From: an uncultured Candidatus Saccharibacteria bacterium
Lineage (GTDB): Bacteria; Patescibacteriota; Saccharimonadia; Saccharimonadales; CAZDQS01
Direction of reading: 5' to 3'
DNA length: 41,295 nt
NCBI GenBank assembly: GCA_964507855.1
Contig: CAZDQS010000004.1
Location: 80,888-122,182 of the forward strand
Shown here: piece after piece, positions 1 through 41,295 of the stretch
How positions within the stretch are numbered: position 1 is the first letter of the stretch
How the letters are laid out: each line of letters starts with the position of its first letter
The notes under the pieces: generated by a model
Told to the model about the DNA's origin: nothing
Seen by the model: the letters and a program-made list of their open reading frames with translations, nothing else
The model's database searches: none
Program-made: the position numbers and the translations under genes

Positions 1-334
1 CATCACCCGCACTTCGCACTTTGTCCATAAGAGACGTAAACAAATCGTACCGATATTCAGGGGCAACTGTACTCTTTTCGCCTACCTTTATGGTATGCCT
101 GGAAACAAGCGTTTCGTCTGAACCCTGTAGGCGTTTGTTTACGTCTGCCAGAAATAATGCAACCGCTTCATTCGGCATAGCCCTCAGGTTATCTACACGA
201 GCCTCCGGTGTCTCTCCGGCAAGCCCATATTGCTCAACCATCTCTCTTAGCTCTTGAGAGGTAAGCTCCTCTCTGGGGCTATTTATCTCAAAGCCGTTTG
301 CAGTTGTGTGGGTGGTTTCTGGTATTTCTGGCAT
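1..334 (-). CDS. hypothetical protein, truncated by the left window edge (first ~111 codons present)
   Basis: The minus-strand frame is open from ATG (334-332) to base 1 (MPEIPETTHTTANGFEINSPREELTSQELREMVEQYG...). It is absent from the ORF track because it has no stop in the window. A promoter-like TTGACA-17-TATTCT lies just upstream. Confidence 0.45.
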   Translation of the reverse strand, partial: MPEIPETTHTTANGFEINSPREELTSQELREMVEQYGLAGETPEARVDNLRAMPNEAVALFLADVNKRLQGSDETLVSRHTIKVGEKSTVAPEYRYDLFTSLMDKVRSAGD

Positions 335-360
335 GCTATTCGCAAGGTTTATATTCCTGT

Positions 361-389
361 AGAATAGCATAAGCTTTATAATTTGTCAA
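361..389 (-). promoter_or_regulatory. sigma70-type promoter TTGACA-17nt-TATTCT with TGc extended -10
   Basis: The reverse complement of 361-389 reads TTGACAaattataaagcttatgcTATTCT. It sits in the 67-bp gap between the 402 stop and the 334 start. Confidence 0.55.
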
Positions 390-401
390 TTAGAGGGTTT
401 G

Positions 402-629
402 CTACACTGCTCTTTTCTGTGCTTCCGTAATATCTTCTTCGGTGAATTCCAGCGGGCGCCAGGCAGGATCAATATGCGACGTGCCAAGTGGCGCACTGCG
501 CAGCTTGTTTATGACTTTGATGCCCGTGTATATGACCCCGGCCAATACGAGTGCTCCCGCAGCACTTATTAGCTCAGCAGACCGACGCCCTACTGCGTCA
601 GGAAAATGCCCATTTCTTTCCGGGCTCAT
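402..629 (-). CDS. small membrane protein (75 aa, one central TM helix)
   Basis: Its ATG overlaps the response-regulator TGA in an ATGA (626-629), which suggests translational coupling. It has a hydrophobic core (ELISAAGALVLAGVIYTGIKVI). I recognise no family. Confidence 0.45.
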   Translation of the reverse strand: MSPERNGHFPDAVGRRSAELISAAGALVLAGVIYTGIKVINKLRSAPLGTSHIDPAWRPLEFTEEDITEAQKRAV

Positions 630-1060
630 CTCATCCCTAAGTGGTGTTTGATACGCTCCACGACATCAGCAATAACGACCTGTGACTTCACGAGGTAATC
701 ATCGACCCCCAGGTGCTCGGCATGCTGCTTGTCACTGTCCTGGCTTAAAGCCGTTAACATTATCACTTTCACATTGGCTGTCTCGGGTGTTTGGCGGAGT
801 ATGTCCAGCACGTCAAACCCGCTGACCTTTGGCATCATAACATCAAGTAGTATCAAGTCAGGCTTGTATTCTATCGCGGCAGCAAGGGCGTCCTCACCGT
901 TCTGCACGCGGCGGACTTCAAATCCTTCGGCCTGCAGGCGCGTTTCATAGACAGCCGCCAAGCTATTATCATCTTCGACCAGCAGTATGCGGCGAGTACG
1001 ATTTAGTGCGGAATCATCTGTTTGAGGAGCAACGGCATTTGATGCGTCCATATCGCTCAT
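626..1060 (-). CDS. stand-alone response regulator receiver (CheY-like) protein
   Basis: All receiver signatures are present: LLVEDD acidic pocket, LILLDVMMP phospho-Asp, MLTA, and YLVKS Lys. I chose the start at ATG 1060 (MSDMDAS...). The 1168 start in the track would overlap pyrG by ~100 nt. Confidence 0.85.
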   Translation of the reverse strand: MSDMDASNAVAPQTDDSALNRTRRILLVEDDNSLAAVYETRLQAEGFEVRRVQNGEDALAAAIEYKPDLILLDVMMPKVSGFDVLDILRQTPETANVKVIMLTALSQDSDKQHAEHLGVDDYLVKSQVVIADVVERIKHHLGMR

Positions 1061-1070
1061 GGTAAATGAT

Positions 1071-2684
1071 TTATCGCTCTTGTGCAATAAGTGCGTTAAC
1101 AAAACCGTCGAAGAGCGGGTGAGGCCGGTTCGGCCGCGACTTAAATTCCGGGTGGAATTGGCTGGCAACCATAAATGGATGGTCGGTGGCTTCTATTATT
1201 TCCACCAGCTTGTCGTCGGGCGAGGTACCAACGGCCCGAATACCCCAGGACTCATATTGATCACGGTACTCATTATTACACTCATAGCGATGACGATGAC
1301 GCTCTTCAATCTTTGTTGCTTTATACGCCTTCGCCGCGACGCTACCTTTGGCAATCTCACATGGGTAATTACCGAGACGCATGGTACCGCCAGTATTCTC
1401 CTTGCCCTTCTGGTCAGACATCGTATCAATAACCGGATACGGCGTGTCGGGATTAACTTCTGTCGTGTGGGCGCCTTCCAGGCCGCCGAGGCGTGCGGCC
1501 GCTATCACGGCCATGTGCAGACCGTAGCATAGCCCTAGGTACGGCAGCTTTGTCTTAAGCGCGTGCTGCGCAGCACGTATCTTGCCTTCAACTCCCCGAC
1601 TACCGAAACCACCGGGTACAACGATACCGTCCAGCCCGGCAAGTGCAGCCCCAACATCCACCTGGTCGCCCTCCAGACTTTCGGCATCAATCCAGCGAAT
1701 TTCGAGGCTTGTGTCGTTCTTCCATCCTGCGGCTTTGAGCGCCTCAAAAACAGACATGTAGGTGTCTTGATTGTCCAGATACTTCGCCACTACGCCAACC
1801 ACGGCCTTATTTGTGTGGTTATTCGTGGCACGCTTCACAACCTCACGCCACTCTTTGAGTTGCGGCTTTGATACTTTGAGCTTCAACCGCTTGGCAATGA
1901 CATCAGCAATATTCGCGTCCTCAAGCGTCAACGGAACTTCGTAAATGGTCGATGCATTAGGCAAAAGGGCCACTGCTTCCGGCTCGACACCGCTGAAGAG
2001 ACTAAGCTTGCTGATAACGCTCTTTGGCGCCGACTTCTCGCTGCGCGCCACCAGCACATCCGGCACGATACCAAAACTACGCAAGTCCCTTACCGCATTC
2101 TGCGCCGGCTTGGTCTTGAACTCGCCGCTTGCACCCAAGAACGGCATATACACAACATGCACGAACAGCGAATTGTCCTGACCGACCTTAAAGGCAAGCT
2201 CACGGATAGCTTCAACGAGACTCAGGCTCTCATAGTCGCCGATGGTACCGCCGATCTCCACAATGTGCACGTCAAAACCTTCGCCAGCCAGTCTAATCTC
2301 TTCCTGCAAGGCCTGGGTAACGTGCGGAATGTACTGTACTGTCTTGCCACGGTAGCGGCCGCGACGCTCGTTCTCGAAAACTTTGTACAAGACGCGTCCC
2401 ATCATCATTGAGCTGGTTTGGGTCAGCTCCTGGTCCAAAAACCGCTCGTAATGGCCGAGGTCAAGATCTGTCTCTGCCCCGTCACGAGTCACGAAACACT
2501 CGCCGTGCTCTGCCGGGTTGAGCATACCGGCGTCATAGTTAAGATAAGGGTCGCACTTTTGGATGTTTACGTTGAGGCCGCGGGCTTTTAAGAGGTTGCC
2601 AATAGAGGCGGCTGTTATGCCCTTTCCAAGTCCGGAAAGCACGCCACCAGTCACAAAAACATACTTCGTTGGCTTTTTCGCCAC
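1071..2684 (-). CDS. pyrG: CTP synthase
   Basis: 537 aa. N-terminal synthetase domain (KYVFVTGGVLSGLGKG) and C-terminal glutamine amidotransferase (GLCYGLH catalytic Cys, HRHRYE). GTG start at 2684 with GAGAGGA upstream. Confidence 0.97.
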   Translation of the reverse strand: MAKKPTKYVFVTGGVLSGLGKGITAASIGNLLKARGLNVNIQKCDPYLNYDAGMLNPAEHGECFVTRDGAETDLDLGHYERFLDQELTQTSSMMMGRVLYKVFENERRGRYRGKTVQYIPHVTQALQEEIRLAGEGFDVHIVEIGGTIGDYESLSLVEAIRELAFKVGQDNSLFVHVVYMPFLGASGEFKTKPAQNAVRDLRSFGIVPDVLVARSEKSAPKSVISKLSLFSGVEPEAVALLPNASTIYEVPLTLEDANIADVIAKRLKLKVSKPQLKEWREVVKRATNNHTNKAVVGVVAKYLDNQDTYMSVFEALKAAGWKNDTSLEIRWIDAESLEGDQVDVGAALAGLDGIVVPGGFGSRGVEGKIRAAQHALKTKLPYLGLCYGLHMAVIAAARLGGLEGAHTTEVNPDTPYPVIDTMSDQKGKENTGGTMRLGNYPCEIAKGSVAAKAYKATKIEERHRHRYECNNEYRDQYESWGIRAVGTSPDDKLVEIIEATDHPFMVASQFHPEFKSRPNRPHPLFDGFVNALIAQER

Positions 2685-2766
2685 CTCTTAAAGTCCTCTC
2701 ACAGCTTATTATCCTAATGCTACCACAGCGACGGAAAATAGAAAATAGAAGGACCCAAGAAAAACC

Positions 2767-3999
2767 TTATCGAGCCAACTTTGCTTTCGCCGCGTCGAGT
2801 TGAGGGTCGCGGTCGGCCTCATAGTCCTCTTGTGTCAGTTCGACCTTTTGGTCCGGCTCGATACCTTCTTCGTCGATGTTCTTGCCCTCAGGCGTAAACC
2901 AGCGGGCGACCGTCACTTTGAGCGCGCCACCATGCCGCAAGCCCTCGATTTGCTGCACACTGCCCTTGCCGTATGACTTCTCGCCCACCAGTGTGGCCAC
3001 ACCGTTGTCTTTAAGCGCACCAGCGACAATCTCACTTGCGCTAGCACTACCGCCGTTGATAAGCACAACTGTCGGCACACCGTTTAAGATTGGTCGACCT
3101 TTCGCCTCAAACGTACGCACGACCATATCACCACGCCGTTCAGTCAGAATCGTTCCGCCATCTACCCACACGCTCGCCACATCGACAGCAACGTTTAGCA
3201 GGCCGCCCGGATTATTGCGCAGGTCAAGCACGACACTTCGAATGCCCTGTTGCTTCAGCTCCGTTGCGGCCTTGCGTGTCAGCTCCGAGGTATCTTCGCC
3301 GAATCGGCTGATAGCAATGATACCAACGTCACCCGATTTCTCCCACTCTACACTCGGAATAGCGATATCGTCACGCTCAATTGTAAGATCTACCTCCTCC
3401 GTACCGCCCCGGAAAATCTTGAGGCTCACAGTCGTGCCCTTGGGACCCCTGATCCGCTTCACAGCTTCTGTCAGCGTCAGATCAAATGCGCTCTCACCAT
3501 CAATTTCGGCAATCACATCGCGGGCACGCAAACCGGCCTTTTCTGCCGGGTAGCCGGCCAGCGGCGCAATGACAGTTATAGCACCGTCCTTTTTGCTCAA
3601 TTCCGCACCAATGCCGCTGAATGTCCCGGAAAGTTCCTGGTCAAACTCGTTGGCTTCTTCGGCAGTCAGGTACTCCGTGTATGCGTCACCGCTCGCTTGA
3701 GCCAAGCCATCCTTGAGCCCATTGAGTAGATCCTCGGCAGTCAGCTCGCCATCGAAACTGCGACGAAGCTGGTCGTACACCTCTTCAACGCTCGTGTAGT
3801 CCAAGTCAGCCGGCAACTCACGGCTTACGCTCTGGCTGAATGAGTTGCTGTCGAGTCGCAAGCGTCCACTGCCGCTCAGCCATCCTATGCTGAATATCCC
3901 AACCGCACACACAACAAGCGTAACAACCTGTCGCATAGTTAGATTGTTTTTTGGTGACGATTTACCACGAAAACCATTGCCGGCTGTCCCCTGCTCCAC
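2767..3999 (-). CDS. S41 family C-terminal processing peptidase (Ctp/Prc-like) with PDZ domain, membrane-anchored
   Basis: N-terminal TM helix, a PDZ-like segment, the S41 core GGSASASEIVAGAL (Ser) and SYGKGSVQ (Lys). GTG start at 3999 with GGGGGA upstream. An alternative ATG at 3936 cannot be excluded. Confidence 0.9.
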   Translation of the reverse strand: MEQGTAGNGFRGKSSPKNNLTMRQVVTLVVCAVGIFSIGWLSGSGRLRLDSNSFSQSVSRELPADLDYTSVEEVYDQLRRSFDGELTAEDLLNGLKDGLAQASGDAYTEYLTAEEANEFDQELSGTFSGIGAELSKKDGAITVIAPLAGYPAEKAGLRARDVIAEIDGESAFDLTLTEAVKRIRGPKGTTVSLKIFRGGTEEVDLTIERDDIAIPSVEWEKSGDVGIIAISRFGEDTSELTRKAATELKQQGIRSVVLDLRNNPGGLLNVAVDVASVWVDGGTILTERRGDMVVRTFEAKGRPILNGVPTVVLINGGSASASEIVAGALKDNGVATLVGEKSYGKGSVQQIEGLRHGGALKVTVARWFTPEGKNIDEEGIEPDQKVELTQEDYEADRDPQLDAAKAKLAR

Positions 4000-4162
4000 A
4001 AGAAATCCCCCAATTCGCTACTGTTTATGCCCCTATTATCGCACATGTTGGGTGGTAGAAGGTAGAAGATGGAAAATAAGAAACTTGCATTTGAGCACAG
4101 CGTCGTCTTTTTGATAAAGCACGGAACGAACCGGAGCCGACAAGTTGTTTCTGCGCCAGAAG

Positions 4163-4200
4163 CAGCAGGGCCTCAAGCCCCGCTTGAGAGCAAGCTGCTG
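4163..4200 (-). terminator. GC-rich nested stem-loop downstream of the CHAP hydrolase gene (possible terminator or processing hairpin, no U-tract)
   Basis: CAGCAG/CTGCTG (4163-4168/4195-4200) encloses CTCAAGC-ccc-GCTTGAG (4172-4188). It lies 14 nt after the 4214 stop. Confidence 0.3.
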
Positions 4201-4213
4201 TGATGCGAAAGCC

Positions 4214-5335
4214 CTATGGGAAGTGGATGAAGACGAGGCTACCAGGCCAGATAATCGCTTCGCTATACTTCCCATCCCATGCGCCATTGTACTGGCTGAT
4301 GAGAATCCGGCCGTCCTCGTATACGTGCTCGACATACATTACATGCCCGTAGAATCCAGCATTGCTGACGGCCACGTCACCAACACGAGGGATATTGTCT
4401 ACCGGGATGCCAGCTGCACGGGCATTGTCATCCCACTGGTTGGCATTGCCTCGGCCGCCCCAATACGGCATATGCCGGCCGCTCTTCCAGACTTTCCAGG
4501 CGGTATAGCTCACGCATTGGCGCAAGTACATACCCCACGGATCGGCCACTGCGTTCGGGAAAGGTTCAAAATTTGCCCACGGGTAACCGCTCGTGTCGGG
4601 CACATTCCTGAGGCCGTTGCCAAATAGCCGAGCGTTTTCAATTGCCTGCTGGCGGCGAAGCTCAGAAATCTTAGCGTTATTTGCCCGGATATCTTCTTCG
4701 TATGCACGTTGCTGACTCTTATTCATGCCCAACAAGCGGTCTTGCTCTGCCCGCTGAGCACTCAGCTCTGATTGCATCTGCTTCTGGTCGGCGATAAGCT
4801 TTTCAAGCTTGTCTTTTTGGTCGCGTAGCTGAGCCTTCAAGAGCGTAATTTTATCAAGTGTGTCTTTGATCTTCTTGCTGACAGATTCCCGATACTGCTG
4901 TTTGTCGACAAACTCGCCCAGATCCCGGCTGGTTGCCAGCATCTCAAGCGTCGTCATATCACCCTCCAGGTACATCGTCCGGAGGTTTGTCGCCATCAGT
5001 CCCTTCTGCCGTTCAAGCTCGGCTTCGGCTTCGGCAATCTGATGCTCGACATCTTTCTTCTCTGCTTCTGTATCATTGATCTGCTGTTCAAGTGTGGCTA
5101 TCTCTTCTTGCAACTGAGCAATGACAGCCTCGAGGGTTGTAGCCTCTTCGCGCAAACGCCGCTGCTCTGCCCGACTCTCGCTGTTTTGCTGGTTGAGTTC
5201 CCGAATCTGTTGGTCAAACCTATCGGCCAACACCTGTGGCACACTAGCCAGAACGAGCCCCAGCACAACGATACCGATAAGGACCGGTACTTTGGGGAGG
5301 TGCTGAAAAAGCGTGTTGTTCTTGAGGCGGTTCAT
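4214..5335 (-). CDS. secreted coiled-coil + CHAP-domain peptidoglycan hydrolase (PcsB-like)
   Basis: Signal/anchor sequence, then ~220 aa of heptad-rich Q/E/L/K coiled coil. The C-terminal CHAP domain has Cys (QCVSYTAWKV) and His (GHVMYVEHV). It lies directly downstream of ftsE-ftsX. Confidence 0.85.
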   Translation of the reverse strand: MNRLKNNTLFQHLPKVPVLIGIVVLGLVLASVPQVLADRFDQQIRELNQQNSESRAEQRRLREEATTLEAVIAQLQEEIATLEQQINDTEAEKKDVEHQIAEAEAELERQKGLMATNLRTMYLEGDMTTLEMLATSRDLGEFVDKQQYRESVSKKIKDTLDKITLLKAQLRDQKDKLEKLIADQKQMQSELSAQRAEQDRLLGMNKSQQRAYEEDIRANNAKISELRRQQAIENARLFGNGLRNVPDTSGYPWANFEPFPNAVADPWGMYLRQCVSYTAWKVWKSGRHMPYWGGRGNANQWDDNARAAGIPVDNIPRVGDVAVSNAGFYGHVMYVEHVYEDGRILISQYNGAWDGKYSEAIIWPGSLVFIHFP

Positions 5336-5367
5336 TGTGTTGTGTTTGTTTTTGGGTTAGTAATTCT

Positions 5368-5396
5368 ACTATAGCATAAGCGTCTAGACGTTGCAA
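5368..5396 (-). promoter_or_regulatory. sigma70-type promoter TTGCAA-17nt-TATAGT with TGc extended -10
   Basis: The reverse complement reads TTGCAAcgtctagacgcttatgcTATAGT. It sits in the 86-bp gap upstream of the CHAP hydrolase ATG (5335). Confidence 0.55.
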
Positions 5397-5421
5397 GTAT
5401 TTTGGAAATATTATTTGGCAT

Positions 5422-6369
5422 CTACTTGGCGGGTTTAAACTTTAGGTAACGTCGAGTTGCAACTACCGAAGATGCTGCACCAATCGCCACCCCCACCAGG
5501 ATTTGTACTATAAAGATCGACCAGAAGTTACGGTTGAAATAGTTGCTCGCAAACTCAATATCAAGGAAACCAAGGCTGGTTGCCTCGAGTACCGTCGTTG
5601 CGCCACTGAACAGCGTACTACAAAGAACAAGCGAAAGCAGCGCAGCAATCACGCCATACAGTATGGCCTCCACAACATACGGTCCGCGAATATACCATGT
5701 GCTCGCCCCGAGCAGACGCATAATCGTCAGTTCATCACGCCGGTTAAAGACTGCCATGCGGATGGTGTTAAAGATAATCAGTACCGAAACAAGCGCAAAT
5801 ATGAGCACGCCGACCGTACCGGCAATCTGCAACACGCGGGTAGTACGAGCAATGTTGTCTATTGCTTCTTTGCGTTCGCCGGAATATGACGTCGGCTCGG
5901 ACTGAACCTCCTGGATATCCGGCTGCTCGATGAATTCGCGTATGGGATCGATATTGTTCGGGTCAACCGGCTTGATACGCAGGCTGGCCGGTAGCGGGTT
6001 ATCGGTCGTGGTAGCCGCCATCTGCAGCTCGGGCCGGTCCTTGTTCTGTTCAATAAAATCTTTGAGCGCCTGGTCTTTGGAGATGTATTCGACTGACTCA
6101 ACCTCGCCAAGCTCCTCAAGCCGGCCGATCAGCTCTTCACGCTGCTGAGTGGTCACCGAATCTTCAAGATACATCGAGATATTGATACGGTCAGTCAATG
6201 TCTGGATACTGTTGGCGAAGGTCGCGTTTGCGATGACCAGAAACAAAATAATCCCAAGCGTCACCACCATGACGGCGATTGCCGCGACCGCCAACCAGGC
6301 GTTGCGGACAAGGTTGACCACGCCAGAATTAACAATACGCCCAAATGTTATGAGTCGTCGCTTGTTCAT
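5422..6369 (-). CDS. ftsX: cell division permease-like protein FtsX
   Basis: 315 aa. One N-terminal TM helix, a large extracytoplasmic loop and three C-terminal TM helices. ATGA overlap with the ftsE stop. Confidence 0.9.
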   Translation of the reverse strand: MNKRRLITFGRIVNSGVVNLVRNAWLAVAAIAVMVVTLGIILFLVIANATFANSIQTLTDRINISMYLEDSVTTQQREELIGRLEELGEVESVEYISKDQALKDFIEQNKDRPELQMAATTTDNPLPASLRIKPVDPNNIDPIREFIEQPDIQEVQSEPTSYSGERKEAIDNIARTTRVLQIAGTVGVLIFALVSVLIIFNTIRMAVFNRRDELTIMRLLGASTWYIRGPYVVEAILYGVIAALLSLVLCSTLFSGATTVLEATSLGFLDIEFASNYFNRNFWSIFIVQILVGVAIGAASSVVATRRYLKFKPAK

Positions 6370-7055
6370 CCTACTTGTTTGTACTCCCCGCCTGCTTTGT
6401 CGCTGATAATTTTGCCGCCCTGCACGGTAATCACCCGCCGTTTCAGCCGGTTCACAATCTCTTGGTTGTGGGTTGTCAGCAGGACAGTCGTACCGTACTT
6501 GTTAATCTTCTCCAGCACCTTCACCACATCCCAGGCGTGTTTCGGGTCGAGGTTGCCGGTCGGCTCATCGGCGATGAGAATCTTCGGCTGTCGGGCAATG
6601 GCCCGGGCAATGGCGACGCGCTGCCGCTCACCGCCGGATAATTCCTGCGTCATGCGCTTTTCCTTGCCTTTGAGCCCCACGATATCAAGCACACGCGGCA
6701 CGGTATGGCGGATCTCTTTGTTGCCCATACCGACAATTTCGAGCGCAAAGGCAACATTCTCAAACACATTCTTATGAGGCAACAGTTTAAAATCCTGGAA
6801 GACGACACCAATCTTGCGCCGCAGCAGCGGGATGTCTTTGTCTTTTAGCTTGTCATAATCAATGCCACCAACGATAATCTTGCCGCTGGTCGGGCGCTCT
6901 TCACGGGTAAGAAGTTTGAGCAGCGTGGACTTACCGGCACCACTCTGCCCAACAACAATCACGAACTCTTTCGGCTCGACGTGCAGATTGATCCGGTCAA
7001 GCGCCGGCGCATAGTCTTTGTTGTACGACTTTGTTACCCTATCTAAGAGAATCAT
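6366..7055 (-). CDS. ftsE: cell division ATP-binding protein FtsE
   Basis: ABC ATPase with Walker A GQSGAGKST, signature LSGGERQR and Walker B ILIADEPT. Paired with ftsX. Confidence 0.95.
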   Translation of the reverse strand: MILLDRVTKSYNKDYAPALDRINLHVEPKEFVIVVGQSGAGKSTLLKLLTREERPTSGKIIVGGIDYDKLKDKDIPLLRRKIGVVFQDFKLLPHKNVFENVAFALEIVGMGNKEIRHTVPRVLDIVGLKGKEKRMTQELSGGERQRVAIARAIARQPKILIADEPTGNLDPKHAWDVVKVLEKINKYGTTVLLTTHNQEIVNRLKRRVITVQGGKIISDKAGGEYKQVG

Positions 7056-7109
7056 GCTTATCCATTATAGCAAACTGGTCTGCCCAACATAAGTGTCAGG
7101 ATGGCTTAC

Positions 7110-8192
7110 TTAGGCTAAGGTATGTTCCAGGTATGCCGCGACAAACTCCTCCAAACTACCATCGAGAATCGCATCCGGATCGGATGACTCGTGGCGGGTA
7201 CGCAAGTCTTTGACCTGCTTGTAGGGATGGAGGACGTAGGAGCGGATTTGATTGCCCCATTCGGCCGACTGATTCGGGCCTTTGAGCTCGCTGATTTTCT
7301 CCAGGTGCTGCTCCATCTGCAGCTGCAGCAGCCGCGAGCGCAAGATCGTCATGGCGGTTTCTTTATTCTGCAACTGGCTGCGCTCATTTTGGATAGCAAC
7401 GGTAATGCCAGTCGGGACGTGCGTGACGCGCACAGCCGAGTCGGTCGTATTCACCGATTGGCCGCCATGGCCGCCGCTGCGGTAGACATCGATTTTCAAA
7501 TCTTTCTCGTCAATCTCCAGATCTTCCGGCTTGTCGATTTTGGGCAATATCTCGACCTTAGCAAAGCTCGTCTGACGCAAATTATCGGAATTGAACGGGC
7601 TTAAGCGCACCAGACGGTGCACGCCGTGTTCGCCCTTCAGTTTGCCGTAGGCAAACGGCCCGCTTATCTCCAGGGTCACACTTTTAATCCCCGCCTCTTC
7701 CCCCGCTGATTCTTCGACAGTCGTTACCTTGAAATTATTCTTCTCTGCATAGCGGATGTACATCCGTAGTAGCATCTGCGCCCAATCTTGAGCGTCAGTA
7801 CCCCCCGCCCCGGCGTAAATACTGAGAATAACATCGTTATTATCATACGGGCCGCTGAACTGCAGCTCGCGTTTGAGCTCTGCGAACTGCGTCTCGGCTT
7901 GCTCGAGTTGAGCCTCCAGGTCTGTGCGGAGGCTTTCGTCATCCATGCCGGCGAGTTCCAGCACATCACTAACCTGTTTCTCAAGCGTCCGCCAGGGTTC
8001 GATGCGTGCCTGCAGTTTGGCCTGTTCTTTCATGGTATCTTGGGCTTTTTGGTTGTCCGACCAAAAGTCCGGCGCCTTTGTTGCTTCGGTGATTTCAGCC
8101 TGTCGCTTCTCTAACTGCTCCAGGTCAAGCTGAGCAATAGCCGCATCAATCGCCTGCTTCAACTCGAGCGTCTTTTTCTCAATATCTTGCAT
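7110..8192 (-). CDS. prfB: peptide chain release factor 2 (single uninterrupted ORF)
   Basis: Contains the SPF tripeptide (RLSPFNS) and the GGQ motif ([11 protein letters not shown]). Full length at 360 aa, with no internal UGA or +1 frameshift site. Confidence 0.95.
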   Translation of the reverse strand: MQDIEKKTLELKQAIDAAIAQLDLEQLEKRQAEITEATKAPDFWSDNQKAQDTMKEQAKLQARIEPWRTLEKQVSDVLELAGMDDESLRTDLEAQLEQAETQFAELKRELQFSGPYDNNDVILSIYAGAGGTDAQDWAQMLLRMYIRYAEKNNFKVTTVEESAGEEAGIKSVTLEISGPFAYGKLKGEHGVHRLVRLSPFNSDNLRQTSFAKVEILPKIDKPEDLEIDEKDLKIDVYRSGGHGGQSVNTTDSAVRVTHVPTGITVAIQNERSQLQNKETAMTILRSRLLQLQMEQHLEKISELKGPNQSAEWGNQIRSYVLHPYKQVKDLRTRHESSDPDAILDGSLEEFVAAYLEHTLA

Positions 8193-8222
8193 CTCTTTAC
8201 GATTATACCAGCGTTGCGGCTG

Positions 8223-9527
8223 CTACAGGTTCACGAGCGTCTTACGCCAGAGCGGCGTGAGCTCGCTATGTAGCTCCTGGACGAACTCATCGCCACAGTT
8301 GCTTAGGGCGCCAAAGCCCCAAATATCTTCCCGGAACAAATCGCGGGCGATCTTAATGACACTATCCTTTGTAATTGCGGAAATGCGTTCCGGCAGCTGG
8401 TAGTAGTCCTCTATCTTGCCGTCAAAAAAGTAGCGCGTGCTATAGCCGTTAGCCGTGCCGCCGACCGTCTGGGCACTGCGCTGGTAACGCCCGAGCATAT
8501 ACTGCTTGGCCATTTCGATATCTTCGTCCGCCAAGTTGCCCTCAAATACAGTTACAAGCTCCGTCACCATAATGTCAAACAATGCCCGGGCGTTACGCGG
8601 CATCACCTGCGCGCCGAACCACCAGTTCGTGCTCTGCCAGGCCTGGCTGAAGCCCGAGCTCATGTGATATACCAATCCGCGCTCACGCGCCGTTCCTAAA
8701 ATGCGCGAGTACAGCGTCTCGGTCAGCATTGTGTTAAGCAGGCTCAAGGCATCGGACTCCGGATCGTCCATCCGCCGCCGCATGAACGTGTCAGTATAAA
8801 AATACAAGTTATCTACGGATTCATTCGGAATATAGAGCGGTTTTTTGAGCGACCGTGGCCGTTCATTCGGCAGCGGCGTCCTGCCATCGCCTTCCGATAA
8901 TTCAACCGTATTAAAGAGTGTTTCAATAGTCTTGCGACGCTTGGCCGGGATGTTGCCGGCAATAACGAATCTCAGGTTGCTGGAGGTGTGGGTCTTTTCG
9001 TAGTGCTCGCGGATATCTTGCACCGTGACGTTATCCATGAGTCTTAGCCGCTCCTGGTCGGTCAGCACCGAGAAGCCGTACTGTTCACGCAGCGCCAGCG
9101 ACAAATTGCGGAAATGATTGTTTGAACGGGCAGTCAGCTCTTCGCGAACATTACCAAACTCAGCCTCGAACTCATCCGGCAGGAACAGCGGCCGGGTAAT
9201 CGCCACCAGCAGCAGGCCGAGTACCCGATCCCATTCGAAGTCAGCACATTCCGCCTCATACGTAATGTCATACGTGCCGGTAGAGGCGTTGGAATACGCG
9301 CCGTTACGCTCAAACTCTGCCTGGAAGGCCCGAGCCTTCGGAACCATTTCGTTCGCACCAAGCAACAGATGCTCCATGAGGTGCGGCGTTTCCCATTTTT
9401 CGCGCTCCACGAGGTATTCACCTGCCCGAAAGTTGATATCAAACGTCATGACGCTGGCCTGCGGGATGTGGACCAGCAGACCTTGGACACCGTTCTTTAG
9501 TTTTATCTCTTGTACCGTATGTTTCAT
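8223..9527 (-). CDS. M16 family (pitrilysin/insulinase-like) zinc peptidase
   Basis: Has the inverted zinc motif HLMEH (HxxEH) near the N-terminus. The ~430-aa two-lobe length is typical of M16. Confidence 0.85.
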   Translation of the reverse strand: MKHTVQEIKLKNGVQGLLVHIPQASVMTFDINFRAGEYLVEREKWETPHLMEHLLLGANEMVPKARAFQAEFERNGAYSNASTGTYDITYEAECADFEWDRVLGLLLVAITRPLFLPDEFEAEFGNVREELTARSNNHFRNLSLALREQYGFSVLTDQERLRLMDNVTVQDIREHYEKTHTSSNLRFVIAGNIPAKRRKTIETLFNTVELSEGDGRTPLPNERPRSLKKPLYIPNESVDNLYFYTDTFMRRRMDDPESDALSLLNTMLTETLYSRILGTARERGLVYHMSSGFSQAWQSTNWWFGAQVMPRNARALFDIMVTELVTVFEGNLADEDIEMAKQYMLGRYQRSAQTVGGTANGYSTRYFFDGKIEDYYQLPERISAITKDSVIKIARDLFREDIWGFGALSNCGDEFVQELHSELTPLWRKTLVNL

Positions 9528-9559
9528 GTGGATGTGTTCGCCGGGATACCCAACAATCC

Positions 9560-9584
9560 TCGCCAGAGCGTTCCGCCCTGGCGA
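9560..9584 (-). terminator. stem-loop just after the secA stop (weak candidate terminator)
   Basis: TCGCCAG (9560-9566) pairs with CTGGCGA (9578-9584) around an 11-nt loop. There is no clear U-tract. Confidence 0.25.
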
Positions 9585-9598
9585 AAGACCGCGCCCCC

Positions 9599-12208
<2,610 letters not shown>

Positions 12209-12351
12209 AAGGTCGCTTCTGTCTCCTCCTCGACTCGATATTCTGAGAATACATTGTACCGTATACGAGCGCTCCGTGCGACCGTGAAATATGAATTAAT
12301 AACTCATTTTAAGCTCAACCCTTCGGTCTGTCCGTTCCGGCCAGCCCCGAG

Positions 12352-12586
12352 CTACTTTTTGTATGGACAAAAGTAGCCAAAAAACCATCGGGCGGTTGTA
12401 ACGGCCTCGATGTATCTATTGTACAAAACAGGCTTGCTGCGGAACTCATGAAAAACTTGCCACTGGCAATTTTTCCACTCAAACAGTCCTCGCACCCAAG
12501 GGCGCCTCTTTTGTACAACATCTACTCGGGCCCGTTACAAATGCCCGGACCCAGACCAGCCGTGGATGCCCTTGCGGGCAGATTTT
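12352..12586 (+). ncRNA. candidate structured RNA, copy L (family not recognised; strand tentative)
   Basis: It aligns end to end with the reverse complement of 13409-13641. Five blocks of 10-16 nt are identical, and four hairpins keep their position but change sequence in a compensatory way. In this orientation it ends in TGCCC-ttgc-GGGCA followed by gaTTTT. The 68-aa ORF on the opposite strand is not conserved in the paralog. Confidence 0.5.
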
Positions 12587-12604
12587 GAATTACAGGGGTA
12601 GATA

Positions 12605-12633
12605 TTGACTATTTAGTGATTTTATGATACAAT
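12605..12633 (+). promoter_or_regulatory. sigma70-type promoter TTGACT-17nt-TACAAT (TGa extended -10)
   Basis: TTGACT at 12605-12610, a 17-nt spacer, and TACAAT at 12628-12633 preceded by TGa. It points at the small ORF starting at 12807. Confidence 0.6.
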
Positions 12634-12639
12634 GAGAAG

Positions 12640-12806
12640 ATAGGGTCGGTTGAGTTTTGATGAGATTCCTGTCTCCTCCCTGCCCTTGTATTTTGACAAG
12701 CAGACAGACACAAGGTGAGTTCTGATGGCGCTCTCAAGCAGCGCCCTTGTATCTCACCTTGTACAAGGATGAGAGACTGACTATACACAAACCAGGAGGA
12801 AAGACC
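12640..12806 (+). promoter_or_regulatory. long structured 5' leader (candidate riboswitch/attenuator) of the small membrane-protein gene
   Basis: Two adjacent nested stem-loops: 12669-12707 (CTGTCT/AGACAG enclosing CTTGT/ACAAG) and 12710-12762 (ACAAGGTGAG/CTCACCTTGT enclosing GGCGCT/AGCGCC). A direct repeat GCCCTTGTAT occurs at 12682 and 12743. SD AGGAGG at 12794-12799. Confidence 0.4.
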
Positions 12807-13217
12807 ATGGGGCTTGTATTCATGAGCTATGTTGTTTTGATCATCGTGGGAGTGGTAGCCGCACTCATGCCCATTCTTGCGATTGTCATAGTTGCAAGAA
12901 GTATTGTGAGAGTGATGGAGAGTGGGCGGAGCCAATTGGTGGCCGTCGCAATCATCGCTGCCCTGATCGTCGGCTACGGACAACTCGTGTACTCGTACCT
13001 GTTTAGTACGCACCACACCACCTTTGTGCGTGAGGAAGGTATTTCGCCCTACCTGCTGGAGTATAAAGTAATCGAGACGAACAAGGGCGATTTCAGGCTG
13101 GACCGCGACACACCCTCCCCCCGAGCAGGAGTCACGTATCGAGGCAGTTACCGGCGCGGCTTTTCATGGCTGGCCATGCCCCCCAAGCTTGTCTCGTTCG
13201 AGGAACGGCATCCATAA
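12807..13217 (+). CDS. small membrane protein (136 aa, two N-terminal TM helices plus a soluble C-terminal region)
   Basis: ATG at 12807 lies 7 nt after a perfect AGGAGG. The sequence begins MGLVFMSYVVLIIVGVVAALMPILAIVIVARS...LVAVAIIAALIVGYGQLVY. It is one of only four plus-strand genes in the window. I recognise no family. Confidence 0.6.
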   Translation: MGLVFMSYVVLIIVGVVAALMPILAIVIVARSIVRVMESGRSQLVAVAIIAALIVGYGQLVYSYLFSTHHTTFVREEGISPYLLEYKVIETNKGDFRLDRDTPSPRAGVTYRGSYRRGFSWLAMPPKLVSFEERHP

Positions 13218-13408
13218 GCCTTACAAACCCTCGGAACGTAGAGCCCCTTCCCAGGCGGGTCTGGCCAGCAAGCAGCGGTAAAGATATACCAAAGCCGCGC
13301 CTGCTCCTTGGCTCTTCTTTGTGTATCCTTATCCCTGTCTGCTTGTCATCTCCGCTTTCATGAATGTGTGTTCATGCTGACGAGCTGAAAACAGCGAAAA
13401 GCAATTAT

Positions 13409-13641
13409 AAAAATTGTGCTGAAGCACTCCACGGCTGGTTTCCCAGGTTCTGAAAATTCCTGACTAGATGTTGTGAGAAAGAGGCGCCCTTGGGCGTGAG
13501 GACTGTTCGAGCCAAAATAGTGCCGGCGGCACTGTTTTGGTGAGTTCCGCAGCGAGCCTCTTTATGACAACAGATAGGTCAAGATATTTTCAGTTGCCTG
13601 CGGCGTTTTTGCCTACTTTTGCTGCTGCTGGCAAAAGTAGG
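13409..13641 (-). ncRNA. candidate structured RNA, copy R (paralog of 12352-12586, inverted; strand tentative)
   Basis: It is the mirror copy of element L and begins 38 nt after the hpf stop. Hairpin CCTACTTTTGC/GCAAAAGTAGG (13612-13641). Hairpin CCAAAAcAGTGCC-gcc-GGCACTaTTTTGG (reverse complement of 13512-13540). Short terminal hairpin GTGC-ttca-GCAC followed by aaTTTTT. Confidence 0.5.
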
Positions 13642-13678
13642 TCAGGACTAGCGCTGAAAGCGATAGGCTGGAAATAGA

Positions 13679-14050
13679 CTAAGCAGCTGGGGCGCGACGG
13701 CGCTTGAGGCGATTGAGCAAACGCTTGCGCAGGCGCAAGTGGCTGTGCGCTTCCTTGTACTTCTTCAGCTGATTCTTGAGCTTCGACTCGACGATATCAA
13801 TCGCGGCAAACATATTGATGGTCGTTTCCTCGACAATGATATCTTCGCCTGGTACGTGCATCCGCACCGTACACGTGCACTGCTTCTTACCCTTGCCGCT
13901 TGACTCCTTGAGCCGCACCTCGACATACAGGCCGTCGCGGGCTTTGCGGGGCAAGTAGCGATCGAGCTTGCCAATCTTCTTGTGCACGTACTTTTTCAGA
14001 TCTTCTGTCAGTTCAAATTGTATGGCGTCGATATCTATTTTTTGTATCAT
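13679..14050 (-). CDS. hpf: ribosome hibernation promoting factor / RaiA family protein (short form with basic tail)
   Basis: 123 aa. The fold signature of the sigma-54 modulation/S30EA family is present (IQKIDIDAIQFELTEDLKKYVHKKIGKLDRYL...). SD AGGAGAAGG upstream. Confidence 0.9.
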   Translation of the reverse strand: MIQKIDIDAIQFELTEDLKKYVHKKIGKLDRYLPRKARDGLYVEVRLKESSGKGKKQCTCTVRMHVPGEDIIVEETTINMFAAIDIVESKLKNQLKKYKEAHSHLRLRKRLLNRLKRRRAPAA

Positions 14051-14095
14051 GCCTTCTCCTGCTTATCTTTTTTATTATGGCACTGCCTTTTTGTA

Positions 14096-15346
14096 TCAGA
14101 TGTGAGTTTTATCACCCATATACGGGCGCAGTACTTCGGGAATTGCTACGTTTCCATCCTTGTCCTGATAATTCTCGATGATGGCTATGGCCATACGGCT
14201 CATCGCCGCTGCCGTACCATTCAACGTATGGACGAACCGAGTTTCTCCCTCTGGGGTACGGTAACGGATGTTCAGGCGCCGCGCCTGGTAATCCGTCACG
14301 TTCGAGCAACTCATCAGCTCGCGGTACGCCTGGTCAACGGGACTCCAGTATTCGATATCGTACTTCTTATACGCTGGCGCGCCGAGGTCGCCGGCGGCAA
14401 TCCGCACCAGCTGGTACGGTAGGCCGAGCGCCTGACACAACTCTTCTTCGAGCTGCACCAGCTTCTCGTGCCAGGCTTCGCTTTCTTCTGGCTTGCAGAA
14501 GACATATAACTCCAACTTGTTGAACTGATGCACGCGGTACAGGCCGCGACTATGCTTGCCATACGCGCCGGCTTCCATCCGGTAAGCCGGACTAAGACCA
14601 ACATAAAGTATCGGTAACGACTCGGCATCAAGAATCTCATCAGCATGGTAGCCCGTGAGCGGGATTTCTGCTGTAGCAATGAGGTTTAGATCCTCACCCT
14701 CAATCTTGTAGATTTGGCGCTCTTCCCCCCGCGGCAAGAAGCCGGTGCCGCTCACCGTGCGGGTATTGACCAGATGCGGCACGGTCATGGGCGTGAAGCC
14801 ATACTTCTCTGCAAGCGATAAGGCAAACTGGAAAACCGCCAACTCAAGTTGCACAAGGTTACCCTTCAGGTAGTAAAACTTATTGCCGGCCACCTTAGCG
14901 CCACGCTCGAAGTCTATCAGTCCGCGCTGCTCGCCCCACGACTGGTGGTCAATAATGGCAAAGTCCTGCTTGCCAGTCTCGCCCCACTGCTTCTCTGGCT
15001 TATTGGCCTCTTCGCCGCCGAGCGGTGTATCGTCAGGAAAGATATTCGGCACCGCGCCAAGCAGCTCGTCGTACTCCGCCATGACGGGTTCAAGCTCGGC
15101 TTCAAGCTGACTGATTTGCTCCTTGAAGCGCTTCCCTTCCTCTATCTGCTCCGGGGTTGGCTTGGTTTTCTTGAGTTGGTCTGCCAAAGTATTGCGCTTG
15201 GCGCGAACCTCTTCGATTTGCTGCACAGCATTTCGCCGCTGTTCATCAACCTGCAGCAGGCGCGGGATATCTACCTCGACGTGTTTTTGTTCGGCTTTTT
15301 TGCTGACAAGCTCGGCATTGTCACGGATAAACTGTATATCTAGCAT
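14096..15346 (-). CDS. serS: seryl-tRNA synthetase
   Basis: 416 aa. N-terminal coiled-coil arm (MLDIQFIRDN...) and a class II catalytic core (GLYRVHQFNKLE, TLNGTAAA). Confidence 0.97.
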   Translation of the reverse strand: MLDIQFIRDNAELVSKKAEQKHVEVDIPRLLQVDEQRRNAVQQIEEVRAKRNTLADQLKKTKPTPEQIEEGKRFKEQISQLEAELEPVMAEYDELLGAVPNIFPDDTPLGGEEANKPEKQWGETGKQDFAIIDHQSWGEQRGLIDFERGAKVAGNKFYYLKGNLVQLELAVFQFALSLAEKYGFTPMTVPHLVNTRTVSGTGFLPRGEERQIYKIEGEDLNLIATAEIPLTGYHADEILDAESLPILYVGLSPAYRMEAGAYGKHSRGLYRVHQFNKLELYVFCKPEESEAWHEKLVQLEEELCQALGLPYQLVRIAAGDLGAPAYKKYDIEYWSPVDQAYRELMSCSNVTDYQARRLNIRYRTPEGETRFVHTLNGTAAAMSRMAIAIIENYQDKDGNVAIPEVLRPYMGDKTHI

Positions 15347-15393
15347 GGCTTTAGTATATCGAAAGCGAAGTTAATTCAGAAGTAATTGCTGGC

Positions 15394-16182
15394 TCAGACA
15401 TGAACCAAGCATCGGCTGCCAAGCAGCTTGCCGGCGTGGATAGCTCGGTCGGCTGTGGCTTCTGCTATCCTGCCTGTCGTCTCATCAGAAGCAATGCCAG
15501 CTAGCCGGTGCGCAACTCCATGTACGATAAAGTCTCGTATAGCCGGCTCGCCGCCTTCGGGTGTCCGGCTGTTTTTCCGCGTGGCGGCCGCGAGCGCAAA
15601 ATCCGTACTCGCCTCTACCCGCGCCATTATCTCTGTCCGGCGACAAAGTGGCCACAGCAATCCGTACGACGGGGATGAAAACGTATGGTGTGTTCCAATC
15701 CCTACGGCTATTTCTTCGTCGAGACTTTCTTGCTTAGCCATAATATACCCATATATCGTATGCGGCTTCATTGCCTCGTATTTCTCATCATCCCAACCAA
15801 TTCCCGTCCTGCTGGATTCTATGACATCTGGTCGTTGCCTCTCGACCACCAACTTTCCAACGTCATTCAACATATCCGCGACCAGCATCTTTGCCGGATT
15901 CGGCAAATCGGCTGTATCCTGACCCGCCTCTTCACGATCCCTGACCAGTAGAGCCAGCACGTTCATGCCAATTGGCAGGCCCAAGGCGACCTCTCTTCCC
16001 CACTCCGGGTACCTTTCATAAAAAGGAGTAAAAAGACGCAGCGCCGAACTGCGCATGCTACTCGGCACCTCTGCTGCGGCCATCTCTTCCTCAATCAGCG
16101 TCCAATAGTCCGGTTCCCCGTTGACAATGCCTGGCTGCAGATTGCTTGCCGCCTCTACTGTGTGTATGTAGCTTTCGGCCAT
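15394..16182 (-). CDS. HD-superfamily-like protein with a degenerate metal site (HD replaced by ND)
   Basis: MLNDVGKL sits where HD-GYP/HD proteins carry LHDIGK. Downstream are KPHTIYGYIM and GIGTHHTF, resembling the later His motifs. The family assignment comes from motif recollection only. Confidence 0.55.
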   Translation of the reverse strand: MAESYIHTVEAASNLQPGIVNGEPDYWTLIEEEMAAAEVPSSMRSSALRLFTPFYERYPEWGREVALGLPIGMNVLALLVRDREEAGQDTADLPNPAKMLVADMLNDVGKLVVERQRPDVIESSRTGIGWDDEKYEAMKPHTIYGYIMAKQESLDEEIAVGIGTHHTFSSPSYGLLWPLCRRTEIMARVEASTDFALAAATRKNSRTPEGGEPAIRDFIVHGVAHRLAGIASDETTGRIAEATADRAIHAGKLLGSRCLVHV

Positions 16183-16307
16183 AAATAAAAGCCACCCGCA
16201 CCATTATGTTGATAAATTATAAAAATCCCTGCTTAAGAACTAGCTTGGCCACCGGACGAAACTATTTCTCAAAAGGGACTTCGTATGCCTGACATTATAC
16301 TCCTTTG

Positions 16308-17105
16308 TCAAGCAATTTTCTGCTGGCTTGCCCGAAGCGCTTTAATCGTCAGCTCCATACGCTGGCGCGCATAGGCGCAAAACTCGCATTCGCCCCCCAT
16401 TGCGCTGCTGCCAACCGGTGGCATATCACCCTCGAGGCACTCTTTCATCTTCATAAGCGTCGGCTCAACCCAATCGTCTTTACCGATGTGCGGGAAGACA
16501 TGGGTAGTGAACTTCACGACATCATTAAACCCATCACCGTTCATATCGCCGGTCGCGTAGACAAAGTAACCCGTATCGCTCACCGGAAAGCCGTTCTGAC
16601 GCAGCAGCCACTGGTACGTTTCCATCTGCCGACGGTAACCATCATGCCAGGTTCCGACCGGGCCGAGGTTTGTCACCGGCTTGTCTTTGGCAGTCGCCTT
16701 GTAGTCCACGACGATAAGGTTGCCATCATCGTCCACCCACACATCATCAACTGCGCCGAAGACGTGGAGGTTTGTTGGCTCATGAAGTGTAAAAACACCG
16801 GTAAAATTCTCGCGCCACGTATCGATGTCCTGGTGCGCAAACGGCTTGGCCTTGACGCTGAATTTCACCTGAAGCGGGTGCTGCGTCCCAGCGGCACGAT
16901 GTGCGTCAAATTCGCGCTTGAACAGCTCATCGATTGCCTTATTGATATTAAACGGCGGGCCATCAGGCCGCTTGATCTTCAGCCGCGCATCCAACCAGAA
17001 ACAGCGCGGACACTGCAAAAACAGCTCGATTTTGCTGCGGCTGACTTTAAACGGTGTTGTTTGCCCGGGCTGGTACGGGACGGACCGCTCCCTCCAATAA
17101 TTCAT
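16308..17105 (-). CDS. PD-(D/E)XK nuclease superfamily protein, Cas4/RecB-like with Cys cluster
   Basis: The core is GAVDDVWVDDDGNLIVVDYKAT (D...D/ExK). Cysteines: CPRC at residues 32-35, then C223, C240 and C243 (ECEFC). The opposite-strand 286-aa ORF is a shadow. Confidence 0.75.
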   Translation of the reverse strand: MNYWRERSVPYQPGQTTPFKVSRSKIELFLQCPRCFWLDARLKIKRPDGPPFNINKAIDELFKREFDAHRAAGTQHPLQVKFSVKAKPFAHQDIDTWRENFTGVFTLHEPTNLHVFGAVDDVWVDDDGNLIVVDYKATAKDKPVTNLGPVGTWHDGYRRQMETYQWLLRQNGFPVSDTGYFVYATGDMNGDGFNDVVKFTTHVFPHIGKDDWVEPTLMKMKECLEGDMPPVGSSAMGGECEFCAYARQRMELTIKALRASQQKIA

Positions 17106-17109
17106 CTCT

Positions 17110-17808
17110 CTATTGTAGCAGCTTGGCGCTTGCGGTTACACAGGCGGTTTCGGCACGGAGCGTGAAGTCACCGAGGTGCAAGCGGGCTATCTCCTGCAGC
17201 GTAAACAGATTGTTCTCACTGTCCGACCAACCGCCTTCCGGCCCGACAAACACGCCGGCCCGGTCGTAAGCTGGCAGCTTTTTCTTCTTGTCATCCTCCA
17301 ACTGGTCACACACATAAAGCGGTATCTTGCCCGAAAATTCATGCAAAGCAGTCTGTAGCAAAATCGGCTCACGCACCCGCGGAATGTCACTCCGGCCACA
17401 CTGCTCGGCAGCTTCGAGGACAATCTTCTCCGCGCGCTCAACGTCAAAGCCCTTCTTCTCGCTCCGTTCGGCCAGCACCGGCACGAAGTGGCTAACCCCG
17501 AGCTCAGTACACTTTTGCAGCACCCATTCATTCTTGTCTTTTTTGAGCAACGACCAGAAGAGATATATATCCTTGGCAGGCGTTTTTCGGACAAAGTCCG
17601 TAATAAGCTCCAGGTGAGCGGCGTCGTCCTTGAGTTCCGTAATGACATAGAGCCGTTCGTGCTCTACGCCGTCAAACAGCACCACTTCCTGCCCGGCGCG
17701 ATATCGAAGCACCTTGCGCCACTGGTCAAGTACACGCTTGTCCTTCAGCCACACGTAATGTGTCAGTTCAATCTCGTCCGGTGAAACATAAAACCTATGC
17801 AGTCGCAT
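17110..17808 (-). CDS. rsmE: 16S rRNA (uracil1498-N3)-methyltransferase
   Basis: Typical RsmE N-terminus MRLHRFYV, a PUA-like region and a SPOUT C-terminal domain (GPEGGWS). 232 aa. Confidence 0.9.
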   Translation of the reverse strand: MRLHRFYVSPDEIELTHYVWLKDKRVLDQWRKVLRYRAGQEVVLFDGVEHERLYVITELKDDAAHLELITDFVRKTPAKDIYLFWSLLKKDKNEWVLQKCTELGVSHFVPVLAERSEKKGFDVERAEKIVLEAAEQCGRSDIPRVREPILLQTALHEFSGKIPLYVCDQLEDDKKKKLPAYDRAGVFVGPEGGWSDSENNLFTLQEIARLHLGDFTLRAETACVTASAKLLQ

Positions 17809-17841
17809 AGGTTTTATTCTCTCTCATCTTGATGATTTTTA

Positions 17842-18387
17842 CTATTGTTCTTGGATTTGCATATCTAATGATCCGCCCTCGAGATCATTGAAGCTATCAA
17901 AGTACGCATCCCAGTCGAAATCCTCATCGAATGAGTTAAACTGCTGGCTAATATATGGCTTGATGGTTTGGCAGTTCTCACCTTCCTTATGGCCATAACC
18001 AAGATACAGATAGCTCGGTTCGTAGTCATCGGGGTAATCAATTTCAAAGTCACCCGCACCGCGAGATAGCGCACCCAACAGAACCTCCGACGTGCCTACA
18101 CCATATCCGCGGCTGGCTGATTTGTACGTAACGCAAAACTTATACCGCTCATCAGACAACTTCGTATAGGTAATAGTTGCCGGAACGTCGCGGGCGCCCG
18201 CTGCGTCCAATGACTCCGGGATCTGATTGTTGTCATCGACATAATCGTTCAGTTGTTCGGCGATTTCTTTAGCCTTGCTTTCGGTTTGCTTATCTTGCTT
18301 GCCGGCCATACCCTTTTGGACCGTAAAGATCGTCAGCCCAAGCGTCAGGGCTGCCAGGAGGAGCAGGCCGATGTAGTATTTCTTCAT
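17842..18387 (-). CDS. hypothetical secreted/membrane-anchored protein with acidic C-terminus
   Basis: N-terminal signal/anchor MKKYYIGLLLLAALTLGLTIF and a D/E/F/Y-rich tail. No motif recognised. Confidence 0.55.
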   Translation of the reverse strand: MKKYYIGLLLLAALTLGLTIFTVQKGMAGKQDKQTESKAKEIAEQLNDYVDDNNQIPESLDAAGARDVPATITYTKLSDERYKFCVTYKSASRGYGVGTSEVLLGALSRGAGDFEIDYPDDYEPSYLYLGYGHKEGENCQTIKPYISQQFNSFDEDFDWDAYFDSFNDLEGGSLDMQIQEQ

Positions 18388-18398
18388 TGCTTAATCTC

Positions 18399-19193
18399 CT
18401 ACCGCCTGCCCACTAAACGGTGTTCGTCCATCCAGTAGTAGGCAAACAGTCCGCCGGCAATTACCAATACTACAAGCAACTGCAGAACCGTCTTACCGAA
18501 GGATTCAATCTCCTGCCCGCCCGCCGCGGCGACCAATTGGTACACAAAGCCGACGATATTGAAGAGACATATAAGAAAGGTGAAGAACTGGGTAAGCTGC
18601 GAGAAACGCCGCTTTGAAGGTTCCAGCCGGAGCACGGGGTTTGCCACTTCTGCTCGCTTCAGGCGGAGAAAGAAGAAGGCAAAAACCGGCAAGCTAACCA
18701 GTAGCAGCGATATAGGGAACGCCAGCATATCAAAGCCCGCGTTATCACCATCGATTAGAGCAAGCAGAATCCAAGCCAGTGATGCAGCGCCAAACCATAG
18801 CGTAAAGGTCATAAGGCCATACTCCACACCCCGTACACTGAGGACTTTAACAACCGGCATAGGCTGGCCGTCTTCAGGGGCATTGGCGGCAGTTGGCGTG
18901 GCCGGTACCGGCGGCTCCGGCAATGCAGGTGCTGGAGCTGATGACGACTCGGGGCTTCGGTCTGCAAATGCCGGGAACGCAAATGGCACGTGCTGCTTTG
19001 GCTCGTCAGCTGGGCGGGCTGGTCCTGGCGATTCGTCACTACGCGGACTTTCTTCCCGCTCCTCTAGTTCTGGCTGCGGAGGTGCCGCGCCAAATGACGG
19101 CTCAGTGGCCATGTTCTCTGTTTGCACTCCCGGGTCATCGGAGCTGCTATCTTGATGATCGCGGTAATTGTTAGACTCACGCCACTCTTCCAT
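18399..19193 (-). CDS. membrane protein with Pro/Glu/Ser-rich N-terminal region and ~4 TM helices
   Basis: I chose the start at ATG 19193 (MEEWRES) with AAGGA upstream. The track start at 19226 is a GTG sitting inside the -10 box. The C-terminal half is strongly hydrophobic. Confidence 0.6.
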   Translation of the reverse strand: MEEWRESNNYRDHQDSSSDDPGVQTENMATEPSFGAAPPQPELEEREESPRSDESPGPARPADEPKQHVPFAFPAFADRSPESSSAPAPALPEPPVPATPTAANAPEDGQPMPVVKVLSVRGVEYGLMTFTLWFGAASLAWILLALIDGDNAGFDMLAFPISLLLVSLPVFAFFFLRLKRAEVANPVLRLEPSKRRFSQLTQFFTFLICLFNIVGFVYQLVAAAGGQEIESFGKTVLQLLVVLVIAGGLFAYYWMDEHRLVGRR

Positions 19194-19227
19194 AGGGAAA
19201 ATCCTTTTTGTTGTTACATTTATCACG

Positions 19228-19243
19228 AGTATAGCATAAGCTT
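19228..19243 (-). promoter_or_regulatory. extended -10 promoter element AAGCTTATGC-TATACT
   Basis: The reverse complement reads aagcttaTGcTATACT, 35 nt upstream of ATG 19193. The -35 is poor and overlaps the end of the upstream gene. Confidence 0.45.
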
Positions 19244-19256
19244 TTTGCGCCAGATG

Positions 19257-20507
19257 TTATTTTCGCTCAAGGACAGCGAGCGTCTCGATATGCGGCGTGC
19301 GAGGAAAGAAGTTATATACCTCAAAGAAGTTTATGCTGTATTTCTCCTGCAACAATCCCAAATCCCGCGCGTGTGTCGCAGGATTGCATGATAAGTACAA
19401 GACTCTTGGCGGGAGCACCTCAAGCACTCGCTCCGTCAATTTCGGATGCAAGCCCGCCCGCGGCGGATCAAAGATTATTGGCCGGTCAGACATGACATAG
19501 TCGAGAGCTTTCTCCGTAGATGTTTCTATCACTTTCGCCTCGAGCTCGCTCTTGTGGGCATTTTTGCGCGCCATGGCTGCCGTCGCCGGATCAAGCTCGA
19601 CAAGCGTCACGCTTTTCTTCGCCAGACTCAGCCCTATCGAACCGACACCGGCATACATATCAACCAACTCATCTCCATTGGCAAACTCCTTCATTCTCGC
19701 AAGCGCCCGTTCAAAAATCGGCACATTGACCTGGAAAAATGAATCCACGTCATAGACAAATTCCCTGCCCAACAGCTCATCCTGCAGGAGCACCAAGCCC
19801 TGCTCACGCAAAAGCTCCGTCGGCACCGACGCCGGACTTTTCGGGTTGGAATAATACACCCTGAGCCCCTTCAACTGCGGCGGCAGCTTCACTTCAGGAA
19901 AGTCCTGTCGCTTCACGAACAGGCTGGCAGCGACATCACTTTCTTGCGAACATCGAACAATTATTGTCTTCAGATCGCCTGCCCGAATGGACAATGCATT
20001 GAGCTGAGCAAGAACTGCATTCGCAGCCGTATCCAACGCTGGCATGGCCAGTTTACTGCCCTGCACTATCTGTTTCTGGTGGCTACCGCGATTATAGAGA
20101 GCCAGATGAATACCGTCATCGTCTCCATAAAAGCTGTACTCCATTTTGTTGCGATAGTCGTATTCGTATTCCGTATAACGTATTTCGTATGCTGGTAAGT
20201 GCACTCTGTCGCGCTGGAACAATTCATCAACTATTTCTTTTTTATGTTTGTTCTCGGCTTCGAACGTCATGATTTGCCACGGACTTGTGGCTAAGAAATT
20301 TGGCTCTTCCGGTTCAATACGGTCTGGAGACGACACTATGATTTCTTCGGCAATACCTTCTGCGAACGACTTCTTGCGCTTCCAAAGCTTGACGCGCACC
20401 TTCTCGCCAGGCAAAGCATTCCAGACAAACACCTTTCGTCCATCAGGCAACGTGCCTAATCCCTGCCCGCCATGGACAAGTTTCTCGATCTGCACCTCTT
20501 CAAACAT
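19257..20507 (-). CDS. TrmA/RlmD-family RNA (uracil-5)-methyltransferase with TRAM-like N-terminus
   Basis: Class I SAM fold (VDMYAGVGSIG) and catalytic Cys in YLSCNPATHARD. The Cys cluster of Fe-S-containing RlmD is absent. Confidence 0.85.
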   Translation of the reverse strand: MFEEVQIEKLVHGGQGLGTLPDGRKVFVWNALPGEKVRVKLWKRKKSFAEGIAEEIIVSSPDRIEPEEPNFLATSPWQIMTFEAENKHKKEIVDELFQRDRVHLPAYEIRYTEYEYDYRNKMEYSFYGDDDGIHLALYNRGSHQKQIVQGSKLAMPALDTAANAVLAQLNALSIRAGDLKTIIVRCSQESDVAASLFVKRQDFPEVKLPPQLKGLRVYYSNPKSPASVPTELLREQGLVLLQDELLGREFVYDVDSFFQVNVPIFERALARMKEFANGDELVDMYAGVGSIGLSLAKKSVTLVELDPATAAMARKNAHKSELEAKVIETSTEKALDYVMSDRPIIFDPPRAGLHPKLTERVLEVLPPRVLYLSCNPATHARDLGLLQEKYSINFFEVYNFFPRTPHIETLAVLERK

Positions 20508-20516
20508 ACTGTCTTA

Positions 20517-21140
20517 TTATACAGAGGTCGCCACGATATTCATCAGCTCATTAGGCCGACTTATAAAATAATCCGGCTTGTGTGCTTGTAAAATCACGTT
20601 GCCATTGTAGCCCCAGCCTACTGCTACTGCCTTCACTCCCGCCTTCTTGGCTGCTTCAATGTCCCTTACCTCGTCACCCACACAATATGTTTGAACTGGA
20701 TCCAGCTGCTCCTCGCGGATAATGTTCTTTATCACCTTTGTTTTGCCAAAAACACCAATATTGCCATATATTCCGCTGAAGCAACCGTCGATTTGATGGC
20801 GCTTTAGGAATGCATCTATATTTTCCTGACTATTAGAGCTCGCGACGAACAATCTGTGGCCAGCACTTGATAATGACTCAAATACCGGCGCTAGCCCCTC
20901 GAATATCGTTGCCTGCGGCATGGTTTTGGTCATCTCGGCCCTTCCCCAAACCAGCAAGCCCGGCATCCGCCACAGCGGCACGCCAATTTCACGCAAGAGT
21001 TCACGTACCGTCATGTTGCGGTAGCGCTCAACTTCTTCAGCTGTAATCGGATCCTTTCCCGACCAGCGGTCAAATATTTCGATAACAAGAGGCAACGTAT
21101 CGGCAATTGTTCCGTCAAAGTCAAATATTACGTTGGCCAT
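20517..21140 (-). CDS. HAD-superfamily hydrolase (phosphoglycolate phosphatase-like)
   Basis: Motif I FDFDGTIADT, motif II VASSN, motif IV CVGDEVRD. Confidence 0.85.
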   Translation of the reverse strand: MANVIFDFDGTIADTLPLVIEIFDRWSGKDPITAEEVERYRNMTVRELLREIGVPLWRMPGLLVWGRAEMTKTMPQATIFEGLAPVFESLSSAGHRLFVASSNSQENIDAFLKRHQIDGCFSGIYGNIGVFGKTKVIKNIIREEQLDPVQTYCVGDEVRDIEAAKKAGVKAVAVGWGYNGNVILQAHKPDYFISRPNELMNIVATSV

Positions 21141-21149
21141 GCGGTGATA

Positions 21150-21989
21150 TTACGGCCGTAGCGCCCCGGCAAAAACCTGCCAGGCTAAAGCGCTCTTAGC
21201 CACCAAACTTAATATCATATAAGCACGCTCACCGTAGAGGTAATCTGCCCACTTACCCTTTCGCTTGTACTGCAGGTACATGTTGATCGCAAACAGGTTA
21301 AAGAATACAAAGATGCTCACGTATATCCAGTAAACGAACGCAGGAACATTACCTTCACCGTACAAGTTGGCGTGCCACAGGTAAGTACCAATGACCACCC
21401 ACGGGATAATTCCGGCGATACAGCCGATAACAAAGTTCGACCAGTCCACATCTTGCCGGTCTTTGTTGCGCCATTCCATCGCCAGTCCCATGAGGTTCAT
21501 GATAGCCACAAAACCAAATAGCATCAGAAGCGCCGTGATGCTATAGACGCCACTGAGCAAACCGATAGCCACTATCATGGTGCTGGCGCTGAACGCATAC
21601 TCTATCCAGCGCGCTTTATTTATGCCGTGCGTCAGCCCTGATTCATATCCTTTGCGATACCACGTGGCTACGACACCATGGGCGACAGCCGACATAAAGA
21701 AAAACGCTGCCACAAGATAGGCTAAGTTGATATCAAACAAATGCCGCGTCGCCTCAGCCAACACCGGCCGGTCAACAGCGCGGCTAGCCAGCTCATCAAT
21801 GCTGAGAAAGGTCGTATTGACCGGCAGCGTAGCGTTGCGAGCCAGCGCCAGCACGGCGACACCCTGCAGGGCGTGCAGCCCCGCCAACACTATGTTCCAC
21901 TTGCGTAAACCGTTTCGTGTAATTTGTTTGTTTTTCTTTCCGGTAGTCTTTGACTTTCCCTGCTCGTCCACAGAAGTGATTTTATTCAT
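21150..21989 (-). CDS. heliorhodopsin
   Basis: Seven TM helices. It aligns closely with my recollection of heliorhodopsin 48C12: RWIEYAFSASTMIV (counter-ion Glu130), GCIAGIIPWV, and YLQYKRKGKWADYLYGERAYMILSLVAKSALAWQVF. The Schiff-base Lys265 is codon 21195-21197, and His39 and His104 are retained. Confidence 0.9.
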   Translation of the reverse strand: MNKITSVDEQGKSKTTGKKNKQITRNGLRKWNIVLAGLHALQGVAVLALARNATLPVNTTFLSIDELASRAVDRPVLAEATRHLFDINLAYLVAAFFFMSAVAHGVVATWYRKGYESGLTHGINKARWIEYAFSASTMIVAIGLLSGVYSITALLMLFGFVAIMNLMGLAMEWRNKDRQDVDWSNFVIGCIAGIIPWVVIGTYLWHANLYGEGNVPAFVYWIYVSIFVFFNLFAINMYLQYKRKGKWADYLYGERAYMILSLVAKSALAWQVFAGALRP

Positions 21990-22026
21990 TTCTTCAATAT
22001 AACAGAAAGCGGGCGCTTAAGCAGGA

Positions 22027-22665
22027 TTAATCAACCGGTGTATATGGGACATGACAGGCGCCGCGGCCGGTTTTCTCGGTGAATTTCTGATGATAGTCCT
22101 CTGCGGGATAGAATTCTCCAGCCTTAGTAATCTCCGTTACGATGGGATTGTCGAAATTCTTTTGTTGCTCGGACTTCACTCTTTCTGCTACTTCTTTTTG
22201 CCCATTACTGAAGTAAAAAATCGCAGAGCGGTACTGGTCGCCAACATCCGGCCCTTGGCGGTTGAGCTGTGTTGGGTCGTGCATCCTGAAAAATTGCTTC
22301 AGGAGGATACGAAACGCATCGGCCTGCTGGCTAGCAGAGCTAGCCACTCTGCCGCTGCTTGCGGCTTGCTGCTGTGTTGCCGCCTCCGATACTCCCTTCA
22401 CCGTATTTAGATACGGCTCGGTCCGTTTCTCGTCGGCGCCTTGCATCAAACTCGCATTCGTACCTCCTGCAACCACGACTTCCGGGTTATACTCAATGAG
22501 CACAGCTTCGGCGTGGCCAGTACCTTCATAACAAACCTGCTCATATGTTGGATGCTCAGCATGGCCGCCGGTATAGCCGACGGTCGTCTTCACAACCCCA
22601 GGCACCTGGTCAAAGTAGTATTGAACACCCCAGAAACATCCAGCCGCAAACAAAGCCTTATCCAT
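22027..22665 (-). CDS. msrA: peptide methionine (S)-sulfoxide reductase MsrA with an internal low-complexity insertion
   Basis: Contains the GCFWG active site, VGYTGG and HDPTQLNRQGPDVGDQYRSAIFY. A ~50-aa Q/A/S-rich insert lies between EYNPEVV and LLKQFFRMHDPT. Confidence 0.9.
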   Translation of the reverse strand: MDKALFAAGCFWGVQYYFDQVPGVVKTTVGYTGGHAEHPTYEQVCYEGTGHAEAVLIEYNPEVVVAGGTNASLMQGADEKRTEPYLNTVKGVSEAATQQQAASSGRVASSASQQADAFRILLKQFFRMHDPTQLNRQGPDVGDQYRSAIFYFSNGQKEVAERVKSEQQKNFDNPIVTEITKAGEFYPAEDYHQKFTEKTGRGACHVPYTPVD

Positions 22666-22682
22666 GAATATAATTATACGCC

Positions 22683-24215
22683 CTAAGACTCAAGCCGCAG
22701 GCGGCTTACTAGCCAATCACGCGGAAGCAAGCTCAAAAACCAGCCGGCGCGCGGACCAGATGATTTGCCGATAAGGACTTCGTATAATGTGCTGAAGAGC
22801 TCCTTGGGCGGCAGCCCGCTGGTCTCCTTGAAGTCATAGATTGCCTTGTGGAACCATTCGCCATCGGCATCCTCCGGCGCCTGCTCAATCTTTGCCGCAA
22901 GATCAGCAAGATACTGCCTCTGCGCGTCACTTAAGCCATTGTCTTCATAGCTATTCAGAAGCTCAAACTTTACCTCATCAGGAGCCCAGCGCTTAAGCCA
23001 GTTATCTATAAACCTTAGCTCTTCTAAGATAATCTCACGTTGATTTTCAACGTTTTCCCTATGTTCTGTCCGCGCTATGACTTCAAGTGTTTTGATAGGG
23101 TCCTTCAGTGATGCCTGATAACTGGCGACAAGATGCGAAAATGGCACATTGCTGACAGTCCGCTTTTCTATACCCTGCTCTGCAGTTGCGACCAGCTGCT
23201 TTTCCGCCTCGGACTTGTTGGGTTTTGCGAGCAGTTCACTAAATTCATCAAAAAGCCGGATTAAGGTCGGTCCTTGGTCAAAAAACATCAGTTTATCAGG
23301 GCTTGAGCGAAGCAAAAAGTACCAGACGATCTCTGCCGGCAATACTTCTAACAAATCAGCGGCAGTGATGGTGTCACCTGCACTCTTGCTCATTTTCTTA
23401 GTATCACCAGTGCGATTAATAAAGTTGTATGGAACTGGCACGGGCGCCTCAATACCAAACACCTCTTTTGCGATAACGACACCAGTGTCGTAAGAACCGC
23501 CCTTCGTGGCGTGGTCACGACCAAACGGTTCAACATCCACGCCGAGTAGCCACCAGCGTGCAGGCCAATCAATACGCCAATTAAGCTTTACCTGGCCTTT
23601 GTCATACCCGGTTATTTGCTCTTTCCCGTCTTTATCGATATAAACGAGTGTTTTGTTATCAACATCAATGCTTACATACGGACGGTTTTTTAGATAACCG
23701 TCCTCAACTACCTGCACCGGAGACCACTGCTCATCCAATTTGCGCCCAGAGACTTCTTCCAGAATCCCCTTGATCTTGTCAGTATTCTCTAGAGCCTTTT
23801 CTATGGCAGGCACAAAATACCCCAAACGGTACTTTTCATGTGCCCGCATAATATCCATATCGAGCTTTAAATCCCGGGAGGCTTTCAAGAGATCTTGGAG
23901 ATAGTAATCCGCATAAGACTGGTCGGAACCATCGGGAGCAGGTACGTCACAAAGAGGCATGCCAAGATATTTCTCAAACTCTTCAGGTACACCCACAGGC
24001 ACCTTCCTAAACACATCCAGATCATCCACCACATGGATATGTCGGGCTTGCCTTCCGCGCCGCCTCAATTCGCGAGCAATCGCCTCTGCAGTCAAGACTT
24101 CGCGAAGTGTTCCGAGATGGTACGTACCCGATGGGGATACGCCAGAGGAAACAAGAATCTCCCCGTCCGGATGGCGGGCAATTAGCTCATCGACAATGTT
24201 ATTCAACCACTGCAT
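22683..24215 (-). CDS. lysK: class I lysyl-tRNA synthetase
   Basis: 510 aa. Class I Rossmann signatures HLGT (HIGH-like) and KMSKS, with archaeal-type LysRS architecture. SD AAGGAAG upstream. Confidence 0.9.
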   Translation of the reverse strand: MQWLNNIVDELIARHPDGEILVSSGVSPSGTYHLGTLREVLTAEAIARELRRRGRQARHIHVVDDLDVFRKVPVGVPEEFEKYLGMPLCDVPAPDGSDQSYADYYLQDLLKASRDLKLDMDIMRAHEKYRLGYFVPAIEKALENTDKIKGILEEVSGRKLDEQWSPVQVVEDGYLKNRPYVSIDVDNKTLVYIDKDGKEQITGYDKGQVKLNWRIDWPARWWLLGVDVEPFGRDHATKGGSYDTGVVIAKEVFGIEAPVPVPYNFINRTGDTKKMSKSAGDTITAADLLEVLPAEIVWYFLLRSSPDKLMFFDQGPTLIRLFDEFSELLAKPNKSEAEKQLVATAEQGIEKRTVSNVPFSHLVASYQASLKDPIKTLEVIARTEHRENVENQREIILEELRFIDNWLKRWAPDEVKFELLNSYEDNGLSDAQRQYLADLAAKIEQAPEDADGEWFHKAIYDFKETSGLPPKELFSTLYEVLIGKSSGPRAGWFLSLLPRDWLVSRLRLES

Positions 24216-24226
24216 GTATCTTCCTT

Positions 24227-24258
24227 AAAAACAATCTGGGGTAAGTATACCCCAGATT
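24227..24258 (-). terminator. rho-independent terminator after greA
   Basis: A 9-bp stem AATCTGGGG/CCCCAGATT (24233-24241/24250-24258), followed on the minus strand by GTTTTT. Confidence 0.7.
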
Positions 24259-24284
24259 GGTAGTTCTTTGTAATATGTACCGTC

Positions 24285-24746
24285 TTAGGATATGTCGACG
24301 ATTTTGTAGGTGCTCGTCTCTATCGGGGTCTTTATCTCGACTTCTTCGCCTTCTTTTTTGCCGAGGAGCGCCTGACCGATTGGTGATTCGTCAGAAATCT
24401 TGCCGTTGATTGGGTCCGCCTCGACAGTGCCGACCACCTGGAATTCCTTGGTCTTGCCACCGCCATCCTGAAGCTTCACAACTGAGCCCAGCTGCACTTT
24501 ACTGTCGCCCTTCGGCTTCTTGATAAACTCAACGTTCTGCAAGATGTGCTCGATTTCAGCAATGCGACCCTCTACGCGTTCCTGCTCCTGACGGGCGGCT
24601 GTATACTCGGCATTTTCGCTCAGGTCACCGAACTCGCGGGCTGTCTTGATACGCTCAGCGATAGGAGCGCGTTGCGCCAACAACTCTTCAAGCTCTTTCT
24701 CGAGCTCATCAACACCTTCTTGGGTTAAACGAAATAATTTTTTCAT
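24285..24746 (-). CDS. greA: transcription elongation factor GreA
   Basis: 153 aa. N-terminal coiled coil with an acidic tip (GDLSENAEY) and a C-terminal FKBP-like domain. Confidence 0.95.
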   Translation of the reverse strand: MKKLFRLTQEGVDELEKELEELLAQRAPIAERIKTAREFGDLSENAEYTAARQEQERVEGRIAEIEHILQNVEFIKKPKGDSKVQLGSVVKLQDGGGKTKEFQVVGTVEADPINGKISDESPIGQALLGKKEGEEVEIKTPIETSTYKIVDIS

Positions 24747-24808
24747 GCTAATGCAACACTCCTATCTCATCTGTTAAACCCACCAGGTTGTGGGTTATTA
24801 TACTGGTA

Positions 24809-26065
24809 CTACGACTTTATTTCCAGTGTATTTAACACTGTTTCTTTAGATACAATTCTGGTGCTTTCTTGGGTTCGTTCCTTGATTTCGTAGCCACTCT
24901 TCTCTAGTGTCTTATCGCTCACGACAATCCGGTACGGTATCCCCATAAGGTCGGCGTCCGCAAACTTCTCGCCCGGACGCGCATCCCGGTCATCATAGAG
25001 TACCGTAATAGAATTTTCTGTCAATCGTTTGTAAAGTTCATCCGTTGCCATCACCACTTCTTCGCTGTCACCTATTCGGATAAGGTAGACCTCCGCAGGC
25101 GCAATGTTCCGCGGCCAGATCAAGCCCCTGTCGTCGCTTAAGAGTTCGGCCACGGTGCCCATGACCCGGCTAACACCGATTCCGTAACATCCCATAATGA
25201 GCGTTACGGGTTTGCCCGTCTCATCCGCCACGCTTACATCGAACGGAGCTGAAAACTTCGTGCCGAGACTGAAGATGTTACCCACTTCGATAGCACGCAC
25301 TTCTTCAAGCTGCTCTCGATTAACGCCAAGCTCGGCTACGACCTCGTCCGTATATACTTCTTTGTTAATTGCGATGCCCTTTTTCCTGTCCAGATAAATC
25401 GTATCCTCACCTGCATCACTCAAGGTTTGGAACTCGTGGCTAAACTTGCTGAAGCTCCCGCCGCTCGCAAATGTCATGAACGTGCGATCTCCAATACCGA
25501 CCCGGTCGTAAACGCGCCGGTAGGCCTCTTGGGCTTGCGCGTAAAACGCTTGATGCTGCTCGTCAGTCATGGCGAATGAATACATGTCTTTCATCAAGAA
25601 TTCGCGTCCGCGCATCAGACCGCTCTTTGAACGGAGCTCGTTTCGGAACTTGGTTTGGATCTGGTAAGGTGCGATGGGCAGGTCTTTGTATGAGTTCACG
25701 TAATTTTTTACGATTGGCGAGAGGTTTTCTTCGTGGGAAAACCCGAGGCCAAGCTCGGTGCCGTTGGCGAGCTTGGTCTTAAACCAGTTGTCGACGATGC
25801 TATCATCCCACCGGTTGGTCGCTTCATAGCGTTCTTTTACTTGGAGAGCCGGCATTAATATCTCCTGCCCGCCGATCGCATCCATCTCTTCGCGAATAAT
25901 GGCCGCTATTTTATTGAGCACACGAAGTCCGAGCGGCATATAGCTGTATACCCCCGCCATCTCTTTGTGGACGAACCCGGCTTTAATGAGCAGCTGTGCG
26001 TTCTTCGCCGTTTCGTCGGCAGGCACCTGCTTACTCGTCTTCGTGAATAACTGCGAAACTCTCAT
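24809..26065 (-). CDS. proS: prolyl-tRNA synthetase, bacterial-type lacking the INS editing domain
   Basis: The N-terminus (MRVSQLFTKT) and motifs 1-2 (YQIQTKFRNELRSKSGLMRGREFLMKDMYSF) match bacterial ProRS. It is only 418 aa, and the sequence runs from motif 2 to motif 3 with no ~180-aa insertion. Confidence 0.9.
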   Translation of the reverse strand: MRVSQLFTKTSKQVPADETAKNAQLLIKAGFVHKEMAGVYSYMPLGLRVLNKIAAIIREEMDAIGGQEILMPALQVKERYEATNRWDDSIVDNWFKTKLANGTELGLGFSHEENLSPIVKNYVNSYKDLPIAPYQIQTKFRNELRSKSGLMRGREFLMKDMYSFAMTDEQHQAFYAQAQEAYRRVYDRVGIGDRTFMTFASGGSFSKFSHEFQTLSDAGEDTIYLDRKKGIAINKEVYTDEVVAELGVNREQLEEVRAIEVGNIFSLGTKFSAPFDVSVADETGKPVTLIMGCYGIGVSRVMGTVAELLSDDRGLIWPRNIAPAEVYLIRIGDSEEVVMATDELYKRLTENSITVLYDDRDARPGEKFADADLMGIPYRIVVSDKTLEKSGYEIKERTQESTRIVSKETVLNTLEIKS

Positions 26066-26096
26066 AAACTCTTATTCTCTTTAAGCACATTGTACC

Positions 26097-26870
26097 CTAG
26101 TTAATCGGAAATATAAAAAGCACCAAAAACGCCAGACCGTTCTTCATGGCATGCAGGCCTATGGGCGCCCACAAACCATTGGTGACATCACGCACATATA
26201 TAAGGATAACCGACAGTACAAAAGTATCGATAGCCGCAGCCCAGAGCGGCGGCGCGCCCGCGCCGAGCTGCAAATGGGCCACCGCAAAGACAAAGCTCGT
26301 CAATATCACCGCCCATACTTTCGGTAAACTCTTTTTGAGACCGAGGTATAAGTAACCGCGAACGAGTATTTCTTCAACCAGCGGCGGCAAAACCACCAGG
26401 CTAATGAACACCAGTATCAGCTGCCAGCCACCTACTGCTGCATCGAATCCAAGTTGCTGTGACTGCTCCTGATCGATTTGCGGCAACAATACTTCAGTTA
26501 ACCTGGAGACCAGTATAAGCGACGGGATATACAGCCCGAGCCCTATAAGCGCATAGCCGAGGTCTTTTAGCTTTGGGCGACGCAGACCGAGCGTTCTGAA
26601 ATTGGCTTTACTGCCCTTCAGTACCCAGTACAACAGCCCCAGCGTTGCGGCCTCGACAAGCAGTATCCAGAAAAACTGCGTCACGACTGAGTTGTTGAGC
26701 AATCCTTCGGCCTCGTTGACACTCAGGCCGCTCAAACCCGAATAGATACCGAACAGTACGACCGCAATAAACTGCGCCCCGAAGTAAATAGCGATTGTCC
26801 CAACCACCGCCGCTACAGGCCCCCACAATATATGGTGGCGCTTTTCTTTTGCCTGACCGCCATGCTCCAT
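26097..26870 (-). CDS. CPBP-family intramembrane glutamic endopeptidase (CAAX protease-like)
   Basis: Multi-TM protein with motifs EEILVRGY and FAVAH. Confidence 0.8.
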   Translation of the reverse strand: MEHGGQAKEKRHHILWGPVAAVVGTIAIYFGAQFIAVVLFGIYSGLSGLSVNEAEGLLNNSVVTQFFWILLVEAATLGLLYWVLKGSKANFRTLGLRRPKLKDLGYALIGLGLYIPSLILVSRLTEVLLPQIDQEQSQQLGFDAAVGGWQLILVFISLVVLPPLVEEILVRGYLYLGLKKSLPKVWAVILTSFVFAVAHLQLGAGAPPLWAAAIDTFVLSVILIYVRDVTNGLWAPIGLHAMKNGLAFLVLFIFPIN

Positions 26871-26886
26871 ATGATGCTCTCTACGT

Positions 26887-28029
26887 TTAAAGCTTGCCTA
26901 TGTCAGATATGATGATAAGGACAGAAAGCAGCAAGAGGGCCACGAATCCCGTTCCGTGAATTTTTTCTTCGACCGAGCGGGTTAAAACAACGCTTTTTTG
27001 GAAGAGACTAGCAATCCGATCCAGTCCACGGTACAACAGCATCACGAACAAGCGGCCGCCATCTATGGCAGGAATCGGCATAGCGTTAATGATTGCCAAT
27101 GTCAGTGATATAAGCGCAATAAGCAAAATAACCATCGCAAAGCTCGTACGGCTTACTTCTATTAAAAGTGCACCAAGAATGACCGGCCCGCCAACCTGCT
27201 GGCTTGCCGACTGCACGTCACCGCGCAGTAAACCCGAGAGCGCGTTACCCAACCCCGACAATGTCAGGTCGGTGAACTGCCACATTGTCCCCGCGGCCAC
27301 AACCGGTGCAGACCAGGTATACCGTTCGACGCGCACCCCTTCCTGCAGCGACTGATTGGCCACTCCGAGGTACCCTTCCTCGCGCGCTTCTTCCGCCTGG
27401 TTAAGTCGAGTGCGGACTACCCGCTCCTCTCCATCCCGCTGCAATACAATCTCCACCTCCTGGCCTGCATGTGCAGCCGTTTCAGTTGAAAGCTTTTGCG
27501 GTGTATCAATCGGCTCGCCGGCTACCGAAACCACGCGATCGCCCTGCTTTATACCCACATCCGCTGCCGGGCTTCCATCCTTTACCTCAGTAACCTCAAC
27601 AATGCCCTCGTTTTTTGGCACCTGCACAACATGTGCGTCGTTCGCGACGGTGAACTGGTCACCAAGCAGTTTCGGCATACCGATGAGCGCCAACGCCGTA
27701 AACAGCACGAATGCCGTCAGAAGGTTCATACCTACACCAGCTAGCAAGACTTTTGTCTTCACCCACGTCGATGAGGCCCCAAATGCGCCCTTTTCCTTCG
27801 CTTCGTCATACTCACCCTTCAGCTTGACGAAGCCGCCAAGCGGCAGCCAGTTAAGGGTATAGACGGTGCCGTTTTTCTTGCCCAGCATTTTTGCTCGAGG
27901 CGGAAACCCAATCCCAAACTCTTCGACTTCAATACCATTACGTCGTGCAACCAGAAAGTGCCCCAGCTCGTGCAGGACGACGAGGCCAACAAACATAAGT
28001 AATCCCAAAATCACAAAGAGTATTGTCAT
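26887..28029 (-). CDS. rseP: RIP metalloprotease RseP (site-2 protease, M50)
   Basis: HELGH in TM1, an internal PDZ domain, and NAMPIPAIDGG near the C-terminus. Confidence 0.9.
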   Translation of the reverse strand: MTILFVILGLLMFVGLVVLHELGHFLVARRNGIEVEEFGIGFPPRAKMLGKKNGTVYTLNWLPLGGFVKLKGEYDEAKEKGAFGASSTWVKTKVLLAGVGMNLLTAFVLFTALALIGMPKLLGDQFTVANDAHVVQVPKNEGIVEVTEVKDGSPAADVGIKQGDRVVSVAGEPIDTPQKLSTETAAHAGQEVEIVLQRDGEERVVRTRLNQAEEAREEGYLGVANQSLQEGVRVERYTWSAPVVAAGTMWQFTDLTLSGLGNALSGLLRGDVQSASQQVGGPVILGALLIEVSRTSFAMVILLIALISLTLAIINAMPIPAIDGGRLFVMLLYRGLDRIASLFQKSVVLTRSVEEKIHGTGFVALLLLSVLIIISDIGKL

Positions 28030-28082
28030 AGTAAGTATTAGTATACAAGCTGAAGCAGCTAGTTCACAGCCGAAATTACGTG

Positions 28083-28787
28083 CTACGTGCCATATCGACG
28101 CTGGCGATGCGCATATTCTTCAAGTGCGGCATCCATATGCTCGGCCGTGAAGTCTGGCCAGTACGTGTTAGTAAAGTACAGTTCGGCATAGACAACGCGC
28201 CAGAGCATAAAGTTGCTAATCCGCTGCTCGCCAGAGGTACGGATCATCAAATCAACCGGCGGGATTTCGGGATGATAAAGCTCCCCGGACAACGCTTCTG
28301 CAGTAATTTCATGAGCTGGAGTTCCCTTTTCTACCAACGTGCGGGCAGCGTCTACAATCTCCTGCTGACCGCCGTAGTTGAAGCACAGTGCAATTGTACC
28401 CTTCGTGTTTGTGGCCGTCTCTGACTCTGCCTTCTCAATTGCCTTGATGACATTTTTATCAAGCCCTTCACGAGAACCAAGCACAACTATCCTGATGTCT
28501 TCTTGCTTAACCTCGGCCAGGTACTTCTCGAGCATCCGACTAACAAGCTTCATGAGATATGAGACTTCTTCCTGGGTACGTTGCCAATTCTCGGTCGAGA
28601 AGACATAGGCTGAGACGTATTTCACTCCACGCTCAAACGCCGCAGATGTCACCTTCTGGAGTACATCCGCGCCCTGGCGATGCCCCTCAATACTTGGCAA
28701 TCCTCTCTTCTTCGCCCACCGACGATTACCATCAAGGATCAGACCCACATGCAGCGGTACAGCCGATACTTCATCAATTGCGGACAT
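28083..28787 (-). CDS. uppS: undecaprenyl diphosphate synthase (cis-isoprenyl transferase)
   Basis: Motifs LDGNRRWA and RTSGEQRISNFMLW. 234 aa. Confidence 0.95.
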   Translation of the reverse strand: MSAIDEVSAVPLHVGLILDGNRRWAKKRGLPSIEGHRQGADVLQKVTSAAFERGVKYVSAYVFSTENWQRTQEEVSYLMKLVSRMLEKYLAEVKQEDIRIVVLGSREGLDKNVIKAIEKAESETATNTKGTIALCFNYGGQQEIVDAARTLVEKGTPAHEITAEALSGELYHPEIPPVDLMIRTSGEQRISNFMLWRVVYAELYFTNTYWPDFTAEHMDAALEEYAHRQRRYGT

Positions 28788-28810
28788 ATGAAAAGTATAT
28801 TCCTTTGCTT

Positions 28811-28839
28811 AATAAATTAAGAGGGGCATCCGCCCCTCT
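28811..28839 (-). terminator. rho-independent terminator after frr
   Basis: An 8-bp GC stem AGAGGGGC/GCCCCTCT (28820-28827/28832-28839) with a tetraloop, followed on the minus strand by TAATTTATT. Confidence 0.6.
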
Positions 28840-28844
28840 CCTGC

Positions 28845-29408
28845 CTACACCGTCATTATTTCTTGCTCTTTGGCCTTTGCAAGCGAGTCAACTTCTGCCT
28901 TCACCTTGGCCATGTGTTCGTCAACTTGCTTCTCGAGCCGTTTGGCATCGTCGTCACCAATCGTCTTATCCTTCTTGGCTTGGTCGATATCTTTGAGCGC
29001 ATCATGGCGAATGTTGCGCAGCGTAATCATCGTGTCCTCGACCTTGCCGCTCAAGACCTTCACATACTCGCGGCGACGCTCCTCAGTCAACGGCGGGATC
29101 GGTACCCGCACAACCCGGCCGTCATCGCTTGGGTTGAGGCCTAGCGATGGATTATCACGAATCGCACTCGCGATAGCCTGTAAATTGTTCGGGTCAAACG
29201 GTGTAATTTGCAGCAACTGCCCCTCCGGCGCAGTTACAGTCGCGACTTGGTTGATCGGCATGGCCGTACCATAGGCCTGGACTACCACGCTATCCAGCAT
29301 GCCAGGATGCGCCCGGCCCGTACGGACTTTCTTCAGTTCCTCCTGAAAGTGCGCCACCGCACCCTGCATCTTGGTTCTTGCCTGGTCAACTACTTGGTTT
29401 GGATTCAT
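28845..29408 (-). CDS. frr: ribosome recycling factor
   Basis: 187 aa with typical RRF sequence (VRTGRAHPGMLD..., PIPPLTEERR). SD AAAGGAG. Confidence 0.95.
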   Translation of the reverse strand: MNPNQVVDQARTKMQGAVAHFQEELKKVRTGRAHPGMLDSVVVQAYGTAMPINQVATVTAPEGQLLQITPFDPNNLQAIASAIRDNPSLGLNPSDDGRVVRVPIPPLTEERRREYVKVLSGKVEDTMITLRNIRHDALKDIDQAKKDKTIGDDDAKRLEKQVDEHMAKVKAEVDSLAKAKEQEIMTV

Positions 29409-29541
29409 AAAGCTCCTTTTTCAGTTCACTGATTACAGTATACCGTTTTGTGTTTTGTTTTAGCCTGGCAATTTCTCTTGCTTGGTGAATATACAAAGGA
29501 AGCGCCAAAAGAGCGCCCCCCTGCATATTGATGTCTAAAGA

Positions 29542-30138
29542 CTAGACAACTTCGCCAAGTACCATGTGGCTAAAACGGCGAACGACGATATTCTCGCCCA
29601 GCTTGGCGTTCTGCTCCTTAACATAATCACCAACCGTTTGGTTAGGATTCTTTATATATGGCTGGTCGAGCAGACACTTCTCCGCAAAGTGCTTCTTCAG
29701 CATGCCTTCCACGATCTGCGGAACCATGTTCTCTGGCTTGCCCTCGCTCTTTACCTTCTCGGTGAATTCAGTCGCAATTTTCTCACGGTCTTCAGCCGGC
29801 ACATCATCGGCACTTACATACTCCGGAGCGGCTGCGGCGATGTGCATAGCAATATCTTTGACAAAAGTAGTGAAGTTCTCGTTACGTGCAACGAAGTCGG
29901 TCTCACAGTTAACCTCAACCAACACGCCGATACGACCATCGTGGTTGTAAGTGCCGATGACACCGGCACGGGCCTCGCGTTCACCGCGCTTCTCGGCCTT
30001 GGTCAGGCCCTTCTTGCGCATTGCCTCAAGCGCCTTATCGAAGTCGCCGTTGGCCTCTTCCAGGGCCGCCTTGGCATCCGTCAGACCGACACCAGTCAGA
30101 TCTTTGAGTCTCTTTACGTCTTCAATCTTGATTGCCAT
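29542..30138 (-). CDS. tsf: elongation factor Ts (short form)
   Basis: I chose the start at ATG 30138 (MAIKIEDVKRLKDLTGVGLTDAKAAL, UBA-like N-terminus), 1 nt after the rpsB stop. 198 aa. Confidence 0.95.
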   Translation of the reverse strand: MAIKIEDVKRLKDLTGVGLTDAKAALEEANGDFDKALEAMRKKGLTKAEKRGEREARAGVIGTYNHDGRIGVLVEVNCETDFVARNENFTTFVKDIAMHIAAAAPEYVSADDVPAEDREKIATEFTEKVKSEGKPENMVPQIVEGMLKKHFAEKCLLDQPYIKNPNQTVGDYVKEQNAKLGENIVVRRFSHMVLGEVV

Positions 30139-30139
30139 A

Positions 30140-30880
30140 TTACTTCTCCCCACCTTCCTTAGCTTCTGTCTTATCTGTGGCCTTTGCACCTTTGGCTTTG
30201 CCGGCTTCGATTGCCTGCTTCACGTAATCACAGATAAGTTTGATGGTCTTAATTGCGTCGTCATTTGCCGGAATCGGATGCGTCGCCTCAGACGGATCTG
30301 CGTTGGTGTCAACAATAGCAACAATTGGCAGACCTAGCTTCTTCGCCTCGCGAATAGCGTTTGCTTCATGAACAACGTCCACGACAAATACCGCGCCAAC
30401 ACGAGCAGCCATATTCTTAATACCGCCATAGAGGAAGTTCATCTCGTTGATCTCCTCCTGGAGGCGCTGCAATTCAAGCTTGTTATACTTCTGGGCCAAA
30501 GCACCAGATTCCATCTTGGACTCAAGATCTTTGAGGTGCTTAATGCGGCCGTTAATGGTATTGCGGTTGGTCAGCATACCACCGAGCCAGCGCTCTACGA
30601 CGTATGGCATACCCGTTGCTTCGGCAGTTTCTTTGACAATATCGTGCGCCTGGCGCTTCGTACCGACAAACAAAATCTGCTTGCCATCAGCCGCAGTTTT
30701 TTGCAAGAACTCCAATGCTTCCTGCAACTTGTCGGCAGTCTTGATAAGGTCGATGACGTGGCTGCCGTTCCGCTTGGAATGAATATACGGAGCCATCTTC
30801 GGGTGCCAGCGGCTGGTCTTGTGACCGAAGTGCGCGCCCGCTTCCAATAATTGCTTTACGTCTACATCTACTGTAGGCAT
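30140..30880 (-). CDS. rpsB: 30S ribosomal protein S2
   Basis: I chose the start at ATG 30880 (MPTVDVDVKQLLEAGAHFGHKTSRWHP) with AAGGA upstream. It has an acidic/Lys C-terminal tail. Confidence 0.95.
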   Translation of the reverse strand: MPTVDVDVKQLLEAGAHFGHKTSRWHPKMAPYIHSKRNGSHVIDLIKTADKLQEALEFLQKTAADGKQILFVGTKRQAHDIVKETAEATGMPYVVERWLGGMLTNRNTINGRIKHLKDLESKMESGALAQKYNKLELQRLQEEINEMNFLYGGIKNMAARVGAVFVVDVVHEANAIREAKKLGLPIVAIVDTNADPSEATHPIPANDDAIKTIKLICDYVKQAIEAGKAKGAKATDKTEAKEGGEK

Positions 30881-30981
30881 TTTAGTAAATCCTTTCTCTT
30901 CGTAATGGAGTTGCTCCGATAAGTCCTGCACGGTACTTACGGAGAGGATTCATCTCCACACTGTTTAATATTGACCGGCTA

Positions 30982-31010
30982 AGAATACCAGATAAGCCTC
31001 TGTTTAGCAA
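30982..31010 (-). promoter_or_regulatory. sigma70-type promoter TTGCTA-17nt-TATTCT (TGg extended -10) upstream of rpsB-tsf
   Basis: The reverse complement reads TTGCTAaacagaggcttatcTGgTATTCT. It would leave a ~95-nt leader containing the GGAGA/TCTCC hairpin. Confidence 0.45.
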
Positions 31011-31016
31011 GTCATC

Positions 31017-32678
31017 TTAGGTGCCATATTTACTCAACACAATGCTAAGGTCCAGACTGTTAACCGTGCCGTCACTATTCAGATCACCCTGGCTCCGTGT
31101 CTGGCCAGTCTTACCGTAGTTTGTAAGCACGATATTAAGATCAGTCCCATTGATGCTTCCGTCACCGTTCACATCTCCCGGTTTGTCTGCCGCCGTGACG
31201 CTAAAACTTCTGGATAGCTTGTTGTTACCCTCATCACTCTCGGTAATGCGGGTTGCATCATCCACCCAGGCTTCAAGGGTGAAGGTGCCACTGGCAGTGG
31301 ATAGCCACGTGCCGTCGGTATGGCCACTGATGCCGCCGTTGGCAGTAAGAGTACGGGAAGCACCGGGAGCTAAGCTGGCCGTTGAGTCATCGCTCCAGGT
31401 GTACTTTTTGCCATCGATGGAAAAGGCGACGCCATGAATGGTGTCAGCCGGTGTCGGTGCACTGCCCTGGTTCTTGATGGTGGCACTGAAGCGGATGGGT
31501 TCACCGGCCCGGGGACTTGAGGGTGACCACGACACATCCGTAACCACCAAATCGGGGCGATCGGCAGGTGGCTCGTCCGTACGGGGGCCGATGGGGGCTT
31601 TGGAGATAACCACATCGTCAAAATAAATATAGGAGTCCTTGTGGGGATAGTCGTTTTGGGGGCCGCCATAGAACCACGACCAGAAAATTTGCGTTATTTT
31701 AAGGTTGGGACGCTGGGAACTACGATACATGACATTTGTCATGTGTAATCCCAGTTTGCCGTTCATCCAGATTTTGAGCTCGCCATTCGCCTGCCCCGGC
31801 GTATTCATCTTGACGTACTGTTCAATCGTATTCCAGCCAGTGTTGAATTTCATGTTAGAGCTGGAAGAGTTATAGGGATCCACTTTCAACCGTACCGCCC
31901 TACCAAAAGCCCGGAACGAATCTGTACCAGGAGTACCCGTCACTCTACCGTACTGATTTGGCGCATAGAGATATACCGAGGCTCCCATGTCTTTTTGCCA
32001 GAGCAGTCTCGCTGACCAGCCATCTGCCGTTCCTAAATCTTCCAGGCGCTTAATGGCTGTTGTCCCATTCCAGCGCCTACCGCCTGCACTCACCGCCCAG
32101 TCAGCCCCGCCAGTTGCCTTGCCTGCTAGGCCCGGCAACTTACCATGCCCTCCATCATTCGGGTTCACCCACACATAATCAGTTGGGAAATTTACCCGGT
32201 AGCGAAGATACGCCTCCTCCTGCTCCGCAATACCTGCCCCAGAGCCCGGCCCCATATTCACAAAGTTCGCATGACCCCCAAAGCCATTTGCCTGACCGGC
32301 AACCGTACGACCACGCAGCGCCTTTCCCTGGTCAGTATTACTGCCAAATGTATTGACCGATATATTGCTTTCGTGATTAAACGTACCGAAGCCCCAGAGA
32401 TCCCGCCAATTCGAATCTTCAAACGTACTTACCCACAGCACATTCTGATCTGATAAAAGTCGCTGCTCAACAGTAGCCGTATGAGGCTCCCCTTTGATGT
32501 GACTGGCAGCCTGACTTCTTCCCAACCACAGCACAGCGGCTATCAATCCCACCGCAACGAATATAGCCACCAAAGCCCCTCGTCCTCTATATCCGGAACG
32601 GACAGGCAGGGCGCCGATGGCTGTTCTGTTTCTCCTTTTTGCCCCTGGCATACGCTGGTGAGTCTTGCCTTTAACCAT
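31017..32678 (-). CDS. secreted multidomain protein: polysaccharide-lyase-like (PL14-type jelly roll) + CARDB-like + C-terminal dockerin
   Basis: N-terminal Arg-rich region plus a TM helix. A GGHGKLPGLAG block typical of the Polysacc_lyase/PL14-like family. A CARDB-like segment (DLVVTDVSWSP...EGNNK). Type I dockerin repeats GDVNGDGSINGTDLNIVL...GDLNSDGTVNSLDLSIVL. Confidence 0.75.
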   Translation of the reverse strand: MVKGKTHQRMPGAKRRNRTAIGALPVRSGYRGRGALVAIFVAVGLIAAVLWLGRSQAASHIKGEPHTATVEQRLLSDQNVLWVSTFEDSNWRDLWGFGTFNHESNISVNTFGSNTDQGKALRGRTVAGQANGFGGHANFVNMGPGSGAGIAEQEEAYLRYRVNFPTDYVWVNPNDGGHGKLPGLAGKATGGADWAVSAGGRRWNGTTAIKRLEDLGTADGWSARLLWQKDMGASVYLYAPNQYGRVTGTPGTDSFRAFGRAVRLKVDPYNSSSSNMKFNTGWNTIEQYVKMNTPGQANGELKIWMNGKLGLHMTNVMYRSSQRPNLKITQIFWSWFYGGPQNDYPHKDSYIYFDDVVISKAPIGPRTDEPPADRPDLVVTDVSWSPSSPRAGEPIRFSATIKNQGSAPTPADTIHGVAFSIDGKKYTWSDDSTASLAPGASRTLTANGGISGHTDGTWLSTASGTFTLEAWVDDATRITESDEGNNKLSRSFSVTAADKPGDVNGDGSINGTDLNIVLTNYGKTGQTRSQGDLNSDGTVNSLDLSIVLSKYGT

Positions 32679-32776
32679 ATTTATTTGAAATGAATTACCT
32701 TATGCTTTATATACAGTATATCGCGGCCTTTCAGCTATCCATGCAATTTCTGCAAATTTCTCGATCGCCCCAGGCA

Positions 32777-32805
32777 TTGACCAAACGTTAACAGAGGTGT
32801 ATACT
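32777..32805 (+). promoter_or_regulatory. sigma70-type promoter TTGACC-17nt-TATACT upstream of rpmE
   Basis: TTGACC at 32777-32782 and TATACT at 32800-32805. It would leave a ~70-nt leader before ATG 32884. Confidence 0.6.
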
Positions 32806-32883
32806 TGCCCGAGTTACATACCGACTGCGGCTCGCCCACCGCTAACCGGTTAATAGCAATAACGGGCATGAGAGAATAATTCC

Positions 32884-33228
32884 ATGAAAAAAGATCTGCA
32901 TCCGAGCAACTATCGGCCTGTTGTGTTTCAGGACCTGAACAACAACACCACGTATTTGACCCGTTCAACCATCGCAACCGAGGAAACTATCACCCTCGAT
33001 GGCGTTACCTATCCATTGGTGAAAGTACACATTTCAAGCTCTTCGCACCCGTTCTTTACTGGTGAGGAGCGCATTGTTGACATCGAAGGCCGCGTCGATA
33101 AGTTCAAGGCCCGCGCCGAGGCTGCCAAGAAGGCCCAAGAAGCCCGCTCCAAGGCAGCAACCAAGCAAGCTAATCGCAAGGCTGCAAAAGCTGCAAAAGA
33201 AGAAGCCAAGTCGACCGACAAAGAATAG
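32884..33228 (+). CDS. rpmE: 50S ribosomal protein L31, type B, with a Lys/Ala-rich C-terminal extension
   Basis: [17 protein letters not shown]...HPFFTG, with no CxxC zinc motif. About 35 extra K/A/E residues at the C-terminus. Confidence 0.9.
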
Positions 33229-33240
33229 CTAAAAACTTCG

Positions 33241-33280
33241 AAAAACCGCCAGGACTTAATAATTCGGCGGTTTTTCTTTT
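33241..33280 (+). terminator. rho-independent terminator after rpmE
   Basis: AAAAACCGCC (33241-33250) pairs with GGCGGTTTTT (33266-33275), followed by a T-run to 33280. Confidence 0.7.
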
Positions 33281-33296
33281 ATACTGAGAGGGATTT

Positions 33297-34355
33297 ATGG
33301 ATACCAAAGAACAAGCCCTGCGCCAAGAATTAAAGGATCTGGAAACACGTTTCCAGGATCCTGCCATTTTCTCCACCAAAGAGTACCCTCGTCTCGCCAA
33401 GCGCAAAACCGAGCTTGAAAATATCATCACTCTCTTAAATGAACGTGAAGCGCTGCTCAAATCTCAAGCCGATGCCGAAGCGCTCACGGGCAGTGATGAC
33501 GCCGAGATGGCGGAACTAGCGACCACCGAGCTTGCCGACCTGCAGACTAGAATTGCCGAGAATAATGACAAACTCTCCGAGGCACTCACACCAAAAGACC
33601 CTAACGATGACAAGGATGTCATTATCGAGATCCGCGCCGCCGCAGGCGGTGATGAAGCAAGCTTATTCGCTGGCGAGCTGTATCGCATGTATGTTCGCTG
33701 GGCCGAGACAAACAGCTACAAAACAGAACTTGTCAACGAAAGCCCCTCTGAAGCCGGCGGCTTCAAAGAAATCATCTTCGCCGTGCGTGGCGACAACGCA
33801 TATAAGATGCTCAAGTTTGAAGCTGGCGTCCATCGGGTTCAGCGCGTACCAGTAACCGAAAGTCAAGGCCGTATCCACACCAGTACCGTCACCGTCGCCG
33901 TGATGCCAGAAGCCGAAGAGACAGATATTGAAATCAAAGATTCCGATCTGCGAATAGACGTCTTCCGCTCCGGCGGCCATGGCGGCCAGTCGGTGAACAC
34001 GACCGACTCAGCTGTACGCATTACCCACCTCCCAACCGGTATTGTAGTTGCCAACCAGGATGAAAAATCCCAAATAAAAAACAAAGCCAAGGCCATGAGT
34101 GTACTCCGATCACGCTTACTGCAAATGAAGATTGATGAAGAGCAAAAGCAGCTGTCCGAAGCACGCCGCAAGCTCATTGGCTCAGGTGACCGATCCGAGA
34201 AAATACGTACCTACAACTTTCCGCAGGATCGCATTACCGACCACCGCATCGGCTACAGCCGAAGCAATATCCCAGGAGCTTTAAACGGCGAGATTGATGA
34301 CATCATCGAGCAACTTCACGCATATGAGCGAAGCCTCATCCAAAACGATCAGTAA
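33297..34355 (+). CDS. prfA: peptide chain release factor 1
   Basis: PxT anticodon motif (RVPVTES) and the GGQ motif ([11 protein letters not shown]). 352 aa. Confidence 0.97.
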
Positions 34356-35160
34356 GTGGCTGGCGAATGCCACAGCACAATTGGAAGCATCCCATATTGG
34401 CACTGCTAGATTAGATGCTTTGGTCTTGCTCGAAGACGCAACCGGCAAGCACCGCGCTTGGCTGCTCGCTCACCCAGAGCTTGAACTTACAGCGCAGCAA
34501 ATTGATATATTGAACAATAATATTACTCAGCGAATTAAGCATGTTCCTCTCTCATACATCAGAGGTAGAGTTGAGTTTTATGGCCGTGAATTCATCGTTA
34601 ATCATAATGTTCTTGAGCCCCGTCCTGAATCGGAAACAATCATCGATATAGCAAAAGAACTAGACCTTGACTCACCTACCATCATCGATGTTGGTACCGG
34701 TTCCGGTGCTCTCGCAATTACCATTAAGCTGGAGATGCCCAAAGCACATGTTCTAGCCACTGATATTGATAAAAAATGTCTGGGAGTAGCCAAGAAAAAC
34801 GCCCAGGCACACCACGTAGACGTCGACTTTTATCACGGTAGCCTCCTTGCACCTATCCCGCATACGGTGTATTCAGAACCGCTCGTTCTATTGTGTAATC
34901 TGCCCTACGTACCAGATAGCTATACAATCAACGAAGCCGCGCTTATGGAACCTCATCACGCTATCTTTGGCGGTAAAGACGGCCTCGATCTATACCGCGA
35001 ACTTTTCATGCAAATCGGCAGTCTCCCAATCAAGCCTACCTATATACTGACTGAATCTCTCCCGTTCCAGCACAGTGATCTTTTCGCAATTGCCGAACGC
35101 ACTAGTTACCGGCAAGTACGAGAAGAAGACTTTATCCAACTTTTTGCTTACGAATCGTAA
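34324..35160 (+). CDS. prmC: release factor glutamine N5-methyltransferase
   Basis: SAM motif [11 protein letters not shown] and an NPPY-type motif written as NLPYV. It lies directly after prfA. I chose ATG 34324, which overlaps the prfA end by 32 nt. Confidence 0.9.
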
Positions 35161-36116
35161 TCACTCAGTACCTGGCTTAGGTCAAGAGCATCAACCCTGC
35201 CATCACCACTCACGTCACCCTGTGATCTGGGCTGGTTTGTTCTACCATAGTTTGACAGAACCATACTGAGGTCATAACTGTTGACTGCCCCGTTGCCATC
35301 CACATCCCCCGCCCTTAGGCCAGGTACTCCACGATCGGTCCATGAGCGCCAGGGCTTTTCATTAAGAATTCGCTGCACATCAGCAATGTAAGCACTTGCC
35401 CCGCTGTCATACCACCGGCCCGAGAACCATAAACCGACACAACCCCATTCGTCACCCGCATGATAAGAATCGGTAAATTGGTGCAGCCAATCCACCCACC
35501 CCTCATAACATATTCGCCGGCTCATCAAGGTGTAATCCACGTTAAAAGCCGTTGACTCTAGGGCATTTGGGAACGTGCCGGGATGATAATTATCACGTAC
35601 CTGCATAAGCCCGAAACTCTCCGGACAGGGAGCTGTGTACCCCGTCTTGCATCGGCTCTGATCATCAACATAGTCCCCAAGCGCTGATTGCGTCCACCAG
35701 CTTTCCTTCACCGCCACCGCACGCGCCACCTCATCACTAAAGCCCCACTTACAGGCACCCCACTGGATAATCTCATCGGTCGTACCTTTAAAATTACCTG
35801 TTACACGATCGGCGTACGCCCGAGCTCGTATATCAACACCACCATTATTTGGCGTGAAGCCAGGTAGCGTGAAAGGCGCGGGTGTCTTATTATTGGCCAG
35901 CGTGTTCTCCGGACGGGGCTCCCACGGCGAACGTCGCACTTGACCTACGCAACTTTCCTCGCTCGGCAGTATTGCTTCGGGTGGCAAATTGGTAAAATAA
36001 CCTCCACTCGGTGGCGGAGCGGCCGCGAAGACGGGTTGAGTATGTAACATACCAACCAAAAAGCCCACACACTGCACTATGATCCATATACCACCTATTT
36101 TTAACCCGATACGCAT
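35148..36116 (-). CDS. secreted lytic-transglycosylase-like (SLT) protein with C-terminal dockerin
   Basis: Signal peptide. SLT-type catalytic stretch VAVKESWWTQ...FGLMQV. Dockerin repeats GDVDGNGAVNSYDLSMVL...GDVSGDGRVDALDLSQVL. Confidence 0.75.
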   Translation of the reverse strand: MRIGLKIGGIWIIVQCVGFLVGMLHTQPVFAAAPPPSGGYFTNLPPEAILPSEESCVGQVRRSPWEPRPENTLANNKTPAPFTLPGFTPNNGGVDIRARAYADRVTGNFKGTTDEIIQWGACKWGFSDEVARAVAVKESWWTQSALGDYVDDQSRCKTGYTAPCPESFGLMQVRDNYHPGTFPNALESTAFNVDYTLMSRRICYEGWVDWLHQFTDSYHAGDEWGCVGLWFSGRWYDSGASAYIADVQRILNEKPWRSWTDRGVPGLRAGDVDGNGAVNSYDLSMVLSNYGRTNQPRSQGDVSGDGRVDALDLSQVLSDYDS

Positions 36117-37315
36117 GTGTAGCTTGATGGAAAATTGCTGTTGGCTGATTCGCCACTTTCATACTTGTTGCCACTTTTTGTCGGCTGATTGCCATTGCCG
36201 CTATAAAGATTCGGTGAAAACGGCCCTTGTGAGGCAGAGCCCGCAAATGTGTTATTAGCTATGAGGCCATCCGTGACATTGACCACTCCTTTGGAGTCGC
36301 CAATATTAAACCCTTTGATACCATACATGAAGTTATTTTCCCAGCGAAAGTACGCAATAGTCATCGTCATGCCCTCACGCCCACCTGCCTGGAAGTGCCT
36401 GTTACTCGTACAGGAGTCCTGGTATGCGGCATTGCCCCTGAAAACAAAGTGAGAAATCGACGTGCCGGCCATTTGGATTGTGTCGTTATGGGTGCCAGAG
36501 CCGCCCCCTAAACGATTGGTGTAATTATCATGGAACCAAGAATCATGAATCTCGACACGGTTACTTACCTTTGCGCCATCCGCGCATCCAGACAACTCGC
36601 TTCGATAAACTGTAAAGTTGCCATACCCTATTGCGTTTTGGCACGGCTGCGAACCATCCGACAGGCGCTCGCCCCTGATAATGGAGTTTTCAACAACCAA
36701 GCCTGAGGCGTCATTGTCAATAATATTAGTACCCGAACCACAAATCACGCTGTTTTTTATAGTCACATTGTTGGCTGTGACATTAATATAACCATTGTGG
36801 TAGACAGAATCGACTACGGCCCCCGGGGTAGAAATCACCCACTTGGTCGGCTTGCCTGATGGTGGAAGCTTGTCCTCGTTCAGGCCAGCTACCTCTGGAC
36901 CAGTGTTTGCATCGTGTGGGAAATTAGTGCGAATGGAGGTACCGTTGGCGGTAGTCGTTGTGTTCCTGCAAGATGCTTTGACGTCAACCGAGCCGGGCAG
37001 AATGACGCCTCCACCTGGAGGCGGGGGGGATGGAGTTGTATCCGCAAACTGTACATATTTACCACCAGAGGCAGCAGCATCACTATTAACCACAGCACCG
37101 CCCGACAAGGTGCTTGATTCTGCTTCAAAGGCTACATATGAGCTGGCGGCCTGACTGCGAACGCCCCAATATCCAACGCCTCCACCGATAACAAGAGCAG
37201 CTAAGAGAGCCATAATTTTGCCATGCCGTGAAGCCCAAGATGGGCGACCGGGCAGCAAGGAACCAGCTCTTGCCCTCATGTTAGACCTCTTTAGATTTCT
37301 GCCCCAAGATTTCAT
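36101..37315 (-). CDS. membrane-anchored right-handed parallel beta-helix (pectate-lyase-fold) protein
   Basis: TM anchor. A sugar-binding-module-like stretch YVAFEAESSTLSGGAVVNSDAAASGGKYVQF. A Pro/Gly linker, then repeated N/G/I-V turns (ANNVTIKNSVICGSGTNIIDNDASGLVVENSIIRGE). It overlaps the downstream gene start by 16 nt. Confidence 0.7.
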   Translation of the reverse strand: MKSWGRNLKRSNMRARAGSLLPGRPSWASRHGKIMALLAALVIGGGVGYWGVRSQAASSYVAFEAESSTLSGGAVVNSDAAASGGKYVQFADTTPSPPPPGGGVILPGSVDVKASCRNTTTTANGTSIRTNFPHDANTGPEVAGLNEDKLPPSGKPTKWVISTPGAVVDSVYHNGYINVTANNVTIKNSVICGSGTNIIDNDASGLVVENSIIRGERLSDGSQPCQNAIGYGNFTVYRSELSGCADGAKVSNRVEIHDSWFHDNYTNRLGGGSGTHNDTIQMAGTSISHFVFRGNAAYQDSCTSNRHFQAGGREGMTMTIAYFRWENNFMYGIKGFNIGDSKGVVNVTDGLIANNTFAGSASQGPFSPNLYSGNGNQPTKSGNKYESGESANSNFPSSYTCVSG

Positions 37316-37350
37316 GGTATAGCGGTTATGTTAGCCACCTATTTATCCTA

Positions 37351-37379
37351 AGCTTATGCTCTATAGTATATGATGTCAA
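37351..37379 (-). promoter_or_regulatory. sigma70-type promoter TTGACA-17nt-TAAGCT upstream of the beta-helix/SLT operon
   Basis: The reverse complement reads TTGACAtcatatactatagagcaTAAGCT. The same DNA read on the plus strand carries AAGCTTATGCtcTATAGT, so the orientation is ambiguous. Confidence 0.4.
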
Positions 37380-37390
37380 TTGAGAATTAC

Positions 37391-38602
37391 TTAGTTTGTA
37401 GGTGCTGCTTTAAGTGTCGCCCTGAGGGTTTGCTCATCACCGTCACGCACCACCACGAGCGTAACCTGGTCGCCAACCGAATGCCTACCTAGCACAGAAG
37501 TAAGGCTATTATCTTCGTTTATTTCGGTGTCATTAACCCTTATGATCACATCGCCTTCCTCCAGCCCCGCTTCGTCCGCTGGACTATCAGGGAGTATAGA
37601 CGACAAACCATTGCTGCTGGGCACAATATACGCCCCTCGATTAACACTCAGATTATACTGAAATGCTATGTCATCGGTTAGTGATACGTACCGCACGCCA
37701 AGGTACGGCCTCAACAGCTGTCCTTCTTTTCGCACGCTAGTGATAAGCCCTTTTACATCATCAACGGGAATTGCAAAACCAATATTCTCAGCGAGTCCAG
37801 CAACCGCAGTGTTGATACCAATGACCTCTCCGCTCATGTTCACAAGCGGGCCGCCAGAATTGCCCTGGTTGATAGCTGCGTCTGTTTGGAACAAGTTTTG
37901 GAGTGTCTCAACTGTCCCGCCGCCACCCGCTTCGATATTGCGACCGTATCCCGAAATGATTCCGCTAGTAACAGTGTTCTGGAATTGGCCGAGGGCATTA
38001 CCGATCGCAACCACCTTGTCGCCCACTTCAACTTCGCTTGAATTACCGATCTTCGCTGGCTTTAGCTCCTTACCCTGGTTGTCATTTATCTTCAGGAACG
38101 CGATATCAAGCGGATCGCTCTCACTCGTCCGTCCTACTATAGTCACGTCCTTGAGCTCCGTACCATCTGAAAGCGTCACACTAACATCCGTCGCCTCAGC
38201 CGGCACTACATGTCTGTTTGTAAGAATTAACCCGTCTTCACTGATAATAAAACCTGTGCCCGCACTTGTCTGCTGAAAGCCCCTCCCAAAGAAACTGCTC
38301 CTTGTTTCGCTCACTACATTGACCGACACAACACTAGGGCCAACTTCTTTTGCAATCTGATTGAACAGCTCGCCCTCGCTCGAGACCACCTGGCGAACTT
38401 CGTGTGTTTGCATATTAGCCGCCTGGTTCGCCTGGCTTTCAGCGCCTAACCAACCACCAACAAAACCTGCGCTTGTACTTGTAAGTAACAGTAGGCACAC
38501 TGCTAGCACTTTTGCACGTTCAGGCATGTTAGCGAGCGGATAAGAAAACCAAGTTTTCTTATCCTCGGAACTAGACTTTGTACTTTTTACTGACTGCTCC
38601 AC
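37391..38602 (-). CDS. htrA: HtrA/DegP-family serine protease with one PDZ domain
   Basis: TM anchor. Catalytic triad context TNRHVV, D in DIAFLK, and GNSGGPL. C-terminal PDZ. GTG start with GGAAAGGAG upstream. Confidence 0.9.
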   Translation of the reverse strand: MEQSVKSTKSSSEDKKTWFSYPLANMPERAKVLAVCLLLLTSTSAGFVGGWLGAESQANQAANMQTHEVRQVVSSEGELFNQIAKEVGPSVVSVNVVSETRSSFFGRGFQQTSAGTGFIISEDGLILTNRHVVPAEATDVSVTLSDGTELKDVTIVGRTSESDPLDIAFLKINDNQGKELKPAKIGNSSEVEVGDKVVAIGNALGQFQNTVTSGIISGYGRNIEAGGGGTVETLQNLFQTDAAINQGNSGGPLVNMSGEVIGINTAVAGLAENIGFAIPVDDVKGLITSVRKEGQLLRPYLGVRYVSLTDDIAFQYNLSVNRGAYIVPSSNGLSSILPDSPADEAGLEEGDVIIRVNDTEINEDNSLTSVLGRHSVGDQVTLVVVRDGDEQTLRATLKAAPTN

Positions 38603-38688
38603 GTTGGCTGCTACTCCTTTCCCCTCGGCACTCTACCAAAATATTCAACCCACTTATGGTATCACACGTGTCTTTACGGGCCTGAGCG

Positions 38689-39438
38689 CTAGACCGTTTT
38701 GTCACCCCAGTCAGAAAAGGCAAGAACAATAGCAATGACCGCTACCATCACAAATATAAATTGACGGCGCAGCAACGGTGAGAGCCTATCTGTTTTATCA
38801 AGATAGTAAAGCGTCGCCAAGCCGAGTCCAATAACTGAGAGGATAAGTGTCGGCTGCGCAATTACGCCATAGAAGAGCAACCAGTGGCTCAAGAGCCAGG
38901 CCAACGCACCAGCAAAATATCCCCAAGCATACGAAAGCAGTGGAGCCAATGACTCTTCAAAGCTGGTAAAGAAATGTCGAGCCGATGCGTAGCAAACAAG
39001 CCAGGTCAAAAGTACCAGGAGCCAAGAAGACGCACCACTAAAATTAAGATAAAGTGCCATCAAACCAATCGTCTGGCCAAGAGCAGCCTGCAAGGTAACC
39101 ATTGGCATAGACGAGCTCGGCTTTATAAAGAGCAGCCATATTCCGTAGAACAAAGCCCACGCCAACAACCAGGCTTGTGTTGCACCATGCACCATGAAGA
39201 TAAGCGTGCCGATTCCGACCGTTAGATCGACGGCATTTGCACGAATATTAGCCGTCCAGTGTCGCGGCTTAACAGCAAACATCCGCCATTTACTCAATAA
39301 TATGAGTGCTAGCGCCGCCTGAGGAAAATCAATCCTGACAAACACATACATAAAAACAGGCAACGCTATAAGTAGCGCGGTGTGCACCACCTGGGCTAGC
39401 CCGCTTTTTGGCTTCTTGAGCTTTCTTTTTAGACGCAT
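38689..39438 (-). CDS. hypothetical polytopic membrane protein (about 7-8 TM helices)
   Basis: 249 aa and strongly hydrophobic throughout, 18 nt downstream of the LCP gene. No motif recognised. Confidence 0.6.
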   Translation of the reverse strand: MRLKRKLKKPKSGLAQVVHTALLIALPVFMYVFVRIDFPQAALALILLSKWRMFAVKPRHWTANIRANAVDLTVGIGTLIFMVHGATQAWLLAWALFYGIWLLFIKPSSSMPMVTLQAALGQTIGLMALYLNFSGASSWLLVLLTWLVCYASARHFFTSFEESLAPLLSYAWGYFAGALAWLLSHWLLFYGVIAQPTLILSVIGLGLATLYYLDKTDRLSPLLRRQFIFVMVAVIAIVLAFSDWGDKTV

Positions 39439-39456
39439 CTTGCTCGCGTCCTTTCT

Positions 39457-41121
39457 TTAGCCTGCCTCATTACTACCCAAGATTATAACAAAGTCCGCGT
39501 TATAATTGAGCGCTTCGGGATATACGTCTTTGTTTGCCGTGGCGACAACACCATACAACCGCTCGAATAACGCCTCGGTTGCACTCTTCTTCTCCTCGCT
39601 GATAGCGATCACAACGGTCGTCGGAACAGCCGAAGCCGCATTACCAACTGCCTTGACAGTAATACCCTCTTCTTCCAGCTCATCAGCACGTGCTTGCGCT
39701 AACCCATTCACTTGGCTTGCATTAAGGACGACCGCCGAGGAACCCTCAAGTACAACCGGATCATTACTTGTCAGCTTTCTCATGAAAGCCTTAATCTCTG
39801 AGAAATCATTTTCGCCGGCAGTAGGCCGAATGGCTGACTGACCGCCAGCCATGAAGCCCTGGACCAGCTTCACATCTTCATCCGCCAGACCGATGGACCG
39901 GATGCTGTTGTTATCAATCGTCTTAGAAAGCTCGTAGGCACGGCGCACTTCCGCAGCCGTAAAGTCTGACTCGATGTTATTGCCGATGGCGTCAAGCAGA
40001 CTGCTGATCTTTGCGGGATTGCTCAAGACACCAGCACTCAAAGCTTTATCCTTAAGCGCTAGCAACATCATGCGCTGATGCTCCGTACGAGTGTGGTCGC
40101 TACGCGTAAAGCCATACCCGATAGTGCTTCCTCGCGCCCGAGCAAGATTCAGGGCCGTTTGTCCATCCAGATGTTGCGGACCATTACTCAAGCGGAGTGG
40201 CCCGCCATCAACTGGGGCAATGTTCGCATCATACAGGCCACGGGGATCATCGCTTTCGATAACAACGTCAATTCCACCAACAGCGTTCACCGAGTCGCGG
40301 AAGGCAGTGTAGTTAAGGTTGAGATAATAGTGCAGATCAATTCCGAAATTTTCTTCGATAATCTTCGTGAGCAATCCCATCCCGCCCTCAGGATAACCAT
40401 CTTCATTGAAACCTACCTCCTCACCGCAAGTGTAGGCAGCATTTATCTTGCCTCGATAGCCGACTGAACAATCCCTCACCAGATAATCAACCCACAGGTC
40501 ACGCGGTATGCTCATCATGAAGCCGCCCTTATTGACGGTGTCAATACTCACAATCATTATCGAGTCGGTCAATTCTGCCCCGCCGTGCCCTGGATCGTCT
40601 TTCGAGTTGCCTGTCAGAAGCAAGTTCACCCGGCCGTTTTCTTCACCTTTCAGCTTGGCTGATGAATCAAAAAACCCAAATAACCCGCCATCCAAAACCT
40701 TATTGGCGTTGCTGTAGAACTTCCACCCCACATAGCCTCCAACAAGTAGCAACAAGAGCACAAACAACAGCAGCACCCGTTTCCATGTGAGCCTTCGCAG
40801 GAATGCGCGCTTTTTTTTGCCCGACCGAGAACGACGCTTCGGGAAACCCGTTAACTTCAACTTCGGGCCTTTTTCCTGAGGCACCGGCAATGCCACCGCC
40901 CCACCCGTCGCAATCATGGGCTGTTCTCTGGACTGAAAGCCGTCTGTTTGATCAAAGTTCCCGATTACGGGCCGCTTCGCTTGTTTGGGCTCGTCGTTTG
41001 CGTGCAGGCTCGCACTGCGGGGAGATGTATGTGGTGTTGAGCTTCGATGCATAGGCCGCACAAAGCCGTCGAGTGCTTTGTGCCTATTGCCAGCACGCAT
41101 AGGTCTTCGAAAATTATCCAT
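39457..41121 (-). CDS. LytR-CpsA-Psr (LCP) family cell-wall glycopolymer ligase with C-terminal LytR_C-like domain
   Basis: Basic cytoplasmic N-terminus and one TM helix. LCP core NLLLTGNSKDD...LTDSIMIVSID...MSIPRDLWV...INAAY. C-terminal alpha/beta domain. Confidence 0.85.
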   Translation of the reverse strand: MDNFRRPMRAGNRHKALDGFVRPMHRSSTPHTSPRSASLHANDEPKQAKRPVIGNFDQTDGFQSREQPMIATGGAVALPVPQEKGPKLKLTGFPKRRSRSGKKKRAFLRRLTWKRVLLLFVLLLLLVGGYVGWKFYSNANKVLDGGLFGFFDSSAKLKGEENGRVNLLLTGNSKDDPGHGGAELTDSIMIVSIDTVNKGGFMMSIPRDLWVDYLVRDCSVGYRGKINAAYTCGEEVGFNEDGYPEGGMGLLTKIIEENFGIDLHYYLNLNYTAFRDSVNAVGGIDVVIESDDPRGLYDANIAPVDGGPLRLSNGPQHLDGQTALNLARARGSTIGYGFTRSDHTRTEHQRMMLLALKDKALSAGVLSNPAKISSLLDAIGNNIESDFTAAEVRRAYELSKTIDNNSIRSIGLADEDVKLVQGFMAGGQSAIRPTAGENDFSEIKAFMRKLTSNDPVVLEGSSAVVLNASQVNGLAQARADELEEEGITVKAVGNAASAVPTTVVIAISEEKKSATEALFERLYGVVATANKDVYPEALNYNADFVIILGSNEAG

Positions 41122-41135
41122 AGCAAGTAATCCTC

Positions 41136-41165
41136 AGTATACCGCCAAAGCCTGCCGTCCGTAAA
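41136..41165 (-). promoter_or_regulatory. candidate promoter TTTACG-18nt-TATACT upstream of the LCP gene
   Basis: The reverse complement reads TTTACGgacggcaggctttggcggTATACT. A 14-nt leader with GAGGA precedes ATG 41121. Confidence 0.4.
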
Positions 41166-41295
41166 CCATAACCATGAGAATTTTGTGACGTCATGTTCAG
41201 TTGATTTTTCAACATATACATAAGAGTGATTATTCGCTATAGTTAACACCTGTATATGGAAAATAACCCTCCAACCCCACCGCAGGAACCACCAT

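Follow-up and report, generated by a model that had tools for sequence, protein, structure and literature searches.

INTRODUCTION

Several classes of short palindromic repeat are known from bacterial genomes. ERIC sequences are non-coding imperfect palindromes that fold into rods, lie in transcribed intergenic regions and at 3′ ends in either orientation, and encode no enzyme. REP, BIME and REPIN sequences are mobilised by RAYT transposases and number in the tens to hundreds per genome. Correia/NEMIS elements and other MITEs have conserved terminal inverted repeats, target-site duplications and variable interiors, and MITEs can carry promoter or terminator activity. Here, we analyse a 41,295-nt stretch of Saccharibacteria DNA (the window), in which an inverted pair of structured elements had been predicted between secA and hpf. 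We find that these two elements, L and R, are intact but diverged members of one undescribed non-coding family.

RESULTS

Two diverged copies of one element flank an orphan gene

The predicted inverted repeat is present, with L (12352–12586) on the plus strand homologous to R (13409–13641) on the minus strand, and all five of the blocks said to be identical between them were recovered at the positions given. A repeat search returned arms of 163 nt (12368–12530/13459–13621) that are 74% complementary, as well as an exact 12-mer (12555–12566/13428–13439), and the window contains exactly two occurrences each of CCCAAGGGCGCCTCTT and GCTGCGGAACTCA. Mean column identity in a MAFFT alignment of L(+) and R(−) was 78%; identity is 65% over the rod described below and 78% overall. 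Homology reaches ~35 nt past P1 in both copies. The family profile matches the two copies with E values of 1e-61 and 1e-67, and both are matched by the covariance model (CM; scores in Table 1). Each of the two is nearer to copies from other genomes than to the other.

The distance from hpf to the secA gene behind it is ~110–240 nt in ~65 of 78 relatives, compared to 1470 nt in this window. Here, a block of ~1.36 kb (R, the orphan gene and L) is inserted exactly after the hpf stop codon, and the native hpf–secA spacer is probably 12209–12317. The arrangement of the block is identical across all four assemblies compared, which rules out inversion or presence/absence of the block between them. 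The stretch had been described as coding-poor. This is half right, in that the gap carries a credible orphan gene (ORF136) with a strong promoter. ORF136 has no Pfam match and lacks homologs outside its own genome, and on these grounds it was rejected as a transposase or partner protein. A raiA-like context, tied to hpf and secA, had also been suggested. However, none of 80 Saccharibacteria hpf loci has an element between hpf and secA, a CM search of these loci (718 kb) matched a single locus, 2.2 kb from hpf, and other copies lie beside unrelated genes. The hpf/secA setting of L and R is accidental.

Table 1. Coordinates of the L and R elements, the orphan gene and the flanking host genes in the window
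Feature	Coordinates	Strand	Remarks
secA	9599..12208	−	Host gene downstream of insertion
Inserted block as a whole (R, orphan gene cassette and L)	12318..13678	.	In otherwise conserved hpf–secA junction
L 5′ leader/P0 region (CTGTCCGTTCCGGCC...)	12318..12351	+	Weak homology to R leader and to leader of L032 partner
L P1 hairpin (CTACTTTT / AAAAGTAG)	12352..12376	+	P1 found in 26/28 copies
L conserved A-rich linker (CCAAAAAACCAT)	12377..12388	+	On opposite strand, U-tract 3–6 nt after rod
L rod	12389..12547	+	CM 169.5 bits; outer helix 12389–12393/12543–12547
L rod stems	12400–12433/12504–12536	+	Conserved internal loop GTATCTATTG / CAACATCTAC
L near-invariant core	12435..12494	+	P4 (12435–12446 with 12485–12494) around P3 and junction
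L apical hairpin P3	12449–12477	+	Enclosed by P4
L junction CTCAAAC	12478–12484	+	Enclosed by P4
L invariant 9-nt 3′ bulge CCCAAGGGC	12495..12503	+	Marks type A copies
L tail (block ACCAGCCGTGGA common to R)	12548..12586	+	Followed by weak terminator-like hairpin and T-run, 12567–12586
Sigma-70-like promoter TTGACT-17-TACAAT, TG extension	12605..12633	+	10/12 matches; serves internal orphan gene
ORF136 orphan gene	12807..13217	+	AGGAGG Shine-Dalgarno; two predicted N-terminal membrane helices
R tail (TCCACGGCTGGT on +)	13409..13443	−	Weak terminator-like hairpin with T-run, 13409–13427
R rod	13444..13600	−	CM 160.4 bits; outer helix 13597–13600/13444–13447
R rod parts	P4 13543–13554/13495–13504; P3 13512–13540; bulge 13486–13494	−	
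R A-rich linker	13601–13611	−	
R P1 hairpin	13612–13641	−	
R leader/P0 region	13642..13678	−	Starts right after hpf stop codon
hpf (Ribosomal_S30AE)	13679..14050	−	Host gene upstream of insertion

The element folds as a long rod maintained by compensatory change

The element comprises a small leader hairpin, P1, an A-rich linker, an irregular rod of ~160 nt and a variable tail. Its fold is a single long irregular rod, kept by many compensating mutations. MAFFT alignment of 30 sequences followed by RNAalifold gave the inner helices only, because the variable stems were misaligned; a cleaner eight-sequence seed and CM re-alignment gave the full rod. In the CM alignment of 30 full-length copies, which score 113–174 bits, 91.5% of the cells form pairs, compared to 38–42% for slid controls. 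Double-sided changes are seen at 36 of 55 pairs (271 cells), and the covariation score (0.431 versus 0.06) was reached by none of 500 shuffles. An alignment-free test gave analogous results, with cognate halves of the outer stem at −22.6 kcal/mol versus −13.3 kcal/mol for non-cognate halves, and those of P3 at −12.8 versus −4.9 kcal/mol. The original claim that structure is kept while sequence changes is thus borne out by abundant compensatory change.

Not all of the hairpins proposed at the outset belong to this fold. P1 and P3 are family-wide: cognate halves of P1 pair at −13.1 kcal/mol versus −7.4 kcal/mol for chimeric halves, and P3 shows double changes in 12 of 12 pairs. The local hairpin CGGGC..GCCCG has 33% of its cells paired, without covariation, and its place is taken by a long-range outer helix (12389–12393/12543–12547) absent from the earlier account. 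The small hairpin with a T-run falls beyond the limits of the conserved unit, and the hairpins of different copies are not homologous. A reading of the conserved blocks between hairpins as single-stranded fails because the blocks pair with each other to form helix P4.

The most strongly conserved part of the element, a near-invariant, asymmetric core that makes up the apical third of the rod, contains P4 (UGCuGcGGAaCU / AGUCCuCGCA), the junction CUCAAAC and the bulge CCCAAGGRC. One base pair of P4 covaries (U-A in 15 copies, C-G in 14), and its neighbour is G-C in 27 and A-U in 2. The core (13 nt + 30 nt) is nearly invariant among genomes whose proteins are just 55–70% identical. The bulge (12495–12503 in L) may pair with GUCCU (12486–12490) as an alternative hairpin. 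The A-rich linker is 47% A over 28 copies and contains AAAA in 17 of them.

The family is confined to Saccharibacteria and matches no known RNA

We found ~35 homologs, all of them in Saccharibacteria/Patescibacteria MAGs and metagenome contigs, with exact-core matches from ~13 MAGs. Copies per MAG range from 1 to 3 among the loci recovered. These elements, of ~230–290 nt, form a non-coding family that is restricted to Saccharibacteria and previously undescribed. Searches with Rfam 15 at the gathering threshold returned no family covering the element anywhere in the window, and at E ≤ 10 on 12150–13750 there was no raiA, no riboswitch and nothing credible; the best score was a SAM-II-like match over the secA start (E = 0.66), which we take as chance. 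Nothing was found on the element at 16 other loci, raiA and 6S included. The same runs did detect tmRNA, tRNAs and an L10 leader nearby. Neither covariance models nor ARAGORN matched the element to tmRNA, SRP RNA, RNase P RNA or tRNA. One locus (L038) has a separate tmRNA 750 nt from the element. On this point, the original prediction of an undescribed structured family holds, with no Rfam match among raiA, 6S, SRP and tmRNA or elsewhere.

String searches of the literature did not match the element, and neither Rfam 15 nor the searchable literature yielded a well-supported structured non-coding family of >200 nt and unknown function for Saccharibacteria. Matches were likewise absent from 5,426 E. 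coli genomes (blastn) and from plasmids, phages and viral contigs, which argues against a viral, phage, plasmid or E. coli origin. Core-pattern matches in Bifidobacterium, Streptomyces, Burkholderiales and others have no profile or CM match and are attributed to chance. ACAGUCCU matches the sTRSV substrate of the hairpin ribozyme; this resemblance was dropped because an Rfam hairpin-ribozyme match and an AGAA-type opposing loop are both missing.

Copies occur in unrelated contexts and in tail-to-tail pairs

Two loci (L038 and L042) have only 226 nt in common, at 99.6% identity and sharply bounded, with unrelated flanks on either side. ASO77 has three copies, two of which (L023 and L028) share 290 nt at 92.8% identity, while the third is degenerate; ~1.3 kb is inserted there between a ctpA-like gene and pyrG, compared to 113 nt in the window. 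Every pair of copies with rods 80–99.6% identical is non-syntenic. Syntenic pairs exist (L021/L043, L002/L034 and partly L009/L045), indicating that the element persists at some orthologous loci.

Most loci hold one copy. The pairs detected by the CM are tail-to-tail in six of six cases, with gaps of 43–89 nt (890 nt in this window), and in all pairs P1 faces outward and the tails inward. Pair partners are complete elements, termed type B, with stable rods (−52 to −88 kcal/mol). They have lost part of the core, including the 9-nt bulge that defines type A, and identity between mains and partners is ~50%.

Copies are positioned at gene 3′ ends and in convergent spacers, in either orientation, and convergent spacers are over-represented (10 of 24). 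Between co-directional genes, ~7 copies are oriented one way and ~4 the other. A tendency of the element to be co-directional with its neighbours was considered and withdrawn, as convergent spacers meet that criterion automatically and the informative contexts are divided ~7 to 4. Of 26 downstream neighbours, 12 share the strand of the element and 14 do not, and their functions are unrelated. Copies follow highly expressed housekeeping genes (hpf, dnaJ, L25, RRF, khpA, an aaRS and RNase J), and several adjoin variable accessory genes.

No transposase, RAYT or recombinase lies within ~4 kb of copies, and the flanks contain no integrase, HUH or Y1 enzyme and no recurrent partner protein family. 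Target-site duplications are absent both at the L038/L042 boundaries and around the window pair. The unit has no terminal inverted repeats: that of L038/L042 runs from P1 to a non-complementary tail, and its inverted arms are internal, forming the rod. Nor is there a conserved target oligonucleotide at its 5′ edge (AAGT versus TATT). The original prediction had set a folded RNA or ssDNA against decaying transposon ends. That contrast was too strong, given the traits of a mobile repeat that we observe: a near-identical unit with sharp boundaries amid unrelated sequence, presence or absence of the element at junctions that are otherwise conserved, and degenerate as well as tail-to-tail paired copies.

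Indicators of strand conflict, and no reading frame is conserved

The evidence on strand, for an RNA, is contradictory. Three features favour the aligned strand: a U·G pair is kept in 25 of 29 copies, U·G and U-A alternate within the core, and the tail is followed by a terminator-like hairpin more often (9 of 25 copies) than in reverse (5 of 25). Favouring the opposite strand are sporadic A·C cells in excess of G·U (13 to 3 stacked, ~48 to 11 overall) and a folding energy that is lower in 28 of 29 copies (z −7.0 versus −6.3). Folding energy alone was at first uninformative on this question, owing to the G/U-richness of the opposite strand. Read along the aligned strand, the rod leads into a C-rich tail; read along the other, it leads, across a spacer of 3–6 nt, into a U-rich tract that is often interrupted. 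With strand indicators in conflict, the proposal that L and R are transcribed convergently is not supported. Behind L as well as R there is a hairpin with a T-run, and there is no other terminator on the plus strand between ORF136 and R. No promoter was found inside the 226-nt unit and none is conserved adjoining it; the element must therefore be transcribed by neighbouring genes.

The probability that the element encodes a small protein appears negligible. L contains a 68-codon open frame on the minus strand (12315–12521, '...GALGCEDC...SSAASL...'), and similar peptides can be read in some copies. However, the position of the start codon in L is a stop codon in R, and two invariant blocks are separated by 34 to 42 nt, with every remainder on division by three represented. 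On either strand, the longest frame without a stop changes from copy to copy, and substitutions in the stems are compensatory. No reading frame is conserved and indels are not in multiples of three, and hence we reject this interpretation.

DISCUSSION

With moderate confidence, we view the element as a discrete, insertable module, present in few copies and co-transcribed with its neighbours: a structured palindromic repeat comparable to ERIC, REPIN/BIME or Correia sequences rather than a regulator of particular genes. In the window, the two elements enclose the orphan gene cassette, and the block sits directly behind the hpf stop codon. The folded invariant core might be recognised by a trans-acting factor responsible for spread or copying. 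Once in place, the fold could act on read-through transcripts, in stabilisation or processing of mRNA 3′ ends, and on the opposite strand the rod and U-tract might serve as an orientation-dependent terminator or insulator. If so, R would end the orphan gene transcript, and L would stop hpf read-through before it enters secA. Several observations weigh against parts of this interpretation. One to three copies per genome is unlike the classical REP, ERIC or MITE families, target-site duplications and terminal inverted repeats are absent, and no transposase, RAYT or recombinase is found within ~4 kb of copies. The indicators of strand conflict, and the invariant core and locus persistence resemble a functional RNA under host selection more than selfish DNA. 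As to the terminator step, a U-tract 3–6 nt past the rod is poor geometry for an intrinsic terminator.

It is possible, though we are doubtful, that these are stand-alone genes for a trans-acting ncRNA (for example a 6S- or Y-like RNA that sequesters proteins or serves as a scaffold, or else a new ribozyme), with duplicates and relics reflecting paralog turnover. This would fit the strong covariation and invariant asymmetric core (a putative active or binding site), the persistence at some orthologous loci, the location after highly expressed housekeeping genes, the terminator-like hairpins after many copies, and the large size (~230 nt) with no known family matched. Less easily explained are the lack of a promoter in the 226-nt unit or a conserved one beside it, the use of both orientations between co-directional genes, and a patchy distribution (1 locus in 718 kb from 80 genomes, exact core in ~13 MAGs). 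The degenerate copies and the tail-to-tail partners without part of the core are also at odds with such a gene, and 6S, SRP and Y-type RNAs gave no match. Unlikely, in our estimation, is a further reading, whereby a new class of large structured RNA has an activity of its own, with the P4/bulge core as ribozyme centre or RNP dock, and propagates as a 226–290-nt unit. If true, this would be an RNA-centred mobile or semi-autonomous element of Saccharibacteria (CPR), possibly tied to their reduced RNA-processing and termination machinery. A cis-regulatory leader, riboswitch or raiA motif RNA tied to hpf, secA or a downstream gene is effectively refuted. The element does adjoin hpf and secA in this one genome, and a hairpin with a T-run follows both copies. 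However, raiA and riboswitches are unmatched even at E ≤ 10, the hpf–secA spacer of 80 relatives is free of the element, genes downstream of the copies are unrelated, 14 of 26 of them lying on the opposite strand, and ORF136 is served by a promoter of its own, situated after L.

Other explanations place the function in termination or in DNA. That the element is chiefly a transcription terminator or insulator, a stable hairpin with a U-tract on one strand and a core that is incidental or binds a termination factor, seems improbable to us. The conserved A-rich linker does read as a U-tract behind the rod on the opposite strand, copies are preferentially found in convergent spacers and at gene 3′ ends, the interval from ORF136 to R has no other plus-strand terminator, and tail-to-tail pairing is the geometry of a bidirectional terminator, with partner rods that are stable though the core is partly lost. 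Against this, the U-tract is 3–6 nt from the stem base and often interrupted, a terminator would have no need of a 160-nt rod, an invariant 30-nt core and a covarying P1, and seven copies between co-directional genes are in the non-terminating orientation. We give still less credence to the idea of a DNA transposon, foldback or composite in type, that carries ORF136 as cargo and has L and R as its long terminal inverted repeats, other pairs being cargo-less MITEs and single copies solo ends. Such a transposon would account for the P1-outward, tails-inward arrangement of all pairs, for the insertion of the block at a conserved junction, and for an orphan cargo gene with its own promoter. Yet the arms are just 65–78% identical and each has closer relatives in other genomes, pairs and singles alike are without target-site duplications, and ORF136 has neither a transposase-like domain nor homologs. 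Furthermore, most loci are single-copy, conservation peaks mid-arm rather than at the tips, the stems covary, and the arrangement is the same in all four assemblies. A folded ssDNA site for recombination or replication (an integron attC, an IS200/IS605-type end or a single-strand origin) is very improbable. Consistent with it are structure equally conserved on either strand, the contradictory strand evidence for an RNA, sharp unit boundaries without target duplication, and variable accessory genes beside several copies. However, no integrase, HUH or Y1 enzyme is nearby, the pairs are inverted, unlike direct cassette arrays, the 5′ edge has no conserved oligonucleotide (AAGT versus TATT), and plasmids, phages and viral contigs gave no matches.

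Well-supported structured non-coding families of >200 nt with unknown function are rare. This one covaries unusually strongly, with double substitutions at 36 pairs among 30 sequences, and has an invariant core, which makes it well suited to experimental work. Should it prove to be a mobile structured repeat, it would be the first such family documented in the ultra-small, repeat-poor CPR genomes, and it would mark insertion hot spots of orphan gene acquisition, such as the hpf–secA junction. If it is a functional RNA, it would represent a new RNA class for organisms whose regulatory repertoire is almost unknown. The covariance model lets annotators avoid spurious small ORF calls across element regions.

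How does the element compare with known systems? Like raiA motif RNA, OLE, ROOL, GOLLD, HEARO and 6S, it exceeds 200 nt, covaries strongly, has a conserved core and is lineage-restricted, and with 6S RNA it shares a rod shape. Unlike these large ncRNAs, with none of which it has a covariance-model match, it has no fixed gene context and no detected promoter of its own, and it occurs in both orientations, with relics and inverted pairs. In 6S RNA, which binds RNA polymerase holoenzyme and templates pRNA, closing and terminal stems flank a large two-sided central bubble. In the element, such a bubble appears to be absent; the unpaired core consists of a 9-nt one-sided bulge and a 7-nt asymmetric loop, separated by P4 with its two covarying pairs. 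Integron attC sites differ in that the element forms inverted pairs, is mostly single-copy at its loci and has no integrase in its flanks. It resembles Correia/NEMIS MITEs in being small, non-autonomous and co-transcribed and in folding as a long hairpin, but its termini are not mutual inverted repeats, no duplication is seen, its centre is the most conserved part and its stems covary. With REP/BIME/REPIN sequences, it shares inverted tail-to-tail palindromic doublets, two subtypes (A and B recall the Y and Z REPs), singlets, degenerate copies and extragenic location, and effects on termination or mRNA stability would be expected. However, its units are ~10 times longer and very few in number, no RAYT or Y1 transposase gene lies within ~4 kb, and pair members are diverged (~50% identity between mains and partners, 65% between L and R). 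ERIC likewise combines a non-coding rod palindrome with both orientations, presence/absence at orthologous sites and compensatory change. The element has no sequence similarity to ERIC (blastn, 5,426 E. coli genomes), is about twice as long and is present in 1–3 copies versus tens to hundreds. It is further set apart by its asymmetric near-invariant 30-nt core, extra 5′ hairpin and A-rich linker, and by its occurrence in Saccharibacteria only.

Copies of the element

The original prediction of a mirror-image pair, with copies L (12352-12586, plus strand) and R (13409-13641, minus strand), proved real by inverted-repeat search and alignment. Mean column identity is 78% over ~235 nt (12300-12620(+) versus 13380-13700(-)), and the five predicted blocks of identity were found in their places. 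The two longest identical blocks recur nowhere else in the 41-kb window. Both copies are intact and of type A, that is, with an invariant 9-nt bulge. Their long irregular hairpins (rods) are only 65% identical, and each copy is nearer to copies in other genomes than to its partner. The two are therefore no recent duplication in situ.

To find homologs, the conserved core was used as an exact pattern against JGI metagenomes and against GTDB genomes, one per species; matches were filtered with nhmmer and a covariance model (CM). Some 35 homologs were obtained. Of these, 30 are full-length (29 distinct); several others run off contig ends, and several are second copies. Every one comes from a Saccharibacteria/Patescibacteria MAG or an unbinned contig. 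Matches to the core pattern in other phyla did not fit the profile and were rejected as chance, and searches of E. coli genomes, plasmids, phages and viral contigs did not turn up the element. To our knowledge, almost no non-coding elements have been described in the Saccharibacteria lineage. One metagenome copy (L050, 279-605) carries an insertion of ~50-65 nt that splits the rod; nhmmer reports it in two pieces, and its CM match is 235 nt long versus the usual ~168.

Fold and covariation

The element had been described as a string of separate hairpins, a view that missed the single long hairpin formed by the whole. Two conserved blocks, taken to be single-stranded, pair with each other as the core helix P4 (UGCuGcGGAaCU / AGUCCuCGCA), which bears the variable apical hairpin P3. 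The predicted third hairpin, a local CGGGC...GCCCG, is not conserved (33% of cells paired), and the fourth, a small hairpin with a T-run, falls outside the conserved unit.

Preservation of structure despite sequence change was borne out. In the CM alignment of 30 copies, 36 of 55 pairs show two-sided changes (271 cells), and standard pairs occupy 91.5% of cells, compared to 38-42% after shifting the partners by 1-3 columns. For covariation the score is 0.431, which none of 500 shuffles reached; the shifted controls score ~0.06. Double substitutions occur in all 12 P3 pairs and all four outer-helix pairs. One P4 pair is U-A in 15 copies and C-G in 14; its neighbor is G-C in 27 and A-U in 2. Alignment-independent tests gave -22.6 kcal/mol for cognate versus -13.3 for non-cognate outer-stem halves, and -12.8 versus -4.9 kcal/mol for P3. 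The 5' hairpin, P1, was found in 26 of 28 copies, with a pyrimidine-rich 5' strand in every case (cognate halves -13.1 kcal/mol, chimeras -7.4).

The invariant bulge, CCCAAGGRC, could alternatively pair with GUCCU. This pairing is compatible with 100% of the data; its sole variation is U.G (20) to U-A (9) and, given zero double substitutions, it is treated as a possibility only. In L003 and L011, two loci elsewhere, an extra 3' domain with a long-range stem (CCACGCCCGGACGCGAATAGCAAC...CGGGCG(T/G)GG) lies ~40-110 nt past the rod, and three further loci (L001, L021, L045) have related blocks, CCCGCCCGGACG. Some subfamilies may thus reach further 3'.

Features of the element (in L coordinates) and of its surroundings
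Feature	Position	Strand	Remarks
Leader	~12318-12351	+	weakly conserved, small hairpin
P1 hairpin	12352-12376	+	9-13 bp
A-rich linker	after P1	+	conserved; CAAAA(A)C or CAAAGAAAC
Rod	12389-12547	+	irregular, ~160 nt
Outer helix closing rod	12389-12393 / 12543-12547		CGGGC/GCCCG
Further closing stems	12400-12433 / 12504-12536
Tail	3' of rod	+	variable
Inverted repeat, L/R	12368-12530 / 13459-13621		163 nt, 74% complementary
Exact 12-mer, also common to L and R	12555-12566 / 13428-13439
Inner inverted repeat	12694-12715 / 13327-13348		22 nt, 86% complementary; TGACAAGCAGACAGACACAAGG / CCTTATCCCTGTCTGCTTGTCA
Direct repeat	12219-12249 / 12669-12699		31 nt, 71% identical; exact 11-mer CTGTCTCCTCC (GGAGGAGACAG on minus strand)
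5' UTR hairpin	12710-12762		23-nt arms; inner part 12727-12745 flagged terminator-like
Orphan gene	12807-13217	+	strong promoter, TTGACT-17-TACAAT with TG extension
SAM-II riboswitch-like match	12183-12237	-	20.4 bits, E = 0.66, gathering score 44
Enlarged hpf-secA spacers			L060, L069, L076, L088, L090, L093, L104-L106, L116, L126, L127, L131, L132

Evidence for the transcribed strand

For the aligned strand (L plus, R minus) speak a U.G pair in CUUGA/UCAGG, kept in 25 of 29 copies and alternating with C-G, and a U.G/U-A alternation in the core. Past the tail, 9 of 25 copies also have non-homologous terminator-like hairpins with U-tracts, versus 5 of 25 in reverse. For the opposite strand speak the sporadic A.C/C.A cells, which outnumber G.U by ~48 to 11 overall and by 13 to 3 among mismatches stacked between Watson-Crick pairs, and a lower folding energy in 28 of 29 copies (mean z -7.0 versus -6.3). 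There, the rod is followed 3-6 nt from the stem by a U-rich tract, the complement of the A-rich linker; despite the gap, this arrangement is terminator-like. No promoter was found inside or adjoining the unit on either strand. Co-directional upstream genes are no indicator of the strand: convergent spacers satisfy this criterion automatically, and at the informative co-directional sites ~7 copies have one orientation and 4 the other.

Module-like behavior and neighbors

L038 and L042, two contigs of 92 kb from a single sample, have only 226 nt in common, at 99.6% identity, from 1-2 nt before P1 to ~45 nt past the rod. Their flanks bear no relation to each other, and no target duplication is seen. 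The MAG ASO77 holds three copies. Two are 92.8% identical over 290 nt. The third has degenerated; a ctpA-like gene and pyrG flank it together with an extra ORF, and in the window the corresponding spacer measures 113 nt. Copy pairs with rods 80-99.6% identical are non-syntenic in every case. Three more distant pairs have flanking genes in common; copies are thus able to stay at one locus as well.

Second copies close to a main copy are always tail-to-tail by CM, with a gap of 890 nt in the window and 43-89 nt at five loci elsewhere (L009, L032, L045, L010, L126); nhmmer suggests three more such pairs. Each partner is a complete element that has a P1 of its own and a very stable rod (-52 to -88 kcal/mol). 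Partners represent a type B form, which retains UGCGGAACUC and CAAACAGUCCUCG, has a short P3 and is without the CCCAAGGGCGCC block.

Other copies adjoin unrelated genes (dnaJ, L25, RRF, khpA/B, class I aaRS, RNase J, S41 peptidase, LssY_C, glycosyltransferase, hsdM, GDSL lipase and a PEMT-like protein), and the 24 classifiable sites comprise 10 convergent, 11 co-directional and 3 divergent spacers. At three loci, tmRNA or tRNA genes lie 0.3-0.8 kb from a copy (L038, 6642-7202; L005, 3007-3080 and 4100-4171; L009, 3798-3871). Such genes are classic integration-site neighborhoods; the proximity may be a coincidence of compact genomes.

The hpf-secA junction and the orphan gene

Among 80 Saccharibacteria hpf loci, secA follows on the same strand after ~110-240 nt in ~65 of 78 informative cases; in the window the distance is 1470 nt. 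Homology of L and R begins right after the hpf stop codon and stops ~110 nt short of secA, which marks 12318-13678 (~1.36 kb: R, orphan gene, L) as an insertion. The original prediction saw a raiA-like context here. This was not upheld: in other genomes, a CM search of 718 kb from hpf loci never placed a copy between hpf and secA, its sole match being the pair in L126, 2.2 kb from hpf. The placement is an accident of the window genome. Spacers enlarged to 557-2832 nt, without the element, occur in ~13 of 78 other Saccharibacteria, and this junction seems to attract inserted DNA in general.

The orphan gene comes with an AGGAGG ribosome-binding site, and its product has two predicted membrane helices; Pfam gave no match, and a search of 5.8 billion proteins no homolog. 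The R-orphan gene-L arrangement is identical in four independent assemblies. The inner inverted repeat flanks the gene inside the L/R pair; it could be the edge of an earlier insertion, or could allow base-pairing between the 5' and 3' UTRs of the orphan gene mRNA. Between promoter and Shine-Dalgarno, the 5' UTR hairpin may be an attenuator, given its terminator-like inner part. The direct repeat places a second copy of the secA ribosome-binding region within the insertion; this may have survived from the original junction or have arisen by chance. The SAM-II-like match, which covers the start codon and ribosome-binding site of secA, is most likely chance.

Nature of the element

Structured intergenic repeats and ncRNA motifs are known kinds of object; the family is new and well supported. 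Neither Rfam 15 nor the searchable literature contains it; in the latter, full-text queries with the core strings, or on repeated or structured RNAs of Saccharibacteria, returned nothing relevant. Rfam 15 at gathering thresholds matched nothing in the window, and a permissive scan (12150-13750, E <= 10) gave chance-level matches only (SAM-II-like, some miRNA and snoRNA models). raiA, 6S, SRP and tmRNA, which the original prediction asked to have tested, matched the element at neither setting, and the window holds no tRNA or tmRNA genes. A riboswitch or raiA RNA is effectively refuted. In ASO77, a ribosomal protein L10 leader was detected (L028, 7825-7992; RF00557, 54 bits), so standard cis-regulatory RNAs are recognizable in these genomes. 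A small protein is effectively refuted too, as the element is not coding: the length of the spacer between invariant blocks (34-42 nt) covers every class modulo 3, and copies vary in their longest stop-free frame on both strands. The start codon of L's frame is a stop codon in R.

The main rival, which we consider rather doubtful, is a genuine trans-acting ncRNA family, acting as a protein-binding scaffold or ribozyme. It accounts better for core conservation and locus persistence, and worse for the absent promoter, the mixed orientation, and the relics and pairs. A more exciting possibility, which we think unlikely, is a new RNA, catalytic or part of an RNP, that spreads as a unit as well. 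Long transposon TIRs are a minor alternative, as are a pure terminator and an ssDNA recombination site. Among the genes flanking the copies, no transposase, recombinase or other protein family is recurrent.

The best-supported reading, on which we are evenly divided, is of a new low-copy, discrete, insertable structured repeat, transcribed within neighboring transcripts and with its fold under long-term selection. Most simply, a trans-acting factor, either a mobilizing enzyme or a host RNA/DNA-binding protein, would recognize the invariant asymmetric core. The rod and U-tract could plausibly serve, as a by-function, as an orientation-dependent terminator or insulator. In the window, R would then end the orphan gene transcript and L would stop hpf read-through ahead of secA. 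Such an insertable repeat would resemble ERIC, REPIN/BIME or Correia elements in its behavior.

Follow-up and report, generated by a model that had tools for sequence, protein, structure and literature searches.

A heliorhodopsin gene from a Saccharibacteria bacterium

What a heliorhodopsin (HeR), a light-sensing membrane protein that binds retinal, does in a small Saccharibacteria genome, and whose retinal it uses, are the questions raised by one gene in the 41,295-nucleotide stretch of contig CAZDQS010000004.1 analyzed here (hereafter, the window). Positions 21150..21989 are filled exactly by a single open reading frame, ATG through stop, encoding a protein of 279 amino acids with seven transmembrane helices and a predicted cytoplasmic N-terminus. 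The gene lies on the minus strand, a detail missing from an earlier note on this DNA. That note had identified the product as a heliorhodopsin and called for a profile search, which returned full-length matches above the curated cutoffs: Pfam PF18761 (Heliorhodopsin) scored 299.2 bits over profile positions 1–242 of 242 (cutoff 26.7; E = 2.6e-89), and the NCBIfam HeR equivalog NF038020 scored 299.4 bits over positions 1–244 of 244 (cutoff 100). No Pfam match to the type-1 microbial rhodopsin family PF01036 was found at E up to 1, and membership in that family also fails on helix G, where Ser, not Asp, stands four residues ahead of the lysine. Among the sequences of solved structures in the PDB, the best match was TaHeR from Thermoplasmatales archaeon SG8-52-1 (E = 1.5e-65; 47.6% identity; PDB 6IS6, 7CLJ and 7U55); identity to 48C12, the prototype from an actinobacterial fosmid (PDB 6SU3, 6SU4, 6UH3 and 9LJJ), was 43.9%.

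The retinal pocket and the fold

The motifs previously read from the sequence were all located where expected: SLVAKSALAWQ at residues 261–271, RWIEYAFSAS at 127–136, GCIAGIIPWV at 189–198 and YLQYKRKGKW at 238–247, together with His39 and His104. Alignment to 48C12 and TaHeR places the retinal Schiff-base lysine at Lys265 (48C12 Lys241; codon AAG, 21195..21197, minus strand), within an SxxxK motif on helix G in which S261-L-V-A-K265 aligns with 48C12 Ser237 to Lys241. The Schiff-base counterion is Glu130 (48C12 Glu107; codon GAG, 21600..21602, minus strand), a helix C glutamate stabilized by two serines, Ser100 and Ser134 (48C12 Ser76 and Ser111). In the same alignment, His23, His80, Asn101 and Tyr108 of 48C12 correspond to His39, His104, Asn124 and Tyr131, and Asn16, Glu230, Arg104 and Tyr92 to Asn32, Glu254, Arg127 and Tyr115, while the Glu149 region is represented by Glu172, Gln240, Tyr250 and Trp128. 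All 17 of the polar and charged residues listed by Kovalev 2020 as conserved in HeRs are kept, the single variant being Met237 in place of Gln213, a substitution described there as common among HeRs (PMC7049168). As far as alignment can tell, the polar Schiff-base cavity is wholly kept. TaHeR shares every Schiff-base and cavity residue, including the Met at the 48C12 Gln213 position, and 48C12 shares the lysine, the glutamate, the two histidines and the serines.

Across relatives, the lysine, the glutamate and both histidines were retained in 199 of 200 HeRs. One tandem paralogue in a relative (L012) has lost the lysine, so HeR-like proteins without it do occur in this group. That the lysine, the counterion and the rest of the retinal pocket are conserved at this level implies selection for chromophore binding. 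A less usual position is Ser150, which stands at the dimer-contact Asp127 of 48C12 and is Asp in 191 of the 200 relatives, so that oligomerization could differ.

The AlphaFold2 model (pLDDT 92.7, pTM 0.86) comprises seven helices and a beta-hairpin in the AB loop, with strands at residues 53–63 and 76–87. Foldseek superimposed it on TaHeR (6is6) with a TM-score of 0.93 and an rmsd of 1.9 Å and on 48C12 with a TM-score of 0.90; type-1 rhodopsin structures reached only about 0.5–0.73, with E = 2e-4 or worse. The proline of the helix-E pi-bulge is kept (Pro196, 48C12 Pro172). Of the loop lysines and arginines, 13 face the N-terminal side and 5 the opposite side, four of these five within the 39-residue AB loop, and on this distribution the topology is predicted to be inverted, with a cytoplasmic N-terminus. 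The protein differs from archaeal TaHeR in its longer, Lys-rich N-terminal tail and longer AB loop. Profile HMMs, comparison with the residues of 48C12 and TaHeR, the modelled fold and the topology prediction thus all bear out the original identification; judged from its sequence, the ORF is a bona fide heliorhodopsin, competent to bind chromophore, from a Saccharibacteria (Patescibacteria/CPR) bacterium.

A conserved genomic slot in Saccharibacteria

The description of this segment as housekeeping-dominated was accurate. The window has a coding fraction of 87% and carries genes for aminoacyl-tRNA synthetases, SecA, RF1/RF2, S2/EF-Ts/RRF/UppS/RseP, FtsEX and GreA; tRNA and Rfam scans of it found nothing. 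The plus-strand ORF 16305..17165 appeared conserved in tblastn and proved to be the shadow of a minus-strand PD-(D/E)XK nuclease gene.

The guess that the organism belongs to the CPR was also right. The best 80 of 196 confirmed HeR relatives, taken as genomic loci, came nearly all from Saccharibacteria/Saccharimonadales metagenome-assembled genomes (MAGs), and approximately 50 of them share the gene order of the window. In these ~50 MAGs the housekeeping backbone is common, and the HeR gene always occupies one variable slot, between GreA and SerRS; related genomes with the same backbone but with HeR absent from the slot also exist. The closest database relatives are Saccharibacteria HeRs at 60–66% identity in this same slot. 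The identical protein was found on two short Logan contigs, one each from the runs SRR7082976 and SRR7082984. A neighbor-joining tree with known HeRs, as the earlier note had proposed, placed the window HeR among CPR HeRs: the syntenic loci cluster together, TaHeR and 48C12 fall outside, and the window HeR forms its own branch inside the syntenic clade. The GC content of the gene (51.1%) is close to that of the window (51.7%). Because the slot is conserved in ~50 related species and the base composition is native, the gene is regarded as inherited within this lineage. Contamination or mis-binning from Actinobacteria was ruled out by the Saccharibacteria-specific syntenic backbone together with the native GC content.

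Within the slot, all genes adjoining HeR lie on the minus strand. Between GreA and the lysyl-tRNA synthetase gene, the terminator scan found a strong terminator-like hairpin (24232..24259, minus strand) with a 12-bp stem followed by a T-run. The first gene past it, at the upstream edge of the slot, encodes a class-I lysyl-tRNA synthetase (22683..24215; PF01921, E = 1e-100); relatives have a class-II enzyme at the equivalent place. Directly upstream of HeR, across a 37-nt gap, lies a gene for the peptide methionine sulfoxide reductase MsrA (22027..22665; PF01625, E = 1.8e-55), whose product carries a unique 51-residue insertion in the alignment. Directly downstream, after 9 nt, is a HAD-family phosphatase-like hydrolase (20517..21140; PF13419, E = 4.5e-35), found at position +1 in 16 of the best 80 related loci. 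The second gene downstream encodes a TRAM-domain RNA (uracil-5-)-methyltransferase resembling TrmA/RlmD (19257..20507; PF05958 and PF01938), which is at +1 in 15 and at +2 in 5 of those loci.

An extended −10 element ahead of the start codon

The earlier note had remarked that the gene has its own −10-like TATATT box, and comparison with relatives favors this remark. The box lies at −12 to −7 from the ATG (plus-strand positions 21996–22001), separated from it by the 6-nt spacer GAAGAA. It is preceded by TGT, giving the extended −10 promoter-like element TGT-TATATT (21996..22004, minus strand), in a leaderless-type geometry with no Shine-Dalgarno motif. The arrangement TGnTAnnnT-N6-start was present at 44 of 80 related HeR genes (55%) versus 72 of 1147 other genes (6%), and at none of the 80 HeR genes when placed at a control offset. 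A two-hexamer sigma-70 scan of positions 19000–25000 returned no −35/−10 pair upstream of HeR, and its overall count was not above that of shuffles; the promoter evidence therefore comes from the geometry of the extended −10 element and from its conservation among relatives. Together, these suggest a leaderless HeR mRNA made from an extended −10 promoter belonging to the gene itself.

The msrA, HeR, HAD and trmA genes each have a −10-like box of their own 6–8 nt ahead of the start, and the TAATAT box of the HAD gene overlaps the HeR stop codon. The separate boxes weaken the case for an msrA–heR–HAD–trmA operon that the short gaps might suggest, and co-transcription of the four genes is not required.

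A probable supply of retinal from outside the cell

No genes for carotenoid or retinal synthesis had been visible in the window, and the Pfam scan agrees: across its 37 called ORFs (36 genes once the shadow ORF is removed), no match was found to carotenoid, phytoene, lycopene-cyclase, beta-carotene dioxygenase or type-1 rhodopsin families. Jaffe 2022 reported no blh in rhodopsin-bearing Saccharibacteria and noted that HeR binds retinal rapidly via an opening in the apoprotein; external retinal is taken up within seconds by HeRs and by Saccharibacteria type-1 rhodopsins alike (PMC9296517). Retinal uptake through the lateral fenestration has been demonstrated for TaHeR. At the residues that set fenestration width (Ile194 and Phe227), the window HeR matches 48C12 and not TaHeR, and the 48C12 opening is described as the tighter of the two (PMC7049168). 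A retinal supply from the host would fit both the gene content of the 41-kb window and the report of Jaffe et al. 2022.

Function of the window HeR

The explanation that we favor, with a probability of about 85% as a whole, is that of a bona fide, chromophore-competent HeR, supplied with exogenous retinal, that works as a sensor or regulator and is made from its own leaderless transcript. By extrapolation from 48C12 and TaHeR at 44–48% identity, it would covalently bind all-trans-retinal and absorb visible light, with an expected maximum of roughly 540–560 nm, and would run through a slow photocycle with no ion transport. The cell, to go by window gene content and published Saccharibacteria genomics, probably has no retinal synthesis, and the apoprotein would be loaded through the lateral fenestration with retinal from the host or the environment. 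Light sensing or regulation would, as in characterized HeRs, proceed through the cytoplasmic face, and the conserved geometry of the promoter would yield a leaderless mRNA from the extended −10 element. On the combined analysis, a non-transporting light sensor or regulator running on exogenous retinal is the most likely role. A Pfam scan of 101 further HeR neighbors found no recurrent histidine kinase, response regulator, transducer or redox partner, with no family occurring more than twice.

Unlikely, in our judgment, is a two-chromophore light harvester in which an exogenous xanthophyll serves as antenna at the fenestration, for energy capture or an unknown photochemistry over signalling, an arrangement that has been suggested for HeRs generally. 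The lateral-fenestration motif is complete and identical to that of 48C12 (Phe186, Cys190, Gly193, Phe230, Asn231 and Ala234). It contains the features by which Kornilov 2025 defines the carotenoid-binding site, namely, in 48C12 numbering, an opposed aromatic pair at 162/206, non-bulky side chains at 166/210, Gly169 and also Asn207 (here Phe186/Phe230, Cys190/Ala234, Gly193 and Asn231), and pigment would be within reach of an organism that has no outer membrane and lives on pigment-producing hosts. However, the motif occurs in 91% of HeRs (Kornilov 2025) and is thus non-discriminating. The antenna idea comes from one docking-based preprint (Kornilov 2025), carotenoid binding has been measured for no HeR, and an energy-conserving output is known for no non-viral HeR; a harvester would, moreover, be compatible with a simultaneous sensory role.

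A second alternative, which we regard as rather improbable, makes HeR the light arm of a photo-oxidative-damage module that binds or activates MsrA, the HAD phosphatase or both when illuminated. HeRs can regulate the products of adjacent genes (Cho 2024); other HeRs regulate an adjacently encoded glutamine synthetase, photolyase or ABC transporter. An oxidative-stress role for HeRs was proposed by Bulzu 2021 and Chiriac 2022 (PMC9166423). Beyond the direct adjacency in the window, 25 of the best 80 related loci have MsrA in position −1 or −2 relative to HeR, and MsrB (SelR) adjoins HeR in one further locus. Yet MsrA–HeR adjacency is limited to one syntenic lineage, so that its recurrence cannot be counted as independent support: at the ~30 HeR loci outside the synteny, MsrA is never close by. 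Roughly half of the syntenic loci also lack MsrA, and at 11 loci the two genes are separated by a sortase gene in divergent orientation. The separate −10 boxes of the four genes also count against a module, and MsrA is absent from the ten HeR-neighbor groups of Cho 2024. In approximately nine HeR-less backbone loci, an MsrA-like match appeared once only, a weak one (31% identity) encoded on the other strand, although the loci compared are few and phylogenetically redundant. It was drawn from a GreA-anchored metagenome scan with generic peptide patterns, whose 80 loci were mostly from unrelated bacteria; because only ~12 of the 80 were usable, the test of MsrA/HeR co-occurrence is underpowered as well as redundant. 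MsrA is, in sum, the sole recurrent redox- or stress-related neighbor of HeR, which fits the published photo-oxidative-stress hypothesis and does not establish it.

Also doubtful is an extension in which the HeR of retinal-auxotrophic episymbionts senses light plus a pigment-producing host. Active only with supplied retinal, perhaps also a xanthophyll, it would trigger MsrA repair of photo-oxidized proteins from its dedicated leaderless transcript, possibly with involvement of the HAD phosphatase or the RNA methyltransferase. Were this true, HeR would have a concrete, testable partner, and this in a minimal genome where candidate interactors are very few.

Two further readings are highly improbable. 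Some HeRs of viral subfamily 2 transport protons (Cho 2024; Kornilov 2025), and a light-gated channel or transporter for protons, of the kind represented by viral V2HeR3, would be expected to resemble them, with Glu at 48C12 position 202, Pro172 lost and the carotenoid-binding site absent (PMC7049168; Kornilov 2025); the window HeR instead has Ile226 at the Leu202 position, which is Ile, Met or Leu throughout its relatives and never Glu, retains Pro196 and the carotenoid-site motif, and groups with CPR HeRs, closest to non-transporting TaHeR and 48C12. Ile226 was accordingly counted for the non-transporting type. A relic or non-photoactive apoprotein, left so for want of retinal, could point to the absence of synthesis genes from the window and to the Lys-less L012 paralogue, but the intact ORF, a pocket conserved across 199 of 200 relatives, the conserved promoter element and the rapid uptake of external retinal all speak against it.

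Relation to known rhodopsins and significance

The novelty implied by the earlier note was overstated. Chiriac et al. 2022 (Microbiome, PMC9166423) had already described HeRs in CPR bacteria, including 80 from Saccharimonadia, with SLVAK the most frequent motif, and NCBI names the relatives "heliorhodopsin HeR [Candidatus Saccharibacteria bacterium]". The window HeR agrees with those proteins in family, host group, SLVAK motif and predicted inverted topology; it differs in an identity of at most ~66% to any relative found, in its own branch and in the Ser at the usual dimer-contact Asp. Apart from its Met and Ser at Gln213 and Asp127, what distinguishes it from 48C12 is its host, a CPR bacterium probably unable to make retinal. 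The type-1 rhodopsins of Saccharibacteria (SacR; PMC9296517) share the host phylum and the proposed dependence on retinal from host Actinobacteria, but belong to a different rhodopsin family (PF01036), with a DTS motif, the N-terminus outside and outward proton pumping.

Because both the family and its occurrence in Saccharimonadia are already published, the window gene itself adds little. What heliorhodopsins do biologically is still understood only in part. A genome far smaller than 1 Mb, in which no two-component systems are in view and whose window contains no genes for pigment synthesis, leaves fewer possible partners, and chromophore supply becomes an ecological question of host dependence. 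Three findings may be useful: the single conserved slot, since same-backbone genomes without HeR offer natural plus/minus comparisons; the strongly conserved, extended −10, leaderless-type promoter of Saccharibacteria HeRs; and MsrA, which as the only recurrent stress-related neighbor provides one cheaply testable hypothesis.

Identification and structural features of the window heliorhodopsin

An open reading frame on the minus strand (21150..21989) encodes, from ATG to stop, a 279-aa protein that an earlier note had assigned, from its motifs, to the heliorhodopsins (HeRs), a retinal-binding 7-TM family. Profile searches, which that note had proposed, confirmed the assignment: the one significant Pfam match was Heliorhodopsin PF18761 (E 2.6e-89, 299 bits, all 242 profile positions), and the NCBIfam equivalog 'heliorhodopsin HeR' scored 299 bits against a cutoff of 100. 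The quoted motifs were all recovered from the translated ORF, namely SLVAKSALAWQ (residues 261-271, with Lys265), RWIEYAFSAS (127-136, with Glu130), GCIAGIIPWV (189-198) and YLQYKxKGKW (238-247, reading YLQYKRKGKW), together with His39 and His104. The top PDB sequence matches were two characterised, structure-solved HeRs, TaHeR from Thermoplasmatales archaeon SG8-52-1 (6IS6, E 1.5e-65) and the actinobacterial fosmid prototype 48C12 (6SU3 and 9LJJ, E about 3e-51), with global identities of 47.6% and 43.9%, respectively. A protein search yielded 6542 proteins at E<=1e-20, the top non-self match being 65% identical; several matches already carry the name 'heliorhodopsin HeR [Candidatus Saccharibacteria bacterium]'.

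An AlphaFold2 model based on 86 homologues (mean pLDDT 92.7, pTM 0.86) contains seven long helices and, within the first extracellular loop, a two-stranded sheet typical of HeRs, with low confidence confined to the Lys-rich N-terminal ~20 residues. In a Foldseek search of the PDB, the top match was TaHeR (target-normalised TM 0.93, rmsd 1.9 A) and the next 48C12 (TM 0.90), with type-1 rhodopsins far lower (TM 0.5-0.7, E 2e-4 or worse). Under the helix boundaries of the model, the loops carry 13 Lys/Arg on the N-terminal side versus five on the opposite side, four of these in the 39-residue AB loop; by the positive-inside rule, this distribution predicts the inverted topology of HeRs.

Conservation of the retinal pocket and retinal supply

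Using a 202-sequence alignment, we mapped the residues listed as conserved or structurally important by Kovalev et al. 2020 (PMC7049168). The window HeR keeps the Schiff-base lysine (K265) and its counterion (E130) along with the stabilising serines (S261, S134, S100), the Schiff-base cavity (H39, H104, N124, Y131, N32, E254, R127, Y115), the residues of the hydrophobic barrier (L28, L119, L251), those of the Glu149 region (E172, Q240, Y250, W128) and of the surface clusters (Q42, S266, W270, Q271, S225), and also Pro56 and Pro196. Gln213 of 48C12 corresponds to Met237, likewise Met in TaHeR and a frequent variant at this position (Kovalev et al. 2020, PMC7049168). The single departure lies at a dimer contact, where Asp127 of 48C12, an Asp in 191/200 relatives, is replaced by Ser150 (codon 21540-21542); its pairing partner in 48C12, Tyr179 of the opposite protomer, is kept as Tyr203. 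The Lys, the Glu and both His are kept in 199 of the 200 relatives, the sole exception being a divergent tandem paralogue in locus L012.

This paralogue (L012:10858-11778, plus strand, contig CAZPWF010000003.1) lies directly 3' of a canonical HeR (L012:9995-10798). It is 306 aa long and 24-26% identical, has a long K/T-rich N-terminal tail and scores 98 bits against PF18761. With Arg at the Schiff-base Lys, Asp at the counterion Glu and both cavity His lost, it qualifies as a candidate heliorhodopsin-like protein free of retinal.

Because the pocket is fully conserved and the Lys/Glu/His/His set is near-invariant among relatives, the window HeR would be expected to bind retinal, with photochemistry like that of 48C12 and TaHeR. 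A transporting function like that of the viral HeR subfamily is unlikely, as the window HeR has Ile, not Glu, at 48C12 position 202 and retains both the proline of helix E and the carotenoid-binding-site motif.

Consistent with the statement that no crt or blh gene is visible in the window, a Pfam scan of every window ORF gave no match to carotenoid or retinal biosynthesis families or to type-1 rhodopsins. The families found were CTP synthase, S41 peptidase, CHAP, FtsEX, RF2, M16 peptidase, SecA, HPF, SerRS, RsmE, DUF5671, a TrmA-like methyltransferase, HAD hydrolase, HeR, MsrA, class-I LysRS, GreA, a class-II aaRS, an Rce1-like protease, RseP, UppS, RRF, EF-Ts, S2, a PL14-CARDB-dockerin protein, L31, RF1, a dockerin protein, HtrA and LytR. 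Jaffe et al. 2022 (PMC9296517) did not find blh in rhodopsin-bearing Saccharibacteria, noted that HeR rapidly binds added retinal via an opening in the apoprotein, and proposed host-derived retinal for Saccharibacteria rhodopsins. The fenestration motif of Kornilov et al. 2025 (aromatics 162 and 206, small residues 166 and 210, Gly169, Asn207) is the same in the window HeR as in 48C12 (F186, C190, G193, F230, N231, A234). The idea of host-supplied retinal agrees with the gene content of the window and with Jaffe et al. 2022; together with the fenestration motif, these suggest that the window HeR would be charged with exogenous retinal.

Two secreted-looking proteins in the window carry a C-terminal type-I dockerin domain (31017-32678 and 35148-36116, both minus strand), one with PL14 polysaccharide lyase and CARDB domains and the other with a weak lysozyme-like match; they may serve the episymbiont in interactions with a host or matrix.

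HeR occupies a variable slot in a conserved backbone

Among one-genome-per-species representatives, 196 stretches encode a HeR relative. The best 80 show 52-66% identity and are nearly all labelled Saccharibacteria, Saccharimonadales or Patescibacteria. About 50 of these 80 loci share the backbone order of the window: S2 - EF-Ts - RRF - UppS - RseP - Rce1 - aaRS - GreA - slot - RsmE - PD-(D/E)XK nuclease - SerRS - HPF - SecA - M16 - RF2 - FtsEX. In these, HeR always lies in the slot, a variable gene stretch, with changing companions (class-I or class-II LysRS, zincin, DUF427, MacB-type ABC transporter, MsrA, sortase, HAD, TrmA). HeR-less loci with the same backbone also exist (L083, L091, L097 and others), their slot shrinking to GreA-LysRS-(few genes)-SerRS. 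A neighbour-joining tree set the CPR HeRs apart from TaHeR and 48C12 and grouped syntenic loci together, placing the window HeR among them on its own branch; the GC content of the gene is 51.1%, versus 51.7% for the window. The shared slot, the tree grouping, the matching GC and the HeR-less counterparts together indicate that HeR is an accessory gene, passed on within a Saccharimonadales lineage, with gain or loss at a single chromosomal site.

The longest ORF in this part of the window (16305-17165, plus strand, 286 aa) proved to be a shadow of a minus-strand gene (16308-17105) for a 265-aa PD-(D/E)XK nuclease, which 38 related loci also have beside SerRS, so that every gene between 13679 and 32678 lies on the minus strand. 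The position directly after GreA was compared with that in L002, L007, L008, L010, L030, L044 and others. A class-I (archaeal-type) LysRS (22683-24215, minus strand) is present there in the window and 15 tblastn-positive loci, and a class-II LysRS cluster of 25 members holds the same position: among related Saccharibacteria, an essential enzyme has undergone non-orthologous displacement in place.

Candidate partners of HeR

The window encodes no histidine kinase or response regulator, and a Pfam scan of 101 otherwise unannotated neighbours of related HeRs found no family occurring more than twice. Across the best 80 loci, MsrA lies at position -1 relative to HeR in 12 and at -2 in 13; MsrB stands beside HeR in one related locus, and the few backbone loci without HeR almost entirely lack MsrA. 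This adjacency fits the oxidative-stress role hypothesised for HeRs by Bulzu 2021 and Chiriac 2022 (PMC9166423). A HeR-MsrA link was not found in the literature searched, and MsrA is not among the ten HeR-neighbour groups of Cho 2024. Since the adjacency is restricted to one syntenic lineage, roughly half of which lacks it, and since a divergent sortase gene separates the two genes in 11 loci, we treat MsrA as a lead only and consider a direct functional link improbable.

The window MsrA (22027-22665, minus strand) itself carries a 51-aa Gln/Ser/Ala-rich insertion inside its catalytic domain (residues ~60-110, at about 22336-22488), absent from six aligned relatives; the enzyme retains an intact GCFWG active-site motif. 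Some more distant Saccharibacteria loci have ABC transporter genes of two types right beside HeR: an ABC ATPase and MacB-type permease directly follow it in L070 and L080, and an ABC ATPase and ABC-2 permease directly precede it in L056, L069 and L076. This recalls the HeR-ABC transporter pairing of Cho et al. 2024; the window HeR has no such flanking genes.

A conserved extended -10 element next to the HeR start codon

The TATATT box described in the earlier note lies at -12..-7 from the HeR ATG (plus-strand 21996-22001), followed by GAAGAA. The full flank, TGT-TATATT-GAAGAA-ATG, forms an extended -10; no Shine-Dalgarno (SD) core was found upstream of HeR, nor did a two-hexamer scan detect a -35/-10 pair there. 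The arrangement shows strong conservation: TGnTAnnnT with the hexamer at -13..-11 precedes 44/80 HeR genes versus 72/1147 other genes of the same loci (control offset, 0/80 HeR genes), and in 46% of HeR genes (background 2.8%) a TAnnnT begins exactly at -12. Judged by its position, the element would start transcription at or next to the start codon, yielding a leaderless-type transcript. Gaps around the HeR cluster are short (37, 9 and 9 nt) but do not by themselves prove an operon, because MsrA, HAD and TrmA have similar boxes of their own. The terminator scan placed a strong terminator-like hairpin only between GreA and LysRS (24232-24259).

An SD core precedes only 13/39 window ORFs. Many SD-less genes, here and in the related loci, carry instead a TATAAT-like box whose end lies 6-10 nt ahead of the start codon, for example upstream of FtsE (7055), RF2 (8192), SerRS (15346), TrmA (20507), HAD (21140), MsrA (22665), RseP (28029) and UppS (28787). 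For a strict -10 box at -17..-11, the frequency is 26% among window ORFs and 17% among 1189 genes of the related loci (L001-L080), against 4% expected in each case. The scarcity of SD motifs and the proximity of -10 boxes to starts suggest that leaderless transcripts are widespread in these Saccharibacteria; the word 'leaderless' was not found in top-ranked CPR literature.

Relation to known HeRs

Both the HeR identification and the host-retinal ecological idea are already in the literature. Chiriac et al. 2022 (PMC9166423) screened 1326 CPR genomes and reported 98 HeRs, 80 of them in Saccharimonadia, with SLVAK among the commonest Lys motifs. By sequence comparison, the window HeR adds a new member to the family, its identity to relatives reaching about 66% at most. 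What our analysis adds is modest: a conserved slot, which some related genomes have without HeR, a conserved extended -10, leaderless-type promoter, and a lineage-restricted MsrA adjacency.
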